Assembly (NCBI GenBank): GCA_030648155.1 | Contig: JAUSIK010000016.1 | Location: forward strand, 81,944-145,943 | Reading direction: 5' to 3' | DNA from: Nanobdellota archaeon | GTDB taxonomy: Archaea; Nanobdellota; Nanobdellia; Pacearchaeales; GW2011-AR1 | Length of the DNA stretch: 64,000 nt | Shown: piece after piece, positions 1 to 64,000 of the stretch | Layout: every line of letters starts with the position of its first letter | Position numbering within the stretch: the stretch's first letter is position 1 | The notes under the pieces: model-generated | The model's database searches: none | What the model was told of the DNA's origin: nothing | The model's input: the letters and a program-made list of their open reading frames with translations, nothing else | Translations under genes and position numbers: made by a program

Positions 1-2125
<2,125 letters not shown>

Positions 2126-2149
2126 TTTTAAAGATATTAATGAGATTAT

Positions 2150-2447
2150 TTAAATTCTTTTGAAGATTAAAGAAAGGTCCTCTTTAAATAGAATTATACC
2201 TGCTAGAGCTATTGTAACTATATTGGGAACATTAAATATTATTACTGCTTTTGAAAGGAATTGATACTTTAATGAGAATGCCTAAAAAAGTGAGCCTATA
2301 AGATAAAGAGCCATACCTGCTATCAGGAAGTAATTTTTATTCATAATAGGCCATTTTTTCATATATGCCGGCAAAGGTATCTAAAGCCATTGCTAGAAGT
2401 ATTAATCCATAAGACGCAAATTTAAATAAAACCTCTTTGGATATCAA
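2150..2447 (-). pseudogene. Degraded small multi-TM transporter gene (SMR/EamA-like)
   Basis: My reverse-strand translation gives hydrophobic fragments LISKEVLFKFASYGLILLAMALDTFAGIYEK, then a frame change at an A-run, then MKKWPIMNKNYFLIAGMALYLIGSLF, an in-frame TAG (comp. 2284-2282), and AFSLKYQFLSKAVIIFNVPNIVTIALAGIILFKEDL. The family call is by pattern only. Confidence 0.35.
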
Positions 2448-2478
2448 TTTAATTGTTAGGCTAATTTAATAAATACTT

Positions 2479-3324
2479 CTAGATCTGGGTTTTAAGATAG
2501 TCAATTATTTTTTCTGCAAGCATTTCTCTCTCATCTTCAAAGAAGTCAAAAGCAGGTGTAGAATTAACTTCTAAAACTATCCAATCGCCCTCATTTTTTA
2601 ATAAATCCACTCCTAAAACTTTTATGTTTGTTATTTTTGCTAATTTTTTTACTATCTTGCCGAGATTTTTATCTACAATGAATTTTTTAAAGCTTTTTTC
2701 ATATACGCCTGTAGATTTCCAACCTTTATTTTCCTTTAATGCTGTTTGAACAATTTCCCCATTTACTAAAGTTACTCTGTATGATGGTGAACGGATAAAT
2801 TGCTGAGCAATAATCGGAAGTTTTTCTTTAGTTTTACCCCAAAATTTATTTATTATTGCCTCTGCTTCTTTAATGTTCTCTGCTTTTTCTACATATTGCC
2901 CCCATGTTCCTGATACCCTTTTTAATATTACAGGCCAATGGCCGAAATGGTTAAGTTCTTTTTTTGCCAGAAAAATATTTTCTGAAAGGAGCATCGTTTC
3001 TGGCACTGGAATGTTATTTCTTTTACATTCCATATAAAATACCCACTTATCTTCAGGATAATATAATGATTTTGAAGATTCTATTACCTTTTTGCCTAGT
3101 TCTTCAAAAGTTTTAATAATTTCAAATGCAAAATCCTCCCCAGAATTGTTAAAAATAATATCACACTTGTTCGCTTTTTCTTCTAGATCCTGTTCGTTTA
3201 ATTCTTTTGATAAATTAAACATTATCATTTCCATCCCTTTTCTTTTAGCTACCTTAATGAATGCTTTTTCATCCTTTCCAGGATTTTTATCACTATATAT
3301 ATAACCTAATACCCTCTTTTTCAT
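2479..3324 (-). CDS. ATP-grasp family protein (RimK/LysX-like ligase)
   Basis: ORF track, 281 aa. Length and C-terminal pattern (...VLGVDLLKNEGDWIVLEVNSTPAF...) are typical of RimK-type ATP-grasp enzymes. Family-level call only. Confidence 0.6.
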   Translation of the reverse strand: MKKRVLGYIYSDKNPGKDEKAFIKVAKRKGMEMIMFNLSKELNEQDLEEKANKCDIIFNNSGEDFAFEIIKTFEELGKKVIESSKSLYYPEDKWVFYMECKRNNIPVPETMLLSENIFLAKKELNHFGHWPVILKRVSGTWGQYVEKAENIKEAEAIINKFWGKTKEKLPIIAQQFIRSPSYRVTLVNGEIVQTALKENKGWKSTGVYEKSFKKFIVDKNLGKIVKKLAKITNIKVLGVDLLKNEGDWIVLEVNSTPAFDFFEDEREMLAEKIIDYLKTQI

Positions 3325-3404
3325 AAAGCTATTAGTCTGCTTTCATATTTAAAGTTTTTTTATATAAGTTTAAAGCCTAAATTAATTAGTATTCTGCATT
3401 AGAG

Positions 3405-3417
3405 AAAGGTTTATAAT
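3405..3417 (+). promoter_or_regulatory. BRE/TATA-like promoter motif (aaaggtttataat) upstream of the SNF2 gene
   Basis: Matches the recurrent window consensus aaAGnTTTAWAWA. It lies in the divergent intergenic region 3325-3462. Confidence 0.4.
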
Positions 3418-3462
3418 CGAAATTCTAATTTAATTACTCTATCTAAATTTTTTTAAGAAGAG

Positions 3463-5256
3463 ATGAAAATAACAATAAACGAAGTTTTTTCTGAAGACGA
3501 GAGTATTTTAGACAAAGTCGAAAAGAAAGAGTTCGAGTCAGGAGAGGTTTTGAAGCTTAGAGTAGATGCTGAAGAAATGTCTAAAGAGGCTGAAGTTAAT
3601 CAACTCATTTCATATAACTCTATAAAGAAAAATTTAGAATATGAGCTCCCGCATCAGAGAGAAGGAGCAATTAAAATTCTAAGGGATATGAACTGCATGG
3701 CATTATTAGCCGATGAAGTAGGCTTGGGAAAGACTATTACGACAGGGATGATAATCAAGGAGTGCATTGTAAGGGGACTTGTAAAAAGAGTGCTGATATT
3801 AACTCCGCCATCACTTGTTGATCAATGGGCTCAAGAGTTAAAATTTAAATTTGATTTAGATTTTGAGATTATTGAAAATAAAAATCAATGGGACAAAATA
3901 AACTTTGCTATAGCATCCATAGATAGAGTTAAAGGATATGATGAGGCACAAGGAAAATTCAAGCATGATAAAGTTCATGAAATTGAGTGGGATTTATTGA
4001 TCGTTGATGAAGCCCACAAACTAAAAGATAGGGATACAGTCAGATGGAGATTTGTTGATAAAATTCCTAAAAAAAGATTTTTAATTTTAACTGCAACGCC
4101 ATTTCAAAATGACCTGCTTGAACTTTATAGTTTACTAAATCTTTTGAAAAGAGGACATCTAGGAACTCTTAAGGAATTTAAGAAGAAATTTTTGTTTAGA
4201 GGAAATAAAAGATATCCTTTAAACCCTCATGAATTAAAAGATAAATTACAGGAAGTCATGGTAAGAAGAAGGAGAGATGAAACAGGGATTGACTATAAAA
4301 AGAGAATTCCTAGAATTGTTGCAGTTGAGATGTCAAAAGAAGAGGAGGAAATTTATAAGGATATAACCGAACTATTACAAACTAAATATTTCTCTGCGAA
4401 GGGTGAAGAAATTAGAGGGAAGCTAATTATTTATTCTCTTCTTCCTAAAATTACAAGTTCTTCTAAATCGGCAATAGAATCTTTGACTAAAATTGTAAAC
4501 AATCCCAAATATCACGATGGTACTAGAGAATTCGCCAATATGATATTAAATAAATGTTTGAATCTAAAAAAGGATTCTAAAATTGAAGCATTAACCGAAA
4601 TTGTTAAAAAAATATACTCTGAAGATAGGGATGCTAAAATATTGATATATACTAGACATCCTACTACGGCCAAATATATAATTGAGAAGTTAAGCACTCT
4701 GGGATTAAAACTTATTGATTTTATTGGTGGGATGAGCCGAGAAGAAAAATTAGAAAAAATAAAAGAGTTTAAAGCGGATGTAAATATTATGGTAAGCACT
4801 GAAACTGGAGCTGAAGGACTAAATTTCCAATTTTGCAGTAATTTGATAAATTATGATCTGCCATGGAATCCAATGGCTGTAGAGCAAAGAATTGGAAGGG
4901 TCGACCGAATAGGTCAGAAAAAAGACATGTACATTTATAGTTTAGCAAAAAAAAATACAATGGAAGAGCATGTAGTTGATTTAATAATTAATAAAATGTG
5001 CTGTATAGGACTTGTAATTGGTGAATTACCGATTATCTTGTTTAATCTTGGCCTTGATAGCAAAGATGAATCTGGACTAAGTAAAATTGAAGAGATGCTT
5101 TTGAATGCCTTTATAGATTCTAAAAATAATTTGGAAAAATTTGCAAAGGATGTTATTAGAATCAAAGACTTACTTGACAAGGGAATAGAAGAATATATGA
5201 AAACCAAAGATAATAATTCAGCTTTATTAGACGATGGAAAACAAGGAACTAATTGA
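3463..5256 (+). CDS. SNF2/SWI2-family helicase (minimal, 597 aa)
   Basis: Motif I LLADEVGLGKT, motif II LLIVDEAHKLK, motif III LTATPFQN, and C-terminal lobe motifs STETGAEGLNFQ and YDLPWNPMAVEQRIGRVDRIGQ. Confidence 0.9.
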   Translation: MKITINEVFSEDESILDKVEKKEFESGEVLKLRVDAEEMSKEAEVNQLISYNSIKKNLEYELPHQREGAIKILRDMNCMALLADEVGLGKTITTGMIIKECIVRGLVKRVLILTPPSLVDQWAQELKFKFDLDFEIIENKNQWDKINFAIASIDRVKGYDEAQGKFKHDKVHEIEWDLLIVDEAHKLKDRDTVRWRFVDKIPKKRFLILTATPFQNDLLELYSLLNLLKRGHLGTLKEFKKKFLFRGNKRYPLNPHELKDKLQEVMVRRRRDETGIDYKKRIPRIVAVEMSKEEEEIYKDITELLQTKYFSAKGEEIRGKLIIYSLLPKITSSSKSAIESLTKIVNNPKYHDGTREFANMILNKCLNLKKDSKIEALTEIVKKIYSEDRDAKILIYTRHPTTAKYIIEKLSTLGLKLIDFIGGMSREEKLEKIKEFKADVNIMVSTETGAEGLNFQFCSNLINYDLPWNPMAVEQRIGRVDRIGQKKDMYIYSLAKKNTMEEHVVDLIINKMCCIGLVIGELPIILFNLGLDSKDESGLSKIEEMLLNAFIDSKNNLEKFAKDVIRIKDLLDKGIEEYMKTKDNNSALLDDGKQGTN

Positions 5257-6787
5257 CATTAAAGATTTTACTTTGGATTTTTTTAAGAACCTGGATTGTG
5301 AGGTTAAAATGGATAAGGGTATATTTATCATAAATAAAATTCCTGTTGACTTTGAAGAGTATTATGGGAAAAAAGGACCTTATACATTGGTATTTGATCA
5401 AAATGTTGAAGGGGGAGAGTTTGTGGGTGCTGGGAGTACTTTGCTTAAGAGCATGCAAGATTACTTGGATAGAAAAGGCCAAACTTCCTTATTGAGGCTA
5501 GCAATAGAAATTGATCCAGTAAAAGAAGTCTCGCAAAGAATAAAACTTGGAAATTGCAAAATTGAACAAGTTATACAAAAGAAAGAATATAATGTTCTAA
5601 AAAGATTTACTTTTTCATCAATATTTCAATACTTAAATGAAAAAGAAAGATTTCTAAATTCAATTTATGTTGATCGAGGCAATATTGCAGAATTTGATAT
5701 TTCTAAATACTCTAGTGTAGAAGGCAGAAAGGATGATGTTAATATAGGGGATATAAAAAGGGACCATCAAATTGCTAAAGATGAATTAAAAAAAATTATT
5801 TTAGGAATTACTGAAAAAATTGGAGCTAAAATAGAAGAGAAATTAGAAAAAGAAATTGTTAGAATTAAAGATCATTATGGAAAACAAATTAAAGAAAAAG
5901 AAGAGCAAATAGGGGGTATAGAAAGACAATTAAAAAAAGCAGAAGAACAATTTAATAAAACTGCAGAAAATGAGAAAAAACAAATTCAAGATAAAATTGA
6001 GAAGCTAAAAAAAGATATTGAAATTATTAAAAATTCAGATTTAATTAATAAAACCAAAAAAGAAGAAGATTTTTTAATTAATGATGAAATAAGAAAGCAT
6101 GGATTAAATATTTCTAACAAATTAATAAATACAACTATAGTTTATTATCCGACTTTTATATTGGATGTGAATGTGATAAACAGCCAAAGCAAAGGAAACT
6201 TTGAAGTAAGATATAATCCCCATATACAATCATTAAGTTTTCCTTTTTGCAGGGCGTGCAATAGAGAAATTATGGATGTTTATTTATGCTCATCCGGGCA
6301 TGCTTCGTGTAGGTTGTGCTTAATGAAATGTTTATGCTGCAGCAAGGAATATTGCAAGAATTGCGTTGATAAAAAGTGCTCATCTTGCTTTAGAGATATA
6401 TGCAAGAAATGCTATTTAAGATGCAATGGATGCGGAAAAGGTTTTTGTGAAATGCATATAAGAAAAATAAATGACAATCAACATGCCTGTTTATCCTGCT
6501 TTGCCTCTTGTATTGGGTGCAGTAAGGCCGGGATCAAAAAGAATTTCTTTAAATGTCCGTCATGTGGAAGCGAGGCCTGTGAAAACTGTTCTAGAAAGAT
6601 TTTTGTAAAAGCTGGAATAAAAATGGCATGCCCAAGATGCACTCAAAAGTGCGATGCATGTAAAAAATTATATCAGAAATCTGAATATTATAAATTAAGG
6701 ACCTGTGAATGCGATTCATGCAATTCATTGACTAGATGCTTATCCTGCAAAAGAGTTTTATGTAAAAGAGTCAGGAAACAGTTTTGA
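5234..6787 (+). CDS. SNF2-associated protein: N-terminal globular region, K/E-rich coiled coil, C-terminal multi-CxxC (zinc-ribbon-rich) domain
   Basis: ORF track, 517 aa. The start overlaps the SNF2 stop by 23 nt. Residues ~175-295 are a K/E heptad-like region. I counted 35 Cys in the last ~180 residues, mostly as CxxC pairs. Confidence 0.7.
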   Translation: MENKELIDIKDFTLDFFKNLDCEVKMDKGIFIINKIPVDFEEYYGKKGPYTLVFDQNVEGGEFVGAGSTLLKSMQDYLDRKGQTSLLRLAIEIDPVKEVSQRIKLGNCKIEQVIQKKEYNVLKRFTFSSIFQYLNEKERFLNSIYVDRGNIAEFDISKYSSVEGRKDDVNIGDIKRDHQIAKDELKKIILGITEKIGAKIEEKLEKEIVRIKDHYGKQIKEKEEQIGGIERQLKKAEEQFNKTAENEKKQIQDKIEKLKKDIEIIKNSDLINKTKKEEDFLINDEIRKHGLNISNKLINTTIVYYPTFILDVNVINSQSKGNFEVRYNPHIQSLSFPFCRACNREIMDVYLCSSGHASCRLCLMKCLCCSKEYCKNCVDKKCSSCFRDICKKCYLRCNGCGKGFCEMHIRKINDNQHACLSCFASCIGCSKAGIKKNFFKCPSCGSEACENCSRKIFVKAGIKMACPRCTQKCDACKKLYQKSEYYKLRTCECDSCNSLTRCLSCKRVLCKRVRKQF

Positions 6788-6831
6788 CATAGTATATATA
6801 AAATTAAATATTAAGATTATTTTATTTAATT

Positions 6832-7638
6832 ATGGATTATGACGGAGTAATACAGGAAAGAAATTTAGAAAATATTGCTTCAAATAATGGGTTTAAGTTC
6901 AGTGATACATTCTTTCCTTATACTTCTGGAAAAATCGGACCTGAATTTGTAAATGCTGAAGTGGTCTGCCATAATAGAGATCACCATGATAGTGCAATTG
7001 AAGACCTAGCCAGATTAATAAGAAATAAAATTTCAGCTGAAAAATACGATTTTATTTCCGGAGGGGAAAGCAGAGATTGGGTTTTTTCCTTTCAAACTGC
7101 ACAAAAATTAGGAAAAGCTCACGTAATGCTTTACAAAGACGGAAAATATATTGGTGGACCTTTAAAAAATAAAAAAATAATCCATGTAGCAGATATTAAT
7201 AATGAAGGAAGCTCTATAGAAAAACATTGGAAACCAATAATCGAAAAAGAAGGGGGAAAAATTGAGACGGTATTCTTCTATGTTGAAAAATGCGATGAAG
7301 GCAAGCAAGTAATGAAAAGAATAGGATTAGAATCGTATGCTTTAGTTTATTTAGATGAAAATTCTTGGAAGTATCTTTTAGATAGAGAGTATATTACTAA
7401 AGAAAATTATAAATCTATATCAAAAAGAAAAAAAGACCCTGAAAAATGGGCTAGGGAGATGCTTTTATCTGAAAAGGGAATTGAAAGACTAAAGGAATTG
7501 CTAGATGGAAATAATAAAAACAGGGATAGAGCTTTAAAAGTTTTAGAGAGAGGTTATCCAGATTTAAAGGAAGAAATACTGGCAAGATTGAAAAATAAAA
7601 ACGGTGGAAAGATAGAAAGTCTTATTAAGATGAAATAA
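6832..7638 (+). CDS. Type I phosphoribosyltransferase (orotate PRTase-like) with a helical C-terminal extension
   Basis: PRPP-loop-like IIHVADINNEGSS and an upstream SGGESRDW. About 75 aa of K/E-rich tail follow. Family-level call. Confidence 0.55.
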   Translation: MDYDGVIQERNLENIASNNGFKFSDTFFPYTSGKIGPEFVNAEVVCHNRDHHDSAIEDLARLIRNKISAEKYDFISGGESRDWVFSFQTAQKLGKAHVMLYKDGKYIGGPLKNKKIIHVADINNEGSSIEKHWKPIIEKEGGKIETVFFYVEKCDEGKQVMKRIGLESYALVYLDENSWKYLLDREYITKENYKSISKRKKDPEKWAREMLLSEKGIERLKELLDGNNKNRDRALKVLERGYPDLKEEILARLKNKNGGKIESLIKMK

Positions 7639-7648
7639 GTGTAATGAT

Positions 7649-7921
7649 ATGCTGCCACTTTCGACTCTTAATGAAAGAATGTCAAAGCTTAGAAATTGGG
7701 CTTTAGATGGAAATTCTATAACTAAAGATAAAATTTTTAGAGATTTTAAAGAGAGCATGGAGTTTGCCAACAAAGTTGCTGAAATTGCTGAAAAACACAA
7801 TCATCATCCTATGCTTTTGATAAACTATAATAATGTAAGAATGACTTTAACTACACATACTGCTAAAGGGCTAACACTAAGGGATTTTGATGTCGCGGAA
7901 GAGATTGATAAGTTGGGGTGA
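7649..7921 (+). CDS. Pterin-4a-carbinolamine dehydratase (PCD/DCoH family)
   Basis: Signature E-x3-HHP-x5-Y-x9-H, read as EKHNHHPMLLINYNNVRMTLTTH. Confidence 0.8.
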   Translation: MLPLSTLNERMSKLRNWALDGNSITKDKIFRDFKESMEFANKVAEIAEKHNHHPMLLINYNNVRMTLTTHTAKGLTLRDFDVAEEIDKLG

Positions 7922-7942
7922 TTGGATAGTAGTAACAAAAGC

Positions 7943-7957
7943 AAAGATTTAAATAAT
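7943..7957 (+). promoter_or_regulatory. BRE/TATA-like promoter motif (aaagatttaaataat)
   Basis: Consensus motif 21 nt upstream of ATG 7978. This implies a leaderless or near-leaderless mRNA. Confidence 0.45.
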
Positions 7958-7977
7958 CTTTTTTGGACTATTTTTCT

Positions 7978-8601
7978 ATGAGAGAGATAGAATTACAGCC
8001 TGAGCAAATACTTGTACCTGGAGAGTATAAACTAGGAAACGAATCTATTTTGAAGATTTACTATAGAATTTTTGATAGAGATCATGGAAGAGATTTGCCT
8101 CCTGTTATTACAGCGAGAGCAGATTTTATAAGCGAATCTCAAAGGCAAGAAAGATTTGAAAGAAAAATTGAGATGCTTAATAGGCAGATAAAAGAATTTC
8201 GGGCTGTTGATGCTGGATACTTTCTTCCTCTTGTTAAAAAAGATTTTGAGACTTTTTCTGTGCTCATTAAAAAATCCCCATATTATCTTTTAGATGGCAA
8301 TCATAGATCTGCGGCAGCGACTTTAACACATAATCCAATTAGAGCACTGGAAATAGAAAATGATGATGATATAAGCAAAATTGAAGAAATGGTTGAAAAA
8401 GGAGGGGTATTTGATTTCAAATTTAAAGAAAAAGATCTTTATACTTTATTGTCTTCATTTGAAGATTATTGTTTGGGAGAAGAGCATGCCATAGGAAGAG
8501 GCAAAATTGATAAAGTTAAATCAGTAAGAGAGAGGGTTGATGCATTGGTTTCTAATGGGGATTTACCCCAATATATAATAGATAAATATAAAGCGAAATA
8601 G
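7978..8601 (+). CDS. Hypothetical protein with a ParB/sulfiredoxin-like DGNHR motif
   Basis: The ORF track frame (7963..8601) begins with TTG inside the promoter spacing, so I prefer ATG 7978 (MREIELQ...). The LLDGNHRSAAA motif resembles the ParB/Srx fold. Weak call. Confidence 0.45.
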   Translation: MREIELQPEQILVPGEYKLGNESILKIYYRIFDRDHGRDLPPVITARADFISESQRQERFERKIEMLNRQIKEFRAVDAGYFLPLVKKDFETFSVLIKKSPYYLLDGNHRSAAATLTHNPIRALEIENDDDISKIEEMVEKGGVFDFKFKEKDLYTLLSSFEDYCLGEEHAIGRGKIDKVKSVRERVDALVSNGDLPQYIIDKYKAK

Positions 8602-8803
8602 CTAATCTTCTTTAATCTTTAAGAAGATTAAAAAGGAAATTATAAAAAATGGCAAGAGGGCTCAAGAAACTGCTTGTTTTTTATTCATGTTTTTAAAAAA
8701 ATAGACTATTAATTTATGTATGATTGAAAAGATAAAAAGGCATTTATTTTTCAGAGCTTCGAGAAATACTTCAAAGAATGATTTATAAAGTTGAATTCTA
8801 TAT

Positions 8804-9184
8804 ATGCTTATGCAAATAAAAGAGTTAATGAAAAGGCCTTATGTAATTGATAAAGATATAAGTTTAGGCGATGCTGCAAGAATAATGAGTTCTAAGAGCA
8901 TAGGGAGCTTATTATTTGTATTAAAAGGAAAACTTAAAGGAATTCTTACTGAAAGTGATTTATTGAAAAATTTTGGAAAAAACAAAACTATTACTCAAAT
9001 TATGTCAAGAAATATTCTTAGTATTTCTGAAAACGATAGTATTGATGATGCCCTAAAAATAATGAAAGAGAATAAAATAAAACGCCTTCCTGTTATAGAC
9101 TCTAAGAAGAAACTTACTGGTATAATTTCAATGACTGATATAGCTGCAAATGTTGATAAATTAGATGGGGAATTTTTCTTTTAA
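8804..9184 (+). CDS. CBS-domain pair protein
   Basis: 126 aa with two CBS-like repeats (VIDKDISLGDAARIM...GILTESDLL and ISENDSIDDALKIMKENKIKRLPVIDSKKKLTGIISMTDI). Confidence 0.8.
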   Translation: MLMQIKELMKRPYVIDKDISLGDAARIMSSKSIGSLLFVLKGKLKGILTESDLLKNFGKNKTITQIMSRNILSISENDSIDDALKIMKENKIKRLPVIDSKKKLTGIISMTDIAANVDKLDGEFFF

Positions 9185-9186
9185 TA

Positions 9187-9435
9187 ATGATATGGTATAT
9201 TTTACTTTTGTTAATTGGTGTTCCAGTTGGATACTTAATAGCTTACCTCGCGAAAGATGAACTTACTGGAGGAAGGGCTTGGTTTAAGGCATTGATAATT
9301 ATTTCAATTATAGGATGGATAGTTTTTGGTTTTCTTGACAAGCCCTATATCGGTTTTACACTGTTATTCATTGCTATTGTAGCATCTATAAGCTTACTCA
9401 AAAGTTATGATAAGAAATGGACTAGGAAAGTTTAA
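9187..9435 (+). CDS. Small membrane protein (2-3 TM)
   Basis: The ORF is hydrophobic throughout. It starts 2 nt after the CBS gene stop. Confidence 0.5.
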   Translation: MIWYILLLLIGVPVGYLIAYLAKDELTGGRAWFKALIIISIIGWIVFGFLDKPYIGFTLLFIAIVASISLLKSYDKKWTRKV

Positions 9436-9627
9436 ATATTAACATTAATCTTGATAAGTATGGCTTACATAAAGATAAGCATTATCGAAATTATTTCTAC
9501 AATTTAGTTGGATAGCTAAATACTTTTAAAAAAATGGATTCAGATTTTAACTTTTTGCTTGGGAATGATTTTTTACCTAAGATGGGAAAGTATAAAAGGG
9601 AAATCTTAGATTATCTATGGGGGAAAG

Positions 9628-12438
9628 ATGTACAATACACAACAATCTGAAAAGGAAATACTAGATTTCTGGGATAAGCATAAAATTTTTGACAAACTTA
9701 GAAAAAAGAATAGGGGAAATAAAAAATGGAGTTTTATTGACGGTCCTATAACTGCAAATAATCCTATGGGGGTACATCACGCATGGGGAAGAACATACAA
9801 GGACTTATTTCAGAGATTTAAAGCAATGCAAGGTTTTGATCAAAGATATCAAAATGGATTTGATTGCCAGGGATTATGGGTAGAAAGGGAGGAAGAAAAA
9901 GAACTTGGATTAGAATTTAAGGAGGACATTGAAAAATTTGGGATCCTTAATTTTGTTAAGGCTTGTAGAAAGAGGGTAGAAAAATTTTCAAAGATACAAC
10001 AAGATCAGTCGATAAAACTAGGCCAATGGATGGATTGGACTCATAGTTATTATACGATGTCAGATAATAACAATCTGCATAATTGGCATTTATTGAAGAC
10101 TTATTATGATAAAGGATGGTTGTATAAGGGAAAGGATGCGGTTCCTTGGTGTTGGAGATGCGGAACGGCGAGCTCTAAGCACGATATTGTTACTGAAGGC
10201 TACAAAGAAGTAACCCATACAGCATTATTCATGCAGTTTCCATTAAAGGATAACCCAGATGAATATTTTTTAATATTTACTACAACTCCCTGGACAGTTC
10301 CAGCGAATGTGGCCATTGCTGTCAATGCAAAAATAGAATATGCAAAGGTTGAGAATAATGGGGTCAAATATTGGATTGCAAAAAAAAGAGTTGCTGAATT
10401 AGAAGGGGAATACAAAATATTAGAAACTAAGAAAGGAAGCAGTTTGAAAGACTTAGAATATGTGATGCCTTATAGTGACTTAGAAGTTCAAAGCAAATCT
10501 CCCCATAAAGTAGTCTTGTGGGATTTAGCCTCTGAAGAAGAGGGAACTGGAATAGTGCATATTGCTCCAGGGTGCGGAACTGAAGATTTTCAGCTAGGTA
10601 AAAAAGAAAAATTGCCCTCGATTTCACCATTGACAGAAGCCGGTATATACCAGGAAGGTTATGGTGAATTTAGCTTAAGAAAATATACTGAAGTTAATAA
10701 AAAAGTACTAGAAGATCTCGAACAAAGAAGATTTGTCTACAAGACCAAACCTTACAAGCATAGGTATCCTCATTGTTGGAGATGCGGAAAGGAATTGGTT
10801 TTTAGACTTGTTGACGAATGGTACATAAAGAGTTCTGAAATGAGGAAAAAACTTATCAGTGAAAATAAAAAAATCGAATGGTATCCAGATTACGGAAAAA
10901 TTCGACAAGAAGAATGGTTCAAGAATATGGGAGACTGGCTCATTTCAAGAAAAAGATATTGGGGTTTGCCTTTGCCAATTTGGGAGTGTCCGTGTGGAGA
11001 GACTGAAGTATTTGGCAGTCTCGAAGAATTAAAGAAAAAAGCGATAGATAAAAAGAAAATAGAGAATTTGCCAGAAATACATAGGCCTTGGATAGACGAA
11101 ATTAAAATTAAATGCTCCAAATGTGGAAAAGAAGCATCAAGAGTCAAAGATGTAGGAGATGCCTGGCTCGACGCGGGAATTGTGCCATTTTCTACTTTGA
11201 ACTACCTGAATGATAAAAAAAACTGGGGGGAGTGGTTTCCTGCTGATTTCATATGTGAAAATATGCCTGGACAATATAGGGGATGGTTTAATGCTCTTAT
11301 GTGGGCAAGTGTTTCATTAACTGGAAAAGCACCATTCAAATCAATTTTAGGATATGAATCATTAAAAGATGAGAAGGGAGAGGAAATGCATAAGAGCAAA
11401 GGCAACACTATATGGTTTGACGAGGCTGTAGAAAAAATAGGGGCTGATCCTATGAGATTGTTATATGTTCTACAAAATCCATCACAAGAAATGAGGTTTG
11501 GATTTAATACTGCAAATGAACCTAAAAATAACCTAAATATACTATATAATATTAGTAAATTAATTAATAAACCTGATAAATCTGGAAAAGAGAGTTATGA
11601 AGACAAATGGATATTAAGCAGATTTAATTCTTTAATAAAAAAAGTTACAGAAGAATTAGAAAACCTGCATCCCCATATTGCAAGCCGGGAACTGCAGAAT
11701 TTTTGGCTTGGAGATTTAAGTAGAAAATATATACAACTAGCAAGAGATAGATTAGCTAATGGCAATCCTGCGGTTAACAAAACATTAATGGAAATATATA
11801 TTGGATTAATTAAAATGTCGGCTCCATTGATTCCTTTTATTACAGAAAAAATATGGCAGGAAATGCGAACGAAGAATATTGTTAAAGAAGAATCTGTGCA
11901 CTTGACAGAATGGCCAACGTTTGAAAAGAAAAAAATTAATAAGAAACTTGAGGAAGAATTTAAACACGTCTTTGAAATTATTGAGAAAGGATTATTCGCA
12001 AGAGATAAAGTTCAGATAGGTTTAAAGTGGCCTCTTGGAAAAGCAGTAATAAACTTAACTAAAGAAATGAAATTATCTAAAGAGGCGGAAGAAATTATAA
12101 TGAGACAATTAAACGTAAAAAAGTTAGAACTAAAAACAAGTAGTGAAACTGGTGTGGTATTAGATACAACTATGACGAAAGAATTAGAAGCGGAGGGTTA
12201 CGCGAGAGAGTTTGCAAGAAATGTTCAGGCAATAAGAAAGAAAGAAGGTTTACAAAAAGGGGATTTTATAGACTTAAAAGTGACTGCAAGCAAGGAAATA
12301 GCCTCGATGTTAATTAAACATGCCGCTTTTATAAAGGAACGAGTAAATGCAAAAAAAATTGAATTTGTCGACGATAAAACCAAAAAAACTGGAGAATTTA
12401 CTATTAAAGAAAACAAAATAAGCATACTTTTTTCGTAA
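9628..12438 (+). CDS. ileS: Isoleucyl-tRNA synthetase
   Basis: HIGH-type PMGVHHAWGR, KMSKS-type KMHKSKGN, Zn knuckles WCWRCGT and HCWRCGK, and WLISRKRYWGLPLPIWEC, which is typical of IleRS rather than ValRS or LeuRS. Confidence 0.8.
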   Translation: MYNTQQSEKEILDFWDKHKIFDKLRKKNRGNKKWSFIDGPITANNPMGVHHAWGRTYKDLFQRFKAMQGFDQRYQNGFDCQGLWVEREEEKELGLEFKEDIEKFGILNFVKACRKRVEKFSKIQQDQSIKLGQWMDWTHSYYTMSDNNNLHNWHLLKTYYDKGWLYKGKDAVPWCWRCGTASSKHDIVTEGYKEVTHTALFMQFPLKDNPDEYFLIFTTTPWTVPANVAIAVNAKIEYAKVENNGVKYWIAKKRVAELEGEYKILETKKGSSLKDLEYVMPYSDLEVQSKSPHKVVLWDLASEEEGTGIVHIAPGCGTEDFQLGKKEKLPSISPLTEAGIYQEGYGEFSLRKYTEVNKKVLEDLEQRRFVYKTKPYKHRYPHCWRCGKELVFRLVDEWYIKSSEMRKKLISENKKIEWYPDYGKIRQEEWFKNMGDWLISRKRYWGLPLPIWECPCGETEVFGSLEELKKKAIDKKKIENLPEIHRPWIDEIKIKCSKCGKEASRVKDVGDAWLDAGIVPFSTLNYLNDKKNWGEWFPADFICENMPGQYRGWFNALMWASVSLTGKAPFKSILGYESLKDEKGEEMHKSKGNTIWFDEAVEKIGADPMRLLYVLQNPSQEMRFGFNTANEPKNNLNILYNISKLINKPDKSGKESYEDKWILSRFNSLIKKVTEELENLHPHIASRELQNFWLGDLSRKYIQLARDRLANGNPAVNKTLMEIYIGLIKMSAPLIPFITEKIWQEMRTKNIVKEESVHLTEWPTFEKKKINKKLEEEFKHVFEIIEKGLFARDKVQIGLKWPLGKAVINLTKEMKLSKEAEEIIMRQLNVKKLELKTSSETGVVLDTTMTKELEAEGYAREFARNVQAIRKKEGLQKGDFIDLKVTASKEIASMLIKHAAFIKERVNAKKIEFVDDKTKKTGEFTIKENKISILFS

Positions 12439-12511
12439 TTGAATAGGGGCACATCCGCAAAACATTTAAATAGTATTGGTATTTAATTTATGTAAGAGGT
12501 TGAAACAGCTC

Positions 12512-13345
12512 ATGATAATAAAAGATGAATTTTTAAGCAGACTAAGAAAAATATTTGACCTTAACTTATATGAGGCTAAAGTTTGGACTGCTTTGCTTTC
12601 AAGAGGGGTATCGACCGCTGGAGAATTAAGCAATATTTCTGATGTTCCTCGATCTAGGACGTACGATATTTTAGAATCCTTAGAGAAAAAGGGGTTTGTG
12701 ATTATGAGATTAGGAAAGCCTATCAAGTTCGTGGCATTAAAGCCTGATGAGGTTGTTGAAAGAGTTAAAAGAAACTTAGTTGTTGAGGCTCAAAATAAAA
12801 CAAAGAGATTAGAACAATTAAAAAATGATGATGTTTTGATTGAACTTACTTCTTTGTATACTAATGGAGTTAAATTTATTGAACCTTCTGACTTATCTGG
12901 AAGTTTAAGAGGAAGACAGAATGTTTACAATCATCTTGATATGATGATTAGATCTGCTGAAAAAGGAATTACTATTGTAACAACACACGAGGGACTGAAT
13001 AGAAAGTTTGAAGCTTTAATGCCTGCGCTAGAAAGAGCAAAGAAGAAAGGGGTTGAAATAAAAATTCTTGCTCCTATTGGGCCTGAAAATCATAAAATAG
13101 CCAAGGATTTGGCCAAGGTGGCCGATGTAAGGGATTGTTCTGGAGCTAGCTTAAGAGGAAGGTTTACAATTGTAGATTCTAATCAACTTTTATTTATGTT
13201 ATTAGATGACAAGAAAGTACACCCTAATTATGATGTTGGAGTTTGGCTTTCAAGCGAGTTTTTCTCCCAAGTCCTGGAAAAGATGTTTTCTGATACATGG
13301 AGCCAAATGACTCCTTTGTCCAAGGTTAAGATGAAGGACAAGTAA
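12512..13345 (+). CDS. TrmB-family transcriptional regulator
   Basis: N-terminal wHTH LNLYEAKVWTALLSRGVSTAGELSNISDVPRSRTYDILESLEKKGFV. The track start is a TTG at 12476, directly after a TATA motif (12459-12473), so ATG 12512 is preferred. Confidence 0.8.
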   Translation: MIIKDEFLSRLRKIFDLNLYEAKVWTALLSRGVSTAGELSNISDVPRSRTYDILESLEKKGFVIMRLGKPIKFVALKPDEVVERVKRNLVVEAQNKTKRLEQLKNDDVLIELTSLYTNGVKFIEPSDLSGSLRGRQNVYNHLDMMIRSAEKGITIVTTHEGLNRKFEALMPALERAKKKGVEIKILAPIGPENHKIAKDLAKVADVRDCSGASLRGRFTIVDSNQLLFMLLDDKKVHPNYDVGVWLSSEFFSQVLEKMFSDTWSQMTPLSKVKMKDK

Positions 13346-13569
13346 AATAAGAATTATCTGTTTACTAAGATATTATATTTAATAATGTTACTTTCACCTA
13401 TTGACTTTTTAATTTTTTTAATTAAATCAGTTTTGTTAGTGATTTTATAAAATTTCAGAAGTTTGTATTGAACACTTATTGAGAGGTCGTAAAGATTTCT
13501 TGAATCTTTCATTTTGAATATACATCAAAATCAATTAAAAAGAAGAGGTGTATTTATTATACTACATTT

Positions 13570-13863
13570 TCAAAATCCTTCATTTCTTTCTACCCTATAT
13601 AGTGAAACATTTGGTGTGCACAATACAAAATTTACATGATCTCTAAGTGTGGCTTCATCTCTGCTATGACCGCACAAAATTCCTTCTTTATAGGCTACAA
13701 AAGAACGATTATATCGATCTAAATGGCCTAATTCAAGGTCTCTTATAAAAGATTTGGAATTATCTTCAATATAATCCCCTCTTCTTTGGACTTTAGATTT
13801 TTCCTCATGAAATTCTTTAGGGTCTAATACATACTCCACTTTTTTAATTACTTTTAATATCAT
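13570..13863 (-). CDS. Hypothetical protein (C-terminal half resembles the small protein at 61362..61616)
   Basis: ORF track, 97 aa. The segment NRSFVAYKEGILCGHSRDEATLRDHV compares with QRKFIAVKEDELIEVGDNFEEVLKKV. Confidence 0.4.
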   Translation of the reverse strand: MILKVIKKVEYVLDPKEFHEEKSKVQRRGDYIEDNSKSFIRDLELGHLDRYNRSFVAYKEGILCGHSRDEATLRDHVNFVLCTPNVSLYRVERNEGF

Positions 13864-13903
13864 TTCATAATTAAAATAACATTATTTATAAGTATTTTGG
13901 AGG

Positions 13904-14266
13904 TCATCTGGCAAACTCCACATTTTCTAGATTTTCAAAAAATTCGTCACCTGTTAGAAACTTAAATCCTATTTTCTTTGATAAAATATATCCAACACAA
14001 TCAACATAGCTTAATTTCCTTTTATAATTTATTTTCCTGAATTTTGCAGCTTCCTTAGCAACTTCCTTATCTATTTCCAAAAATGAAAAATTAAACTTGT
14101 CTAAAACTTCATCGGCCTTTTTTTCATTTAGATTAGATAATAGGTAAAAATAAAATTCTGAAAGATTTAAAGTTGTGGTTATAAAAGTTAATTCAGCATA
14201 TTTTTGGTAACTCTTATTACCCTTAAGTATCTCAATAATCGCATAAGTGTCGAAGAAGTAATTCAT
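13904..14266 (-). CDS. vapC: PIN-domain toxin VapC
   Basis: The N-terminus MNYFFDTYAIIE is typical of PIN domains. This internal Met start leaves 1 nt between the VapB stop and the VapC ATG. Confidence 0.8.
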   Translation of the reverse strand: MNYFFDTYAIIEILKGNKSYQKYAELTFITTTLNLSEFYFYLLSNLNEKKADEVLDKFNFSFLEIDKEVAKEAAKFRKINYKRKLSYVDCVGYILSKKIGFKFLTGDEFFENLENVEFAR

Positions 14267-14267
14267 T

Positions 14268-14504
14268 CTAGTCTTCCGGCCAAAAAGCTTTGTCAACATC
14301 TCTTAATGCTTTTTGAGTGTTAATATTCTTTAGTTCTTTTGCTAACATCCCAAAAACATCTCTGACCTTTGTTTTATCTTTAGTCTCTACAGTAATAATT
14401 ATTTCTTTTCCCTCACTTAATTTTTCTTTTTCTACTATTTTCATAGGCAGGACTATTCCAAATGAATTCCCCCATTTTTTTACGTGAACGATAGTTCTTT
14501 CCAT
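14268..14504 (-). CDS. vapB: AbrB/SpoVT-fold antitoxin VapB
   Basis: VKKWGNSFGIVLPMKIV is a SpoVT/AbrB swapped-hairpin motif. The gene lies directly upstream of the PIN gene. Confidence 0.8.
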   Translation of the reverse strand: MERTIVHVKKWGNSFGIVLPMKIVEKEKLSEGKEIIITVETKDKTKVRDVFGMLAKELKNINTQKALRDVDKAFWPED

Positions 14505-14584
14505 GAGTTATATATGTATAACTATTATATAAATATTTCTAATTTTAAGGATAATTTATTAAATTAGGACATTTTCGTAATGCC

Positions 14585-15325
14585 ATGTATATTGATGTTC
14601 ACTGCCATTTAGATATATGCAAAGATATTGATAAAATTATTGAAGAAGTTAGAAAGAAAAAAATAGGAATTATTATTTCTAATGGAGTTAAACCTAGTGT
14701 TAATAGAAAAATTTTAGAATTGGCTAAAAAATATAAAGAAGTTAAATGCTCAATGGGGATTTATCCTATTGATGCTTTAGCTTTGTCTGACGGAGAAATT
14801 GATGAAGAAATTAAATTTATAAGAAAGAATAAAGATAAAGTCACTGCAATTGGGGAGGTTGGAATTGATTATAAGGAAGACTCTGAAAATTGGGATAGGC
14901 AGAAGAAAATTTTCCGCAAATTTATCAATTTAAGTATAGAATTAAATAAACCTATAATTGTGCACTCAAGAAAAGCTGAAAAGGAATGTATTGAAATTTT
15001 AGAAGAGTTGAATGCTAAAAAAGTAGTAATGCATTGTTTTTCTGGGAAATTTTCACTTATTGAAAGAATATCCCGCAATGGATGGTTTTTATCTATTCCT
15101 GGAAATGTAAACCACAGCGAACAGTTTCAAAATATTGCTAAGAAAATAGATATTAAAAATTTATTGTGCGAAACAGATGCGCCTTATTTGCATCCATTAA
15201 AAGAAAGAGACAACACTCCTGTTAATGTTATTTATTCTTATAAAAAAATTGCTGAATTAAAAAATATGAAAATAAAAGATGTGGAAAAAGCAATTGAAAA
15301 GAATTATTACAGGCTGTTTAGCTAA
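14585..15325 (+). CDS. TatD-family metal-dependent hydrolase/DNase
   Basis: N-terminal IDVHCHLD, internal EVGIDY and HSR motifs, and C-terminal ETDAPYL. Confidence 0.85.
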   Translation: MYIDVHCHLDICKDIDKIIEEVRKKKIGIIISNGVKPSVNRKILELAKKYKEVKCSMGIYPIDALALSDGEIDEEIKFIRKNKDKVTAIGEVGIDYKEDSENWDRQKKIFRKFINLSIELNKPIIVHSRKAEKECIEILEELNAKKVVMHCFSGKFSLIERISRNGWFLSIPGNVNHSEQFQNIAKKIDIKNLLCETDAPYLHPLKERDNTPVNVIYSYKKIAELKNMKIKDVEKAIEKNYYRLFS

Positions 15326-16181
15326 ACAGGCCTTTAACCCAATTCCATAGACGAGAAAAAAATCCAGGATTGTTTGATTCTGGATTTTGAGATTCTATTA
15401 TGGTATCATTATTTGAAGAATTCATTGATTTATTGTTAATAATAGCATTTGCTTCTTCTACCGTAACTTGCCTACCGCCTGAAGAATTATTTTCTGAAAT
15501 TGATTCGTTATTTGTGACTGGAGCCGTTTGATTAATTTGCGAGGATTGATTTAATGCTGTTTCATTATTAGTTTCATTTTTTTGGATTGTTAATATGGAA
15601 ATTTCTCCGGTTAAGCATTTGTATACAGTTAACAGAGCATTTGAAGTAGATGCAGTGTTTAATTCAATGACGAATGTTTTGTTTCCAAAAGATATTTTTT
15701 CTTCAGGCTTTTCGGTGTTTGATAAAGTCAATTGTTTTGCTCCAACTACTGCCCTTACTTTTCCTCCTTCAGTAACTTCAGCATTTGAAACCATGACAAA
15801 AAGCCCTTTTATTGTTTCTACTTCATTTTCCTCCAGGGTCTTGGATTCCCCATCGATAGATAATTGCGCATTTGTATCTGTTGAATTTTCGAATTTAACA
15901 GTATATTTACCTGTTAATAGTTCAATTTCTTGAGAAGAACTCGAGTTTGATAAATCAACTCTTCTTGCGTCTATAATCAAATCTGCACTTACTTTTTTAT
16001 AGAAAACTCTTTCTTCTGTTTTAGTCAGTCCAATTCCCAATCCATTTATTACTTTGCTTAATCCTATCTCTAATTCATCATCAGATGAGTCTGGGGTAGT
16101 TCCGTCTGAACAAATAGGTTTTGCTGATACTAATGAAAGTGAAATAAATATTATTAGAAATATCGCAATCTCTTTTTTCAT
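15318..16181 (-). CDS. Secreted S/N/T-rich protein with N-terminal signal/anchor
   Basis: MKKEIAIFLIIFISLSLVSA signal-like N-terminus and a low-complexity N/S-rich C-terminal third. The plus-strand ORF 15595..15933 is antisense to it and was discarded. Confidence 0.6.
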   Translation of the reverse strand: MKKEIAIFLIIFISLSLVSAKPICSDGTTPDSSDDELEIGLSKVINGLGIGLTKTEERVFYKKVSADLIIDARRVDLSNSSSSQEIELLTGKYTVKFENSTDTNAQLSIDGESKTLEENEVETIKGLFVMVSNAEVTEGGKVRAVVGAKQLTLSNTEKPEEKISFGNKTFVIELNTASTSNALLTVYKCLTGEISILTIQKNETNNETALNQSSQINQTAPVTNNESISENNSSGGRQVTVEEANAIINNKSMNSSNNDTIIESQNPESNNPGFFSRLWNWVKGLFS

Positions 16182-16213
16182 TTATTTGAAAGGAGTTTGA
16201 TATTTATAAAGGA

Positions 16214-16226
16214 TGCGGGAGGGAGG
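16214..16226 (-). repeat. Duplicate of the tRNA-Leu 3' end (cctccctcccgca), distal copy
   Basis: Exact 13-nt match to the last 13 nt of tRNA-Leu(UAA) (comp. 16341-16329). Also identical to the 3' end of tRNA-Leu(CAA). Confidence 0.8.
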
Positions 16227-16239
16227 CTCACGAGATTAT

Positions 16240-16328
16240 GATCTCGGATCCGTCAAACTTTACAAAGTTTGAGGATTCGAACTTATGCACAGCATTTTGA
16301 ATCACCCATATAATCTAAAGATTATATA
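16240..16328 (-). repeat. 89-nt element E, copy 1 (directly 3' of tRNA-Leu(UAA))
   Basis: 84/89 identical to 37892-37980 on the other strand. Contains three hairpins (atataatc/gattatat, gattcaaa/ttcgaatc, caaactt/aagtttg). Confidence 0.8.
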
Positions 16329-16457
16329 TGCGGGAGGGAGGATTCGAACCTCCGAAGGCACTAAGCCACAAGATAACCTATATCTTGTTAAGCTACTTTC
16401 TCTAACGAGAAAGCGACATCTTAAGTCTTGCGCGTTTGACCACTTCGCTACCCCCGC
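16329..16457 (-). tRNA. tRNA-Leu(UAA) with a ~45-nt intron at the canonical 37/38 position (comp. ~16419-16375)
   Basis: Manual cloverleaf: acceptor GCGGGGG/CTCCCGC, anticodon stem CAAGA/TCTTG, loop CTTAAG|A, long variable arm, T-arm GGAGG-TTCGAATC-CCTCC, discriminator A. A TATA-like gctttaaaaatg lies ~30 nt upstream. Confidence 0.8.
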
Positions 16458-16509
16458 ATTAAAACTAGAGAAAACCAACATTTTTAAAGCTTAATGTTTG
16501 GGGAAAGAT

Positions 16510-16836
16510 ATGAGAAAAGATAACTTAAAAAAGAAATTTGAGAAGTTAGCTCTAAAATGGTATGAAGATACCTGTATTCATTCAAATCCTGAAATTATAA
16601 ATTCCCATCCTAATTGTGAGAAATTAATCAAAATGGGAGAACCAATTATCCCATTTATTTTAGAAGATATTAAGAATTCTAAATATGGGGATTGGGGTTA
16701 TATATTAAAAACAATAAGTAGAGAGGATCCTGTTCCTAGACATCACTATGGCTTTTATAATTCAATGAGGGATGATTGGCTAGCATGGGGAAAGAATAAA
16801 GGATACATTTCTTATACTGAAATACGAGTCAATTAA
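16510..16836 (+). CDS. Hypothetical protein
   Basis: ORF track frame (16498..16836, TTG). ATG 16510 fits the TATA-like motif at ~16469-16481 better. No recognisable motif. Confidence 0.5.
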   Translation: MRKDNLKKKFEKLALKWYEDTCIHSNPEIINSHPNCEKLIKMGEPIIPFILEDIKNSKYGDWGYILKTISREDPVPRHHYGFYNSMRDDWLAWGKNKGYISYTEIRVN

Positions 16837-16840
16837 GAAA

Positions 16841-17002
16841 TTAAACTTCAGCATCTATTTTTAGCAAGATTTCATTCGCTTGTAATGCTACTTGCTGGAT
16901 TATTTCTTGCTCACTAGCTCTTGGATTTTCTGTTTTGAACTTTAGGGCATGTGCTGCTCCTGAAATTATTGCCATTTTAAGCCTCTTTTCATCTTCTTTC
17001 AT
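16841..17002 (-). CDS. Possible small protein (53 aa)
   Basis: My translation: MKEDEKRLKMAIISGAAHALKFKTENPRASEQEIIQQVALQANEILLKIDAEV. It is below the ORF-track length cutoff and fills an otherwise empty gap. Confidence 0.3.
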   Translation of the reverse strand: MKEDEKRLKMAIISGAAHALKFKTENPRASEQEIIQQVALQANEILLKIDAEV

Positions 17003-17038
17003 AATTTTGTTAGATTAGCGATGCTTAAAAAGATTTAG

Positions 17039-17302
17039 TTAGTCAGTTGTTATATTGAAGTCGTTTAAAGAGACATTCTGCGAAAGAGTTGAATTAGTCA
17101 TATTGAGTGAAATATTTTGTGGAGATAGTGGGATAGATTTTTCTTTTTCATAATCTATGTTGAAGATAACATTTCCTGTTTTATATTCGAATCCTCCTAG
17201 AAATCTTATTTTAAAGTATATTAAGCCCGCAATAACGAACAAGGCCACAATTAAGAAGATAAATATAGCAAATATTATCCCCTTTTTACCTTTCATGGTC
17301 AT
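17039..17302 (-). CDS. Small single-pass membrane protein
   Basis: N-terminal TM segment GIIFAIFIFLIVALFVIAGLIYF. Confidence 0.5.
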   Translation of the reverse strand: MTMKGKKGIIFAIFIFLIVALFVIAGLIYFKIRFLGGFEYKTGNVIFNIDYEKEKSIPLSPQNISLNMTNSTLSQNVSLNDFNITTD

Positions 17303-17403
17303 CTGGAGAGAAGGAATTATATAAATCTTATGGGATTCTTAAATTAAAAGAGAATATAAAACTTTAAAAAGAAATATTAGCTTAGAATTCAATAAGAGGA
17401 TAT

Positions 17404-18231
17404 ATGGAAGAGGTTTTAAAAAAGCTTAAGACAGAGTTAAAAATTAGAGGTTTTTCACCTTTGACATTAAGAAATTATTCATTTTTTGTAGAAAAATTTC
17501 TGCTTAAGTCCAATAAAAATGAGAACGATCTTACACAAGATGATGCGAAAGCTTACCTAGGGGAGCTTTTTGATTCAAAATCGAAAAATACTATTATGCT
17601 TGCTGCTGCTTCTCTTAAATTTTTTTATACTGAAATATTAGGCAAAGAATTTTCGCAGATTAAAATGCCTAAAAAAGATAAAAAATTACCTGAAGTCTTA
17701 ACTAAAGAGGAAGTAAGAAAATTAATAGAAAGTGCAGATAATATAAAATCTAGATTAATTATCTCACTGCTTTATTCCAGCGGATTAAGGGTTTCTGAAC
17801 TTGTAAATTTAAAGAAGGATGATTTAAACTTGCAAGAGAAAATTGGCTGGGTTAGAAGAGGAAAGGGAGGGAAAGACAGACTCATTACATTGTCTGTAAA
17901 TTTGGCTGGAGAATTAAAAGATTATTTTGAAATGAAAGGAAAAGACAAAGTTTATGTTTTTTCCAAGGATAAACCGCTGACTACTAGAAATATTCAAAAG
18001 ATAATTAAAGGAACCAGGATTAGGGCAGGAATAAATAAGAAAGTTACACCGCATACACTACGGCATTCTTTTGCGACTCATTTGCTTGAGGCAGGAACAG
18101 ATATTAGATTTATTCAGAGCATGCTCGGGCATAGTAGTATTGCTACAACTCAAATTTACGCGCATGTTTCAACTGATGAAATAAAGAAAATTAAAAATCC
18201 TTTAGATGTGCTGGATAACGATTCAAAGTGA
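17404..18231 (+). CDS. xerA: Tyrosine recombinase, XerA/XerC/D-like
   Basis: SAM-like N-domain, then catalytic residues in GLRVSELVNL (R), HTLRHSFATHLL (HxxR) and GHSSIATTQIYAHV (H...Y). The 275-aa size is typical of archaeal XerA. Confidence 0.85.
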   Translation: MEEVLKKLKTELKIRGFSPLTLRNYSFFVEKFLLKSNKNENDLTQDDAKAYLGELFDSKSKNTIMLAAASLKFFYTEILGKEFSQIKMPKKDKKLPEVLTKEEVRKLIESADNIKSRLIISLLYSSGLRVSELVNLKKDDLNLQEKIGWVRRGKGGKDRLITLSVNLAGELKDYFEMKGKDKVYVFSKDKPLTTRNIQKIIKGTRIRAGINKKVTPHTLRHSFATHLLEAGTDIRFIQSMLGHSSIATTQIYAHVSTDEIKKIKNPLDVLDNDSK

Positions 18232-18352
18232 AAGAAAAAACAAAATGTATTCTTTAGAGGAGATTAGGTTTATCAGGTAAGGACATGAGAGAAGTTTTAG
18301 AGAAGATATACAAAGAAACTAATTGGTAAAATTAATATTTTAAAAGATAGAA

Positions 18353-18769
18353 CTATCTGAATGACTTCTGTCTCTTTGCTCTGGCTTTCGAATCTCCAGG
18401 CTTTCTAGTTTCTTTTCTTCTTGAATCTGGAACAATCATATTTCTATCATATTTAACGAAGGCTTTCTTTAAGACTTCTGAACCTGTAATGTTTAGAAGA
18501 GCTTTTGCAATTGCCAATCGTGCTGCCTGTATTTGGCCTTCTTTTCCACCGCCTGTAACATGAATATGGAAATCATACTGCAAATCATCGCCTAATTCAG
18601 ACTGATAGATTCTTAGAGGCTCTAGAAGTGCTAAACGATGGAACAAGGATAATTCCATATAGGATAAATAATTATAAAATATTTTTCCAGTTCCTTCTTT
18701 AACCTTTAGTTTTGCAACTGCGGTTTTTCTTTTTCCTGAAATTGTTGGCAAGTTTTTTTTAATTGTCAT
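18353..18769 (-). CDS. rps9: 30S ribosomal protein uS9
   Basis: C-terminal ...DSRRKETRKPGDSKARAKRQKSFR, and its position after uL13. Confidence 0.9.
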   Translation of the reverse strand: MTIKKNLPTISGKRKTAVAKLKVKEGTGKIFYNYLSYMELSLFHRLALLEPLRIYQSELGDDLQYDFHIHVTGGGKEGQIQAARLAIAKALLNITGSEVLKKAFVKYDRNMIVPDSRRKETRKPGDSKARAKRQKSFR

Positions 18770-19170
18770 ATTTCTTTAGATAAATTATTTAGCGAGATAG
18801 TTTTTACCTTAAATTCTTTTTCAAGAGTTAATTTTTTTGATTCTATAAATTCAGCAGGGGTGTCGTTGTAGCAAATTATTCTACCGAATGCATCTCTTCC
18901 TCTCCCTTCTTTGTAGCTAAGCATTCCTCTTATTGTTCTTTTTACTATTCTTTCTGGATTTTTAGGAAAGTGCGGGCCGTTTAGCGAAGATCCTCCCCTC
19001 ATTCTAGATTCCCTATAACTATCTATAACGCCTCTTTTTCTTCCAGAGACTACCGCATTATTGCAATTAACAACTACTACGGAATTTCCTAAAAGTGCTT
19101 TTTTAGCTGCGACACTGCACAATCTTCCTAGTGGTGCATTTGATGCGTCAATAATTATTTTTCCAGTCAT
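18766..19170 (-). CDS. rpl13: 50S ribosomal protein uL13
   Basis: IIDASNAPLGRLCSVAAKKALLGNSVVVVN pattern, in the eL18-uL13-uS9 order. Confidence 0.9.
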   Translation of the reverse strand: MTGKIIIDASNAPLGRLCSVAAKKALLGNSVVVVNCNNAVVSGRKRGVIDSYRESRMRGGSSLNGPHFPKNPERIVKRTIRGMLSYKEGRGRDAFGRIICYNDTPAEFIESKKLTLEKEFKVKTISLNNLSKEI

Positions 19171-19535
19171 CTTATTATTTTAATACCCTCCGCTTTCGGA
19201 TTAGTTTTTATTTCTTGGGCCAAATAGACAAAATCTGATTTTGACTCTTTTAATTTTTCCTTTGCTTGGACTGAAATAGCCAACGCGCAAATTTTTAGTT
19301 TCTTTGTTAAATTACCTTTGCTTAATACTTTCCCTGGAATAACTAACGTATCTCCTGCTTTTGATTCTTCGTTTATTCTAGATAAATTAACTGCTGAAAA
19401 CTGCCTCGTTGATGCAGATAATATTTGAGCAATTTTACTCCAATCAGAATTTTTTACTGCAAGCCTTATTGTCTCTGCTAACTCTGGGTTTGTTTTTTTT
19501 CTTAATCTTATTTTTAATTTGTTTTTTGATATCAT
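19167..19535 (-). CDS. rpl18e: 50S ribosomal protein eL18 (L18e)
   Basis: 122 aa. The operon position upstream of uL13 and the pattern ...VNLSRINE...GDTLVIPGKVLSKG are typical of L18e. Confidence 0.8.
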   Translation of the reverse strand: MISKNKLKIRLRKKTNPELAETIRLAVKNSDWSKIAQILSASTRQFSAVNLSRINEESKAGDTLVIPGKVLSKGNLTKKLKICALAISVQAKEKLKESKSDFVYLAQEIKTNPKAEGIKIIR

Positions 19536-19612
19536 AAAGGCATTGATTTAATGAAGGTATTTAAAACTATCTATGTAGAAAGTTTTTTATACTAAAGTGT
19601 GTATAAGTGTGT

Positions 19613-19846
19613 ATGGCAAAAAAGAAGACAAGGGTTAATATAAGTGTAGATAAAGAATTACTCGATAAAGCGAAAACTAAGCTTACACTCTTCGGAGGAA
19701 AATTAAGCACATTATTTAATGCTTTTCTTGCTGACTTTGTAGAAACTATGGGGAAGGATGCGGTGAAGGGATATAATATACTTGAGAAAAAAATGAATGA
19801 AATAGAACAAAGAGTAAAAAAATTTGAAGATAAATTCAAGAAATGA
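19613..19846 (+). CDS. Small ribbon-helix-helix-like protein (antitoxin/regulator-like)
   Basis: MAKKKTRVNISVDKELLDKAKTK is a typical RHH beta-strand start. The track start is GTG 19607. The competing minus ORF 19567..19881 is hydrophobic low-complexity. Confidence 0.5.
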   Translation: MAKKKTRVNISVDKELLDKAKTKLTLFGGKLSTLFNAFLADFVETMGKDAVKGYNILEKKMNEIEQRVKKFEDKFKK

Positions 19847-20050
19847 TTATTTCTTAGAGCGGAAAATAAGAACAACTGCAATTAAAATATAGAAAGCTAA
19901 AATAAAAGGATTGTGAAAAATAATTAAGGCAAGCAGAGGGGAATTTACAATATAATTAGAGCCTTGTTCGACATTTATCTTAATAAAATAGGATACTGCT
20001 AGAATTAAAATAATTGCAATTCCCAAATATAAACTTATTTTTCTATTCAT
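19847..20050 (-). CDS. Small membrane protein (2 TM)
   Basis: Hydrophobic 67-aa ORF. Confidence 0.4.
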   Translation of the reverse strand: MNRKISLYLGIAIILILAVSYFIKINVEQGSNYIVNSPLLALIIFHNPFILAFYILIAVVLIFRSKK

Positions 20051-20159
20051 ATTATTTTTAGAATTGTTAAATATATAAGTTTAATGAGACGAGCACTTTT
20101 ATGCAGAAATATTTATATAGTCTTCATCACAGAATCTTGTATAAATAAAAGAGAAAAAT

Positions 20160-20357
20160 ATGATGAAAAAATGTTCTTTTTGCAAACAACCGCTTGCTGA
20201 TGAACCAGCATTTGAGGTATGTAAAAAATGCGGGCATGCAATTTGGGGGGAAAAGATGTTTAATGCCATTAAAGAAAATATGGAGAAAGCAAAGCAGGTC
20301 GGAGATTTATATCAGGGTTCAGTCACAGAGGATCAGCATTTCAGGAAGGCTATTTAA
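20160..20357 (+). CDS. Small zinc-ribbon protein
   Basis: CSFCKQ...x13...CKKCGH four-Cys ribbon, 65 aa. Confidence 0.5.
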   Translation: MMKKCSFCKQPLADEPAFEVCKKCGHAIWGEKMFNAIKENMEKAKQVGDLYQGSVTEDQHFRKAI

Positions 20358-20397
20358 ATAGGATAATGTTTATAAACTCTATCTTTTAGTTAATTCT

Positions 20398-20658
20398 ATG
20401 TTAAAGCGAAAGTCACCAAGAACTAAAGGAAAGATATCTTTCAGTAAATACTTTCAGGCATTTAAAGAAGGAGATTCAGTAGCCATAGTAAGAGAGCTAG
20501 GAGTGCCTTTGGCTTATTCTAAAAGAATGCAGGGAAGAACTGGAAGAGTAATTGCTAAACAGGGCCAGTCATACCATGTTGAGATTAAAGATTTAAATAA
20601 AAAAAAGTATTATTTTATTAAGCCAATACATCTTAAAAAGATAGAGGAAATAAAATGA
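20398..20658 (+). CDS. rpl21e: 50S ribosomal protein eL21 (L21e)
   Basis: KGDSVAIV-type SH3 core (FKEGDSVAIVRE...RMQGRTGRVI). It begins the conserved archaeal L21e-RpoF-DUF655 gene string. Confidence 0.85.
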   Translation: MLKRKSPRTKGKISFSKYFQAFKEGDSVAIVRELGVPLAYSKRMQGRTGRVIAKQGQSYHVEIKDLNKKKYYFIKPIHLKKIEEIK

Positions 20659-20954
20659 TACTAGGAAAGAAGCCTTTAACATTAGCAGACGTTGGAGAAT
20701 ATGTTCAAAAAGGAGAAACTAAGGAAGCAGTCTTGGAATATTTAAAAAAGTTTGGGAAGGTTTCAAAAGATAAAGCTGACAAATTAAAGGAAGCTATTTC
20801 TGGACTGAACAATCCTAAAATAAAAGATGAAAGCATTGTTAAAATAATAGATTTTATACCGAAAGACCAGGAAGATCTAAATAAAATATTCTTAGAAAAT
20901 GGTCTAAATGAAGAGGAAGTTTTAGCTGTCCTCGCAATTTTGAAGGGCAATTGA
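20655..20954 (+). CDS. rpoF: RNA polymerase subunit Rpo4/RpoF
   Basis: Size (99 aa), helical pattern, and the conserved position between L21e and DUF655. Confidence 0.6.
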   Translation: MILGKKPLTLADVGEYVQKGETKEAVLEYLKKFGKVSKDKADKLKEAISGLNNPKIKDESIVKIIDFIPKDQEDLNKIFLENGLNEEEVLAVLAILKGN

Positions 20955-21496
20955 AAATGATCGAAAAAGACCAATATGCAATAGTATTAGATTATCTACC
21001 TTATGGGTATCCCATGAACGGAAAACCAATTCCAATAGCTCAAGCTATCGGAGAAAATACTTTAGTTTTACTTGAATTGATTCCTAGAAGAGGAACTGTA
21101 ATTGAGCAAAAAGAAAAGGTTTATATAGGCCCGGATAAAAGAGATAAGATACATTACATAGGGGGGAGACTCCCTTTTGATAAAGTCACAGAGACTGCGA
21201 AGATCCAACTGCAGGAATACATTTCAGGAGTAGTTGCGGAGCAGGAAAAGAAATATATAGATTTCTTTAACAATGCCCAAGCAATAAATACAAGACTACA
21301 CCAATTTGAACTTCTTCCAGGATTTGGACAAAAACATACGCAAGAGTTAATTAAGGCCAGGGAAGAGAAACCTTTTGAGTCCTTTGAGGACATAAAGAAA
21401 AGGGTTCATAACATACCTGACCCTAAGAAAGCAATTGAGCGCAGAATTTATGATGAACTTTCTCAAAAGCAAAGGTTCAACCTATTCGTAAAATAA
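20951..21496 (+). CDS. DUF655/COG1491 predicted RNA-binding protein (OB + HhH)
   Basis: YAIVLDYLPYGYP...LLELIPRRG N-terminus, ...QFELLPGFGQKHTQELIKAREEKPFESFEDIKKRV HhH region, and conserved gene order. Confidence 0.7.
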   Translation: MKMIEKDQYAIVLDYLPYGYPMNGKPIPIAQAIGENTLVLLELIPRRGTVIEQKEKVYIGPDKRDKIHYIGGRLPFDKVTETAKIQLQEYISGVVAEQEKKYIDFFNNAQAINTRLHQFELLPGFGQKHTQELIKAREEKPFESFEDIKKRVHNIPDPKKAIERRIYDELSQKQRFNLFVK

Positions 21497-21497
21497 A

Positions 21498-22004
21498 ATG
21501 GCAGAAGAACAAAAACCAGTAAAGAGAAATCCGCATCAGGAAGTGGAGTCAGAAACACTAGTTAGAATACTTGGATATGATATACCTGGATCTAAAAATC
21601 TATACTTAGGTTTAACTTATATCAAAGGTGTTTCTTGGGCTTTGTCTCATGCTATATGCATTAAATTAAATCTTGATAAAACAAAAAAAATAGTAGAGCT
21701 TAGTAAAGATGATATTCATAAAATTGAAAGTTTTATGAGAGAGCTTCCAATTCCAGAATTTTTGAAAAATAGAAGGTTTGACCCTGAAACTGGAGAAACT
21801 AAACATTTTTATGGAGCTGATCTTGATATGAAAAAAGAGTTTGATATTAAAAGATTAATTAAAATGAAAAGCTACAAGGGAATAAGGCATGCAACAGGAC
21901 AGCCTGTTAGAGGGCAGAAAACTAGATCCCACTTCAGAAATAGAAAGAATAAGAAAACTACTGGATTAAAGAGAGAAAAGAAGAAAGAGGTTGCTGCAAA
22001 ATGA
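21498..22004 (+). CDS. rps13: 30S ribosomal protein uS13
   Basis: LVRILGYDIPGSK...YKGIRHATGQPVRGQKTRSH. Confidence 0.9.
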   Translation: MAEEQKPVKRNPHQEVESETLVRILGYDIPGSKNLYLGLTYIKGVSWALSHAICIKLNLDKTKKIVELSKDDIHKIESFMRELPIPEFLKNRRFDPETGETKHFYGADLDMKKEFDIKRLIKMKSYKGIRHATGQPVRGQKTRSHFRNRKNKKTTGLKREKKKEVAAK

Positions 22005-22507
22005 TAAGGAAAAGAAAATTATATCAAAGACCAATGAAACTCTATCAGAAAGATAGAATCGAAGAGGAAAATGTCCTTGTAAAAAGATACGGTTTAAAAA
22101 GCAAGAGAGAAATATGGAAAACTCTTGCTAAAATAAATTACTTTAGAAAGAGAGCTAAAGATCTTGCTAAATCAAGCGGTGAAGAGCAGGAAGTGTTTTT
22201 TAATTATCTAAAAAGTTTAGGACTAGAAATAAAGTCAATAGCAGATATATTAGACCTGCAAATAGAAGACTTACTTAAAAGAAGATTATCTAGCGTGGTC
22301 GTAAGCAAGGCATTAGCTACCACTCCAAAGCAGGCGAGACAGATGATAGCTCATAAAAAAATAATTGTCGGAAAAAATGTAATCGACGCCCCTAGTTATA
22401 TTGTCCCTATAAATCTTGAATCTGAAATAAAAATAAAAAAGAAAAACAAAATAAAAAAAGAAGAAGTGAATGCTGAAAAAGAAGCACCTGTGGAGGTTAG
22501 CGTATAA
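22001..22507 (+). CDS. rps4: 30S ribosomal protein uS4
   Basis: S4 domain RRLSSVVVSKALATTPKQARQMIAHKKIIVGKNVIDAPSYIV, within the uS13-uS4-uS11 order. Confidence 0.9.
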   Translation: MIRKRKLYQRPMKLYQKDRIEEENVLVKRYGLKSKREIWKTLAKINYFRKRAKDLAKSSGEEQEVFFNYLKSLGLEIKSIADILDLQIEDLLKRRLSSVVVSKALATTPKQARQMIAHKKIIVGKNVIDAPSYIVPINLESEIKIKKKNKIKKEEVNAEKEAPVEVSV

Positions 22508-22962
22508 TGGAAAGTGCAGTTGAAGAAAAAATAGTTGAAAAAGAAGCAACTGAAGAGCAGAAAGAAGATTTAAAGAAAAAGGTAAAGGAAGAAAGAGTTG
22601 GTATAGCCTATGTTTACAGTTCGAGAAATAATACTATTATTCATGTAACTGATCTAGTTGGAAATACTCTTTCAAGAATCAGTGGAGGAATGGTTACTAA
22701 ACATTCTAGACTTAAATCTAATCCGACTATTGCTATGTTTGTCGCTAAGAAAGCTGCTGAAAGACCTAGAGATTTAGGAATTACAAGTCTTTACATAAGA
22801 ATGAGGGCAGAAACTGGAAGTACTGGACATGGTCCTGGAGCTCATGCGGCGGTTAAGACTCTTGGAAAAGAAGGGTTTAGAATAATTAGTGTTTTAGATA
22901 CCACTAAAGTTGCTCGTGGAGGGCCTAAAAAGAAAGGAGGACGAAGAGGCAGAAGAGTGTAA
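22507..22962 (+). CDS. rps11: 30S ribosomal protein uS11 (with ~30-aa acidic N-terminal extension)
   Basis: GIAYVYSSRNNTIIHVTD...GPGAHAAVKTLGKEGFRIISVLDTT. Confidence 0.9.
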   Translation: MESAVEEKIVEKEATEEQKEDLKKKVKEERVGIAYVYSSRNNTIIHVTDLVGNTLSRISGGMVTKHSRLKSNPTIAMFVAKKAAERPRDLGITSLYIRMRAETGSTGHGPGAHAAVKTLGKEGFRIISVLDTTKVARGGPKKKGGRRGRRV

Positions 22963-22993
22963 GATTTAAAAACGCACTTAACAATAAATCAAC

Positions 22994-23689
22994 ATGACAA
23001 TCGTTCAAAACACCCCAGAAAAAATTGTAATAAGAATGGAGGCTAATGAGCCTTTAGCAAATGCCATAAGGAGGAGTGTAACTGAAGTCCCTACTCTGGC
23101 AATTGAAGAAGTTGAGGTTTTTAAAAATGATTCTGCGCTTTATGATGAAGTTTTAGTTCATAGATTAGGACTAGTTCCTTTGAAAATGGATAAAGGAATG
23201 AGCGAAAAGACAAAAATAGAATTTAAATTAGTTAAAAAAGGACCTGGAATTGTTTATGCTGAAGATCTTTCAGGAAATGGTGAGCCGGTGTTTGGAAAAA
23301 TTCCTCTTACAATACTTGGGGAAGAAAGCAAAATTGAATTAGTTGCCACAGCTGGACTTGGAAAAGCAATCCAACATGCTAAGTATCTTCCAGGACTGTG
23401 TTACTATAGACACTTACTTGAAATAAATTCATCTTCTAAAATTGACGGCCTTATTGAAAAGTCTAAAGGACTAATGAAAGCTGAAAAGAAAGGCGGAAAG
23501 TGGATTTGTGATTTGAATGAGGCAGTAGTTGAAGAAATTCAAAATATTGATAAGAATGCTGTAAAAGATTCTTCTGAAATATTGTTTGTAATTGAATCTT
23601 TTGGAAACATGCCGGCCAAAGATATTTTGATTAAGGCCATTGAGGCATTAACTGATAATTTAGATGAATTTGAGAAACAATTCAAATAG
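22994..23689 (+). CDS. rpoD: RNA polymerase subunit Rpo3/RpoD
   Basis: LANAIRRSVTEVPTLAIEEVEVFKNDSALYDEVLVHRLGLVPL. It follows uS11 as in most archaea. Confidence 0.85.
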   Translation: MTIVQNTPEKIVIRMEANEPLANAIRRSVTEVPTLAIEEVEVFKNDSALYDEVLVHRLGLVPLKMDKGMSEKTKIEFKLVKKGPGIVYAEDLSGNGEPVFGKIPLTILGEESKIELVATAGLGKAIQHAKYLPGLCYYRHLLEINSSSKIDGLIEKSKGLMKAEKKGGKWICDLNEAVVEEIQNIDKNAVKDSSEILFVIESFGNMPAKDILIKAIEALTDNLDEFEKQFK

Positions 23690-23716
23690 TGTTATTTTTA
23701 TAAAGTAGTGACAATC

Positions 23717-23731
23717 GGAAGATTTATATAG
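23717..23731 (+). promoter_or_regulatory. BRE/TATA-like promoter motif (ggaagatttatatag)
   Basis: Consensus motif 21 nt upstream of ATG 23752. Confidence 0.45.
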
Positions 23732-23751
23732 GTATTTTTTATGAATTTTAT

Positions 23752-24228
23752 ATGTTAAATAGATTATTAGAAAAAATAAGAAAGTTATCCATTCTAGGAA
23801 TAGTAAGTGCTGGGTACGGGGTGGCTTTATATGAATCTGAGTCTGATAAATACAATATTGCTGAAGCTATACTAAAATCAAATAATTCAGAATTACCCCA
23901 AATTGAAAGAGAATCAATGAAATTTGAACCATTTTTACATTTAGGAAATATTGAAAAAATAGGTAATGGAAACAACTTTGGTTATATGAATGATGATTTA
24001 AATCTTGATTTAGTAAGTGTGAAAAATAATCGCCTAATTGTTAATCAATATTACGGCGATAATTTTATTGAGAGGGAAGTAAAATTAAATGTTAAAGGGA
24101 TTCCTACTAATTATAGTGTTTCTGATAAATGTAAAATCATTGTAACTGACTTTAACAATGATGGATTAAATGATATTATTGTCAGAGATCCTGATGGAAA
24201 ATTTTCTTCATTGTTCAGGATTAAGTAA
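23752..24228 (+). CDS. Hypothetical membrane-anchored protein with an FG-GAP/VCBS-like C-terminal repeat
   Basis: N-terminal TM segment and TDFNNDGLNDIIVRDPDG near the C-terminus. Confidence 0.5.
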   Translation: MLNRLLEKIRKLSILGIVSAGYGVALYESESDKYNIAEAILKSNNSELPQIERESMKFEPFLHLGNIEKIGNGNNFGYMNDDLNLDLVSVKNNRLIVNQYYGDNFIEREVKLNVKGIPTNYSVSDKCKIIVTDFNNDGLNDIIVRDPDGKFSSLFRIK

Positions 24229-24234
24229 TTTTTT

Positions 24235-24397
24235 ATAAAGAAATTCTCTAAAATTTCTAATACTCGTGAGAAATCTCTAATATTTATGCAGGAGTTTGTC
24301 TTGTCGATTTCTCCCGGTTCTCACAAAACCCCTCAGGTTTTGTGATTTTCATTTCTGGCCGATGCAGAGCATCGGGATATTAAACCCAGAAATGAAA
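24235..24397 (+). repeat. Bipartite intergenic repeat, copy 1 (conserved 5' module + variable core + 51-nt nested palindrome 24347-24397)
   Basis: The 5' module ataaagaaattctctaaaatttc and the 3' module tttcatttctgg-ccgatgc-aga-gcatcgg-gatattaaac-ccagaaatgaaa recur at 40602-40734. Possible structured sRNA or MITE-like element. Confidence 0.6.
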
Positions 24398-24438
24398 TAA
24401 GTAAACTTATAAACGTAATTCTACTGGGATTTTTATTC

Positions 24439-24522
24439 GCGGAGATGCCGGAGCGGTCAAACGGACGCGATTAAGGCTCGCGTGGCTTAGTGCCTTCGAA
24501 GGTTCGAATCCTTCTCTCCGCA
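24439..24522 (+). tRNA. tRNA-Leu with anticodon AAG (as folded by hand)
   Basis: Acceptor GCGGAGA/TCTCCGC, anticodon stem CGCGA/TCGCG, loop TTAAGGC, long variable arm TGGCTTAGTGCCTTC, T-arm GAAGG-TTCGAATC-CTTC, discriminator A. A TATA-like aaacttataaacg lies ~25-35 nt upstream. Confidence 0.75.
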
Positions 24523-24597
24523 TTTCATGATCAAAGATCATGTCAAATCTCAAGGATTTGAAAGGTTGCTAGATACAAAACCCGCTGGAGGTTTTGA

Positions 24598-24617
24598 TTC
24601 GGATACTTCTCTCCGCA
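24598..24617 (+). repeat. Degenerate duplicate of the tRNA-Leu(AAG) T-loop/3' end
   Basis: ttcggatacttctctccgca versus the tRNA's ttcgaatccttctctccgca (18/20). The last 12 nt (24606-24617) are exact. Confidence 0.75.
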
Positions 24618-24676
24618 TAACCTGTTGGAAAACAGGTTTAATCCAAAGGATTAATTGTGCAAAAGAAAAAATGCTG

Positions 24677-25057
24677 TTATTTTCTATACTCTAATGAAAT
24701 TAAATAAACAAGAAATGCAAAAATTATACCTATTGAATCTAAAATTACGTCGCTAAATGCTGAAGAACGACCAGGAGTAAAATATTGATGTATTTCGTCT
24801 ATTATTGCATATGTTAGCGCTAAAATTATTCCTAGTGAAATTAATTCTTTGTTTTTTCCCTTTGTGAGTGAGATAAATAAAAATATGGAAAGTAGAAAAA
24901 ATATTGAGATGTGATAAACTAGTGCATTTAATCCTATTACTTTCCCAATAGTTGAAGATTCTTCTCCTGTGAGAGAGGAAAAATAAAATATTAGTATTAC
25001 TATAATGGATGTAACTAACCAAGATATTTTTGAGTTTTTTTCTAACCAGGAAATCAT
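24677..25057 (-). CDS. VanZ-like membrane protein
   Basis: Four TM segments and DEIHQYFTPGRSSAFSDVILDSIG, the VanZ family signature region. Confidence 0.7.
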   Translation of the reverse strand: MISWLEKNSKISWLVTSIIVILIFYFSSLTGEESSTIGKVIGLNALVYHISIFFLLSIFLFISLTKGKNKELISLGIILALTYAIIDEIHQYFTPGRSSAFSDVILDSIGIIFAFLVYLISLEYRK

Positions 25058-25098
25058 ATTTTCGGTAGATTTATTTAGGTTATAAGCTTTATTCTAAA

Positions 25099-25695
25099 AT
25101 GAAATTCAGTTCAAAGGAAGTTAAAGATTTAGTATATGCTGGATTACTGATATCCTTAGCTTTTGCAATCCTTTTAGCTGGAGGGTATGAAGCACTAATA
25201 AGTTTGGACGCTGGATTAAGTGTGGCTTTCATTATATCCTTTTTTACAGCTGGAATTGGATTTTTACTTCATGAACTGATGCATAAATATGTGGCTCAAG
25301 GGTATGGGTTACAAGCTGAATTTAGGGCATTTTATAATATGCTATGGCTTGCTTTGTTGTTTTCGTTATTTGGATTTATATTTGCTGCACCTGGCGCTGT
25401 TTTCATACAGGGAAGGATAACTACTCAAAGAAATGGGAAGATTTCTTTGGCTGGGCCATTAACCAATATTATATTGGCTATTTTATTCTTAATAGGGGTT
25501 TTAATTTATGGAAAAGAGGGAATATTAGGATTTTTCTTCTTTATTGGATTGACTATTAATTCTTTACTTGGAGCTTTTAATATGATTCCAGTAATTCCTT
25601 TTGATGGGGGAAAAATTATTACATGGAACAAACCGGTTTACTGGGTAACAGTTATTGTTGCTGTTGGATTGTGGATAATCAGCTGGATTATTTAG
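25099..25695 (+). CDS. M50-family (site-2 protease-like) membrane metalloprotease
   Basis: HExxH in LLHELMHKY and the downstream FNMIPVIPFDGGKI motif. Polytopic membrane protein. Confidence 0.75.
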   Translation: MKFSSKEVKDLVYAGLLISLAFAILLAGGYEALISLDAGLSVAFIISFFTAGIGFLLHELMHKYVAQGYGLQAEFRAFYNMLWLALLFSLFGFIFAAPGAVFIQGRITTQRNGKISLAGPLTNIILAILFLIGVLIYGKEGILGFFFFIGLTINSLLGAFNMIPVIPFDGGKIITWNKPVYWVTVIVAVGLWIISWII

Positions 25696-25731
25696 AACAA
25701 TACTTAAAAGGCTTGTTTTATTAAAAGTTAT

Positions 25732-26121
25732 ATGCAAAAAAGCAATAGTTTCATAACCTTAATAAGATATTTTGGATTGTTTAATTACAATTCTCCAATA
25801 GTGGAAAAAACTTATGCAGTTAATGCAGACCAAAGAAAAGAAAGCCATGGGGAGATTTTAAGAAAATTAATCGATAAATCAACAAGTAAACTTTGGGGCA
25901 AAAGAGCAAATGAATCAGGAGTTGAAAAGTTCAGGGAAGGTTTTAAAGATTATATATTGACTAAAGAAATGGAAGAGGAAAATATTGAAGACAGGTTCTT
26001 TATACTTAATTTTGCTGTTAGTAGTTATTTTCTTTATGCAGATGATTGTTTAAGATCTGGGCGTGAACCTAATATGAAAACTTTGGAAATTAGGCTAAAC
26101 AGAAATAGGCCTAATTTATAA
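25732..26121 (+). CDS. Hypothetical protein
   Basis: ORF track only; no recognisable motif. Confidence 0.4.
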   Translation: MQKSNSFITLIRYFGLFNYNSPIVEKTYAVNADQRKESHGEILRKLIDKSTSKLWGKRANESGVEKFREGFKDYILTKEMEEENIEDRFFILNFAVSSYFLYADDCLRSGREPNMKTLEIRLNRNRPNL

Positions 26122-26126
26122 TCTTA

Positions 26127-26141
26127 GAAAGGCTTATAAAG
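26127..26141 (+). promoter_or_regulatory. BRE/TATA-like promoter motif (gaaaggcttataaag)
   Basis: Consensus motif 21 nt upstream of ATG 26162. Confidence 0.45.
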
Positions 26142-26161
26142 AAAAGTTATTTTATTACAAA

Positions 26162-26632
26162 ATGGGCAAAGGATTAATAATCGGTGTGGTTGTTGCTATA
26201 TTAGTAATTATTCTTGGATACTTTATTTTAAATAATGGTGAAATGAGCAGTACAACTGAAGACAAAAATGAAATTGAAGGGACAAATGATAATACTAATA
26301 CTGGGAAGGAGGAAACCGGTGAAAATGTAATTACTATAACCTCAGCTGGATTCGGCCCTAAAACATTACAGATTAAACAAGGTGACAGCGTAACTTTTGT
26401 AAATGAAGATACTGCGGAGCATTGGCCAGCTAGTGCTATGCACCCAACACATACAGTTTATCCCGGTTCAGATATAGAAAAATGTGGAACTGTAGAAGAA
26501 ATCAAGATATTTGACGCTTGCAAGGGATTAAAACAGGGAGAAAAATATATGTTTGTATTTAATGAAAAAGGAAAATGGAATTATCATGACCACTTGGTTA
26601 GTGGGTTGTATGGAACGGTTGAAGTAAATTAG
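26162..26632 (+). CDS. Membrane-anchored cupredoxin-fold-like protein
   Basis: N-terminal TM segment and C-terminal beta-rich domain (TLQIKQGDSVTFVNED...HWPAS...KWNYHDHL...GTVEV). Fold-level guess. Confidence 0.5.
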   Translation: MGKGLIIGVVVAILVIILGYFILNNGEMSSTTEDKNEIEGTNDNTNTGKEETGENVITITSAGFGPKTLQIKQGDSVTFVNEDTAEHWPASAMHPTHTVYPGSDIEKCGTVEEIKIFDACKGLKQGEKYMFVFNEKGKWNYHDHLVSGLYGTVEVN

Positions 26633-26640
26633 ATTCTAAA

Positions 26641-27015
26641 ATGGACCGCAAACACTTGGCAATATTCTTTATTCGAATTGGTTTAGCCTTTGTATTCTTG
26701 TACGCAGGCATTGGAATAATAACCAATCCTGATTCATGGATTGGATTTGTACCAAAAATTGTTTCTAAATTTATGTCTACCTATGTTGTACTTTATTCGC
26801 ATGCGATTTTAGATATTATTCTTGGAGTTTGGTTAATATATGGAAAACGAGTTTTTTATGCGTCTATACTATGCAGTTTAAACTTATTATCAATAATAAT
26901 ATTTAATGCCGGCTCGATGGATATAATATTTCGAGACATATCTATTTTATTTTCTTCCTTGGCTTTGGGAATACTAAGTTATGGTCAGGCGAATAAGTAT
27001 AAAAAGAGTGAATAA
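26641..27015 (+). CDS. DoxX-family membrane protein
   Basis: About four TM segments and N-terminal FFIRIGLAFVFLYAGIGIITNPDSW, typical of DoxX. Confidence 0.6.
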   Translation: MDRKHLAIFFIRIGLAFVFLYAGIGIITNPDSWIGFVPKIVSKFMSTYVVLYSHAILDIILGVWLIYGKRVFYASILCSLNLLSIIIFNAGSMDIIFRDISILFSSLALGILSYGQANKYKKSE

Positions 27016-27043
27016 TATTTTATATTTAAATAAAGAGGGGAAT

Positions 27044-28003
27044 ATGAATAAATACGATGCAGTAACTGTTGGAAGCGGATTAGTGGATGCGTATGTAAGG
27101 GCTGAATTTAAGGAAAAAGATGGTATGATGTATTTTCCATCTGGAACCAAAATATTAGTAGATAAAATAGCTTTTTCTGTCGGAGGAGGGGGAATAAACA
27201 GCGCAATGTGCTTTTCACATCTTGGACTAAAAACAGGCTTTATGGGAAAAATTGGAAGCAAGGCCAATGGGAGTATAATTACGCGAGAGTTAATAAAGAA
27301 TAAAATTGATTTTTTAGGAGTTATTTCAAAAAAAGAGCATACAGGATACTCTATTATTTTAGAAAGTGAAAAAAAGAATAGAACTATAGTGAGCTCAAAG
27401 GCAGCAAGCGATAATTTAAAATTCAGCGAGATAAATTTAGGAAAATTTGAAACGAAATGGTTTTACTTTACTTCACTTGGCGGAGAATCATTTTTAACAC
27501 AAAAGAAAATAGCTATATATGCCAGAAAAAATAAAATTATGCTTGCATATAATCCTAGCAGTTACCATACCAAAAAAGGAATTGATTATTTAAGGCCAAT
27601 ATTAGAAAATTGCAATGTGTTAAGCTTGAATAAAGAGGAGGCTAAAATGCTTATTAGAAACGGAAATTTATACAAGGGATTAAGAAATCTTGGGCCAAAT
27701 ATTGTTTCCATAACTGATGGGGCAGGTGAAGGGGGAATTTATGATGGAAAATATTTGTACAGTTACATTCCTCCAAAAATTAATGTTAAGGAAGCTACTG
27801 GCGCTGGAGATGTTTTTGCAAGTTCTTTTGTAAGCGGTTTATTAAAATTAGGAAACATTGAGGGGGCTTTGAAAGCTGCAATAACTCACTCTGCTTTTGC
27901 AATTAGCAGAGAAGATGGAATTGGAAAAAGATTATCTAGTTGGAAAAATATTGAGAAGATTATGCAAAAAAATAAATTAAAAATTAAAAAAATAGAACTA
28001 TGA
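27044..28003 (+). CDS. PfkB-family carbohydrate kinase (ribokinase-like)
   Basis: GGGGINSA (GG motif) and the C-terminal TGAGDVFASSFVSG anion-hole motif. ATG 27044 is preferred over the 26981 extension, which overlaps the DoxX gene. Confidence 0.8.
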   Translation: MNKYDAVTVGSGLVDAYVRAEFKEKDGMMYFPSGTKILVDKIAFSVGGGGINSAMCFSHLGLKTGFMGKIGSKANGSIITRELIKNKIDFLGVISKKEHTGYSIILESEKKNRTIVSSKAASDNLKFSEINLGKFETKWFYFTSLGGESFLTQKKIAIYARKNKIMLAYNPSSYHTKKGIDYLRPILENCNVLSLNKEEAKMLIRNGNLYKGLRNLGPNIVSITDGAGEGGIYDGKYLYSYIPPKINVKEATGAGDVFASSFVSGLLKLGNIEGALKAAITHSAFAISREDGIGKRLSSWKNIEKIMQKNKLKIKKIEL

Positions 28004-28992
28004 AAATTGGATTTTTTGAACTTGAGAAATGGGAGCAAGATTATATAAAAAATAATTTGAATGGACATAAAATTTTTTTTTACAGTGAGAAGCTAAATAT
28101 TAAAAATGCACACAAAATAAAAAATTTAGATGCTGTTGTTTGTTTTATCTATTCTAGATTAACTAAAGATGTGCTAATGAAAACCTCTGGAATAAAACTA
28201 ATAAGCACAATGTCTACAGGGTTTAATCATATTGATACAAATTACTGCAAAGAAAATGGGATAAAAGTCAGCAATGTTCCATCCTATGGAGAAAATACCG
28301 TTGCAGAGCATGCTTTTGGATTGATATTATCTTTATCGAAGAAATTAAACTTAGCAATAGCTCGGACAAAAAAAGATAATTTTTCTCTTAAAGGATTAAT
28401 GGGATTTGACTTAAAAGGAAAAAAGTTAGGTGTTATTGGTGTAGGCAAAATAGGATATCAAGTTATAAGGATGGCAAAAGGATTTGACATGGATATTATT
28501 GCATTTGATTTATATAAGAATAATGGATGGGAAAAAGAATTAGGATTTACATACGTCTCCTTAGATAAACTGCTTATGCAATCGGATATAATAACACTCC
28601 ACGTACCTCTAAATGGAGAAACCAGACATATTATCAATATGGGAAATATAAAAAAAATTAAAAGAGGGGTATATATTGTAAATACTTCAAGAGGAGAAGT
28701 AATTGAAACTAAGGCATTGCTTTACGGCCTTGATAAGGGAATTATAAGCGGGGCTGGTCTAGATGTTTTAGAAGAGGAAAACCAAATGAGGGAACATAAG
28801 AAATATTTACATTCTAGCAAAAACAACGGTGAAATAATGAGGCAAAATCACAAATTGCTAAAAAATGATAATGTTTTAATAACTCCACATTCGGCTTTTT
28901 ATACTAAAGAAGCAATCAAAAGAATATTAGATACCACTATAGAAAATATTAATAGCTTTTCTAAGGGTAAAACATTGAATAGTGTTTACTAA
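28000..28992 (+). CDS. D-isomer-specific 2-hydroxyacid dehydrogenase
   Basis: NAD-binding GVIGVGKIGYQV, with NTSRG and TPHSAF catalytic-domain motifs. Confidence 0.85.
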   Translation: MKIGFFELEKWEQDYIKNNLNGHKIFFYSEKLNIKNAHKIKNLDAVVCFIYSRLTKDVLMKTSGIKLISTMSTGFNHIDTNYCKENGIKVSNVPSYGENTVAEHAFGLILSLSKKLNLAIARTKKDNFSLKGLMGFDLKGKKLGVIGVGKIGYQVIRMAKGFDMDIIAFDLYKNNGWEKELGFTYVSLDKLLMQSDIITLHVPLNGETRHIINMGNIKKIKRGVYIVNTSRGEVIETKALLYGLDKGIISGAGLDVLEEENQMREHKKYLHSSKNNGEIMRQNHKLLKNDNVLITPHSAFYTKEAIKRILDTTIENINSFSKGKTLNSVY

Positions 28993-29009
28993 TTGAAATA
29001 CAATTAAGA

Positions 29010-30224
29010 TTATTCATATCTTAGAGCTTCTACTGGCTTTACCTTTAAAGCCCTGTATGCAGGCCAGAACCCTGAAATTATTCCAACGAAAAACGCAAAA
29101 GCCATACAACCTACTAAAAGATAAATAGGTGTTGCTGCTTTTAGAAGGGTTGTTCCTAATTGATTTACTGCAATATATTCTATTAAATTACTTACCCCTA
29201 TTCCTAGTAGAATCCCAATAATCCCACCTATAAGGCCTAAAATTCCTGCCTCAACTAAAAAGATTGAAAGAATATCTTTGTTTTTTGCACCTATTGCTTT
29301 CATTACACCTATTTCTCTTGTTCTTTCTAGAACTGAAGTAAACATTGTATTGGCGATGCCAATACCTCCAACTAAAAGAGAAATAGCGGCGACACTTAAA
29401 AGAAAAGTTGTAAGGACATTTAAGACCGAACCAAAACTTGAAAGTATTTCTTCAGGAGTATTAATATTAAAATCCCTATTTTCTTCATCTACATTTCTAA
29501 ATTTTGATAATCTTCGTTGTACTCTTTCTGCAACTTCATTGATGTCTTCATTTTCATTTACCTGCACTGCAATTTGATCAATTCTCTCTTTTGTTTCTGG
29601 AAATAAAATTCTAAAATTATCAAGAGGCATAAAAATAAGCCTGTCATCGAATGGATTTCCAACTGTTTTTAATATAGATTTAACTTTAAACTCTTTTTCG
29701 TTAACTAATAATTTATTCAGAGGCCTTACTTGCTTTGTAAAGAAAACTCCATTTTTGTATTGATTTCCAATCATTATTTCATTACTATCTCCTTCCTCTA
29801 AAAGCCTCCCATCTTCGGCTTTATAGAATCCTGATTCTATAAATACTGATGAGTGATCTAATGGAATTCCAATAACAAAGGTATAGCGTATTTCATCATT
29901 AAATTCCACTTTTCCAGTACTCCCAACCCAATAAGAAAAGTCTTTTACTCCTGGAGTTTTTTCAATTACTTCTACATCTTCTAATGTAAATTGAACTGCC
30001 CCTCCCGTTCCAGGGCCTGCAAGCTGGCCTCTAGGTTCAATGAAAAATTTATCTGTTCCGAATTGGCGAAAAAGCTCTTCGACTGCACCTTGTAAACCTA
30101 AGGAAACACTAATTAAAACAAAAATTGTTGCTACAGCAATTAATATTCCTATTAATGTCAATGATGATCTTACTCTTTTTTTTAGAAGATTTCTACCTGC
30201 AATTTTAAAGTAGTCGGAAATCAT
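29010..30224 (-). CDS. ABC transporter permease, MacB/FtsX family
   Basis: N-terminal TM segment, large extracytoplasmic domain, and C-terminal FtsX module GGIGIANTMFTSVLERTREIGVMKAIGA. Confidence 0.85.
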   Translation of the reverse strand: MISDYFKIAGRNLLKKRVRSSLTLIGILIAVATIFVLISVSLGLQGAVEELFRQFGTDKFFIEPRGQLAGPGTGGAVQFTLEDVEVIEKTPGVKDFSYWVGSTGKVEFNDEIRYTFVIGIPLDHSSVFIESGFYKAEDGRLLEEGDSNEIMIGNQYKNGVFFTKQVRPLNKLLVNEKEFKVKSILKTVGNPFDDRLIFMPLDNFRILFPETKERIDQIAVQVNENEDINEVAERVQRRLSKFRNVDEENRDFNINTPEEILSSFGSVLNVLTTFLLSVAAISLLVGGIGIANTMFTSVLERTREIGVMKAIGAKNKDILSIFLVEAGILGLIGGIIGILLGIGVSNLIEYIAVNQLGTTLLKAATPIYLLVGCMAFAFFVGIISGFWPAYRALKVKPVEALRYE

Positions 30225-31432
30225 TTTCTTAATGCCTCAATTGGATTTAACCTTGAAGCTTGAAATGCTGGAATTATTCCTGATAGAACGCCAATTAAAA
30301 ATGAGAATGATAATGAAAATAAAACTAACGGAAATGAAATTGAAACAATAAAATCAATTCCTAAAAATGAGCTTGCTACACCTGAAGCAAGAAACGCTAA
30401 ACTTAGACCTATTATTATACCCACTATACCTCCAACTAAACCAAGAAAGGCTGATTCAAATAAAAAAATATAAAGAATGTCTTTGTTTTTAGCTCCTATT
30501 GCTTTCATTACACCTATTTCCCTTGTTCTTTCTAGAACTGAAGTAAACATTGTATTGGCTATGCCAATACCTCCAATTAAAAGTGAAATTGAAGCTATTC
30601 CTGTTATTACTATTCTTATAACTCCTAGAATAGTATTAATTGTCTCTACACTTTGGACCGGCGATTGTACTGAAAAATCATCTTCTCCTTCTTTGAGATC
30701 TCTGTCTTCCCTTAGTTCTACTGCTATTCGTTGGGCAACATCTTCTATTTGATTTTTATCTACAACTTGAACAATGATCATGTCGATTTCATCATCGATG
30801 TTTAGAATATCCATTAGTTCTGATTCTGCCATTAGAATTACTGAATTTATCTGAAAAGTACTTGCCTTTTTTAGTATCCCTATAACTTCAAATTCTTTTC
30901 CCTGAATTTTTAACATTGAACCAATCCTTACTTTTTTTCCAAACCTATCATCTGTAAAATCATTTCCTAAAACTACTTTACCTCTATCGCTAGCTTCTAA
31001 TAACCTGCCTGATTCTAATTCTATATTTAAAGAGTCATAAATAATTTCCAATTGTACTTTATTGTCAGGCATGCTAGCAATATAACTGAAATCAGAAACT
31101 TTGTTAAAATCTACTTTCACTATTCGAATAAGCCGAGGGATAGTTTCTTTTACTCCTGAAACAGATGATAAAACTCTTAGGTCGTGCTCATTTAATTTAT
31201 TTACAACAGTACTGCCAGGTGGTCCAAACCCTGTTCCTGCATTTTGAACAACTAGTTTATCGGCATCAAGAGTTGCAAATTGGCCGGTTATTGCTTGCTG
31301 AAGTGCATCACCAAGAGATATTAATGAAACTACTGCAGCGATACCAATAAATATTCCAAGCATTGTAAGCCATGATCTTAGACCTCTGTTTTTAATATTT
31401 TTCAGAGCTAGGATAATATAATCCCTTATCAT
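30221..31432 (-). CDS. ABC transporter permease, MacB/FtsX family (tandem paralog)
   Basis: Same architecture as 29010..30224 and the same FtsX motif. Confidence 0.85.
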   Translation of the reverse strand: MIRDYIILALKNIKNRGLRSWLTMLGIFIGIAAVVSLISLGDALQQAITGQFATLDADKLVVQNAGTGFGPPGSTVVNKLNEHDLRVLSSVSGVKETIPRLIRIVKVDFNKVSDFSYIASMPDNKVQLEIIYDSLNIELESGRLLEASDRGKVVLGNDFTDDRFGKKVRIGSMLKIQGKEFEVIGILKKASTFQINSVILMAESELMDILNIDDEIDMIIVQVVDKNQIEDVAQRIAVELREDRDLKEGEDDFSVQSPVQSVETINTILGVIRIVITGIASISLLIGGIGIANTMFTSVLERTREIGVMKAIGAKNKDILYIFLFESAFLGLVGGIVGIIIGLSLAFLASGVASSFLGIDFIVSISFPLVLFSLSFSFLIGVLSGIIPAFQASRLNPIEALRK

Positions 31433-32317
31433 TTATGATTCCTGCAATTTATTTCTTTTTGCTTTTCGCATTCTGCTTCTTAACACTCTGTATAAAACAA
31501 TAATTAATATTAATGCGATAATTAAGCCAATGTATAATCCTGTATTGCTTTTTTCAATTAAACCTAATTCTAATGCCCTTTCTTTAGTGTAAACTGTCAG
31601 AGGAATACTGATAGTTTTAGTTATAATTTTATTATCAAAATCTCTATACTCTAATTGGCCCACTAATGCTGAATTTTGATCTCTGTAAACTACATCAAAT
31701 GAAATTGTTTCAAAATCATCTGAATCAATATTTCCAATGTATACATTTTTATCTGAAAGTAATGTGAATCCTTGGGGTTCGATAGTTACTGAAACAAACT
31801 TAGCATCTGCAAAACCTTTATTCACAACCTTTAATGTTAAGCGGGTTTGCGTTCCTATTACTGGTTTTTCTGTTTCTGCTGAAAAAGATAAATCTGCATT
31901 TGCCCTTATAGTTATTCCAATTGTTCCTTGTCTTGTAACAGAAGTGGTGTTTACAGTATATGTAATTACATAAGGAATTTTATAGTCTCCTGGTGCGATA
32001 TCATTGGCGGCTTTTATTCTAAATGAGAATTCTTCTTCGTCACCTTCATCAATTTCATCTATAGAATCTTCTGAATTGCCAATTGAAATAAAAGGCAAAT
32101 TGGTTAAGTCTAGCCTTATAGAAACCGAGGTCGCATCATCTTCTAACTCGTTGCTTAATTCTATATTAAGACTTCCAGTTTGACCAGGAGTTAATGTTTC
32201 TGATTCCACTGAACTAATTGTAATAGCTGAGGAAAAAACAGAAAATATAGCTACTAGATAGACTAGGGAAAGTGTAAATTTAAGGGCTGATTTTGTTTTG
32301 GCCATGTTGTTTTTCAT
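31433..32317 (-). CDS. Secreted Ig-like/CARDB-type (COG1361-like) protein with C-terminal TM anchor
   Basis: Signal-like N-terminus, beta-rich repeats, and C-terminal TM segment GLYIGLIIALILIIVLY followed by a basic tail. It directly abuts the permease gene. Confidence 0.5.
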   Translation of the reverse strand: MKNNMAKTKSALKFTLSLVYLVAIFSVFSSAITISSVESETLTPGQTGSLNIELSNELEDDATSVSIRLDLTNLPFISIGNSEDSIDEIDEGDEEEFSFRIKAANDIAPGDYKIPYVITYTVNTTSVTRQGTIGITIRANADLSFSAETEKPVIGTQTRLTLKVVNKGFADAKFVSVTIEPQGFTLLSDKNVYIGNIDSDDFETISFDVVYRDQNSALVGQLEYRDFDNKIITKTISIPLTVYTKERALELGLIEKSNTGLYIGLIIALILIIVLYRVLRSRMRKAKRNKLQES

Positions 32318-32345
32318 GTTGAGTGATTTAAAAGATTTTGGGTGT

Positions 32346-32666
32346 TTACTCTTCCATTAAATGAAGATTAGTAATATCTGCTTTGTTGTAAATTCCATAA
32401 TTACGTTTGGCTCTTGTGTTATTTGAGATCGATTGGTTTCCATTTAAATAATCTCTAATGGAGTAGTTAGCTAAATAGGATATATTTTTCATAAAGAAAT
32501 AGTGTTCTCCAATTTTATCTAGATTTCCAGTTACTATTTCATCTGTACGTATTGATTCAAATATCACCGTTTTTCCTAACAATGCGTTTAGCTCTTCTGC
32601 TTCTAGTACTTTTTGCTCTGCTAAAATTTGCTCTAATTTTTGTTCTTGTTTTGGTACTTTTGCCAT
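32346..32666 (-). CDS. Hypothetical protein
   Basis: ORF track only. Confidence 0.4.
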   Translation of the reverse strand: MAKVPKQEQKLEQILAEQKVLEAEELNALLGKTVIFESIRTDEIVTGNLDKIGEHYFFMKNISYLANYSIRDYLNGNQSISNNTRAKRNYGIYNKADITNLHLMEE

Positions 32667-32762
32667 AAAATGAAGTGATTTGTTGATTATTTAAACCTTT
32701 GTTTTTGTTACTATTTTTAAGTTAATATTGAATAATTTTACCAGACCTATCTTTTCTTTTTT

Positions 32763-33101
32763 CTAAACAAGAGAAATATTTTTCATTGATTCTTTTATGT
32801 TTTTTAGGTCTTTGGTACATGTATTCCATATTCTCTTTATACTTGCTTCAAAATAAGAATGAATTATAAAATCTCTAAATTGGGCCATCTCAAACCAGGG
32901 AACATGCTTATTTTTTTCCTTTAAAGACCTGGGAATATTTCTACTTGCCTCACCAATAATCTCCAATCGCCTTATTACTGCATCTTGCAATTTTTTATCT
33001 TTGTTGAACTGCTCTTCTGAAATGCCTTTAATGTATTCTTCTATTAACTGTATGCATTCATTAATATCGTTAAGATATAACTTGTAATCCCTTTTCATCA
33101 T
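32763..33101 (-). CDS. HEPN-domain (DUF86) toxin, HepT-like
   Basis: Rx4-6H-type region RRLEIIGEASRNIP...FRDFIIHSYF. The start overlaps the MNT gene stop by 4 nt. Confidence 0.8.
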   Translation of the reverse strand: MMKRDYKLYLNDINECIQLIEEYIKGISEEQFNKDKKLQDAVIRRLEIIGEASRNIPRSLKEKNKHVPWFEMAQFRDFIIHSYFEASIKRIWNTCTKDLKNIKESMKNISLV

Positions 33102-33391
33102 AAAATGGAAATTTCATCACCCAATATTATCTCTTTTAATTCAGGTCTTATTGTTTCATATTCTACCAGATCAACTTTTTTGTTTATTGCATCTTGCAAA
33201 ATTTTTTTAAGCCTTATTGTTTCTATTAAACCGAATTCGTCATTTATTTTTACCAAAACATCAATATCGCTATTCTCCCTTTGCTCTCCTCTCGCGTAGC
33301 TTCCAAAAATGCCTGCTTTTTTAACTCCATTATTCTTTAATAGAGGACTTATTATTTTTTTTATCTCCTCTATCTCAAGTTTTTTTTCCAT
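33098..33391 (-). CDS. Minimal nucleotidyltransferase antitoxin, MntA-like
   Basis: GIFGSYARGEQRENSDIDVLV (GSx10DxD motif). Confidence 0.85.
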   Translation of the reverse strand: MEKKLEIEEIKKIISPLLKNNGVKKAGIFGSYARGEQRENSDIDVLVKINDEFGLIETIRLKKILQDAINKKVDLVEYETIRPELKEIILGDEISIL

Positions 33392-33436
33392 ATAAATTGA
33401 ATGTTAAAGAAGTTTTTAAGACTTTCTTATATAATA

Positions 33437-34150
33437 TTATTTACCAATAACCCATTTTCCTTTAACCTTTTTGGTAACTTTTTCTATTTTGCCGTCTTTT
33501 AGCCAGTATATTTTTTCTGTGTATTTTTGGGCTAAATTTGGTTCGTGGGTGATAATAATAATCGTTTTTCCTTTTTTGTTTAGGCCTTGGAGAAATTGCA
33601 TAACTTTCTCTCCAGTAATAGTATCTAAATTTCCTGTTGGTTCGTCAGCAAGGATAATATCGGGATCATTCGCAAGAGCACGAGCAATGGCTACTCTTTG
33701 CTGTTGGCCACCTGAAAGCTGATTAGGATAATGATCTTCCCTATCTGCAAGGTCGACTAATTTTAAAAGAGATTCTGCTTTTTCAAGCCTATCCTCTTTT
33801 CTAATGTTCTGGAATAACATTGGAAGCATAATATTCTCTTTGGCAGTTAGGTTAGGAATTAAGTTGAAACTTTGAAAAATGAAGCCTATTTTTTTGCCTC
33901 TAAATTGAGCTAATTCCGATTCCTTAAAATGGGAAATATCTATTTTGTCTAGATAAATCGAGCCTTTTGTTGGAGTATCTAAACTGCCAACAAGATTCAT
34001 TGCAGTTGATTTGCCAGAACCTGATGGGCCCATTATCGCCACAAAATCACCTTTGTTTATGTCTATATCCAGCCCATTTAGAGCTTTGACTATATTATCC
34101 CCCATTTCATAATACTTATGGACTTCTTTCAATTTTATTAATTCTGTCAT
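33437..34150 (-). CDS. ABC transporter ATP-binding protein (MacB/LolD-type)
   Basis: Walker [10 protein letters not shown], signature [15 protein letters not shown], Walker [12 protein letters not shown]. Confidence 0.9.
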
Positions 34151-34223
34151 AAAAATAATCTAATTAGATGGTTTAAGTAGTTTTTTATTTACGGAAAAAG
34201 TATAAAAACAGCACTTCACTAAA

Positions 34224-34565
34224 TTGGAAATGGGCTTAGAGGATTTGGCAGAGCAAATTGACATAGACAAAGTCAATACTGGTGGTTTGGGAGACTTGGG
34301 AATAAGCCCTGATAATCTGTTTTCTGCTTTTTGGAGTTCAATGCCTGCCGAATACGCAAACAAATTTTCTTTAATGTTAGATTTAGGTATTGGCCTATTA
34401 ATTGCAGGAATTATTTATATTGGATTTATGCTATTAATTAAGTTTTTTTCTGCTTTTTTTGGAGCGAAAAAATTGAAAAAAATAAGCTTCCAGCTGGACG
34501 AGGTTGTTTATTTATTAGGCAAAAATAAGAATCATAAGGACGATACTCAAAAGAAGAAGCATTAA
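34224..34565 (+). CDS. Small membrane protein
   Basis: TM segment LGIGLLIAGIIYIGFMLLIKFF. Preferred over the overlapping minus ORF 34160..34363. Confidence 0.4.
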   Translation: MEMGLEDLAEQIDIDKVNTGGLGDLGISPDNLFSAFWSSMPAEYANKFSLMLDLGIGLLIAGIIYIGFMLLIKFFSAFFGAKKLKKISFQLDEVVYLLGKNKNHKDDTQKKKH

Positions 34566-34798
34566 ATTGAAATTTGGCTCAAATTACTCTCTGAATTTGG
34601 TGTTTCTTCATAATAAAAAACTTCTCCAAAGCGAACATCCTCCGGCGAATATGATTTTATTACGCCATTAATTCTTAGACCATACCTAATACTCTCCTTA
34701 TCTGCTTCTGCTTCTACTTCTACTACTCTAACTTGAAGTATATTATTATTCTCGATATAAATAACTTGATCTCCAACTGAAAATATTTTTCTTGTCAT
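34562..34798 (-). CDS. Hypothetical small protein
   Basis: ORF track only. Confidence 0.4.
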   Translation of the reverse strand: MTRKIFSVGDQVIYIENNNILQVRVVEVEAEADKESIRYGLRINGVIKSYSPEDVRFGEVFYYEETPNSESNLSQISI

Positions 34799-34911
34799 GA
34801 AAATACGCGATTATATGGCTATTTAAGGGTTGCTGTTTTGGACATTTTGTATAATATCATTACAATCGTCATAAAAGGAATATTTAAATATCCAGGTGGA
34901 TCCTATATGAT

Positions 34912-35361
34912 ATGAAAGGTACTAGGCCCATATTCGTAACACTTCTTTGTATATTACTTTTCATAATAACTATTGGACTTTTCACAAGCTGGGGGTATCA
35001 ATCAGTTAATTATATTCTAAGTCAATCATTTAATGTTGAGTCAGAAAGTACAATATATGATTTATTTATAGGAATAATTGCTATAATCGCAAGCGTTTTA
35101 GTTTTCATTGGTGCCACATATATTTGGAAAATGAATTACAAGGGGCCTATATGGGTGTTATTCGGTTCAATAGGCTTTCTTATAAAAAATATTCTTGATA
35201 TTATTAATGATATCAATCCTCTTATGAAGGCAAGCGAAGTTGGTTCATTAGATATAAATATAGCTTCTTTAGCGATAGCCTCTGATATCTTTCAGTTTGC
35301 CTTTTGGATATTTATAATTATTTTCTTTAATAGAAGCTCGTTCAAAGAACATCTATCCTAA
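34912..35361 (+). CDS. Membrane protein (4 TM)
   Basis: Hydrophobicity pattern. Confidence 0.5.
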   Translation: MKGTRPIFVTLLCILLFIITIGLFTSWGYQSVNYILSQSFNVESESTIYDLFIGIIAIIASVLVFIGATYIWKMNYKGPIWVLFGSIGFLIKNILDIINDINPLMKASEVGSLDINIASLAIASDIFQFAFWIFIIIFFNRSSFKEHLS

Positions 35362-35406
35362 ATCATTATGCGGAAACTTTAAAAAGCATGAATGAGGAAT
35401 AATATT

Positions 35407-35604
35407 ATGATAATACCAGTTAGATGTTGGAGCTGTGGGAAGCCAATAGGGCACTTATGGCAGGAATATAAGAAAAGAATAGATGCTGGAGAAGATTCTG
35501 GAAAAGTTTTAGATGAACTCGGACTTGATAGATATTGCTGTAGAGGTACTTTACTAGGCCATGCAGATATGCTGCCTGAAATAACTAAGTTCAAGAAAGC
35601 TTAA
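35407..35604 (+). CDS. rpoN: RNA polymerase subunit Rpo10/RpoN
   Basis: MIIPVRCWSCGKPIGHLW...LGLDRYCCR. The internal Met is chosen because RpoN orthologs start MIIPVRC. Confidence 0.85.
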   Translation: MIIPVRCWSCGKPIGHLWQEYKKRIDAGEDSGKVLDELGLDRYCCRGTLLGHADMLPEITKFKKA

Positions 35605-35845
35605 ATTTATTCTTAAAATTACAATTTTCACATATTATTGTTTTATGGGTTTTTAATATTCGTGTTTTCCCTTTTAATTGGGAAAGGCATTTTTTACAAA
35701 ACTTTTTTCTATAATGCCCGAGTTTTATTTTATATTTCATGGCAAGGCGTCTTGTCTTTTTCATCTCTTCTGGAGTGAATTTTTGCTTGGCGAAGAAAAG
35801 ATTTATCTTTTCTTGGGCTTCATTTTTTGTAAGGGGAGATTTCAT
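35591..35845 (-). CDS. rnp4: RNase P protein component 4 (Rpp21/Rpr2)
   Basis: Helical basic N-terminus plus the zinc ribbon FCKKC...x~20...CENC. Confidence 0.7.
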   Translation of the reverse strand: MKSPLTKNEAQEKINLFFAKQKFTPEEMKKTRRLAMKYKIKLGHYRKKFCKKCLSQLKGKTRILKTHKTIICENCNFKNKFKLS

Positions 35846-35966
35846 TATTCATTAAATGAGTAGATAGTTAAGTAAGTTTCTATTGGGATTCTATCTAAAT
35901 ATCAACTTTCTCTAACGCAAATAAAGAGATAGTAAGATTTTTAAGGTTTAATTTGTCATTAGTAGC

Positions 35967-36386
35967 GTGAAAGATTTTGATATCGATTTTGGTTTAAATA
36001 AGAATATTCATGGATTTAGAAAGAAAGATATTGCTTCCCCTAAAATAGGAGATATTTATATTACTAAAGTTGGTCACAGAGGTATTACTCAAACACAAAA
36101 AGCGGAAGTTAAAAAAAGAGCAAAATATAGATGTGAGAAATGTGGAAAGAAAAAGGATTCTGAAGATTTAGAAGTCGACCATAAGATAGCAATTCATAAG
36201 TATAGTAAGGGGAAAGTTATGGATGAGGTTACGGCTAAGATTAATTATGGAATGAGAAGAGAAAAAATGCTATATGATAAAATAGATAATTATCAAGCAT
36301 TGTGTAAAAAATGCCATAATGCAAAAAATAAGGAAGAAGCTGGAGAAAGGGCTAAAAAAAGAAAACTCAATTCTATACTTGACTGA
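35967..36386 (+). CDS. HNH endonuclease
   Basis: CEKCGKK...LEVDHKIAIHK...ALCKKCHNAKN (CxxC...DH...N...CxxCH). GTG start as in the ORF track. Confidence 0.75.
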   Translation: MKDFDIDFGLNKNIHGFRKKDIASPKIGDIYITKVGHRGITQTQKAEVKKRAKYRCEKCGKKKDSEDLEVDHKIAIHKYSKGKVMDEVTAKINYGMRREKMLYDKIDNYQALCKKCHNAKNKEEAGERAKKRKLNSILD

Positions 36387-36440
36387 AATTAAGAAAAATA
36401 TAAACTCTCAATACTCAACACTTTACTCGGAAGAGAGTAA

Positions 36441-36450
36441 AGCTTAAATA
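36441..36450 (+). promoter_or_regulatory. TATA-like box (agcttaaata) upstream of 5S rRNA
   Basis: Ends 21 nt before the 5S 5' end. Confidence 0.45.
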
Positions 36451-36470
36451 CCTTCATTTAGATATGAAAA

Positions 36471-36587
36471 TGAAGACGGCCATAGTAATGAGGCAATACC
36501 TGTTCCCATTTCGAACACAGAAGTCAAGCTCACTACGTCTGCTGCGTTAGTCTCCGACAAGAGGCGAAGCACAGATGCTGTCTTCAC
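36471..36587 (+). rRNA. rrf: 5S ribosomal RNA (stand-alone)
   Basis: Terminal helix TGAAGACGG / CTGTCTTCA and the conserved core ggccatag...cccatttcgaacacagaagtcaagc, followed by a T-run (36589-36595). Confidence 0.85.
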
Positions 36588-36651
36588 CTTTTTTTATTAT
36601 ATAGATTGATCTTGCACAATCCTTAAAAATCAATTATTTGTAAGAATGTAA

Positions 36652-37620
36652 ATGGAAAAAAGAAGGTTAATTGAGGTGGTTGATAGTTTTAAAGATAAAA
36701 ATATTGTTGTATTTGGGGATGTGGCCATAGATAAGTATGTTTATGGAAAAGTTGAAAGAGTTAATCCTGAAAACCCTGGGGCGCCACTTTTAAAGATTGA
36801 AAAAAAAGAATATAGATTAGGATGCGCAGCAAATGTTGCCCTTAATATTTTATCTTTGCAGGGAAAGGCTTGTCTAGGATGTGTTATTGGGGATGATAAT
36901 AATGGAAAATTATTTGAAGATTTATGCAATTCATATGGAATAAAATTATTTTCCGTAAGAGAAGGAGAGATGATAATTAAGGAAAGATCTATAGAATCTG
37001 AATTTAACCAATATCTTTTGAGAACAGATGACGGGGAATTTAGCCTTCCACTAATAACCACTGAATCGCAAAATATTTTACTAGATAATTTGGCAAGGTA
37101 TAAAATAGACGCTATAATATTATCCGATTATAATAAACATTTATTCAGAAATGGATTCGCTAAAAGAATAATCTCGTTTGGAGAGAAGAATAAAATTCCA
37201 GTTGTAGTAGATCCAAAGCCTGTTAATTCTTTATCGTTTGAAAATTCTACATTAATATGCCCTAATTTAAAAGAAGCCAAAGAAATTGTGGATTCTAATT
37301 CTGAAGAGCCTAGATATCTTGCACGAAAGTTAAAAGAAATTGTAAAAAGTAAATACATCATAGTTACTTGCGGAAAAAATGGGATGGTTTGTTATGACGG
37401 CAATGAGTTCACCGAAATACCTACTAAAGTTAGAGAGGTAGTTGACGTTACAGGGGCTGGAGACACTGTTTGTGCAGTTGTTACGCTTGGTTTAGCATCT
37501 GGTTTAAATTTAGTTGAATCAGCACATTTGGCTAACTATGCTGCTGGAATTGTGGTGGAAAAGCAAGGCACCTCGAGTGTTAACGCCCAAGAGCTTATCA
37601 GCAGAATAAATGAAGATTAG
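36652..37620 (+). CDS. PfkB-family sugar kinase, RfaE/HldE domain-I-like (heptose-7-phosphate kinase-like)
   Basis: VFGDVAIDKYVYGKVERVNPENPGAPLL...GCAANVALN and the C-terminal TGAGDTV. Confidence 0.75.
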   Translation: MEKRRLIEVVDSFKDKNIVVFGDVAIDKYVYGKVERVNPENPGAPLLKIEKKEYRLGCAANVALNILSLQGKACLGCVIGDDNNGKLFEDLCNSYGIKLFSVREGEMIIKERSIESEFNQYLLRTDDGEFSLPLITTESQNILLDNLARYKIDAIILSDYNKHLFRNGFAKRIISFGEKNKIPVVVDPKPVNSLSFENSTLICPNLKEAKEIVDSNSEEPRYLARKLKEIVKSKYIIVTCGKNGMVCYDGNEFTEIPTKVREVVDVTGAGDTVCAVVTLGLASGLNLVESAHLANYAAGIVVEKQGTSSVNAQELISRINED

Positions 37621-37630
37621 AAAAGAGAAG

Positions 37631-37640
37631 CTTTAAAATA
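37631..37640 (+). promoter_or_regulatory. TATA-like box (ctttaaaata) upstream of tRNA-Leu(CAA)
   Basis: Ends 24 nt before the tRNA 5' end. Confidence 0.5.
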
Positions 37641-37663
37641 GAGTTTATTCTTAGTTTTTATAT

Positions 37664-37747
37664 GCGGGGGTAGCGAAGTGGTCAAACGCGACAGCCTCAA
37701 GAGCTGTTTCCTTAGTGGATTCGGAGGTTCGAATCCTCCCTCCCGCA
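37664..37747 (+). tRNA. tRNA-Leu(CAA), intron-less
   Basis: Acceptor GCGGGGG/CTCCCGC, anticodon stem ACAGC/GCTGT, loop CTCAAGA, long variable arm, T-arm GGAGG-TTCGAATC-CCTCC. The first 27 nt and last 28 nt are identical to tRNA-Leu(UAA). Confidence 0.85.
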
Positions 37748-37876
37748 TTTATCCCATCAAAGATGGGATTCAATTCTGAAGGAATTGTGCATACGCTAGA
37801 CTACTGTTTTTATAACAGGTAATAGTTTCTTTGAACTCATAGAAGGTTTCTTTACAAAGAAAGCTTGTATTTCTGG

Positions 37877-37891
37877 ATCCTCCCTCCCGCA
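37877..37891 (+). repeat. Exact 15-nt duplicate of the tRNA-Leu(CAA) 3' end (atcctccctcccgca)
   Basis: Identical to 37733-37747. Confidence 0.85.
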
Positions 37892-37980
37892 TATATAATC
37901 TTTAGATTATATGGATGATTCGAAATGCTGTGTATAAGTTCGAATACTCAAACTTTGTAAAGTTTGATGGATCCGAGATC
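37892..37980 (+). repeat. 89-nt element E, copy 2
   Basis: 84/89 identical to the reverse complement of 16240-16328. Confidence 0.8.
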
Positions 37981-38151
37981 TTGTGTTTCTGCGACTCACC
38001 ATGGAAATAATTACCATGGATATTGCGCTGATGAGTCTGAAAGACAACCAAGAAAATTAATTGAAATACAGACTAGTCTTATAAAGTCTTATAGAATTCT
38101 TTAGATGATATTGGATAATTTTTTACTCTCTGCTATTTTTTTGAATAGATA

Positions 38152-38161
38152 CCTTTAAATC
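38152..38161 (+). promoter_or_regulatory. TATA-like box (cctttaaatc) upstream of tRNA-Arg
   Basis: Ends 26 nt before the tRNA 5' end. Confidence 0.5.
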
Positions 38162-38186
38162 GTGTTAAAAAGTTAAATTAAGTGAT

Positions 38187-38263
38187 GGCTCCGTAGCTCA
38201 GCCTGGATTAAGAGCACCAGGGTCCTAACCTGGGGGTCGCAGGTTCAAATCCTGTCGGGGCCG
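38187..38263 (+). tRNA. tRNA-Arg(CCU)
   Basis: Acceptor GGCTCCG/CGGGGCC, D-arm GCTC...GAGC, anticodon stem CCAGG/CCTGG, loop GTCCTAA, T-arm GCAGG-TTCAAAT-CCTGT. Confidence 0.85.
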
Positions 38264-38336
38264 TTTTGTGAATAGGGATTTAAAGTTGTGAAACATGCAG
38301 GTTTTATTGATGTATAAAAAATATGGATATTTGTTC

Positions 38337-38350
38337 ACAAGGTTTATAAT
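38337..38350 (+). promoter_or_regulatory. BRE/TATA-like promoter motif (acaaggtttataat)
   Basis: Ends 22 nt before ATG 38372. Confidence 0.45.
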
Positions 38351-38371
38351 GGCCAATTTATTTGTTTTAAA

Positions 38372-39184
38372 ATGAAAGATTTAGCTTTAGTTTATATGGT
38401 TGCAGGAATCTCCAGCCGGTTTGGAGGAAAAATAAAACAGTTTGCTGAAGTAGGGCCTGATGGAGAAAAATTATTAGAGTATTCTATTAAACAAGCAATA
38501 CCTGCCGGATTTAGTAAAATAGTCTTAATTGTTGGAGAGAAAACTGAAAAGCCAATGAAGGAGATATTTGGGAATAGTTATATGGGATTGCCAATCCTGT
38601 ATGCTAAACAAGAATATAATCAAAGTGAAAGAGACAAACCTTGGGGGACAGCTGATGCTTTATGCTCTGCTAAAAATGTAATTGACTGCCCATTTGTAGT
38701 ATGTAATGGGGATGACTTATATGGGCAAACTGGTTTTGAGGCACTTGCTAATCATTTAAGAAAAAATAATGATGAGGCTACATTAGGATATAGAATATTG
38801 GAGGTTCTTCCTGAAAAAGGAAGCATTAACAGAGGGATTTTTAGAACAGAAAATAATTATGTAAAAGAAATAAATGAAGTTATTGGAATTTTTAAAAATG
38901 ATTTGAGTGCAAGTGGAATAAAAAGAGAAGATTTATGCAGTATGAATATTTTTGCACTGCATGCAAATACAATCAAAACATTAGATGGAATAGTTAAAAA
39001 ATTTAAAGAAGAAAATAAGGGAAATAGAAAAATAGAATGTTACTTGCCTGTTGAATTATCGAATTTAATAAAATCTGGAGAAATATCTATGAGGATTTAT
39101 GATTCAAAAGAAAAATGGTTTGGAGTGACTAACCCTGGTGATGAAGAAATAGTCAAGAAAGAATTGATAGCCTTGAAAAAATGA
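38372..39184 (+). CDS. Sugar-phosphate nucleotidyltransferase family protein
   Basis: N-terminal MVAGISSRFGGKIKQ loop, PWGTADAL and NGDDLYG motifs. Confidence 0.7.
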   Translation: MKDLALVYMVAGISSRFGGKIKQFAEVGPDGEKLLEYSIKQAIPAGFSKIVLIVGEKTEKPMKEIFGNSYMGLPILYAKQEYNQSERDKPWGTADALCSAKNVIDCPFVVCNGDDLYGQTGFEALANHLRKNNDEATLGYRILEVLPEKGSINRGIFRTENNYVKEINEVIGIFKNDLSASGIKREDLCSMNIFALHANTIKTLDGIVKKFKEENKGNRKIECYLPVELSNLIKSGEISMRIYDSKEKWFGVTNPGDEEIVKKELIALKK

Positions 39185-39882
39185 ATATAAATTTAATAAA
39201 ATCTAATGAAAGAGGTTCAACTAAATTGCCTTGGCTTGAAAGCAAACACACTTACAGTTTTAACAGATATTACAACCCTTTTAGAGAAAAATTTGGAGCA
39301 TTATTAGTTGTAAATGATGATATGATCGATCCTGCAAAAGGATTTATGGCTCATCCTCATGAGAATATGGAAATTATTACAATATTATTAAAAGGATCAC
39401 TAATGCATGAAGATAATATAGGCAACAAAGGAGTTATTAACGAGGGGGATGTTCAAAGAATATCGGCTGGAACGGGCATATTTCATTCTGAAATTAATAA
39501 CTCTTTAATAGAAAAAACGCATTTATTGCAGATATGGGTTGAACCTAAAGAACTAGGCATTTCTCCAAGTTATGAACAAAAAAGTTTTAAGAATATTAAA
39601 GAAAATGAGTTTCATTTAATGGTGTCTAACAAAAATAAGGAAAGCATTTACATTCATCAGGATGCATTTTTTTCATTAGGAAATTTTAACCAAGGGAAAA
39701 AAGAATACATAATAAAAAAGAAAGCTAATGGAGTATACCTTTTTGTTGTTGAGGGTGAAATAAAAATAGAGGAAAATATACTTAATGAAGGAGATAGTGC
39801 TGAAATTAAAGATAGTGAAATAATTAATATAAATATTTTGGAAAATTCGAAGATTTTAATTGTAGAAGTTCCGCTTAATTAA
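39181..39882 (+). CDS. Pirin-family (cupin) protein
   Basis: HPHENMEIITILLKGSLMHEDNIGN and ISAGTGIFHSE. Confidence 0.85.
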   Translation: MNINLIKSNERGSTKLPWLESKHTYSFNRYYNPFREKFGALLVVNDDMIDPAKGFMAHPHENMEIITILLKGSLMHEDNIGNKGVINEGDVQRISAGTGIFHSEINNSLIEKTHLLQIWVEPKELGISPSYEQKSFKNIKENEFHLMVSNKNKESIYIHQDAFFSLGNFNQGKKEYIIKKKANGVYLFVVEGEIKIEENILNEGDSAEIKDSEIININILENSKILIVEVPLN

Positions 39883-39884
39883 AT

Positions 39885-39983
39885 TTATTCTTGATTTTTT
39901 CTTTTCCTTAAATTTTTTTCCAATTTCTTTTTTTTCCAGCCACGCCTTGCCATTTTTGGAAAAGTTAATCGCTGTATTTTCAT
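39885..39983 (-). CDS. Possible very small basic protein (32 aa; eL41-like?)
   Basis: My translation: MKIQRLTFPKMARRGWKKKKLEKNLRKRKNQE. It is below the track cutoff, and the eL41 idea rests on composition only. Confidence 0.25.
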   Translation of the reverse strand: MKIQRLTFPKMARRGWKKKKLEKNLRKRKNQE

Positions 39984-40076
39984 ATGCCTGCTCATTCTTT
40001 AAGAAGAAAATTAGGGTATTTAAATTATATGTATTTTTTAATAAATGTTTAAAAAGATGGAAATTGAGCCTATATT

Positions 40077-40601
40077 ATGAAAATAAATATAGCTTCTAAA
40101 AATCCTGTAAAAATAAAGGCTGTTCGTGAAGTAATTCCCTATTATGAAATATTAAGAAATTCTGATGTTGTTGGTGTAGAAGTTGAAAGTGGAGTTTCAA
40201 GACAGCCAATGAGTTGTGAGGAGACTATAATTGGTGCTAGAAACAGATCTAGAAATGCTTTTTTTGATTGTGGTATAAGTTTTGGTATAGAAGGAGGGTT
40301 AATGAAGACTTCAACAGGATTATTTAATATATGTTTTTGTTCTATATATGATGGTAAAAACTATTTTATTGGGATGGGGGGAGGATTTAAAATTCCTCAA
40401 AAAGCTGAAAAATTTATTAATGAAGGTAAGACACTTGAAGAGGCATTTTACTTAGCTAATCTAACTAGTGATAGAAAAATTGGATCTGATGAAGGAGCAA
40501 TATCTATTTTGAGCAACGGTAGAATAAATAGACAAAATTATATTGAGAATACGATTAAAAATGCCTTAATGGAATTTGAAAACTCTCATTTATACAAGTA
40601 A
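40077..40601 (+). CDS. Non-canonical purine NTP phosphatase (YjjX/DUF84 family)
   Basis: MKINIASKNPVKIKAVREV N-terminus and the typical ~170-aa length. Confidence 0.7.
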   Translation: MKINIASKNPVKIKAVREVIPYYEILRNSDVVGVEVESGVSRQPMSCEETIIGARNRSRNAFFDCGISFGIEGGLMKTSTGLFNICFCSIYDGKNYFIGMGGGFKIPQKAEKFINEGKTLEEAFYLANLTSDRKIGSDEGAISILSNGRINRQNYIENTIKNALMEFENSHLYK

Positions 40602-40734
40602 ATAAAGAAATTCTCTAAAGTTTCCTACCTAACCAGGGCAGAGAGGCGCGGTATTCGGAAATTTTTGACTCGAGAATTTCTAATTTCATTTCTGGCCGAT
40701 GCAGAGCATCGAGGTATTAAACCCAGAAATGAAA
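40602..40734 (+). repeat. Bipartite intergenic repeat, copy 2 (51-nt nested palindrome at 40684-40734)
   Basis: Same 5' module (ataaagaaattctctaaagtttc) and 3' palindrome as 24235-24397. The core differs and is GC-rich (accagggcagagaggcgcgg). Confidence 0.6.
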
Positions 40735-40770
40735 TCAAAAGATTTAAATTGATATTTAATTGATAGTTTT

Positions 40771-41697
40771 ATGACAAAGATTCATATATTATTGTACTAT
40801 AAATTTACCCCTATAAAAAACACAGCAAAATTTGCTGAAGTGCATTTAGAAAAATGCTTAGAAATTGGGCTTTTAGGGAAAGTATTGGTTGCAAACGAAG
40901 GGATAAATGGTTCTGTTGTAGGAACAAGGGGCCAAACTGAAAGATATAAGGAATTCTTGAGAGGAATAAAAGGTTTTGAAGATGTAGTTTTTAAGGAGGA
41001 ATTATGTGAATTTCCTCCCTTTAAGAGAATGATGGTTAAAGTCAAAAAAGAAATAATTAGACTAGATAAAAAGGTTGATATTAATAATAGGGGAAAATAT
41101 ATTTCTCCTGAAGAATTTTTAAAATTATATGAAAATAATGAAGATGTTCTAATTTTAGATGCTAGAAACGAATATGAATCCAAAGTTGGAAGATTCAAGA
41201 ATGCATTCACTCCTAAAATAAATTCATTCAGAGAATTTCCAAAGGTTGCAAAAATGCTCAAAGATAAGAAAGATAAAAAAATTGTAATGTATTGTACAGG
41301 GGGGATAAGATGTGAAAAAGCATCCGCGTACCTAAATCAAGAAGGATTTAAAGACGTATCTCAATTAGAGGGGGGGATAATTACATTTTGCCAAAAAAAA
41401 CCAAATACCGTGTGGGAAGGAAAATGTTTTGTATTCGATGAGAGATTACTCTCTAGTGCAGATTCTTCGAAAGTTATTACTCATTGTGTTCATTGTTTTG
41501 CAGACTGTGACTTATATAATAACTGCAAAAATGTAAAATGCAATAATTTAATTAATATTTGCCCTAGATGTGAAAAAGAAAATAGCGGATGCTGTTCTAA
41601 AGATTGTTTAGAAAAATATAGCGGGGTTCTAAGGCAGAAAATGATATCGAATAGAGGGAAAAAGAATAGAATTAATGAAATAGCTGTTCGATGTTGA
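40771..41697 (+). CDS. trhO: Rhodanese-domain tRNA uridine(34) hydroxylase TrhO (YceA/UPF0176)
   Basis: Active-site loop MYCTGGIRCEKASAYL and a Cys-rich C-terminal tail. Confidence 0.8.
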   Translation: MTKIHILLYYKFTPIKNTAKFAEVHLEKCLEIGLLGKVLVANEGINGSVVGTRGQTERYKEFLRGIKGFEDVVFKEELCEFPPFKRMMVKVKKEIIRLDKKVDINNRGKYISPEEFLKLYENNEDVLILDARNEYESKVGRFKNAFTPKINSFREFPKVAKMLKDKKDKKIVMYCTGGIRCEKASAYLNQEGFKDVSQLEGGIITFCQKKPNTVWEGKCFVFDERLLSSADSSKVITHCVHCFADCDLYNNCKNVKCNNLINICPRCEKENSGCCSKDCLEKYSGVLRQKMISNRGKKNRINEIAVRC

Positions 41698-41756
41698 CAA
41701 ATAATATATCTTTTTAAAGAAGCAAACTTTTTTAAGGCTGGAAATTACATTATTTT

Positions 41757-43370
41757 ATGAAATGGAACAAAAACAACAATAAAAAGAGCCATAAATTTTC
41801 ACCGAAGCCTAAAAGATTTGAAACTGAGCCTGAAGAAAGAAGTATAGGCGAGATAACCAAGGAAGATTTAGATAATAATTTATTGCTAGTTGGATTCATA
41901 GATAAAATACAACAGACAGCAGGGCCAACTGTATTCTTTATTTCAGACGGAACAGGGACTTTAGCACTAAAGGGATTTGTCGGTCCTGGGGAAAGAGCTT
42001 ATCCTGAAATTGGAGAAGGGGATGCAGTAAACGTCAAAATAAAACTAAGTGAATTTAGAGAGGCTATAGAAGGGGAGATTTTGAGCATTAAAAAATTAAT
42101 GCATGAAGAAAAAGATAATTTAATAAAAGAAATTAGAGAAATAGAAATGAGAAGAGCTGATATTAAATTTGAATCATTTATGGTTGAGGATAAAATACTA
42201 GAAAAATTAAAAAATTCTCTTATTAAAGCTGCAAAAGAAATAAGGCTGGCAATTATTCAAAATAGGCCTATAATAGTAAGGCATCATAATGATGCTGATG
42301 GGTATTCAGCAGGATATGCTCTAGAGAAATCAATAATACCATTAATAGAAAAACAGCATGGCGGTGGAAAATCTCCTTGGGAATATTATACTCGTGCTCC
42401 TTGTGCAGCTCCATTTTATGAAATTGATGATTCTATAAGAGACACTGCTCATTCACTTGCAAATGAGGCTAAATTTTCTAATAAAATGCCCTTGATAATT
42501 ATTGCAGACAATGGATCATCACAGGAAGATCTTCTAGCGATATTACAGGGAAAAGTGCATGGAATTGATTTTATAGTTGTAGATCACCATTATTTTGAAG
42601 AAGATGTTATTTCTGAACAAACACTCGTCCATATTAATCCATTTTTAGTTGGTGAAGATGGTGCTAAATATTCAGCTGGGATGTTATGCTCTGAACTTGC
42701 AAAATTAATAAATAATGATGCAAAGGTTGAGCAAATTCCAGCGATGGCTGGAATGGCTGATAGAATAGACAACCCTAAGGCGATAGAAGGATACTTAAAA
42801 ATAGCCGAAAAGAAAGGATATAATAAAGATCTTTTACTGAAAATTGCTTCTGTAATTGACTTTACTTCTTCTAAATTAAGATTTATGGAAGCGAGAGAAT
42901 TTATAGAAGTTTTATTTGGAGAGCCGATGGAAAAGCAGAAGGAATTAGTTGCATTACTAGATCCTTATATAAAAAAGCAAGAACGTAAAGGAATTGAAAT
43001 TGCAAAAAAAGCAGTGAAAATAGAAAAAATAAAAGAAGTAACTTTACAATTATTATATGTTGAAGAAAACTTTAGAAGAGGATTTTATCCTAAGCCTGGA
43101 AAATGTACTGGCTTAATACATGATGATATTCAATCATCTAAAAAATTGACTAAAGTAGTAACTGCTGGTGTATTGCAAGATGCTGTGACAATGCGGGCAA
43201 CAGATGAGGCAAACTTTTCTGTTCATGAATTAATTGAATATATGAATAAGCATATTCCTGAAGCTTTTGTAGAGGGTGGTGGACATAAAAACGCTGGGGC
43301 AATTACATTTATACCTTCAAAACAAAAAGAAGTTGTAGAAGCATTAAAGGAATATATTAAATCTAAGTGA
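41757..43370 (+). CDS. DHH/DHHA1 phosphoesterase with N-terminal OB fold (archaeal RecJ/GAN-like nuclease)
   Basis: HHNDADGYSAG (DHH motif I/II), IADNGSS, VVDHH (motif III) and the C-terminal GGGHKNAGA (DHHA1). Confidence 0.75.
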   Translation: MKWNKNNNKKSHKFSPKPKRFETEPEERSIGEITKEDLDNNLLLVGFIDKIQQTAGPTVFFISDGTGTLALKGFVGPGERAYPEIGEGDAVNVKIKLSEFREAIEGEILSIKKLMHEEKDNLIKEIREIEMRRADIKFESFMVEDKILEKLKNSLIKAAKEIRLAIIQNRPIIVRHHNDADGYSAGYALEKSIIPLIEKQHGGGKSPWEYYTRAPCAAPFYEIDDSIRDTAHSLANEAKFSNKMPLIIIADNGSSQEDLLAILQGKVHGIDFIVVDHHYFEEDVISEQTLVHINPFLVGEDGAKYSAGMLCSELAKLINNDAKVEQIPAMAGMADRIDNPKAIEGYLKIAEKKGYNKDLLLKIASVIDFTSSKLRFMEAREFIEVLFGEPMEKQKELVALLDPYIKKQERKGIEIAKKAVKIEKIKEVTLQLLYVEENFRRGFYPKPGKCTGLIHDDIQSSKKLTKVVTAGVLQDAVTMRATDEANFSVHELIEYMNKHIPEAFVEGGGHKNAGAITFIPSKQKEVVEALKEYIKSK

Positions 43371-43510
43371 TTTACTTTTTAGCTTTCAATGCGCCTACGA
43401 AATAAATAGAGACTTTCTCAAAGATAAGATTTTTTCATGTTTTAGAGTAGGTGTTAGCATGGTTTTTACTTTTTTAAGGCTGGTTAAACACTCCCACGTT
43501 TTTTGGGTAA

Positions 43511-43525
43511 GAAAGATTTATATAG
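43511..43525 (+). promoter_or_regulatory. BRE/TATA-like promoter motif (gaaagatttatatag)
   Basis: The spacing fits ATG 43548 (MVQNK...) better than ATG 43539. Confidence 0.45.
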
Positions 43526-43538
43526 TATTGGTTCATAA

Positions 43539-44108
43539 ATGATACATATGGTTCAAAATAAGAACAATTTAGAATTGGAAATAATCTTGATTTTGTTAAA
43601 GAATAAATCTCATCTAAGAGAGATAGCAAGAGCTCTCAATGAATCCCACTCCACAATCCACAGAAAGATTAATGAATTATTGAAAGAGAATGTCTTAGAT
43701 TATAAGAGAGAAGGTAAAAATAAAATATTTTTTATTAAAAATAACTTAAAAGCTAAAAATTATGTTTATTCGGCCGAAATTCACAAATTAAATAGTCTTC
43801 TGAAAAAACATCCGGAATTATCCATAATTTTGGAGGATATTAAAAAATATTTCTCAAAAGGAATGATAATCTTATTTGGAAGTTATGCTAAAGGAATTCC
43901 TAAGAAGGATAGTGATATTGATATTTACTTAGAAACTAATGACGATAGCTTAAAAAATAAAATGAAAGAAACAAATTCTAAGTTAAGCATAAAAATAGGG
44001 AAATTTGATACAAAATCTTTATTAGTTAAGGAAATTATAAAGAATCATATAATCATAAGAGGGGTGGAGGATTTTTATGAAAAAGTTGAATTTTTTAAAG
44101 AAGCTTAA
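43539..44108 (+). CDS. wHTH + minimal nucleotidyltransferase (MNT-type antitoxin)
   Basis: ILFGSYAKGIPKKDSDIDIYL (GSx10DxD) after an N-terminal HTH (LREIARALNESHSTIHRKINEL). Alternative start at 43548. Confidence 0.75.
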   Translation: MIHMVQNKNNLELEIILILLKNKSHLREIARALNESHSTIHRKINELLKENVLDYKREGKNKIFFIKNNLKAKNYVYSAEIHKLNSLLKKHPELSIILEDIKKYFSKGMIILFGSYAKGIPKKDSDIDIYLETNDDSLKNKMKETNSKLSIKIGKFDTKSLLVKEIIKNHIIIRGVEDFYEKVEFFKEA

Positions 44109-44568
44109 ACAAAAAGGAGTTATTGAATTAGTTGAGTCTTCTGAAGAGATGAAATCTTCTTATTTAATAAAGGCAGATAACTGCCTTAAATCTGCAAAAA
44201 TACTATTTTCAAGCCAACTTTATGAGAACTCTACTTCTGAAGCTTATTATTGTATGTATAATTCTTTATTGTCACTATTATTCAAAATTGGAATTAAATC
44301 TGAGAGTCATTCTTCTTCAATAATTCTCTTTGATAAACTATTTGATGATAAAGAGATGGTAAAAATAATTTCTTTGGCTAAAGAAGAAAGAATTGACAAG
44401 CAATATTATGTGGAAACACAACAGATAGTTAAAGTAACTAAAGAATCGTGTAATGAGATGATACTAAAAGCAGAAGATTTTCTAGTCAAGATGAAGTTAT
44501 TAATAAGTGAAGTGAGTAATGAGAAAATCAATTCTGCCAGAGATTCTTTTAAAAAATTGTTGGAGTAA
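44077..44568 (+). CDS. HEPN-domain protein (toxin partner of the MNT)
   Basis: All-helical 163 aa whose start overlaps the MNT gene by 32 nt. This is the typical MNT-HEPN arrangement. Confidence 0.65.
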   Translation: MKKLNFLKKLKQKGVIELVESSEEMKSSYLIKADNCLKSAKILFSSQLYENSTSEAYYCMYNSLLSLLFKIGIKSESHSSSIILFDKLFDDKEMVKIISLAKEERIDKQYYVETQQIVKVTKESCNEMILKAEDFLVKMKLLISEVSNEKINSARDSFKKLLE

Positions 44569-44717
44569 TATAAATTAAGACTGAAAAGCCTACTGCTCTT
44601 TTTAAGTTCATATTAATTTTAATAATAACTAGTTTTTAAAAGTTTGGAAAAAAGGTTTTTAGGCCTTTTATAAGAAAGGTTAAATAAAAAATAAAAATAT
44701 TTGTGTTTTATATAGGA

Positions 44718-44912
44718 TTAAAATTTCCTATGGTTCTTATAGCACTCTCTGCAATAGACTGGTTTTCCTTCTGTTGGTTTAAAAGGTACTACACAATCTT
44801 GCTTGCAATCAGCACATATTGCCTTGTGCTCTTCTCTAGGTCGATCGTTATCTCTTCTGAATCCGCCGCCTCTGTTACCGCCAAAGCTTCTTCTGCCAAA
44901 TCCGCCGTTCAT
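44718..44912 (-). CDS. RGG-rich CxxC-x17-CxxC zinc-ribbon protein
   Basis: MNGGFGRRSFGGNRGGGFRRDN... followed by CADCKQ-x17-CRECY. An SD-like ggagg lies 8 nt upstream. Confidence 0.6.
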   Translation of the reverse strand: MNGGFGRRSFGGNRGGGFRRDNDRPREEHKAICADCKQDCVVPFKPTEGKPVYCRECYKNHRKF

Positions 44913-45171
44913 TTTTTAGCCTCCTGTAGTTTAATTAATAGTATTCCTTTTTTACAAGAATTATAATTAGGTACGTTCCTTGGTGTTTCTCTTATATTCA
45001 ATTTTCTCGCATACATATTCGTATATCATTAGCCCCAAGAAGAGAAATTTTGCTTCCAATTCTGTGTCTAAATTCCATATTATTGAGGTGTTTTTCGAGC
45101 TTTTAAATCTTTGTTTTTGCATTATTTAAGTTGATGCAAAGGTTTAAACATCCAGTATGAGGAGTTTTATT

Positions 45172-45208
45172 GTACGGGGAGCGATCCCTTATTAACCCCT
45201 CCCCGTAC
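45172..45208. other. GC-rich 10-bp-stem hairpin (gtacggggag ... ctccccgtac)
   Basis: Perfect inverted repeat with a 17-nt loop in an AT-rich intergenic region. A plus-strand TATA-like aaaggtttaaaca sits at 45138-45150. Confidence 0.5.
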
Positions 45209-45283
45209 GCTTAATTATTAAGATTTGAATGGAATTCTACATATAAGAGTTTTGAAGATAAAGAAATTCTCAATTTTAAAATA

Positions 45284-45365
45284 CGCCGACGCCCGGAATC
45301 GAACCGGGATATCCCGAAGGAAGCGAGTTCTCAAGACTCGTGCAGTACCATTGTGCCACGTCGGC
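45284..45365 (-). tRNA. tRNA-Ser(UGA)
   Basis: Acceptor GCCGACG/CGTCGGC, 3-bp D-stem, anticodon stem CGAGT/ACTCG, loop CTTGAGA, long variable arm, T-arm CCCGG-TTCGATT-CCGGG, discriminator G. Confidence 0.85.
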
Positions 45366-45470
45366 TTAATTATGCCTATATTTAGAGACTTATAAAGTTT
45401 TAGAATTCCATTCTTTTAGATACCATATAATTATATATTCAGTTTTTCTATTAGGCAATAAGGTAAAAAA

Positions 45471-46238
45471 ATGGAGGTATGTGCTTTAGCATCAGGTTCT
45501 AGTGGAAATTCCTTTTATGTAGGCAATGGCAAGGAAGGAGTTCTTATCGATGTTGGAATAACTTGCAAACAAATTTGCGAAAGACTTGCCAATAGAGGCA
45601 AAAATGCTGAAGGGATAAGGGCAATATTTATTACACATGAACATATTGATCATGTAAGAGGGGTCGACGTTTTTGCAAGGAAATTTGATATTCCAATATA
45701 CCTTACAAAGGGAACTAGTGAAAATTGCTTTGTATGCTCTAATAAAAGCCTGATTAGAATAATTAAAAATAATGAAATTGTAAAGATAGCCGACATGAAA
45801 ATAGAAGCTTTTTCTAAATTTCATCATGCTGTAGACCCTGTTTCATATAATGTTTACTTGAAGAAAAAAATAAGCATAATAACTGATGCTGGGTATGGAT
45901 GCAAGAATATTAAAAAACATATTTCAGATTCAGATTTTTTAATTATGGAGGCAAATCACGATGAGAGAATGTTAGAAAATGGGCCGTATCCATATTTTCT
46001 AAAAAATTTGATAAAAAGCGATGTAGGGCACTTATCCAACAAACAATCAGCTGAATGTGTTTTAGAAAATTCTTCTAAAAAATTGAAGAATATTGTTCTT
46101 TCCCATCTGAGTAAGACAAACAATACTCCGCAAATAGCTTTAATGGCCTTTAAATCTGCATTAAACCAAAAAAAAGATGTTCAACCTAATATAGATGTTT
46201 CTGTTAGAGAAGAGTCTACTGAATTGTATAGGATTTAG
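45471..46238 (+). CDS. MBL-fold metallo-hydrolase
   Basis: ITHEHIDHVRG (HxHxDH motif). Confidence 0.8.
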   Translation: MEVCALASGSSGNSFYVGNGKEGVLIDVGITCKQICERLANRGKNAEGIRAIFITHEHIDHVRGVDVFARKFDIPIYLTKGTSENCFVCSNKSLIRIIKNNEIVKIADMKIEAFSKFHHAVDPVSYNVYLKKKISIITDAGYGCKNIKKHISDSDFLIMEANHDERMLENGPYPYFLKNLIKSDVGHLSNKQSAECVLENSSKKLKNIVLSHLSKTNNTPQIALMAFKSALNQKKDVQPNIDVSVREESTELYRI

Positions 46239-46256
46239 TTTGGGATTTTATAGATA

Positions 46257-46271
46257 GAAAGATTTAAATAT
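46257..46271 (+). promoter_or_regulatory. BRE/TATA-like promoter motif (gaaagatttaaatat) upstream of glmS
   Basis: Identical 18-mer atagaaagatttaaatat also at 50645-50662. Confidence 0.5.
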
Positions 46272-46307
46272 TGTTATAATTGTAAAGTAGTATCAAATTA
46301 CAACAAA

Positions 46308-48107
46308 ATGTGCGGAATAATAGGATTTATTGGAGAAAAAGAAGCAAAGAACTTGCTTGTTGAAGGTTTAAAGAGATTAGAATATAGAGGTTACGATAGT
46401 TCTGGAATTTGTGTTAAAAATGATCTTGGGCTTAGTATTGTGAAAAATTTGGGAAAAATAGATCAGCTTGAAAAAGATTCTCGCCTTTCAAGTGTTAGAG
46501 GAAAAATTGGGATTGCACATACTAGATGGGCTACACATGGGGAGCCTAGTGAAGTGAACGCTCATCCTCATTGCGACTGTAAAAATGAACTGGCTGTTGT
46601 GCATAATGGAATAATCGAGAATTATTCTTCTTTGAAGAAGATATTAGAAAAAGAAGGACATAAATTCAAGAGCAAAACAGATTCAGAAGTTATTGCTCAT
46701 TTGTTGGAAAAATTCTATAAAGGAAATCTTGCAGAAGCTTTATTGAAAGTTCTTCCTCTTTTAGAAGGAACATATGGACTGGCAGTTATTGCCGAGAAAA
46801 GCGGCGAAATAGTTGTAGCTAAAAAAGGATCTCCATTGGTTTTGGGGATTGGAAATGGTGATATGTTTTTTGCTTCTGACCAAACTGCTTTAATAAATCA
46901 CGTTAATAAAATTATTTATCTTAATGATAATGAAATAGCTGTTTTAAGAAAAGATAATTTTGAAATAAAAAATATTAATGGAAAGAATGTTAACTATGAG
47001 ATTGAGGAATTGAAACTCGGTGCAGAAAGCATAGAGAAGAATGGATTTGAGCATTATATGCTTAAAGAAATATTTGAACAGCCTAAATCAGTAAAGAGCG
47101 CGCTTACTGGACGCTTGAATAAAGATGGCGTAAAACTATCAATTAATATAAATCTTAAGAAAATTGAAAGAGTTATATTGTTGGGCTGCGGCACAAGCTG
47201 GCATTCAGCATTAATAGGAAAATATGTGATTGAGGAATTGACTAATATTCCTGTGGAAGTAGATTACGCTTCTGAATTTAGGTATAGAAATACTCCAATT
47301 AGAGATTCTGATTTAGTAGTAGCCATATCCCAATCAGGCGAAACTGCAGATACTTTAGCTGCAATAAAAAAGGCAAAAGAATGCAATGCAAAAACAATAG
47401 GAATTGTGAATGCAGTTAGTTCTTCTATTGCAAGAGAATGCGGAACAGGAATTTATCTTCATGCAGGCCCTGAAATAGGTGTTGCAAGCACTAAAGCGTT
47501 TACTTCGCAAATTACCGCCCTTATTTTATTGGCTTTGTATATAAGAAAAGAAAGAGGAATGGAATTGGATAATGATTTATTAAAAGAAATAGCCTCTTTG
47601 CCGCAAAAGTTAATTCTTTCTCTTGAGAGCTGTGATGAAGTTGAAGAACTAGCTAAGAAATTTAAAGATAGCAAGAACTTTATTTTTTTGGGCAGGGGAT
47701 TTAATTTTCCGATAGCGCTTGAAGGAGCTTTAAAATTAAAAGAGATTTCTTATATTCATGCAGAGGGTTATCCTTCTGCAGAAATGAAGCATGGACCTAT
47801 AGCATTAATTGATGAAAATATGCCGTGCTTGTTTATATGCCCCCATGACCATACTTATGATAAAGTTTTGAGCAATATAGAAGAAGTAAAAGCAAGAAAG
47901 GGGAAAATAATTGCAATAACCGACAAAACTGATGATAAACTTTCCTCAATAGCGGACGAGATAATTTATGTTCCTGCGGTACATCCTATTCTTTCACCTC
48001 TTGTTAATGTTATACCTTTGCAATTATTTGCATATTTCGTTGCAAATATGAAGGGCTTGGACGTAGATAAGCCTAGAAATTTAGCTAAGTCTGTTACGGT
48101 TGAATAA
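46308..48107 (+). CDS. glmS: Glutamine--fructose-6-phosphate aminotransferase
   Basis: MCGIIGFIG N-terminal nucleophile, two SIS domains (GCGTSWHS, SQSGETADT) and the C-terminal ...NLAKSVTVE. Confidence 0.95.
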   Translation: MCGIIGFIGEKEAKNLLVEGLKRLEYRGYDSSGICVKNDLGLSIVKNLGKIDQLEKDSRLSSVRGKIGIAHTRWATHGEPSEVNAHPHCDCKNELAVVHNGIIENYSSLKKILEKEGHKFKSKTDSEVIAHLLEKFYKGNLAEALLKVLPLLEGTYGLAVIAEKSGEIVVAKKGSPLVLGIGNGDMFFASDQTALINHVNKIIYLNDNEIAVLRKDNFEIKNINGKNVNYEIEELKLGAESIEKNGFEHYMLKEIFEQPKSVKSALTGRLNKDGVKLSININLKKIERVILLGCGTSWHSALIGKYVIEELTNIPVEVDYASEFRYRNTPIRDSDLVVAISQSGETADTLAAIKKAKECNAKTIGIVNAVSSSIARECGTGIYLHAGPEIGVASTKAFTSQITALILLALYIRKERGMELDNDLLKEIASLPQKLILSLESCDEVEELAKKFKDSKNFIFLGRGFNFPIALEGALKLKEISYIHAEGYPSAEMKHGPIALIDENMPCLFICPHDHTYDKVLSNIEEVKARKGKIIAITDKTDDKLSSIADEIIYVPAVHPILSPLVNVIPLQLFAYFVANMKGLDVDKPRNLAKSVTVE

Positions 48108-48177
48108 GATTTTTTTAGATCTATTTAATAAAAATGTCTTTTACCACTAGAATCTTTTTATATAGCCTAAATGTTCC

Positions 48178-49728
48178 TTGCAGATGAAGAAGAGGCATTC
48201 ATTAACAATTTTGATTATTATCGTATTTTTATGGGTTATTTTTTTATTTGCATACAATCCAAAATTTTTGGGTTTTATTACATTTGGAGATCCTTACTTC
48301 AATAACTGCTTGACTAATTTAGTAGATAATTTTTCTCCTTTAAACTCAAAAGCTATTGTTTATTTAAAATTTAATAATCTATCATCATATGGGGAGTATG
48401 ATTTAATAGCTTGTGATTTTTCTGGCCATAATAATACTGCCCTTTTATCAAATCCCTTTTGGAATAGTTCTGGAGGTCCTTTTGGAGATGGCGCTTTTGA
48501 GTTTAAAGGAAATAATGATATCTCGATCCCTGATAAAGATGAATTAAGCCCTTCAACGACTCAAGCATTTTCAGTTTCATTCTGGATAAAACCATCGACC
48601 TTTAACTTTGCTGGAACAGCGTTTGATCATGATTGTGAATGTGCTGTTCATCCAATTTCTAAATATTCTTCTTTTTTAGGCAACAATCGGGAATAGTATT
48701 TCAGAATATATAATGCAAGTGCAGTTGATGGAGGCACTAACAGGCCAAAAAGAATTAGCTTTTATGTGTTCAATTTATCAGGTTCTATTGGCGCGGGATC
48801 ATATTTTCAAGATAATCTAAATGAAAATGAATGGATACACATTATAGGTATTATGAATGGAACACATACTCTTATTTATAAAAATGGAGTTTTAAGAGAT
48901 TTTGATGATATTTCTGGCTATGGTATAACTATGGGTAATGGGGTCGCTCCTGTGATTCTTGGAGGAATGTCTCATGGAGGTTATTTCTACGGGTCTATGG
49001 ATGAATTGAGAATATTTAATAGATCTTTGAATTCTAGCGAGATAATTGATTTATACAACTTGAATTTATCATTGATTCTAGATATATTAGATGTAAATAT
49101 AATATCTCCAGAGAATATTACATATAATATATCTAATTACTCTATAAATATAACTCTAGATAAAGCCGGCTATTGTGAATATTCTTTAGATGGAGGGGTT
49201 AGTAATAATAGTTTGGTGTCTAATTTAAGTAATGGCGGATTTACAACTATAAAGAATAATATTGCTGATGGAAATTATATATTGAATGTTTATTGTAATA
49301 ATAGTTTAGGCGTTAAGAATTATACTGAAAAAGTTTTTTTCTCAATTAATACTAGCAATATTTCTGCTATTATCACGGAAGAGCAATTTGATAATAATGT
49401 TGTAAGTTCATCTGGAGGAAGCAGTGGAGGAGGGGGCGGTTCTACGATCTCAAATGATGATGAAATAGAGATCAATAATACTCCAATTGAAAATTCTCCG
49501 CCTAAAAATGAAGAACCATCTAACTTTCAAGAAAATCAAGAGAATACTAATCAAGAAAATGAAAATAGCAATTTAGTTGGCCTTGCTATAAATGAAAATT
49601 TGCAAAGAGGAAAAATAAATATATCTTTAATTTTGATAGTTTCTATTTTTGTTGCTGCTGTGATAATTATTGCTTATAGAAAATTTAGACTTTTATTAAT
49701 CTATAATTGTCGAATTCTACATCCATGA
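48178..49728 (+). pseudogene. LamG/concanavalin-like surface protein interrupted by one in-frame TAG (48694-48696); C-terminal G/S linker, N/E/Q-rich spacer and TM anchor
   Basis: Track ORFs 48178..48696 and 48766..49728 (GTG start) are in the same frame, and no further stop lies between them. The LamG domain is split across the TAG (FSVSFWIKPS... upstream and NEWIHIIGIMNGTHTLIYKNGV...GSMDELRIFNRSL downstream). Confidence 0.55.
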
Positions 49729-50506
49729 AATCAGTGCGTATGCCTGCATAGCCTTCATTTAATAAAGGAGATTTGGAACTTAGACTGCCGTCAGTTACAT
49801 CTAGAACTAATGCCCATGTTCCTGTCCAACCTTTATCAAGATATAATTTTATATTTACCTTTCCATTTAAGTTTGTAACTTGACTTTTTAGGCCTAGCCA
49901 GACATTTTTAGGAAGAAGGTTTGGGCTTGATGCTCTATTATAGGTACCTGTAAATATTTTTTTTGATGCTAGGGTATAATATTGGCCATTTAGTTTCTTT
50001 TTAATTATCGCCGTACCATCAACTCTAATGCCTGCATAATAAAGATTGTTGCTATTTTGATATCTACTCATCAAGAGAAGCCCGTTATGCTCATCTCTAT
50101 TTGGACTTTTACTTAGCTGATCCCTATTTATTTTAAAATAAGACATTTGCTGGAAATTCTGCCATTTAGACCTGGATAATAATCTAAAAATATTTTGAGG
50201 GTGATATCCATTATCCGTATCTACTGGATTTGAAGCTAGATAAATCAAACGCCATTTATCGGTCGCTGAAAGCTCTTTTTGAATGGTTTTACCTCTTCCA
50301 TTTGATAGGTTTAATTTTGCTCCTGAATTTAACCACCAATAAGGGCTGGAAGTTAGAGAGTCGCTTGATGCCTCGTAGAGAACTCCATTAGTATTAAAAG
50401 AATATAGATAAGGAGAGGTTATTAAGGCAGGGGTAGTGGCCTCAACTCTAATTACAATTAAGGATATTACAATCACGGCAAATACTAATAAGTCCCTCTT
50501 TTTCAT
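49685..50506 (-). CDS. Secreted jelly-roll (LamG/DUF1080-like) protein
   Basis: Signal-like N-terminus and the C-terminal GYAGIRTDFMDVEFDNYRL. Confidence 0.55.
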   Translation of the reverse strand: MKKRDLLVFAVIVISLIVIRVEATTPALITSPYLYSFNTNGVLYEASSDSLTSSPYWWLNSGAKLNLSNGRGKTIQKELSATDKWRLIYLASNPVDTDNGYHPQNIFRLLSRSKWQNFQQMSYFKINRDQLSKSPNRDEHNGLLLMSRYQNSNNLYYAGIRVDGTAIIKKKLNGQYYTLASKKIFTGTYNRASSPNLLPKNVWLGLKSQVTNLNGKVNIKLYLDKGWTGTWALVLDVTDGSLSSKSPLLNEGYAGIRTDFMDVEFDNYRLIKV

Positions 50507-50647
50507 ACATAGATTATATCAAAATATCATATATAAGGAAATAATGTTCTGGAAAGGATGTTTTGGGATGTAGATATTGAAAGTTGATTAAGGTTGGTAA
50601 ATGGGAATTAATTTTTCTAATGTGTCATTACATAGTAATTACATATA

Positions 50648-50662
50648 GAAAGATTTAAATAT
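50648..50662 (+). promoter_or_regulatory. BRE/TATA-like promoter motif (gaaagatttaaatat)
   Basis: Ends 21 nt before ATG 50683. Confidence 0.5.
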
Positions 50663-50682
50663 AGGTAAATTAACTCTAATTT

Positions 50683-52110
50683 ATGAAAAAATTAATAAAT
50701 AAAATTTTTAAAATGAAAAGAAAACAAAAAGTAGCAGTTATAGGCATGGGATACGTTGGTTTTCCCTTGGCTTGTGCAATTGCTCGGTCAAAAAAATATG
50801 AAGTTTATGGTATTGATATTGATGAAAAAAAGATTGAACAAATAAAAAGAAGAATTTCACCTGTTGAAGATAAACAAGCTCAAAAAGATATTAAAAAAGT
50901 AAAAATAAATGCCACTACGGATTTATCAACTCTTAAAGAAATGAAATATATTATAATATGCGTTCCTACTCCTATTGATCATAATAAAAATCCAGATTTA
51001 ACTCCTGTAAAAAGGGCAACTGAAAGCATTGCTAAAAATTTAAAAAAAGGCCAACTTATAATACTAGAGTCTACTGTTAACCCGGGAGTTTGTGAAGAAG
51101 TTATATTGCCTATTCTTGAAGAAACAGGCTTAAAGGGAGGAATAGATTTTGAATTAGCCCATTGTCCTGAAAGAATTAATCCAGGAGATGCAAATTGGAA
51201 TGTTTATAATATTCCTAGAAATATTGGGGGCTTGACATTAGAAGGGACAAAAAAAATAGGAAATTTTTATAGAACTTTTATTAATGCACCAATTAAAGTG
51301 ATGTCTTCCCTAAAAACAGTTGAATCCACAAAGATAATTGAAAATACTTTTAGAGATATTAATATTGCTTATGTAAATGAACTTGCTAAATCTTTTGATA
51401 AATTAGGAATAGATGTAATGGAAGTGATTAATGGTGCTTCAAATAAACCGTTTGCCTTTATGGCACATTATCCGGGATGTGGTGTTGGTGGACATTGCAT
51501 TCCTGTAGATCCTTATTACCTTATTGATTACGCTGCAAAAAATGGATTTAATCATAACTTGCTTAAAGTTGCGAGAAAGATAAATAACAGCATGCCTATG
51601 TATACTGTTGATAAACTAGTTAAGAAATTGAATGATTTAGATGTTCCTCTTAAAGATGCAAAAATAGGAGTTTTAGGAATTTCTTATAAGGCAAATATGG
51701 GGGATATTAGAGAAAGTCCTTCATTAGAAATGATTTCTAAATTGAAGAAAATGGGTTGTGATGTTTTCACATATGATCCATATTGCCCTGAAGAGTCTAA
51801 TGCTGAACTAGATGAAATATTAAATGAATGCGTTGGAGTTATTATAGCTACAAACCATAAACAATTTACTAAAATTAAAAAATGGAAAAACATTAGAATT
51901 ATTATTGATGGAAGAAATTGTTTATCCAAAACCAATATTGGAAAGAAAGTTACATTCTATGATGGAATTGGGAGAGGAATTAAAGACGATTTAGACTCAA
52001 CTGGTTCAAATAATATAAAAGATACCAAAAAAATTGATGGAATAATTATTGCAAAACCTCTCACTTTGCTTAATAAGGGCATGAGGTATATTAAAAATGA
52101 ACATCACTAA
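50683..52110 (+). CDS. Nucleotide-sugar dehydrogenase (UDP-GlcNAc/ManNAc 6-dehydrogenase-like)
   Basis: VAVIGMGYVGFPLA Rossmann start. The catalytic-Cys region GVGGHCIPVDPYYL is the WbpA/WecC/Cap5O-type pattern rather than the Ugd-type GGSCFPKD. Confidence 0.8.
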   Translation: MKKLINKIFKMKRKQKVAVIGMGYVGFPLACAIARSKKYEVYGIDIDEKKIEQIKRRISPVEDKQAQKDIKKVKINATTDLSTLKEMKYIIICVPTPIDHNKNPDLTPVKRATESIAKNLKKGQLIILESTVNPGVCEEVILPILEETGLKGGIDFELAHCPERINPGDANWNVYNIPRNIGGLTLEGTKKIGNFYRTFINAPIKVMSSLKTVESTKIIENTFRDINIAYVNELAKSFDKLGIDVMEVINGASNKPFAFMAHYPGCGVGGHCIPVDPYYLIDYAAKNGFNHNLLKVARKINNSMPMYTVDKLVKKLNDLDVPLKDAKIGVLGISYKANMGDIRESPSLEMISKLKKMGCDVFTYDPYCPEESNAELDEILNECVGVIIATNHKQFTKIKKWKNIRIIIDGRNCLSKTNIGKKVTFYDGIGRGIKDDLDSTGSNNIKDTKKIDGIIIAKPLTLLNKGMRYIKNEHH

Positions 52111-53389
52111 GAAAGAATTTATCCGGACATTTTTTGCATCTTGCATGTTTTTTATTATTGTTTATTTAGTAATTTCATTCAAAATTTATACCTTTTCAAA
52201 TTTTAGCTTTCTATATATTTATACCATTTTTATTACAACATTTATGCTCAGCAGAATTTTGGGCTCATTTTTCTATAGATCTTATAAAAAAAGACTTAAT
52301 GAAGACCAAAGAAAAATATTAAGGGCAGGGTACGAGCCTACACTTAGCATAGTTATACCCTGCAAAAATGAGGGAAAAGTTATATATCATACAATGCAGA
52401 AATGTTTAGAAACTAATTATCCAAAGAAAAAAATTGAAATAATTGCTATTAATGACGGCTCTACTGATAATACTTATGATGAGATGCTTAGATTGCAAAG
52501 AGATTATAATGATAGAAAAGTTAAAATAATAAACTTTAAGAAAAATAAGGGAAAAAGAAGGGCTATGTATCTAGGTTTTAAGAGAGCAAAGGGTGAAATT
52601 ATTCTTCAAATCGACAGTGACAGTTACCCTGAAGAAAATGCCTTTAAAAAAATTGTAATGCCTTTTATTGATAAGAGAGTAGGTGCTACAGTGGGGCATA
52701 CTGACCCTGCAAATAAAGATAAAAATTTAATGACTAAAGTTCAAACAGCTTATTATTTCATGTCATTTAGAGCATTAAAAGCCACTGAAAGCATTTTTGA
52801 TATGGTGTTCTGCTGTTCTGGATGTTTTTCAGCTTATAGAAAAGAATATGTTTTGCCCGTTCTGGATAAATGGATTGAAGAAAAATTCATGGGTAAGGAA
52901 ATAATTTTTGGTGATGATAGGGCATTAACAAATTGGATTATTAGGGAAGGATATAAGACAATTTATGTCGCTGAAGCACTAGCTTATACGGTTGTTCCAG
53001 AAAAATTAAAGCAATTTTTTAAACAACAAGTAAGATGGAAAAAAGGCTGGTTTATTAATTCAACTAGAATTCTTCCTGAAATAATAAGAAGAGATAAATT
53101 TGTAGCATTTACTTATTTTATTCCTTTAATTATATTAACATTGACAACTCCATTCATTGCTTTTAAAGCATTAATCCTAAACCCTCTAATTTTTGGCATC
53201 TCACCTTTCCATTATGTAATTGGCATAATGCTTGTCTCCTTTTTACTTTATACCCATTATACAATTTATTCTAAGGAAGGTTATGGAAAATATATGATTG
53301 TGTGGTCTATTCTAAATATGACTATATTTTCCTATATACTCCTTTATGCCCTTTATGATTTAAGAAATATGGCTTGGGGGACAAGATGA
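52097..53389 (+). CDS. Processive family-2 glycosyltransferase, hyaluronan-synthase/NodC/chitin-synthase-like
   Basis: SIVIPCKNEG, INDGSTD, QIDSDSY, CSGCFSAYRKE, GDDRALTN and QQVRWKKGW (QxxRW). TM segments flank the catalytic domain. Confidence 0.85.
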   Translation: MNITKKEFIRTFFASCMFFIIVYLVISFKIYTFSNFSFLYIYTIFITTFMLSRILGSFFYRSYKKRLNEDQRKILRAGYEPTLSIVIPCKNEGKVIYHTMQKCLETNYPKKKIEIIAINDGSTDNTYDEMLRLQRDYNDRKVKIINFKKNKGKRRAMYLGFKRAKGEIILQIDSDSYPEENAFKKIVMPFIDKRVGATVGHTDPANKDKNLMTKVQTAYYFMSFRALKATESIFDMVFCCSGCFSAYRKEYVLPVLDKWIEEKFMGKEIIFGDDRALTNWIIREGYKTIYVAEALAYTVVPEKLKQFFKQQVRWKKGWFINSTRILPEIIRRDKFVAFTYFIPLIILTLTTPFIAFKALILNPLIFGISPFHYVIGIMLVSFLLYTHYTIYSKEGYGKYMIVWSILNMTIFSYILLYALYDLRNMAWGTR

Positions 53390-54300
53390 AAGATAGCCAT
53401 CTTACTAAAACAAAAGTATTTTTCTTTATACTTTTAGTTTTCTTCTTGGCAGTTATATCTTCAGGATTACATTATTCTGATGAAGGTTCAAACTTAAATG
53501 TCTGGAAATCTATAGATTATATTGAGAATAATATTACTAAAATATTTGAAAAAGAAAAAGTTTTATTACAATACGGACAGGGCGAGTATTGTGAATTTAA
53601 GCCGCAAAATAATACAATCATATTAAGATTAGATGATATTGCTGCTTGGAGATATAAAGAAATATCAAATTGGATAATTACTGAAATATTGAGCAGGGAT
53701 ATGGGAGTAACTTTAGGAGTAATTCCACAGAATCTTGGGAAGGATCCTAAAGTTGTAAAATATCTTAATAATTTAAAGATGAATCCTTTAATTGAAATTT
53801 CATTGCATGGTTTTAATCATGAAGAAAATGAATTTCTGAATTTAAATGAAGAGGAGGCTTTGTCTAAGATTATTGCAGGAAAAAATGAAATAGTTAATGT
53901 CACAGGGGTTGTGCCTGCCACATTTATTCCCCCTTATAATGAATATTCTTCTGAAGTAAAAGACGCTTTAATGGAACAAGGCTTCAAAATATTTTCTGCC
54001 AAAGAAGATGAGTACAATATAGATCAAAATTATTATTCAATTGGGTACAATGCCCGAACTTATGACTTTTACACTAAAAGATTCATACCTGTAGAAGAGA
54101 TTATATCAGACTGCAGGCAATCCTTAAATAAAACTGGGATATGTGTGGTTATGATTCATCCGCAAGATTATTTAGCTGAACCGTCTAGTGAAAATATAGA
54201 CCTGGAAAAGTATAATGAATTCTTAAAACTTTTAAATGAGCTTCAAGAATTAGATGTTCAATTTAAGACATTTAAAGATCTTATTGAATGCCACAATTAA
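53374..54300 (+). CDS. Membrane-anchored polysaccharide deacetylase-like protein (NodB/DUF2334-like)
   Basis: N-terminal TM segment, then ILRLDDIAAW...SLHGFNHE...FIPPYNEY. The alternative start ATG 53386 forms an ATGA overlap with the GT2 stop. Confidence 0.6.
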   Translation: MGDKMKDSHLTKTKVFFFILLVFFLAVISSGLHYSDEGSNLNVWKSIDYIENNITKIFEKEKVLLQYGQGEYCEFKPQNNTIILRLDDIAAWRYKEISNWIITEILSRDMGVTLGVIPQNLGKDPKVVKYLNNLKMNPLIEISLHGFNHEENEFLNLNEEEALSKIIAGKNEIVNVTGVVPATFIPPYNEYSSEVKDALMEQGFKIFSAKEDEYNIDQNYYSIGYNARTYDFYTKRFIPVEEIISDCRQSLNKTGICVVMIHPQDYLAEPSSENIDLEKYNEFLKLLNELQELDVQFKTFKDLIECHN

Positions 54301-54335
54301 GAAAAATTTATATTTGTAGGAATTCTAAATAAATT

Positions 54336-54821
54336 ATGAAAGAGGAAACTGCGACATTTGGCATGGGGTGTTTTTGGGGAGTGGAACTTCTTTTTTCTAA
54401 GATAGAGGGGGTAAATTCTGCTACATCTGGATATATGGGTGGGGATGAGATAAAATATCCTAATCCAACTTATGAGCAGGTCTGCAGTGACGAGAGCGGT
54501 TATGCTGAAGTAGTTGAAGTTAAATATGATTCTAGCAAGATAAGTTATAAAGAATTGCTTAAAATATTCTTTGAGAATCATAATCCAACTACATTAAATA
54601 GGCAGGGGCCTGATTTTGGGAGCCAATACAGGTCAGTTATTTTTTATTATAGTGGTGAACAGAAAAAGATGGCTGAAAAGGTAAAAAAAGAATTTCAGGA
54701 TATGATTGGCAAGGAAAGAGAAATTGTTACTCAAATTGTAAAAGCTTCAACTTTTTTCCCTGCTGAAGAATATCATCAGAAGTACCTGGAAAAAAGAGGA
54801 GTAACTAGCTGTCATATTTGA
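54336..54821 (+). CDS. msrA: Peptide methionine sulfoxide reductase MsrA
   Basis: GMGCFWGVE active-site motif and GYAEVVEVKYD. Confidence 0.9.
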   Translation: MKEETATFGMGCFWGVELLFSKIEGVNSATSGYMGGDEIKYPNPTYEQVCSDESGYAEVVEVKYDSSKISYKELLKIFFENHNPTTLNRQGPDFGSQYRSVIFYYSGEQKKMAEKVKKEFQDMIGKEREIVTQIVKASTFFPAEEYHQKYLEKRGVTSCHI

Positions 54822-54878
54822 ACTTATTTATACGAGAATTAATCATAAGTAGAAGTATCTTGGCAAGAAAAAAATTAC

Positions 54879-55799
54879 TTATTTTACTAAAAACCTCTTG
54901 CAGATCTCAATAAGTCTAGGCTGAATCTTTTGTTTGAATTCTTCAAACTCTTCCTCGTCATAAGAAGCTATTGCTAACTCTTCTACCTTCTCCTCACTTT
55001 CAAAGAACTTACCATTTTGAAGAAGATTAAGTTTTTCGCTTATCAATTTAGCAAAATCTATTTTAATAATGGATGAATTCTTTATTTTCTCAACAATCTC
55101 ATTTAAGTCTGCTTTAAGAGAGCCCTTTATCAAAAAAAGGTCGAATAAATCTCTTTCTTGAAGTTTATTTCTTGTCAGTACCGCCCTATACTTTTCTAGA
55201 GTTATTTCTTTTAGTGAATAGCTTAAAACATTGAAATTTTTTATGTCAAGCCCTAGCGTAAATAATAGCTCTTTAGAGTCAAATAGATCGGTTATTGCTT
55301 TGATTGAAACTTTTTCCGGAGGGCTATTCATTTTCTCAATAAAGTTTATTTCTACTTTTATAAACTTGTTTTCTGAATAATATATCTTGAATGTGTAAAC
55401 TGTTCTTCCGCTTAACATTTTACAATATCTCTTATTGCCCCTATCTGCGCTAAAATCAAGTCCAAGAATCTCTGCAACTTCTTTTAGCTTAGGAACAAAA
55501 TAATCAAGAAAAGCTTTAATTTTTCTTTCTCTCGCATTTCTTGTTAATTCTCTTAAACTACTCGAATCTTTATACACAAAATCCAAATCTTCAGAAAACC
55601 TGTGATATTTTAAGTAATTTCTTGAGAGTAATGTTCCGCCTTTGAAAATAAGTTCTTTTCCAAGATCTTTTTTCTCAAACTCTACTAAGATTAAGGTTAA
55701 AAGCAAATCTTTCTCTAAGATGTCTTTATTATGCTGGAGATTAAGATTGAGTTTCAATTGTTCTATATATCTGCTTATGTTGATTTCTTTCCAACCCAT
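54879..55799 (-). CDS. AbiEii/AbiGii-family nucleotidyltransferase toxin (DUF1814)
   Basis: FKGGTLLSRNYLKYHRFSEDLDF motif. Confidence 0.8.
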   Translation of the reverse strand: MGWKEINISRYIEQLKLNLNLQHNKDILEKDLLLTLILVEFEKKDLGKELIFKGGTLLSRNYLKYHRFSEDLDFVYKDSSSLRELTRNARERKIKAFLDYFVPKLKEVAEILGLDFSADRGNKRYCKMLSGRTVYTFKIYYSENKFIKVEINFIEKMNSPPEKVSIKAITDLFDSKELLFTLGLDIKNFNVLSYSLKEITLEKYRAVLTRNKLQERDLFDLFLIKGSLKADLNEIVEKIKNSSIIKIDFAKLISEKLNLLQNGKFFESEEKVEELAIASYDEEEFEEFKQKIQPRLIEICKRFLVK

Positions 55800-56371
55800 T
55801 TTGGATACCTCTTTAGATAATTACGTGTATTCTTTAAACTTATCAAGTGTTCTGACTCTTTAAAATAAACTTTATCTAAATAGGTTTTTGCGGGATCAGA
55901 GTAAAAATAACTTATTTTATTCTTAGTCTTTGACTCCTTTAATCCAAAAATAAGATTCTCTTTAGTTTTTATAAATCTTGTATTTAGGCCAACTATCTTT
56001 CTCTTACCACTTATTCTTGTGTTGATTATATTTATTAAATTAGGAGTTTGCCATGTTTTTCCTTGTTCATAAATCGCAGTATTAAGTCCAATATACCATT
56101 TTATTTTTTCTCTATTTAATACATCAAAGATAAGCTCTCTATCAGAATAATTGCAAAAATTCTTTTTTCTTTCATCATAAGAATTAATATAGTAATATCC
56201 TAGAAATATCCTCTTTATGTAATTATGTTTAGATAAATATTCAATAATGTTCTTATTGTTAAATTTAAACTTGAGCTTCTTATATTCTTCCAATAGATGC
56301 AGGATTTCTTCTTTTTTGAATATCTTACCCCTGTTAAGTAAAGCTTCGTGGATAGTATTTATTGTATTCAT
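55775..56371 (-). CDS. AbiEi-like antitoxin/transcriptional regulator
   Basis: Its end overlaps the AbiEii start by 25 nt. N-terminal wHTH-like region. The consensus promoter aaaagatttatataat lies ~22 nt upstream. Confidence 0.55.
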   Translation of the reverse strand: MNTINTIHEALLNRGKIFKKEEILHLLEEYKKLKFKFNNKNIIEYLSKHNYIKRIFLGYYYINSYDERKKNFCNYSDRELIFDVLNREKIKWYIGLNTAIYEQGKTWQTPNLINIINTRISGKRKIVGLNTRFIKTKENLIFGLKESKTKNKISYFYSDPAKTYLDKVYFKESEHLISLKNTRNYLKRYPKWVGKKST

Positions 56372-56607
56372 AAATAGGCAACTCTGTTATATTATATAAA
56401 TCTTTTGTGTTGTTTTAAAAACAGGCACTTTTTGACTATTTTTGAAACAAGATATTTGCAATAATAAATATAAACTTAGAAGAACTAGCAGTTGCGCACA
56501 ACTGCTATTTACATATTAAGATCTTATCAACAAAGGCAGATGGGATAAGAAACGTATGGGATGAAAAGTTAATCAAATTTTATCCTATAAAGATAGACTC
56601 TTAATTT

Positions 56608-57003
56608 TCACAAAGGTCTTTTTTCAAACTGAGGCATCCTAACTATCTTTGGCGTAATTCCTATTTCTTTTAATGAACTGCTAAGCCATTCTTCTTTTGC
56701 CCATTGATCATGGCCTAGGGCAATAATATCTGGATTAAGCGAGGCAATAGTATTTATGGGATTAAATTTTACATCACTGCCGAGAATTACATTGTCTACG
56801 AAATTTAGAGACTGAATATTTTTAAGACGAATGTTTTCATTATTAATAGGTTTTTTCCCTTTTATTCTTTCTGAATTAATATCTCTTGCTACAATTACAA
56901 TAAGTTCTGAATTTTTAGAAAGGGCTTTGGAGTTTTTCAGATATTCTATGTGGCCTGTGTGTAATATATCGAATGTTCCTGCACATACAACTCTAGTTTT
57001 CAT
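56608..57003 (-). CDS. ribL: Cytidylyltransferase-fold FMN adenylyltransferase (archaeal FAD synthetase RibL-like)
   Basis: VVCAGTFDILHTGHIEYL (HxGH) and ELIVIVARD...KGKKPI, as in archaeal RibL. Confidence 0.65.
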   Translation of the reverse strand: MKTRVVCAGTFDILHTGHIEYLKNSKALSKNSELIVIVARDINSERIKGKKPINNENIRLKNIQSLNFVDNVILGSDVKFNPINTIASLNPDIIALGHDQWAKEEWLSSSLKEIGITPKIVRMPQFEKRPL

Positions 57004-57085
57004 TATGCCAACACAAGAAAGAGCTGTTATTTAATTATTTCTCTAAATATAAAAAGCTCTTCGGTAAAAACTAAATAAAAAAAGA

Positions 57086-57364
57086 TTAACCGAAGAGAGC
57101 TGAAAGACCGGCTGCAGATTCTGAAGGTTTTTCTTCTTTCTTTTCTTCCTTCTTTTCTGCTGGGGCTGCTGCAGGAGCTGCTGCCATCGCACTTGCGTTT
57201 GCCAGTTCAGATGCTATATCTACGCCTTGTAGACTTGCAATTAACACTTTTGCTTTTGCTTCGTCAACTTCAACACCAGCTGCATGAACAACTTTTTTCA
57301 AGTTTGCTTCATTTACAGGCTGGCCAAGTTTATGCAACAGTAAAGCTCCGTAGATGTATTCCAT
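57086..57364 (-). CDS. rpl12: 50S ribosomal stalk protein P1 (L12e)
   Basis: [11 protein letters not shown]... and the Ala-rich hinge with an acidic tail ...[20 protein letters not shown]. Confidence 0.85.
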
Positions 57365-58173
57365 TACTTTGTTTCCTCCTTATGGTTTTGATTGGATTTG
57401 TTTATTAAATTTTCAATTGCTTTTTCTTCTGCTGAAGCTTTTCCTAATAGACGGGATAATGTTTCCTTGCAAACATAACCTATTTTTACTGCGAACCCTA
57501 AGGCCTTTCCTATTGAAGATCTTAATTCTTCATATGCTATTTTTTTATCGATTACTATATTTACATATACTTGGTCTGAAACTGAATCATATGCAGCTAT
57601 AGGAATAAATCCTACTTTCATTGGAAGAATATTTAATTTTCCTAGTACAGATGCAACGTTGGCTTTTATTGGCTCTCCTTTTTTGGCTACTACTGCTCCT
57701 TGCTTTATTGCCAGTTTACCGCCTTCAACAGCGACTTTTAATCCTACAGAAGACAATTCTGATATTGCTGGGCCTGGTATTAGGTCAGTTGGGCCTGGTT
57801 CAATAGAAATTTCTTCTGGGGCAATTTCACCGGCTCTTGCTTTAGTTGGAGATTGATTATCTGCCAAAAGTCCTGATAATTCGAATGCATCTAAATCTGA
57901 AAAGAAAATAGCTATATCTGCAATGATATGATCTTTTAAATTTTGCAGTGCTCCTTTTTCTGTAGATGCAATAGCCCTCACCACTATTGATTTTTTTGCT
58001 ACAAGTATATCTGCTTTTCCCCTAAAATTTTTTTTAATTGAATGAAATTGAGAACTTGGAAGGCCTTTTGTTGAAGCTATAAGAATCGTCTTGCTCGACT
58101 TCATTTTTTTTGCAAATTCTGAAACTAACTTCTTTTTTTCTTCTAATTTTGGAGATACTAATTCGGCTGACAT
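57364..58173 (-). CDS. rplP0: 50S ribosomal protein uL10 (P0)
   Basis: Position between uL1 and P1, and an N-terminal uL10 domain ([31 protein letters not shown]). Confidence 0.85.
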
Positions 58174-58790
58174 TACATTCCCTCCACTTTTATAGGTTTA
58201 CTCATAGTATACTTTACCATTACATTTTTAATATTGTCTTTCTTTTTTGGAAGAGCATTTACAATTCCATTAAAGACTGTACGAATATTATCCATTAATT
58301 GATCTTGAGGCATAGCTTCATTGCCTATACTTACTTTTATGCTAGTCTCTTTTACTCTTATCTTTATAGATTTAGAAATTTTACTTAATTCATGATTAAT
58401 CGCATCTGAACTCTCTTGATTAATAATTCCTAATTGCGGTGAGGGCATTTTTCCTGCAGGACCAAGAATTTTACCGAATGTTGTCGCTACTGACGGCATT
58501 AATGGGGCAATGGCGATGAAGAAGTCATATTTTTTAACTAAATTCTTAAGAGTTTTTTTATCTTTGTATTTTGGAAAATCCAATTTTGTAATTGTATCAA
58601 CTAAATCTGATTTTTTGTCCATAAATCCGCAAACTTTTTTATCTTTTGGCTTGTGGGGAACACTAATTATGGCGTTTATATTCTCTCTTCTTAAATCAAT
58701 ACCTTTTAAATTTACAATTAAGTCTAAGCTTTGGCTAAACTTGCGTTTTTTCTCTTTAGACAATTCTTCTAATGCGTTCTTTACATCCAT
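58173..58790 (-). CDS. rpl1: 50S ribosomal protein uL1
   Basis: FSQSLDLIVNLKGIDL...GKILGPAGKMPSP. Confidence 0.9.
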   Translation of the reverse strand: MDVKNALEELSKEKKRKFSQSLDLIVNLKGIDLRRENINAIISVPHKPKDKKVCGFMDKKSDLVDTITKLDFPKYKDKKTLKNLVKKYDFFIAIAPLMPSVATTFGKILGPAGKMPSPQLGIINQESSDAINHELSKISKSIKIRVKETSIKVSIGNEAMPQDQLMDNIRTVFNGIVNALPKKKDNIKNVMVKYTMSKPIKVEGM

Positions 58791-58868
58791 ATTTATCTCC
58801 TACATTATGATCCAGGCCCCTAGAACTCTATGGTCTAGATATGTAGTTTAACGATAGTTAACAGATAG

Positions 58869-59189
58869 TTAGTGGGTTTTTAAAGATTTCGCTTGTAATT
58901 CTTTTTCTAAATCGGATATTTTTTCTTCTATCCTCTTTATGTTTTTTGGATATCCAGAGATTGTAAGGATAGTTGTTCCAGATGGATTGGACTCGTCTCC
59001 CTCCATATGGTGCAATTTTAGAAAAAGAGAGTAGGTATGGGAAAAATAGAGATTAAGGGTATTTCCGTTATATTTTTTAGACTCCATCTGGAGATATTTC
59101 ATTTCTGGATCAATACTTTTAACATTTTCATTAAAAACTTGCGGCTTATATAATCCCTGTGCGATTGATTTGTAAACAACTCTTTCCAT
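58869..59189 (-). CDS. Hypothetical protein occupying the slot where nusG/spt5 and rpl11 normally sit
   Basis: ORF track, 106 aa. No NGN/KOW or uL11 motifs are recognisable. Confidence 0.5.
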   Translation of the reverse strand: MERVVYKSIAQGLYKPQVFNENVKSIDPEMKYLQMESKKYNGNTLNLYFSHTYSLFLKLHHMEGDESNPSGTTILTISGYPKNIKRIEEKISDLEKELQAKSLKTH

Positions 59190-59192
59190 CCT

Positions 59193-59375
59193 TTAGGCGA
59201 AAATTCTCTCTATTATTTTCATAGCATCTGATATAATAAAACCTGCTGCGCCGATAATTAATATTCCTATGGCTGAAACTTTTGCTATTGATTTGAATTC
59301 TTCACCGGTTGGCTTTTTTAACAAATGCCAAACTCTTTTCGACTGCACAAAAAAGGATTTTAATTTTTCTATCAT
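59193..59375 (-). CDS. secE: Protein translocase subunit SecE/Sec61-gamma
   Basis: 60 aa with a single C-terminal TM segment (VSAIGILIIGAAGFIISDAM), directly downstream of ftsZ. Confidence 0.75.
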   Translation of the reverse strand: MIEKLKSFFVQSKRVWHLLKKPTGEEFKSIAKVSAIGILIIGAAGFIISDAMKIIERIFA

Positions 59376-59405
59376 GCTTTATTTATTCGATCAAAGTTTT
59401 TAAAG

Positions 59406-60509
59406 TTATTTATTTTCCACAAAATCTATCCCTAGCTCTTTTTCTAAATCGTCACCGTATTTACTTGCTTCTTCGTCGGAAGAGCCTAGAATTTGAGAGC
59501 TTTTAACTCCTGTGACTATCAGAAGCACCTTTATTGATTTATCCATGTCTGCAGATATCTGAGCTCCAGAAATTATTTTTGCATTCGGGGAAATTTTAGC
59601 GCCAAGAATTTCCATCACTTTTTTATATTCTTCCAGAGATAAATCATTTCCTCCGATGATGTTTACTAAAGCTCCTGTTGCTTGGCTTATGTCTACATCT
59701 AATAATGGATTATTGATTGCTTTTTCAATTGCTTCCTTTGCCCTATTTGGGCCATCTGCTTCCCCGATTCCAATTAAAGAGACTCCACCATTAGACATTA
59801 CGGCCTTTACATCAGCAAAATCTAGATTTACAAGGCCTGATTTGGTTATTAATTCAGTTATGCCCTTGACAGAGTTAGTTAGGATTTCATCCGCTACTTT
59901 AAATGCAGTATGTATCGGAAGTTCTGGGGCAATTTCTAGAAGTTTATCGTTGGGAATTACTATGAGTGTATCTGCAATTGAAGCAAGCCTTTCTAATCCA
60001 TATTGCGCATTTTCAATTCTTTTTTGGCCTTCAACAGTAAATGGCAGGGTTACTATTCCTATTGTCAAAGCGCCGGATTTTTTTGCAATTTCTGCAACAA
60101 CTGGAGATGAACCTGTGCCTGTACCTCCGCCTAGACCGCATGTGATAAACACCATGTCGCTGTCACTTAACTTCTTCCTTATTTCTTGTTCGGATTCTCT
60201 CGCAGCCTGCTCTCCAATTTTAGGGTTGCTTCCTGCCCCTAGGCCATGTGTTAGTTCTCTTCCAACTAGAATTTTAGCATCGACATCACAATAAAGTAAA
60301 TCTTGGGCATCTGTATTCACTGCAATTATTTCACATCCTTTTATCCCTATCTCTTTCATTCTCGATACAGAATTTCCACCTCCACCTCCGCACCCAACAA
60401 CTTTGATGCGAGCCGAATGTCTTTGAAGCAAAGATTCCAGCTCTTTATCTATAGCTTGTGTGCCGGGATTTTCATGAATTACTGCAATATCCACAGCCAT
60501 ATTGAGCAT
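59406..60509 (-). CDS. ftsZ: Cell division GTPase FtsZ
   Basis: VVGCGGGGGNSVSRM, NTDAQDL and GLGGGTGTGSSPVVAEIAK (tubulin signature). Confidence 0.95.
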   Translation of the reverse strand: MLNMAVDIAVIHENPGTQAIDKELESLLQRHSARIKVVGCGGGGGNSVSRMKEIGIKGCEIIAVNTDAQDLLYCDVDAKILVGRELTHGLGAGSNPKIGEQAARESEQEIRKKLSDSDMVFITCGLGGGTGTGSSPVVAEIAKKSGALTIGIVTLPFTVEGQKRIENAQYGLERLASIADTLIVIPNDKLLEIAPELPIHTAFKVADEILTNSVKGITELITKSGLVNLDFADVKAVMSNGGVSLIGIGEADGPNRAKEAIEKAINNPLLDVDISQATGALVNIIGGNDLSLEEYKKVMEILGAKISPNAKIISGAQISADMDKSIKVLLIVTGVKSSQILGSSDEEASKYGDDLEKELGIDFVENK

Positions 60510-60602
60510 ATGAGATGATTGTTTATAAGGATTGTTATATTATTCAATAGGGGTAGTTTTTGCTACGAATAAATTTATAACTCTTTAGTTCTTTAATGAT
60601 TA

Positions 60603-60872
60603 ATGACTGAAAAAAGCATGATAATTCATGATTCTCTAAAGATAATAGGGGTGGCATTTGTGTTTACAGGGGTAATAGGAATAATTGTATCCTCATTAGT
60701 TGGGATTTTTCAGGTAATTATATGGTGGCAGAGCATATTGTTAGTATTATTATCAATTTTTGTAACGACTGTTGGCTTTTTTGCATTTAACGGAGGACCG
60801 TATTCAAGAGTTAAAGCCGTAGAAAAACATATTTCTAAAAAAAGAGGAAAATCAATGAGTTTTTTATTGTGA
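60603..60872 (+). CDS. Small membrane protein (2-3 TM)
   Basis: Hydrophobicity pattern. Confidence 0.5.
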   Translation: MTEKSMIIHDSLKIIGVAFVFTGVIGIIVSSLVGIFQVIIWWQSILLVLLSIFVTTVGFFAFNGGPYSRVKAVEKHISKKRGKSMSFLL

Positions 60873-60900
60873 TTGCTTTTTAATATTAAATATTGTTTTA

Positions 60901-61359
60901 TTAATTTAATGTTTCTAGATATGCTATTTTTTTATTAATACTGACAAATAAATCAAAACCATTAATTTCTAAAAAATCCATGCCGATTAAAGTTGGAATT
61001 CTAGCCGCATTATTTAATTTATCTTGACCCTCATTTCTAATTCTAGGAACATCTGCTACCAAGATCTGCATTGTAAAATTTTGCGGTTTATTCTCTATAT
61101 CCTTAAGAGAAAATGTGAATTTATTAATTAGAAGAACAGGAGTTTTCCCTTTTCCCAGACCCATTAATGGGGCTGCACTTTCAAAATTTGTAAAAGGAAT
61201 GTTTAATCTTATAGCATCTCCTGCAGAGAGAATTGTTTTTGGTGCTCCTGTATCAATAATTGCCTCAATTCTCCCAAAGGACCTTGGATAAGTAGACAAT
61301 AAAGGTAAAATTACTCTTTTAGAACCTTGCATATCTCTAATTTCTAGATTAAACCTCAT
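60901..61359 (-). CDS. Retropepsin-like single-domain aspartic protease
   Basis: AIIDTGAPKTIL (D-T-G-A catalytic motif) and ...IPTLIGMDFL. At 152 aa it would need to dimerise. Confidence 0.7.
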   Translation of the reverse strand: MRFNLEIRDMQGSKRVILPLLSTYPRSFGRIEAIIDTGAPKTILSAGDAIRLNIPFTNFESAAPLMGLGKGKTPVLLINKFTFSLKDIENKPQNFTMQILVADVPRIRNEGQDKLNNAARIPTLIGMDFLEINGFDLFVSINKKIAYLETLN

Positions 61360-61361
61360 CT

Positions 61362-61616
61362 TTAATAAAGAATAATTTCTTCCTTGCCAGGAATATATTC
61401 AATTAGAACAGAGGAAGGATTAAATCCTTTTTCTTTAACCTTTTTTAATACTTCTTCAAAATTATCTCCAACTTCTATAAGCTCGTCTTCTTTAACAGCT
61501 ATAAACTTTCTTTGATATTTATGACTAAATTCTGCTATTTTTGCAGAGATAAAACTAGAGCCTGCTTCTAGTGATTTAAATTCCTCTAAAATCATATCAT
61601 TAGACATATGATTCAT
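61362..61616 (-). CDS. Small antitoxin-like protein (DUF5678-like) coupled to the retropepsin gene
   Basis: 84 aa. Its stop lies 2 nt before the protease ATG. The DUF5678 assignment is from memory of the family pattern (...KFIAVKEDELIEVGDNFEEVLKKV...). Confidence 0.5.
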   Translation of the reverse strand: MNHMSNDMILEEFKSLEAGSSFISAKIAEFSHKYQRKFIAVKEDELIEVGDNFEEVLKKVKEKGFNPSSVLIEYIPGKEEIILY

Positions 61617-61644
61617 AAGAGATGAATAGTTATAAAACTTTCTT

Positions 61645-62364
61645 TTAGCTTGATTGTTTATCTTTATTTTCTTCTAATTTATTCTCAAGCTTCTCTTCAT
61701 TTGATTCAACTGATTTTTTGATTTTTGTGTCAGGCTTGATTTCTTCCAAAACTAAGGGTTTTCCAAGAAGTTCCTTGAATTTTTCTGAATATACTTTTAC
61801 AAAGACCTCCATGGATTTCGGACCTTTAATCATTACACTTTCCTTTATTTCATATTCTGGAATAAATCTAAATAAAACTGAAAATAGTGTTTCTGCTTTT
61901 TCCTTCTCGTCTGAAACTTTTCTTGTTATATTAAATTTGTATTTTATTTCTTTTCCTGAAAGAGGATTGTTGAAGTCAACCATCACCCTGCCTCCTGAAA
62001 CTGCAATTATTTTTACCATTATATCGTCTAATGTTAGGACTAGGCCAGGATAAGGACTAACTTTTTTTTCAGTAAACGCTTTCAAGGGAATAGTTTTAAC
62101 AAGATCTCTCTTTCTTTCTCCGAAACTTTCTTTCGGAGACAATATTATTTCATATTCTTTTCCAATCTCCTTTCCCTCTAAGGATTTATCTAATCCTTTT
62201 ACGACCATTTCCTGGCCTATTGCAATAATTGTCTTTATTGGCTGTGCATTAGGATTTAATTTTTTTAAGTCTTCAGAAATATTAGAGTCAAAAATATCGC
62301 CGTTTGCATATCCAGTATATTTCAATTCTACGAAATCATTCTTAGATATTTTATTATTTTCCAT
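61645..62364 (-). CDS. FKBP-type peptidyl-prolyl isomerase (long archaeal SlyD-like type)
   Basis: DFVELKYTGYANGDIFDSN...VVKGLDKSLEGKEIG...VDFNNPLSGKEIKYKFNI. Confidence 0.85.
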   Translation of the reverse strand: MENNKISKNDFVELKYTGYANGDIFDSNISEDLKKLNPNAQPIKTIIAIGQEMVVKGLDKSLEGKEIGKEYEIILSPKESFGERKRDLVKTIPLKAFTEKKVSPYPGLVLTLDDIMVKIIAVSGGRVMVDFNNPLSGKEIKYKFNITRKVSDEKEKAETLFSVLFRFIPEYEIKESVMIKGPKSMEVFVKVYSEKFKELLGKPLVLEEIKPDTKIKKSVESNEEKLENKLEENKDKQSS

Positions 62365-62414
62365 GATTAGGGGAAATTAGTAAGTTTTATAAACGTTTCT
62401 TAATAGGAAGGAGT

Positions 62415-62804
62415 ATGGTTTTAAGATTAATAGACGCAACACAGGCAAAACCTGGGGCTACCATAACTATTGATGGAGAGCCCTTCACTGTTAAGTCAAA
62501 TGATATTAGCAAGACAGGAAAGCATGGAGCAAGCAAGTGCAGAATAGAAGCTGTAGGCATCTTTACTCAAAAGAAAAAGGTAATTGCCGTAAACGGTGCT
62601 GAAAGATTTGAAGTTCCTTTAGTGGAAAAGCATAAAGCACAGGTATTAAGTGTATCTGATAAGTCTGCATCAGTTATGAACTTGACAAGTTACGAAACTA
62701 TTGACCTTCCATTTATGGAAGAATTAAGCGGACAGCTTGTTGCAGAACAACAAGTTGAATATTGGGATATTGAAGGAAAGAAAGTAATAATGAGGATCCT
62801 ATAA
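62415..62804 (+). CDS. eif5a: Translation initiation factor 5A
   Basis: Hypusine loop SKTGKHGASKCRIEAVGIF. Confidence 0.9.
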   Translation: MVLRLIDATQAKPGATITIDGEPFTVKSNDISKTGKHGASKCRIEAVGIFTQKKKVIAVNGAERFEVPLVEKHKAQVLSVSDKSASVMNLTSYETIDLPFMEELSGQLVAEQQVEYWDIEGKKVIMRIL

Positions 62805-62837
62805 ATGGCGACTAAAATACCTACAGCACAAAAAAGA

Positions 62838-62969
62838 ATGTTTCAGAATGTGTTTGTATGCAAAGACTGCAGTAAAAAGATAAGAACTCAAGTTGTTAGA
62901 ATTATTTTGAAAAAAGTTAAGTGTCCTCGATGCAATGGAAGAGCATTTAGGCCAATAAGGAAAAAATAA
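62838..62969 (+). CDS. rpl40e: 50S ribosomal protein eL40 (L40e), 43 aa
   Basis: My translation: MFQNVFVCKDCSKKIRTQVVRIILKKVKCPRCNGRAFRPIRKK (CxxC-x~17-CxxC ribbon with a basic tail). It is below the track cutoff and the N-terminus is uncertain. Confidence 0.55.
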   Translation: MFQNVFVCKDCSKKIRTQVVRIILKKVKCPRCNGRAFRPIRKK

Positions 62970-62973
62970 AGAG

Positions 62974-64000
62974 ATGGTGTCAACATTCGTAATATATGAT
63001 CTGGCTTTTTTAGTCTTGTTTACTTTAGCAACAGTTATATTTCTTTATAGAAAAAGACATAACTTGCAAAGACAGGGATTATTATATTTATATAGAACTA
63101 AAGTAGGAATAAGATTTATTGAATGGACAAGCAGGAAATTTCCTAAAACGCTCTATGCTTTGCAATATGTTGTAATTACATCTGGATTTATTTTAATGAT
63201 TTCAATGACTTACCTTTTGCTTAGATTTTCATACATTTATATTACTTCTGACGTTATAGCTCAAACTCTTAAAGTTCCTGTTATTATACCTTTAATTCCT
63301 TACTTGCCTGAAATATTTAATCTTGACTTTTTACCTCCATTTTACTTTACATATTGGATACTTATTATTGCAATTATTGCAATTCCTCATGAATTTGCCC
63401 ACGGCATTTTTGCAAGACTAAATAGAATAAAAATTCATTCAACAGGATTTGGATTTTTGGGGCCTTTTTTGGCAGCTTTTGTTGAGCAAGATGAAAAGGA
63501 CATGGAAAAAGCTAAGAAATTTCCACAGATGGCTGTTTTAGCAGCAGGCACTTTTGCAAATGTTATATTTACAGTGATATTTGGATTGTTGTTTTGGCTT
63601 TTCTTTTCATTGGCTTTTACTCCAGCAGGAGTAATATTCAGCTCATATGCAGCTGGTGTTGTTGATCTTTCAGGAATTGAAGTTATTGATGGGAAAACGG
63701 TTACATCGCTTGATGATATCCCTAATATTATTGATAAAGAAAAAGAATTTGTGCCAATTGAATTTAATGATCAGGTATTTTACGTTCCTCCAAAACAACT
63801 TGCAAGTGCAATTGAAAATAAATGGCCTCAAATATTGGCAGTGTTAGATTCTCCTGCATTTAGGGAGGGCCTGAAAGGAGCAATTACAGAAATAGATGGA
63901 CAAAAGATAATGAGTTTTGATGAGATAAGAGTCATATTAGATGAAAAATCTCCAGGGGATAGTGTAAATATTAAGACTGTATTGACTAATGGGGAAACAG
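62974..64000 (+). CDS. M50 site-2 protease with PDZ-like domain(s); 3' end beyond the window
   Basis: My translation from ATG 62974: MVSTFVIYDLAFLVLF...IAIPHEFAHGIFAR (HExxH)...AVLAAGTFANVIF. No stop occurs before 64000, so it is absent from the track. Confidence 0.75.
   Translation, partial: MVSTFVIYDLAFLVLFTLATVIFLYRKRHNLQRQGLLYLYRTKVGIRFIEWTSRKFPKTLYALQYVVITSGFILMISMTYLLLRFSYIYITSDVIAQTLKVPVIIPLIPYLPEIFNLDFLPPFYFTYWILIIAIIAIPHEFAHGIFARLNRIKIHSTGFGFLGPFLAAFVEQDEKDMEKAKKFPQMAVLAAGTFANVIFTVIFGLLFWLFFSLAFTPAGVIFSSYAAGVVDLSGIEVIDGKTVTSLDDIPNIIDKEKEFVPIEFNDQVFYVPPKQLASAIENKWPQILAVLDSPAFREGLKGAITEIDGQKIMSFDEIRVILDEKSPGDSVNIKTVLTNGET

What the first reader, a model, noticed from the sequence alone, without database searches (positions are those of the whole stretch)
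37748..37980. tRNA-Leu(CAA) is followed by a structured 129-nt spacer, an exact 15-nt copy of its own 3' end, then an 89-nt element shared with another tRNA-Leu locus
tRNA-Leu(CAA) (37664-37747) ends in atcctccctcccgca. After 129 nt (37748-37876), the same 15 nt recur exactly at 37877-37891. The spacer is not random. It opens with ttt plus two abutting hairpins: 37751-37769 (atcccatc/aaa/gatgggat) and 37771-37787 (caattc/tgaag/gaattg). Both have positional counterparts behind tRNA-Leu(AAG), at 24526-24561. Immediately after the duplicated 3' end comes an 89-nt element (37892-37980). That element is 84/89 identical to the sequence lying directly 3' of tRNA-Leu(UAA) on the other strand (16240-16328). 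Displaced tRNA 3' ends are the classic scar of site-specific integration into tRNA genes (attL/attR). Here, however, the inserts are only ~90-130 nt, carry no ORF, and occur at all three Leu tRNAs. Candidate explanations are miniature non-autonomous integrative elements targeting tRNA-Leu, remnants of serial integrations, mobile non-canonical tRNA introns, or functional structured trailers.
Basis: partly seen in the sequence, partly recalled or inferred. Interest (0 to 1): 0.7.

Follow-up and report, generated by a model that had tools for sequence, protein, structure and literature searches.

The report
Mini cassette arrays behind tRNA-Leu genes
Behind every leucine tRNA gene of this small-genome (DPANN) archaeon sit one or two short, gene-less, hairpin-rich DNA inserts, each bounded by a copy of the tRNA's last 12-15 bases; this is the footprint of repeated site-specific insertion, but the inserts are far smaller than any integrating element described so far.

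Summary
All three tRNA-Leu genes in the window (UAA, AAG, CAA) are followed by 83-129-nt ORF-less cassettes, and an exact copy of that tRNA's own last 12-15 nt follows the cassette. tRNA-Arg and tRNA-Ser have nothing like it. Related Woesearchaeota-like genomes give empty sites. In three of them tRNA-Leu(CAA) abuts tRNA-Arg(CCT), where the window has 439 extra nt. One has a bare tRNA-Leu(GAG) where the window has a clean 158-nt insert. Orthologous loci in three relatives carry different combinations of the same cassette families (A, A', B), always in the same orientation. Every cassette opens with a perfect hairpin whose sequence varies while its pairing is kept, and internal stems covary. The 8-kb segment between the inverted UAA and AAG genes is flipped between species. 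No cassette encodes anything. The window's only tyrosine recombinase is housekeeping XerA, and no helper element was found. Best reading: arrays of miniature, non-autonomous, att-flanked cassettes specific for the tRNA-Leu 3' end, reshuffled by recombination between tRNA-Leu loci. A host-selected structured-RNA role is not excluded. The intron reading is rejected.

The parts
37664..37747 (+). tRNA-Leu(CAA); its last 15 nt (37733-37747) are core copy 1
   Evidence: Rfam RF00005, 60.8 bits; ARAGORN; forms a normal cloverleaf with the first core in the fold of 37664-37995
37748..37876 (+). Cassette A (129 nt, no ORF): TTT, hairpin 1, hairpin 2, the invariant block TGTGCATACGCTAGAC, two further hairpins, and the invariant end TTGTATTTCTGG
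   Evidence: Sequence. Homologues lie directly behind tRNA-Leu(UAA) in L009/L034 and in L022/L033, and behind tRNA-Leu(AAG) in L033 and L034. Hairpins. Between-species identity 75-90%
37877..37891 (+). Core copy 2: an exact 15-nt repeat of the tRNA-Leu(CAA) 3' end
37892..37980 (+). Cassette B, 3'-truncated copy with no distal core
   Evidence: 94.4% identical to 16328-16240; covariance-model hit at 37892-37993, 103.5 bits; alignment
37981..38186 (+). Further inserted DNA of unknown origin. It carries a TATA-like box (CCTTTAAATC, 38152-38161) about 35 nt upstream of tRNA-Arg
   Evidence: Absent from relatives in which tRNA-Leu(CAA) abuts tRNA-Arg; no similarity to any held sequence; the promoter reading is inferred from the same box and spacing upstream of the other tRNA genes
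38187..38263 (+). tRNA-Arg(CCT), separated from tRNA-Leu(CAA) by the 439-nt insert
   Evidence: adjacent to tRNA-Leu(CAA) with 0-3 nt between in L002, L003 and L004
16329..16457 (-). tRNA-Leu(UAA) with a canonical intron; its last 13 nt are core copy 1
   Evidence: Rfam, 49.5 bits; ARAGORN with introns allowed
16227..16328 (-). Cassette B, complete (102 nt, four hairpins, ends in TGAG)
   Evidence: covariance-model hit, 117.3 bits; stem covariation
16214..16226 (-). Core copy 2 of the UAA locus (13 nt, exact), abutting the conserved promoter flank of the 287-aa ORF
   Evidence: the same core-to-flank junction is seen in L033 and, decayed, in L035
24439..24522 (+). tRNA-Leu(AAG); its last 12 nt are core copy 1
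24523..24605 (+). Cassette A' (83 nt), a shorter relative of A; its 3' part imitates the T-arm (GGAGGTTTTGATTCGGATA)
   Evidence: a homologue lies behind tRNA-Leu(UAA) in L022/L033 with 91.5% identity in the body
24606..24617 (+). Core copy 2 of the AAG locus (12 nt exact; 24598-24617 matches the tRNA's last 20 nt at 18/20)
24618..24680 (+). Cassette A'': two abutting hairpins plus ATTGTGCA, the start of an A-type cassette; truncated, no distal core
   Evidence: it closes the clean 158-nt insertion (24523-24680) seen against the bare tRNA-Leu(GAG) locus of L035
17404..18231 (+). XerA, the only tyrosine recombinase in the window. It is context only; no evidence links it to the cassettes
   Evidence: NCBIfam recomb_XerA_Arch, 266 bits against a cut-off of 220; only one Phage_integrase hit among 82 ORFs; 913 close homologues, so it is a conserved housekeeping gene

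Best explanation
The tRNA-Leu genes of this DPANN archaeon and its close relatives are landing pads for very small (about 80-130 nt), ORF-less, hairpin-rich cassettes of at least three related families (A, A', B). Each cassette was inserted by site-specific recombination within the last 12-20 nt of the tRNA gene. The incoming DNA supplies a new copy of the tRNA end, so the tRNA stays intact, and the previous end is pushed downstream as a 'core' copy. Repeated insertion builds co-oriented tandem arrays of the form tRNA-core-cassette-core-cassette-core. The cassettes encode nothing, so a recombinase must act in trans. The most likely source is a tyrosine integrase of a plasmid or virus that uses the same site, and the cassettes may be carried along by accretion with such an element. 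Arrays are then reshuffled among tRNA-Leu loci by gene conversion and crossover between the inverted tRNA-Leu genes. Shown here: insertion relative to empty sites, restriction to tRNA-Leu, sharing of families between loci and species, conserved hairpin architecture, and the inversion. Inferred: the type of recombinase, the form of the mobile intermediate, and why the hairpins are kept.
For: Core repeats are far above chance and confined to tRNA-Leu: 11 of 29 Leu entries against 0 of 16 other tRNA genes. Empty sites exist. tRNA-Leu(CAA) abuts tRNA-Arg(CCT) with 0-3 nt between in L002, L003 and L004, where the window has 439 nt. L035 has a bare tRNA-Leu(GAG) where the window has an exact 158-nt insert beginning at the tRNA end. 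The orthologous UAA locus (the same XerA-side synteny) carries B in the window, A+B in L009/L034, A+A' in L033, and B-variant plus a 245-nt piece in L035. The same family sits behind different isoacceptors (A behind CAA, UAA and AAG; A' behind AAG and UAA), and the flanking cores always match the local tRNA. The length of tRNA homology is specific to the family (A 15 nt, B 13 nt, A' about 20 nt plus a T-arm imitation). That is expected of different attP sites and not of a fixed staggered cut. Where a core has decayed it is almost always a distal one; most cores bounding the tRNA-proximal cassette are exact, as expected if the newest insertion lies next to the tRNA. In the organism of L033, CAA has a different 3' end and no cassette. 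The cassettes occur nowhere else in 208 kb of held sequence. The 8-kb segment between the inverted UAA and AAG genes is flipped in L033/L034 relative to the window and L035. The L033 arrays are identical but for 1 nt from the tRNA 3' part through A to hairpin 1.
Against: No integrase, attP-bearing plasmid or virus, or full-length element was found: eight viral-collection scans, one metagenome scan and searches of plasmid and phage records. The window encodes only XerA. A double-stranded circle of 100-145 bp is an awkward substrate for a tyrosine recombinase. The terminal cassettes of the window's CAA and AAG arrays lack a distal core. B lies next to the same flank in all four species, has diverged no faster than coding DNA, and shows compensatory stem changes. 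That is easier to explain by selection on a function than by a dead scar. No strain-level presence/absence polymorphism was seen.
Confidence: 0.55

Rival explanations
1. The cassettes are host-selected structured RNA modules, co-transcribed with tRNA-Leu as its 3' trailer. They might insulate, terminate or stabilise the transcript, or act as small RNAs released by tRNA 3' processing. Their origin by insertion would then be secondary.
For: All 13 cassettes start with a perfect 7-9-bp hairpin 1-4 nt after the discriminator base, with 8 different stem sequences. B stems 2-4 have 5 pairs changed on both sides (0 of 500 shuffles reach this) and 87.7% of cells paired, against at most 55% in slid controls. 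Invariant single-stranded blocks exist (TGTGCATACGCTAGAC; TTGTATTTCTGG). Between-species identity is 65-91.5%, against 72-74% for alignable coding DNA. The sense strand folds better in 9 of 12 cassettes and has more G-U pairs, 34 against 20. The cassettes fold independently of the cloverleaf, z = -3.5. B stays next to the 287-aa-ORF flank in four species.
Against: Close relatives do without them: empty CAA, GAG and AAG sites. Cassette content at orthologous loci turns over (A', A', B, none at the M50 flank). Distal cores and terminal cassettes decay or are truncated. There is no Rfam match. No role for the core copy in RNA is apparent, since nothing in a cassette pairs with it. The sense-strand bias is weak.
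Confidence: 0.2
2. The cassettes are inert remnants: the joined left and right att-proximal ends of once large integrated plasmids or viruses whose interiors were deleted. They spread between tRNA-Leu loci only by homologous recombination and are not mobile themselves.
For: Displaced tRNA 3' fragments are the standard residue of archaeal integrations (reviewed in PMC8371274 and PMC9897764). Gene conversion and crossover between arrays is evident in L033. Arrays move with their flanks in the inversion.
Against: The same 100-130-nt units, with the same boundaries, recur in four species and behind three isoacceptors. Hairpins are kept by compensatory change. The 13-15-nt distal cores are very short for homologous recombination. 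No integrase fragments are present.
Confidence: 0.12
3. The cassettes are MITE-like transposons inserted by an enzyme that makes a 12-15-nt staggered cut at the tRNA-Leu 3' end, so the 'cores' are target-site duplications, as with casposons.
For: Casposons target tRNA-Leu 3' ends, make 14-bp duplications and form tandem arrays separated by a shared duplication (PMC4779613). Both cores always match the local tRNA.
Against: The cassettes have no terminal inverted repeats (sequence). Repeat length differs by family (13, 15, about 20 nt), and A' carries an imperfect T-arm beyond the exact repeat. Orientation is strictly fixed, whereas casposons occur in both orientations. No Cas1 or transposase is in the window.
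Confidence: 0.07
4. The insert between the two cores is a non-canonical (bulge-helix-bulge) tRNA intron in the T-arm/acceptor region.
For: Removing core plus cassette would give the same mature tRNA. The UAA gene has a canonical intron, so the splicing machinery is present.
Against: The upstream copy already completes a canonical tRNA with a proper T-loop. Splicing to the A-side copy would give GGAT instead of GAAT in the T-loop. The predicted fold shows only local hairpins, with no helix joining the junctions. Arrays of two or three units and truncated units do not fit introns.
Confidence: 0.02

Closest known systems
tRNA-gene-targeting integrative elements of archaea (tyrosine integrases of the SSV, pNOB8, pTN3 and pT26-2 types; reviewed in PMC8371274)
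   Same: Insertion in the 3' part of a tRNA gene; the tRNA is regenerated; the old 3' end is displaced as a direct repeat; tRNA-Leu is a known target; integrated copies promote chromosomal inversions.
   Different: Those elements are kilobases long and encode their integrase. These are 80-130 nt with no ORF, and no integrase or helper was found. They also share a conserved multi-hairpin architecture.
CIMEs (cis-mobilizable elements) and tandem accretion at att sites in streptococcal ICE/IME systems (PMC5704250)
   Same: att-flanked units that have lost (or never had) recombination genes, sit in tandem at the 3' end of a tRNA gene, and could be moved together with an autonomous element using the same site.
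   Different: CIMEs are decayed kilobase-scale islands of bacteria. Here the units are two orders of magnitude smaller, are archaeal, form recognisable conserved families, and no partner element has been seen.
Casposon tandem arrays at tRNA-Leu in Methanosarcina (PMC4779613)
   Same: A tRNA-Leu 3' end target, flanking repeats of about 14 nt, and tandem units separated by one shared repeat.
   Different: Casposons have terminal inverted repeats and Cas1 and PolB genes, and occur in both orientations. None of this applies here.
Integron cassette arrays
   Same: Co-oriented arrays of small units added at one fixed site. The units are recognised by fold rather than sequence (hairpins conserved, sequence free), and the newest unit probably lies nearest the anchor.
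   Different: There is no single long attC hairpin with R and L boxes, no GTTRRRY core, no adjacent intI with attI, and the cassettes carry no genes.
Inversions between tRNA-Leu genes and integrated elements in Thermococcales (Cossu et al. 2017, as summarised in PMC8371274)
   Same: A chromosomal segment bounded by inverted tRNA-Leu genes is flipped between related genomes.
   Different: Here the recombining repeats are the tRNA 3' parts plus the cassette arrays (about 230 nt, identical in L033). No pTN3-like integrase is known in these organisms.

Membership tests
tRNA-targeting integrative element (tyrosine-integrase type) | Insert flanked by direct repeats of the tRNA 3' part, with an intact tRNA regenerated | tested here: met
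   Exact 12-15-nt repeats at all three tRNA-Leu genes; the tRNAs score normally and fold as cloverleaves
tRNA-targeting integrative element (tyrosine-integrase type) | Empty target site in related genomes | tested here: met
   L002, L003 and L004 for the CAA/Arg junction; L035 for the AAG/GAG locus
tRNA-targeting integrative element (tyrosine-integrase type) | Element encodes its own integrase | tested here: not met
   The cassettes have no ORF; XerA is the only Phage_integrase protein among 82 window ORFs
tRNA-targeting integrative element (tyrosine-integrase type) | A circular or free form carrying attP exists | tested here: inconclusive
   Eight viral scans, one metagenome scan and plasmid and phage BLAST found none, but the collections cover DPANN mobile elements poorly
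CIME / att-flanked non-autonomous element | Retains attL and attR but lacks recombination and transfer genes | tested here: met
   Cores on both sides of A (window CAA), B (window UAA) and A' (window AAG), with no ORFs
CIME / att-flanked non-autonomous element | Found in accretion with, or mobilised by, an autonomous element using the same att site | tested here: not met
   No autonomous partner in any of the 11 occupied loci examined
Casposon / casposon-derived MITE | Terminal inverted repeats | tested here: not met
   The ends of A, A' and B are not inverted repeats of each other (sequences)
Casposon / casposon-derived MITE | Fixed-length target-site duplication (14-15 bp) | tested here: not met
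   Repeat length depends on the family: B 13, A 15-17, A' about 20 plus an imperfect T-arm
Archaeal bulge-helix-bulge tRNA intron | A BHB motif brings the two splice sites together, and the tRNA is incomplete without splicing | tested here: not met
   The tRNA is complete without splicing; the minimum-free-energy and centroid folds show only local hairpins in the cassettes
Integron cassette array | attC-type single imperfect hairpin with R and L boxes, and an adjacent intI/attI | tested here: not met
   Each cassette has three to four short separate hairpins. There is no GTTRRRY core. The tyrosine recombinase near the UAA locus is the XerA equivalog, and the CAA and AAG loci have none nearby
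CRISPR array | Unique spacers between repeats, with cas genes or a leader | tested here: not met
   The 'spacers' are conserved families shared between species; the repeats are only 12-15 nt and equal the tRNA end
Known RNA family (Rfam 15) | Match at the gathering score | tested here: not met
   Only the tRNAs and 5S rRNA match in the window. At E up to 5 there were only two sub-threshold snoRNA-like hits, both in 37981-38186 and none in A or B

The most novel reading that the evidence does not exclude
The cassettes are a new kind of mobile unit that moves as a folded single strand (DNA or RNA) and not as a double-stranded circle. One version is an integron-like, structure-recognised cassette system anchored at the tRNA-Leu 3' end. 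Another is a set of scaffold-plus-guide RNAs whose 3' 13-20 nt (equal to the tRNA-Leu end) direct a recombinase or transposase, encoded elsewhere, back to tRNA-Leu genes. Either version would explain three things: the units are too small for ordinary integrase circles, pairing rather than sequence is conserved, and each unit ends with a copy of the target.
Probability: 0.12. Interest if true: 0.85.

Novelty: new variant of a known kind. Interest (0 to 1): 0.55.

Why it matters
tRNA 3' ends are the classic docking sites of archaeal and bacterial integrating elements, but the elements known are kilobases long and carry their own integrase. Here the same footprint is produced by units of about 100 nt with no gene. 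They form families with a conserved fold, are stacked in arrays behind every tRNA-Leu gene of a roughly 1-Mb DPANN genome, and bound a chromosomal segment that flips between species. If they are mobile, they are the smallest att-flanked elements I am aware of, the integrase world's counterpart of MITEs, and they point to an unseen helper plasmid or virus in DPANN archaea, whose mobile elements are poorly known. If they are kept for a function, they are a new structured RNA family tied to tRNA-Leu expression. Either way they cause assembly breaks and rearrangements at tRNA-Leu genes in these genomes. Metagenome reads and small-RNA data can decide between the two readings.

Tried and rejected
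1. Chance repeat: rejected by the shuffles.
2. Helper element or attP: none found. Exact-pattern scans of the viral collection used the B 23-mer, two B/A internal blocks, the A' end, the A end plus core, and three tRNA-Leu 3' ends. They gave nothing or irrelevant hits: L031 and L032 lie inside a coding repeat, and L036 is a high-GC phage tRNA cluster. BLAST against plasmid and phage records gave no match.
3. Metagenome scan with the B 23-mer: one hit, L009, which turned out to be the orthologous UAA locus of a relative.
4. Recombinase or transposase in the window: only XerA. The large unannotated ORFs are a helicase, sugar enzymes, AbiEii and the like.
5. XerA/dif-like reading of hairpin 1: dropped. 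The hairpin sequences differ between cassettes, their 3-5-nt loops are too short for a Xer central region, and the CAA and AAG loci are not near xerA.
6. Rfam: no family matches A or B. The CUGAUGA...GAAA string at about 38030 is not a hammerhead, and the C/D-box-like hits are far below threshold.
7. IS200/IS605-type (PATE) reading: the left and right hairpins of a cassette are unrelated, and the long tRNA homology is not explained.
8. Extra copies elsewhere: BLAST and a covariance model of B found only the tRNA-Leu-linked copies.
9. One further XerA-linked locus (L037-L044) proved non-syntenic; its tRNA-Leu(AAG) is bare.
10. The MAFFT alignment of A misplaces hairpin 1 of one sequence, so hairpin 1 was tabulated by direct hairpin search instead.
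Full report
**What is in the window.** The window is low-GC (about 31%). Its closest public relatives are MAGs labelled Woesearchaeota, Nanoarchaeota or Pacearchaeota, so it is a DPANN archaeon. The source is a 307,606-bp NCBI MAG contig. It holds five tRNA genes:
- tRNA-Leu(UAA), 16457-16329 on the minus strand, with a canonical intron
- tRNA-Leu(AAG), 24439-24522
- tRNA-Leu(CAA), 37664-37747
- tRNA-Arg(CCT), 38187-38263
- tRNA-Ser(UGA), 45365-45284 on the minus strand

**Checking the observation.**
- The 15-mer ATCCTCCCTCCCGCA ends the CAA gene and recurs at 37877-37891, after a 129-nt spacer.
- The two abutting hairpins at the start of the spacer exist and have counterparts behind tRNA-Leu(AAG).
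- The 89 nt after the second copy are 94.4% identical to the sequence directly 3' of tRNA-Leu(UAA).

The pattern is more regular than reported.
- In the UAA locus the shared element (B) runs 102 nt and is closed by a second exact CCTCCCTCCCGCA (16226-16214).
- In the AAG locus an 83-nt element (A') is closed by an exact copy of that tRNA's own, different, last 12 nt: CTTCTCTCCGCA, 18/20 over 20 nt.
- The 13-mer occurs four times against 0.26 expected (0 of 100 shuffles reach four). The 12-mer occurs twice against 0.15 expected.
- tRNA-Arg and tRNA-Ser have no such copy.
- Over all DNA fetched, 11 of 29 tRNA-Leu entries and 0 of 16 other tRNA genes have a downstream copy of their last 12 nt.

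**The inserts are insertions.**
- The PfkB gene just upstream of tRNA-Leu(CAA) brought in orthologous loci. In three relatives (L002, L003, L004; PfkB 68-73% identical) tRNA-Leu(CAA) is followed within 0-3 nt by tRNA-Arg(CCT). The window has 439 nt between them: A (129), core (15), B (89, truncated), and 206 nt of unassigned DNA.
- In two other relatives the same junction holds a LAGLIDADG-like ORF (L010/L011) or ACT-domain ORFs (L013-L016), without core copies. This junction is therefore a general insertion hotspot.
- In each occupied case a TATA-like box sits about 35 nt before tRNA-Arg, at 38152-38161 in the window. The Leu-Arg pair leaves no room for a promoter between the genes, so I infer it was a dicistron that insertions split.
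- For the AAG locus, L035 (XerA 85% identical) has a bare tRNA-Leu(GAG). The alignment shows a clean 158-nt insertion in the window (24523-24680), starting exactly at the tRNA end.

**The same cassettes occur in other species, in other combinations.** One metagenome hit (L009) and loci fetched through XerA homologues gave the orthologous UAA locus in three relatives. The synteny is XerA, small ORFs, tRNA-Leu(UAA).

| Locus | Array, read from the tRNA outward |
|---|---|
| window UAA | core-B-core |
| L009/L026/L034 UAA | core-A-core-B-core (1 mismatch in the last core) |
| L022/L033 UAA | core-A-core-A'-core (1 mismatch in the last core) |
| L020/L035 UAA | core-B variant-decayed core-245 nt-decayed core-flank |
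| L033 AAG | core-A-core-B variant-core |
| L034 AAG | core-A-decayed core-B-decayed core |
| L035 GAG | empty |

Several regularities follow.
- Cassettes are always co-oriented with the tRNA.
- A is always the cassette nearest the tRNA.
- Most cores bounding the proximal cassette are exact, and decayed cores are mainly distal.
- The cores always match the local tRNA, even when the same family sits behind tRNAs with different ends.
- The extent of tRNA homology is family-specific: B 13 nt, A 15-17 nt, A' about 20 nt preceded by an imperfect T-arm.
- In the organism of L033, tRNA-Leu(CAA) has a different 3' end and no cassette (L013).
- The arrays recur in independent assemblies (L022, L023, L024, L033; L009, L026, L034).
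- BLAST and a covariance model of B find no copies away from tRNA-Leu genes.

**Anatomy.** No cassette has an ORF. All 13 begin, 1-4 nt after the discriminator base, with a perfect 7-9-bp hairpin with a 3-5-nt loop. Eight different stem sequences are used.
- **A:** TTT, hairpin 1, hairpin 2, the invariant TGTGCATACGCTAGAC, hairpin 3, TTTGAACT(C/A)ATAGAA, hairpin 4, and the invariant TTGTATTTCTGG next to the core.
- **B:** hairpin 1, a hairpin whose loop holds TGTGCA, a hairpin with a TGTR loop, a 6-bp hairpin, and TGAG next to the core.
- **Covariation:** for B stems 2-4, 87.7% of cells pair, against at most 55% when partners are slid. Five pairs change on both sides, which 0 of 500 shuffles reach.
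- **Fold strength:** single-sequence fold z-scores are modest, -0.6 to -2.7. The whole tRNA-A-B transcript gives z = -3.5, with the cloverleaf using the first core and the cassettes folding locally.
- **Strand:** the sense strand folds somewhat better than the antisense strand (9 of 12 cassettes; G-U pairs 34 against 20). This is weak evidence for an RNA or sense-strand structure.
- **Conservation:** between-species identity is 75-90% for A, 65-85% for B and 91.5% for the A' body. The alignable, mostly coding, DNA of the neighbouring 8 kb is 72-74% identical.

**Rearrangement.** tRNA-Leu(UAA) and tRNA-Leu(AAG) are inverted relative to each other, 8 kb apart. In the window and L035 the TatD/287-aa-ORF flank lies beyond UAA and the VanZ/M50/PfkB-like flank lies beyond AAG/GAG. 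In L033 and L034 the flanks are exchanged and inverted. The distal cassettes stay with their flanks: B with the 287-aa-ORF promoter flank, A' with the M50 flank. In L033 the two arrays are identical but for 1 nt from the tRNA 3' part through A and the core to hairpin 1. That marks a recent crossover or conversion tract and explains chimeric cassettes, such as a B body carrying the A' hairpin 1.

**Who does it.**
- The only tyrosine recombinase among 82 window ORFs is the XerA equivalog. It is a highly conserved housekeeping gene (913 homologues at E below 1e-80) that happens to lie 1 kb from the UAA gene. The CAA and AAG loci have no recombinase nearby.
- The other large ORFs are ordinary.
- No scan found a plasmid, virus or island carrying the cassettes or the cores.

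**Interpretation.** The topology is the established signature of site-specific integration into tRNA genes (PMC8371274, PMC9897764): an intact tRNA, a displaced 3' end, empty sites, co-oriented tandem units sharing one core, family-specific homology blocks, and target specificity that follows the tRNA 3' sequence. The lack of any gene makes the units non-autonomous. The nearest concept is the CIME with accretion (PMC5704250), shrunk a hundredfold. A target-site-duplication mechanism like that of casposons, which also use tRNA-Leu and form tandem arrays (PMC4779613), fits less well. There are no terminal inverted repeats, the repeat length is not fixed, and the orientation is fixed. The intron reading fails. 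What integration alone does not explain is the conserved fold and the slow divergence. Either only fold-competent copies propagate, which hints at a single-stranded intermediate because 100-145-bp duplex circles are poor substrates, or the host keeps them as trailer RNA modules. I put about 0.55 on non-autonomous integrative cassettes, 0.2 on a host-selected RNA role and 0.12 on inert remnants spread by recombination, with the rest on the other readings. Origin by insertion and later function are not mutually exclusive.

**Novelty and limits.** My literature searches found no description of gene-less att-flanked units of about 100 nt, or of such arrays in DPANN archaea. That is absence in a limited library, not proof.

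Noticed in passing
window 16214-24617 (compare L033, L034, L035): The 8-kb segment bounded by the inverted tRNA-Leu(UAA) and tRNA-Leu(AAG) genes holds XerA, ribosomal protein genes and RNA polymerase subunit genes. It is inverted relative to its flanks between related species, with the breakpoints at the tRNA-Leu 3' ends or arrays.
   Followed up: yes
window 24347-24409 and 40684-40746: A 63-nt repeat (89% identical) forms a long nested palindrome (TTTCATTTCTGG...CCGATGC-AGA-GCATCGG...CCCAGAAATGAAA). One copy lies just upstream of the tRNA-Leu(AAG) promoter and the other in the intergenic region before the trhO-like gene.
   Followed up: no
L010/L011 4164-5153; L013-L016 (for example L013 1978-2375): In two relatives the tRNA-Leu(CAA)/tRNA-Arg(CCT) junction holds a free-standing LAGLIDADG-like ORF whose 3' end overlaps the tRNA-Arg start, or split ACT-domain ORFs. 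Neither has core copies. Each insert has a TATA-like box about 35 nt before tRNA-Arg.
   Followed up: partly
L005 4380-4560: In a Pacearchaeota MAG, tRNA-Leu(AAG) is followed after 9 nt by a displaced 41-nt 3' half of a different tRNA-Leu, nearly identical (40/41) to the 3' half of the L006 gene. Two long hairpins (13-14 bp) come next. The tRNA-Leu 3' flank may therefore be a recombination hotspot more widely in DPANN.
   Followed up: no
window 24439-24522; L035 17583-17666: The orthologous Leu gene has anticodon AAG (A34) in the window, L033 and L034 but GAG in L035. As far as I know, A34 in a Leu tRNA is unusual for archaea.
   Followed up: no
L001 (end), L012 (end), L019 (end): Three short-read (Logan) contigs stop at or inside tRNA-Leu(CAA), two of them in its T-arm, consistent with assembly breaks at sequence shared between tRNA-Leu loci.
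   Followed up: no
L035 8470-8710 (minus strand): A 245-nt non-coding piece lies between two decayed cores (CCTACTCCCCGCA and CCTTTACCCGCA) behind the B-variant cassette. It is a larger third cassette with no similarity to A, A' or B.
   Followed up: partly
window 32763-33391 and 54879-55799: Toxin-antitoxin-type genes are present: a HepT-like/nucleotidyltransferase pair and an AbiEii-family protein. PemK, MazE and PIN genes flank the arrays in relatives (L034).
   Followed up: no
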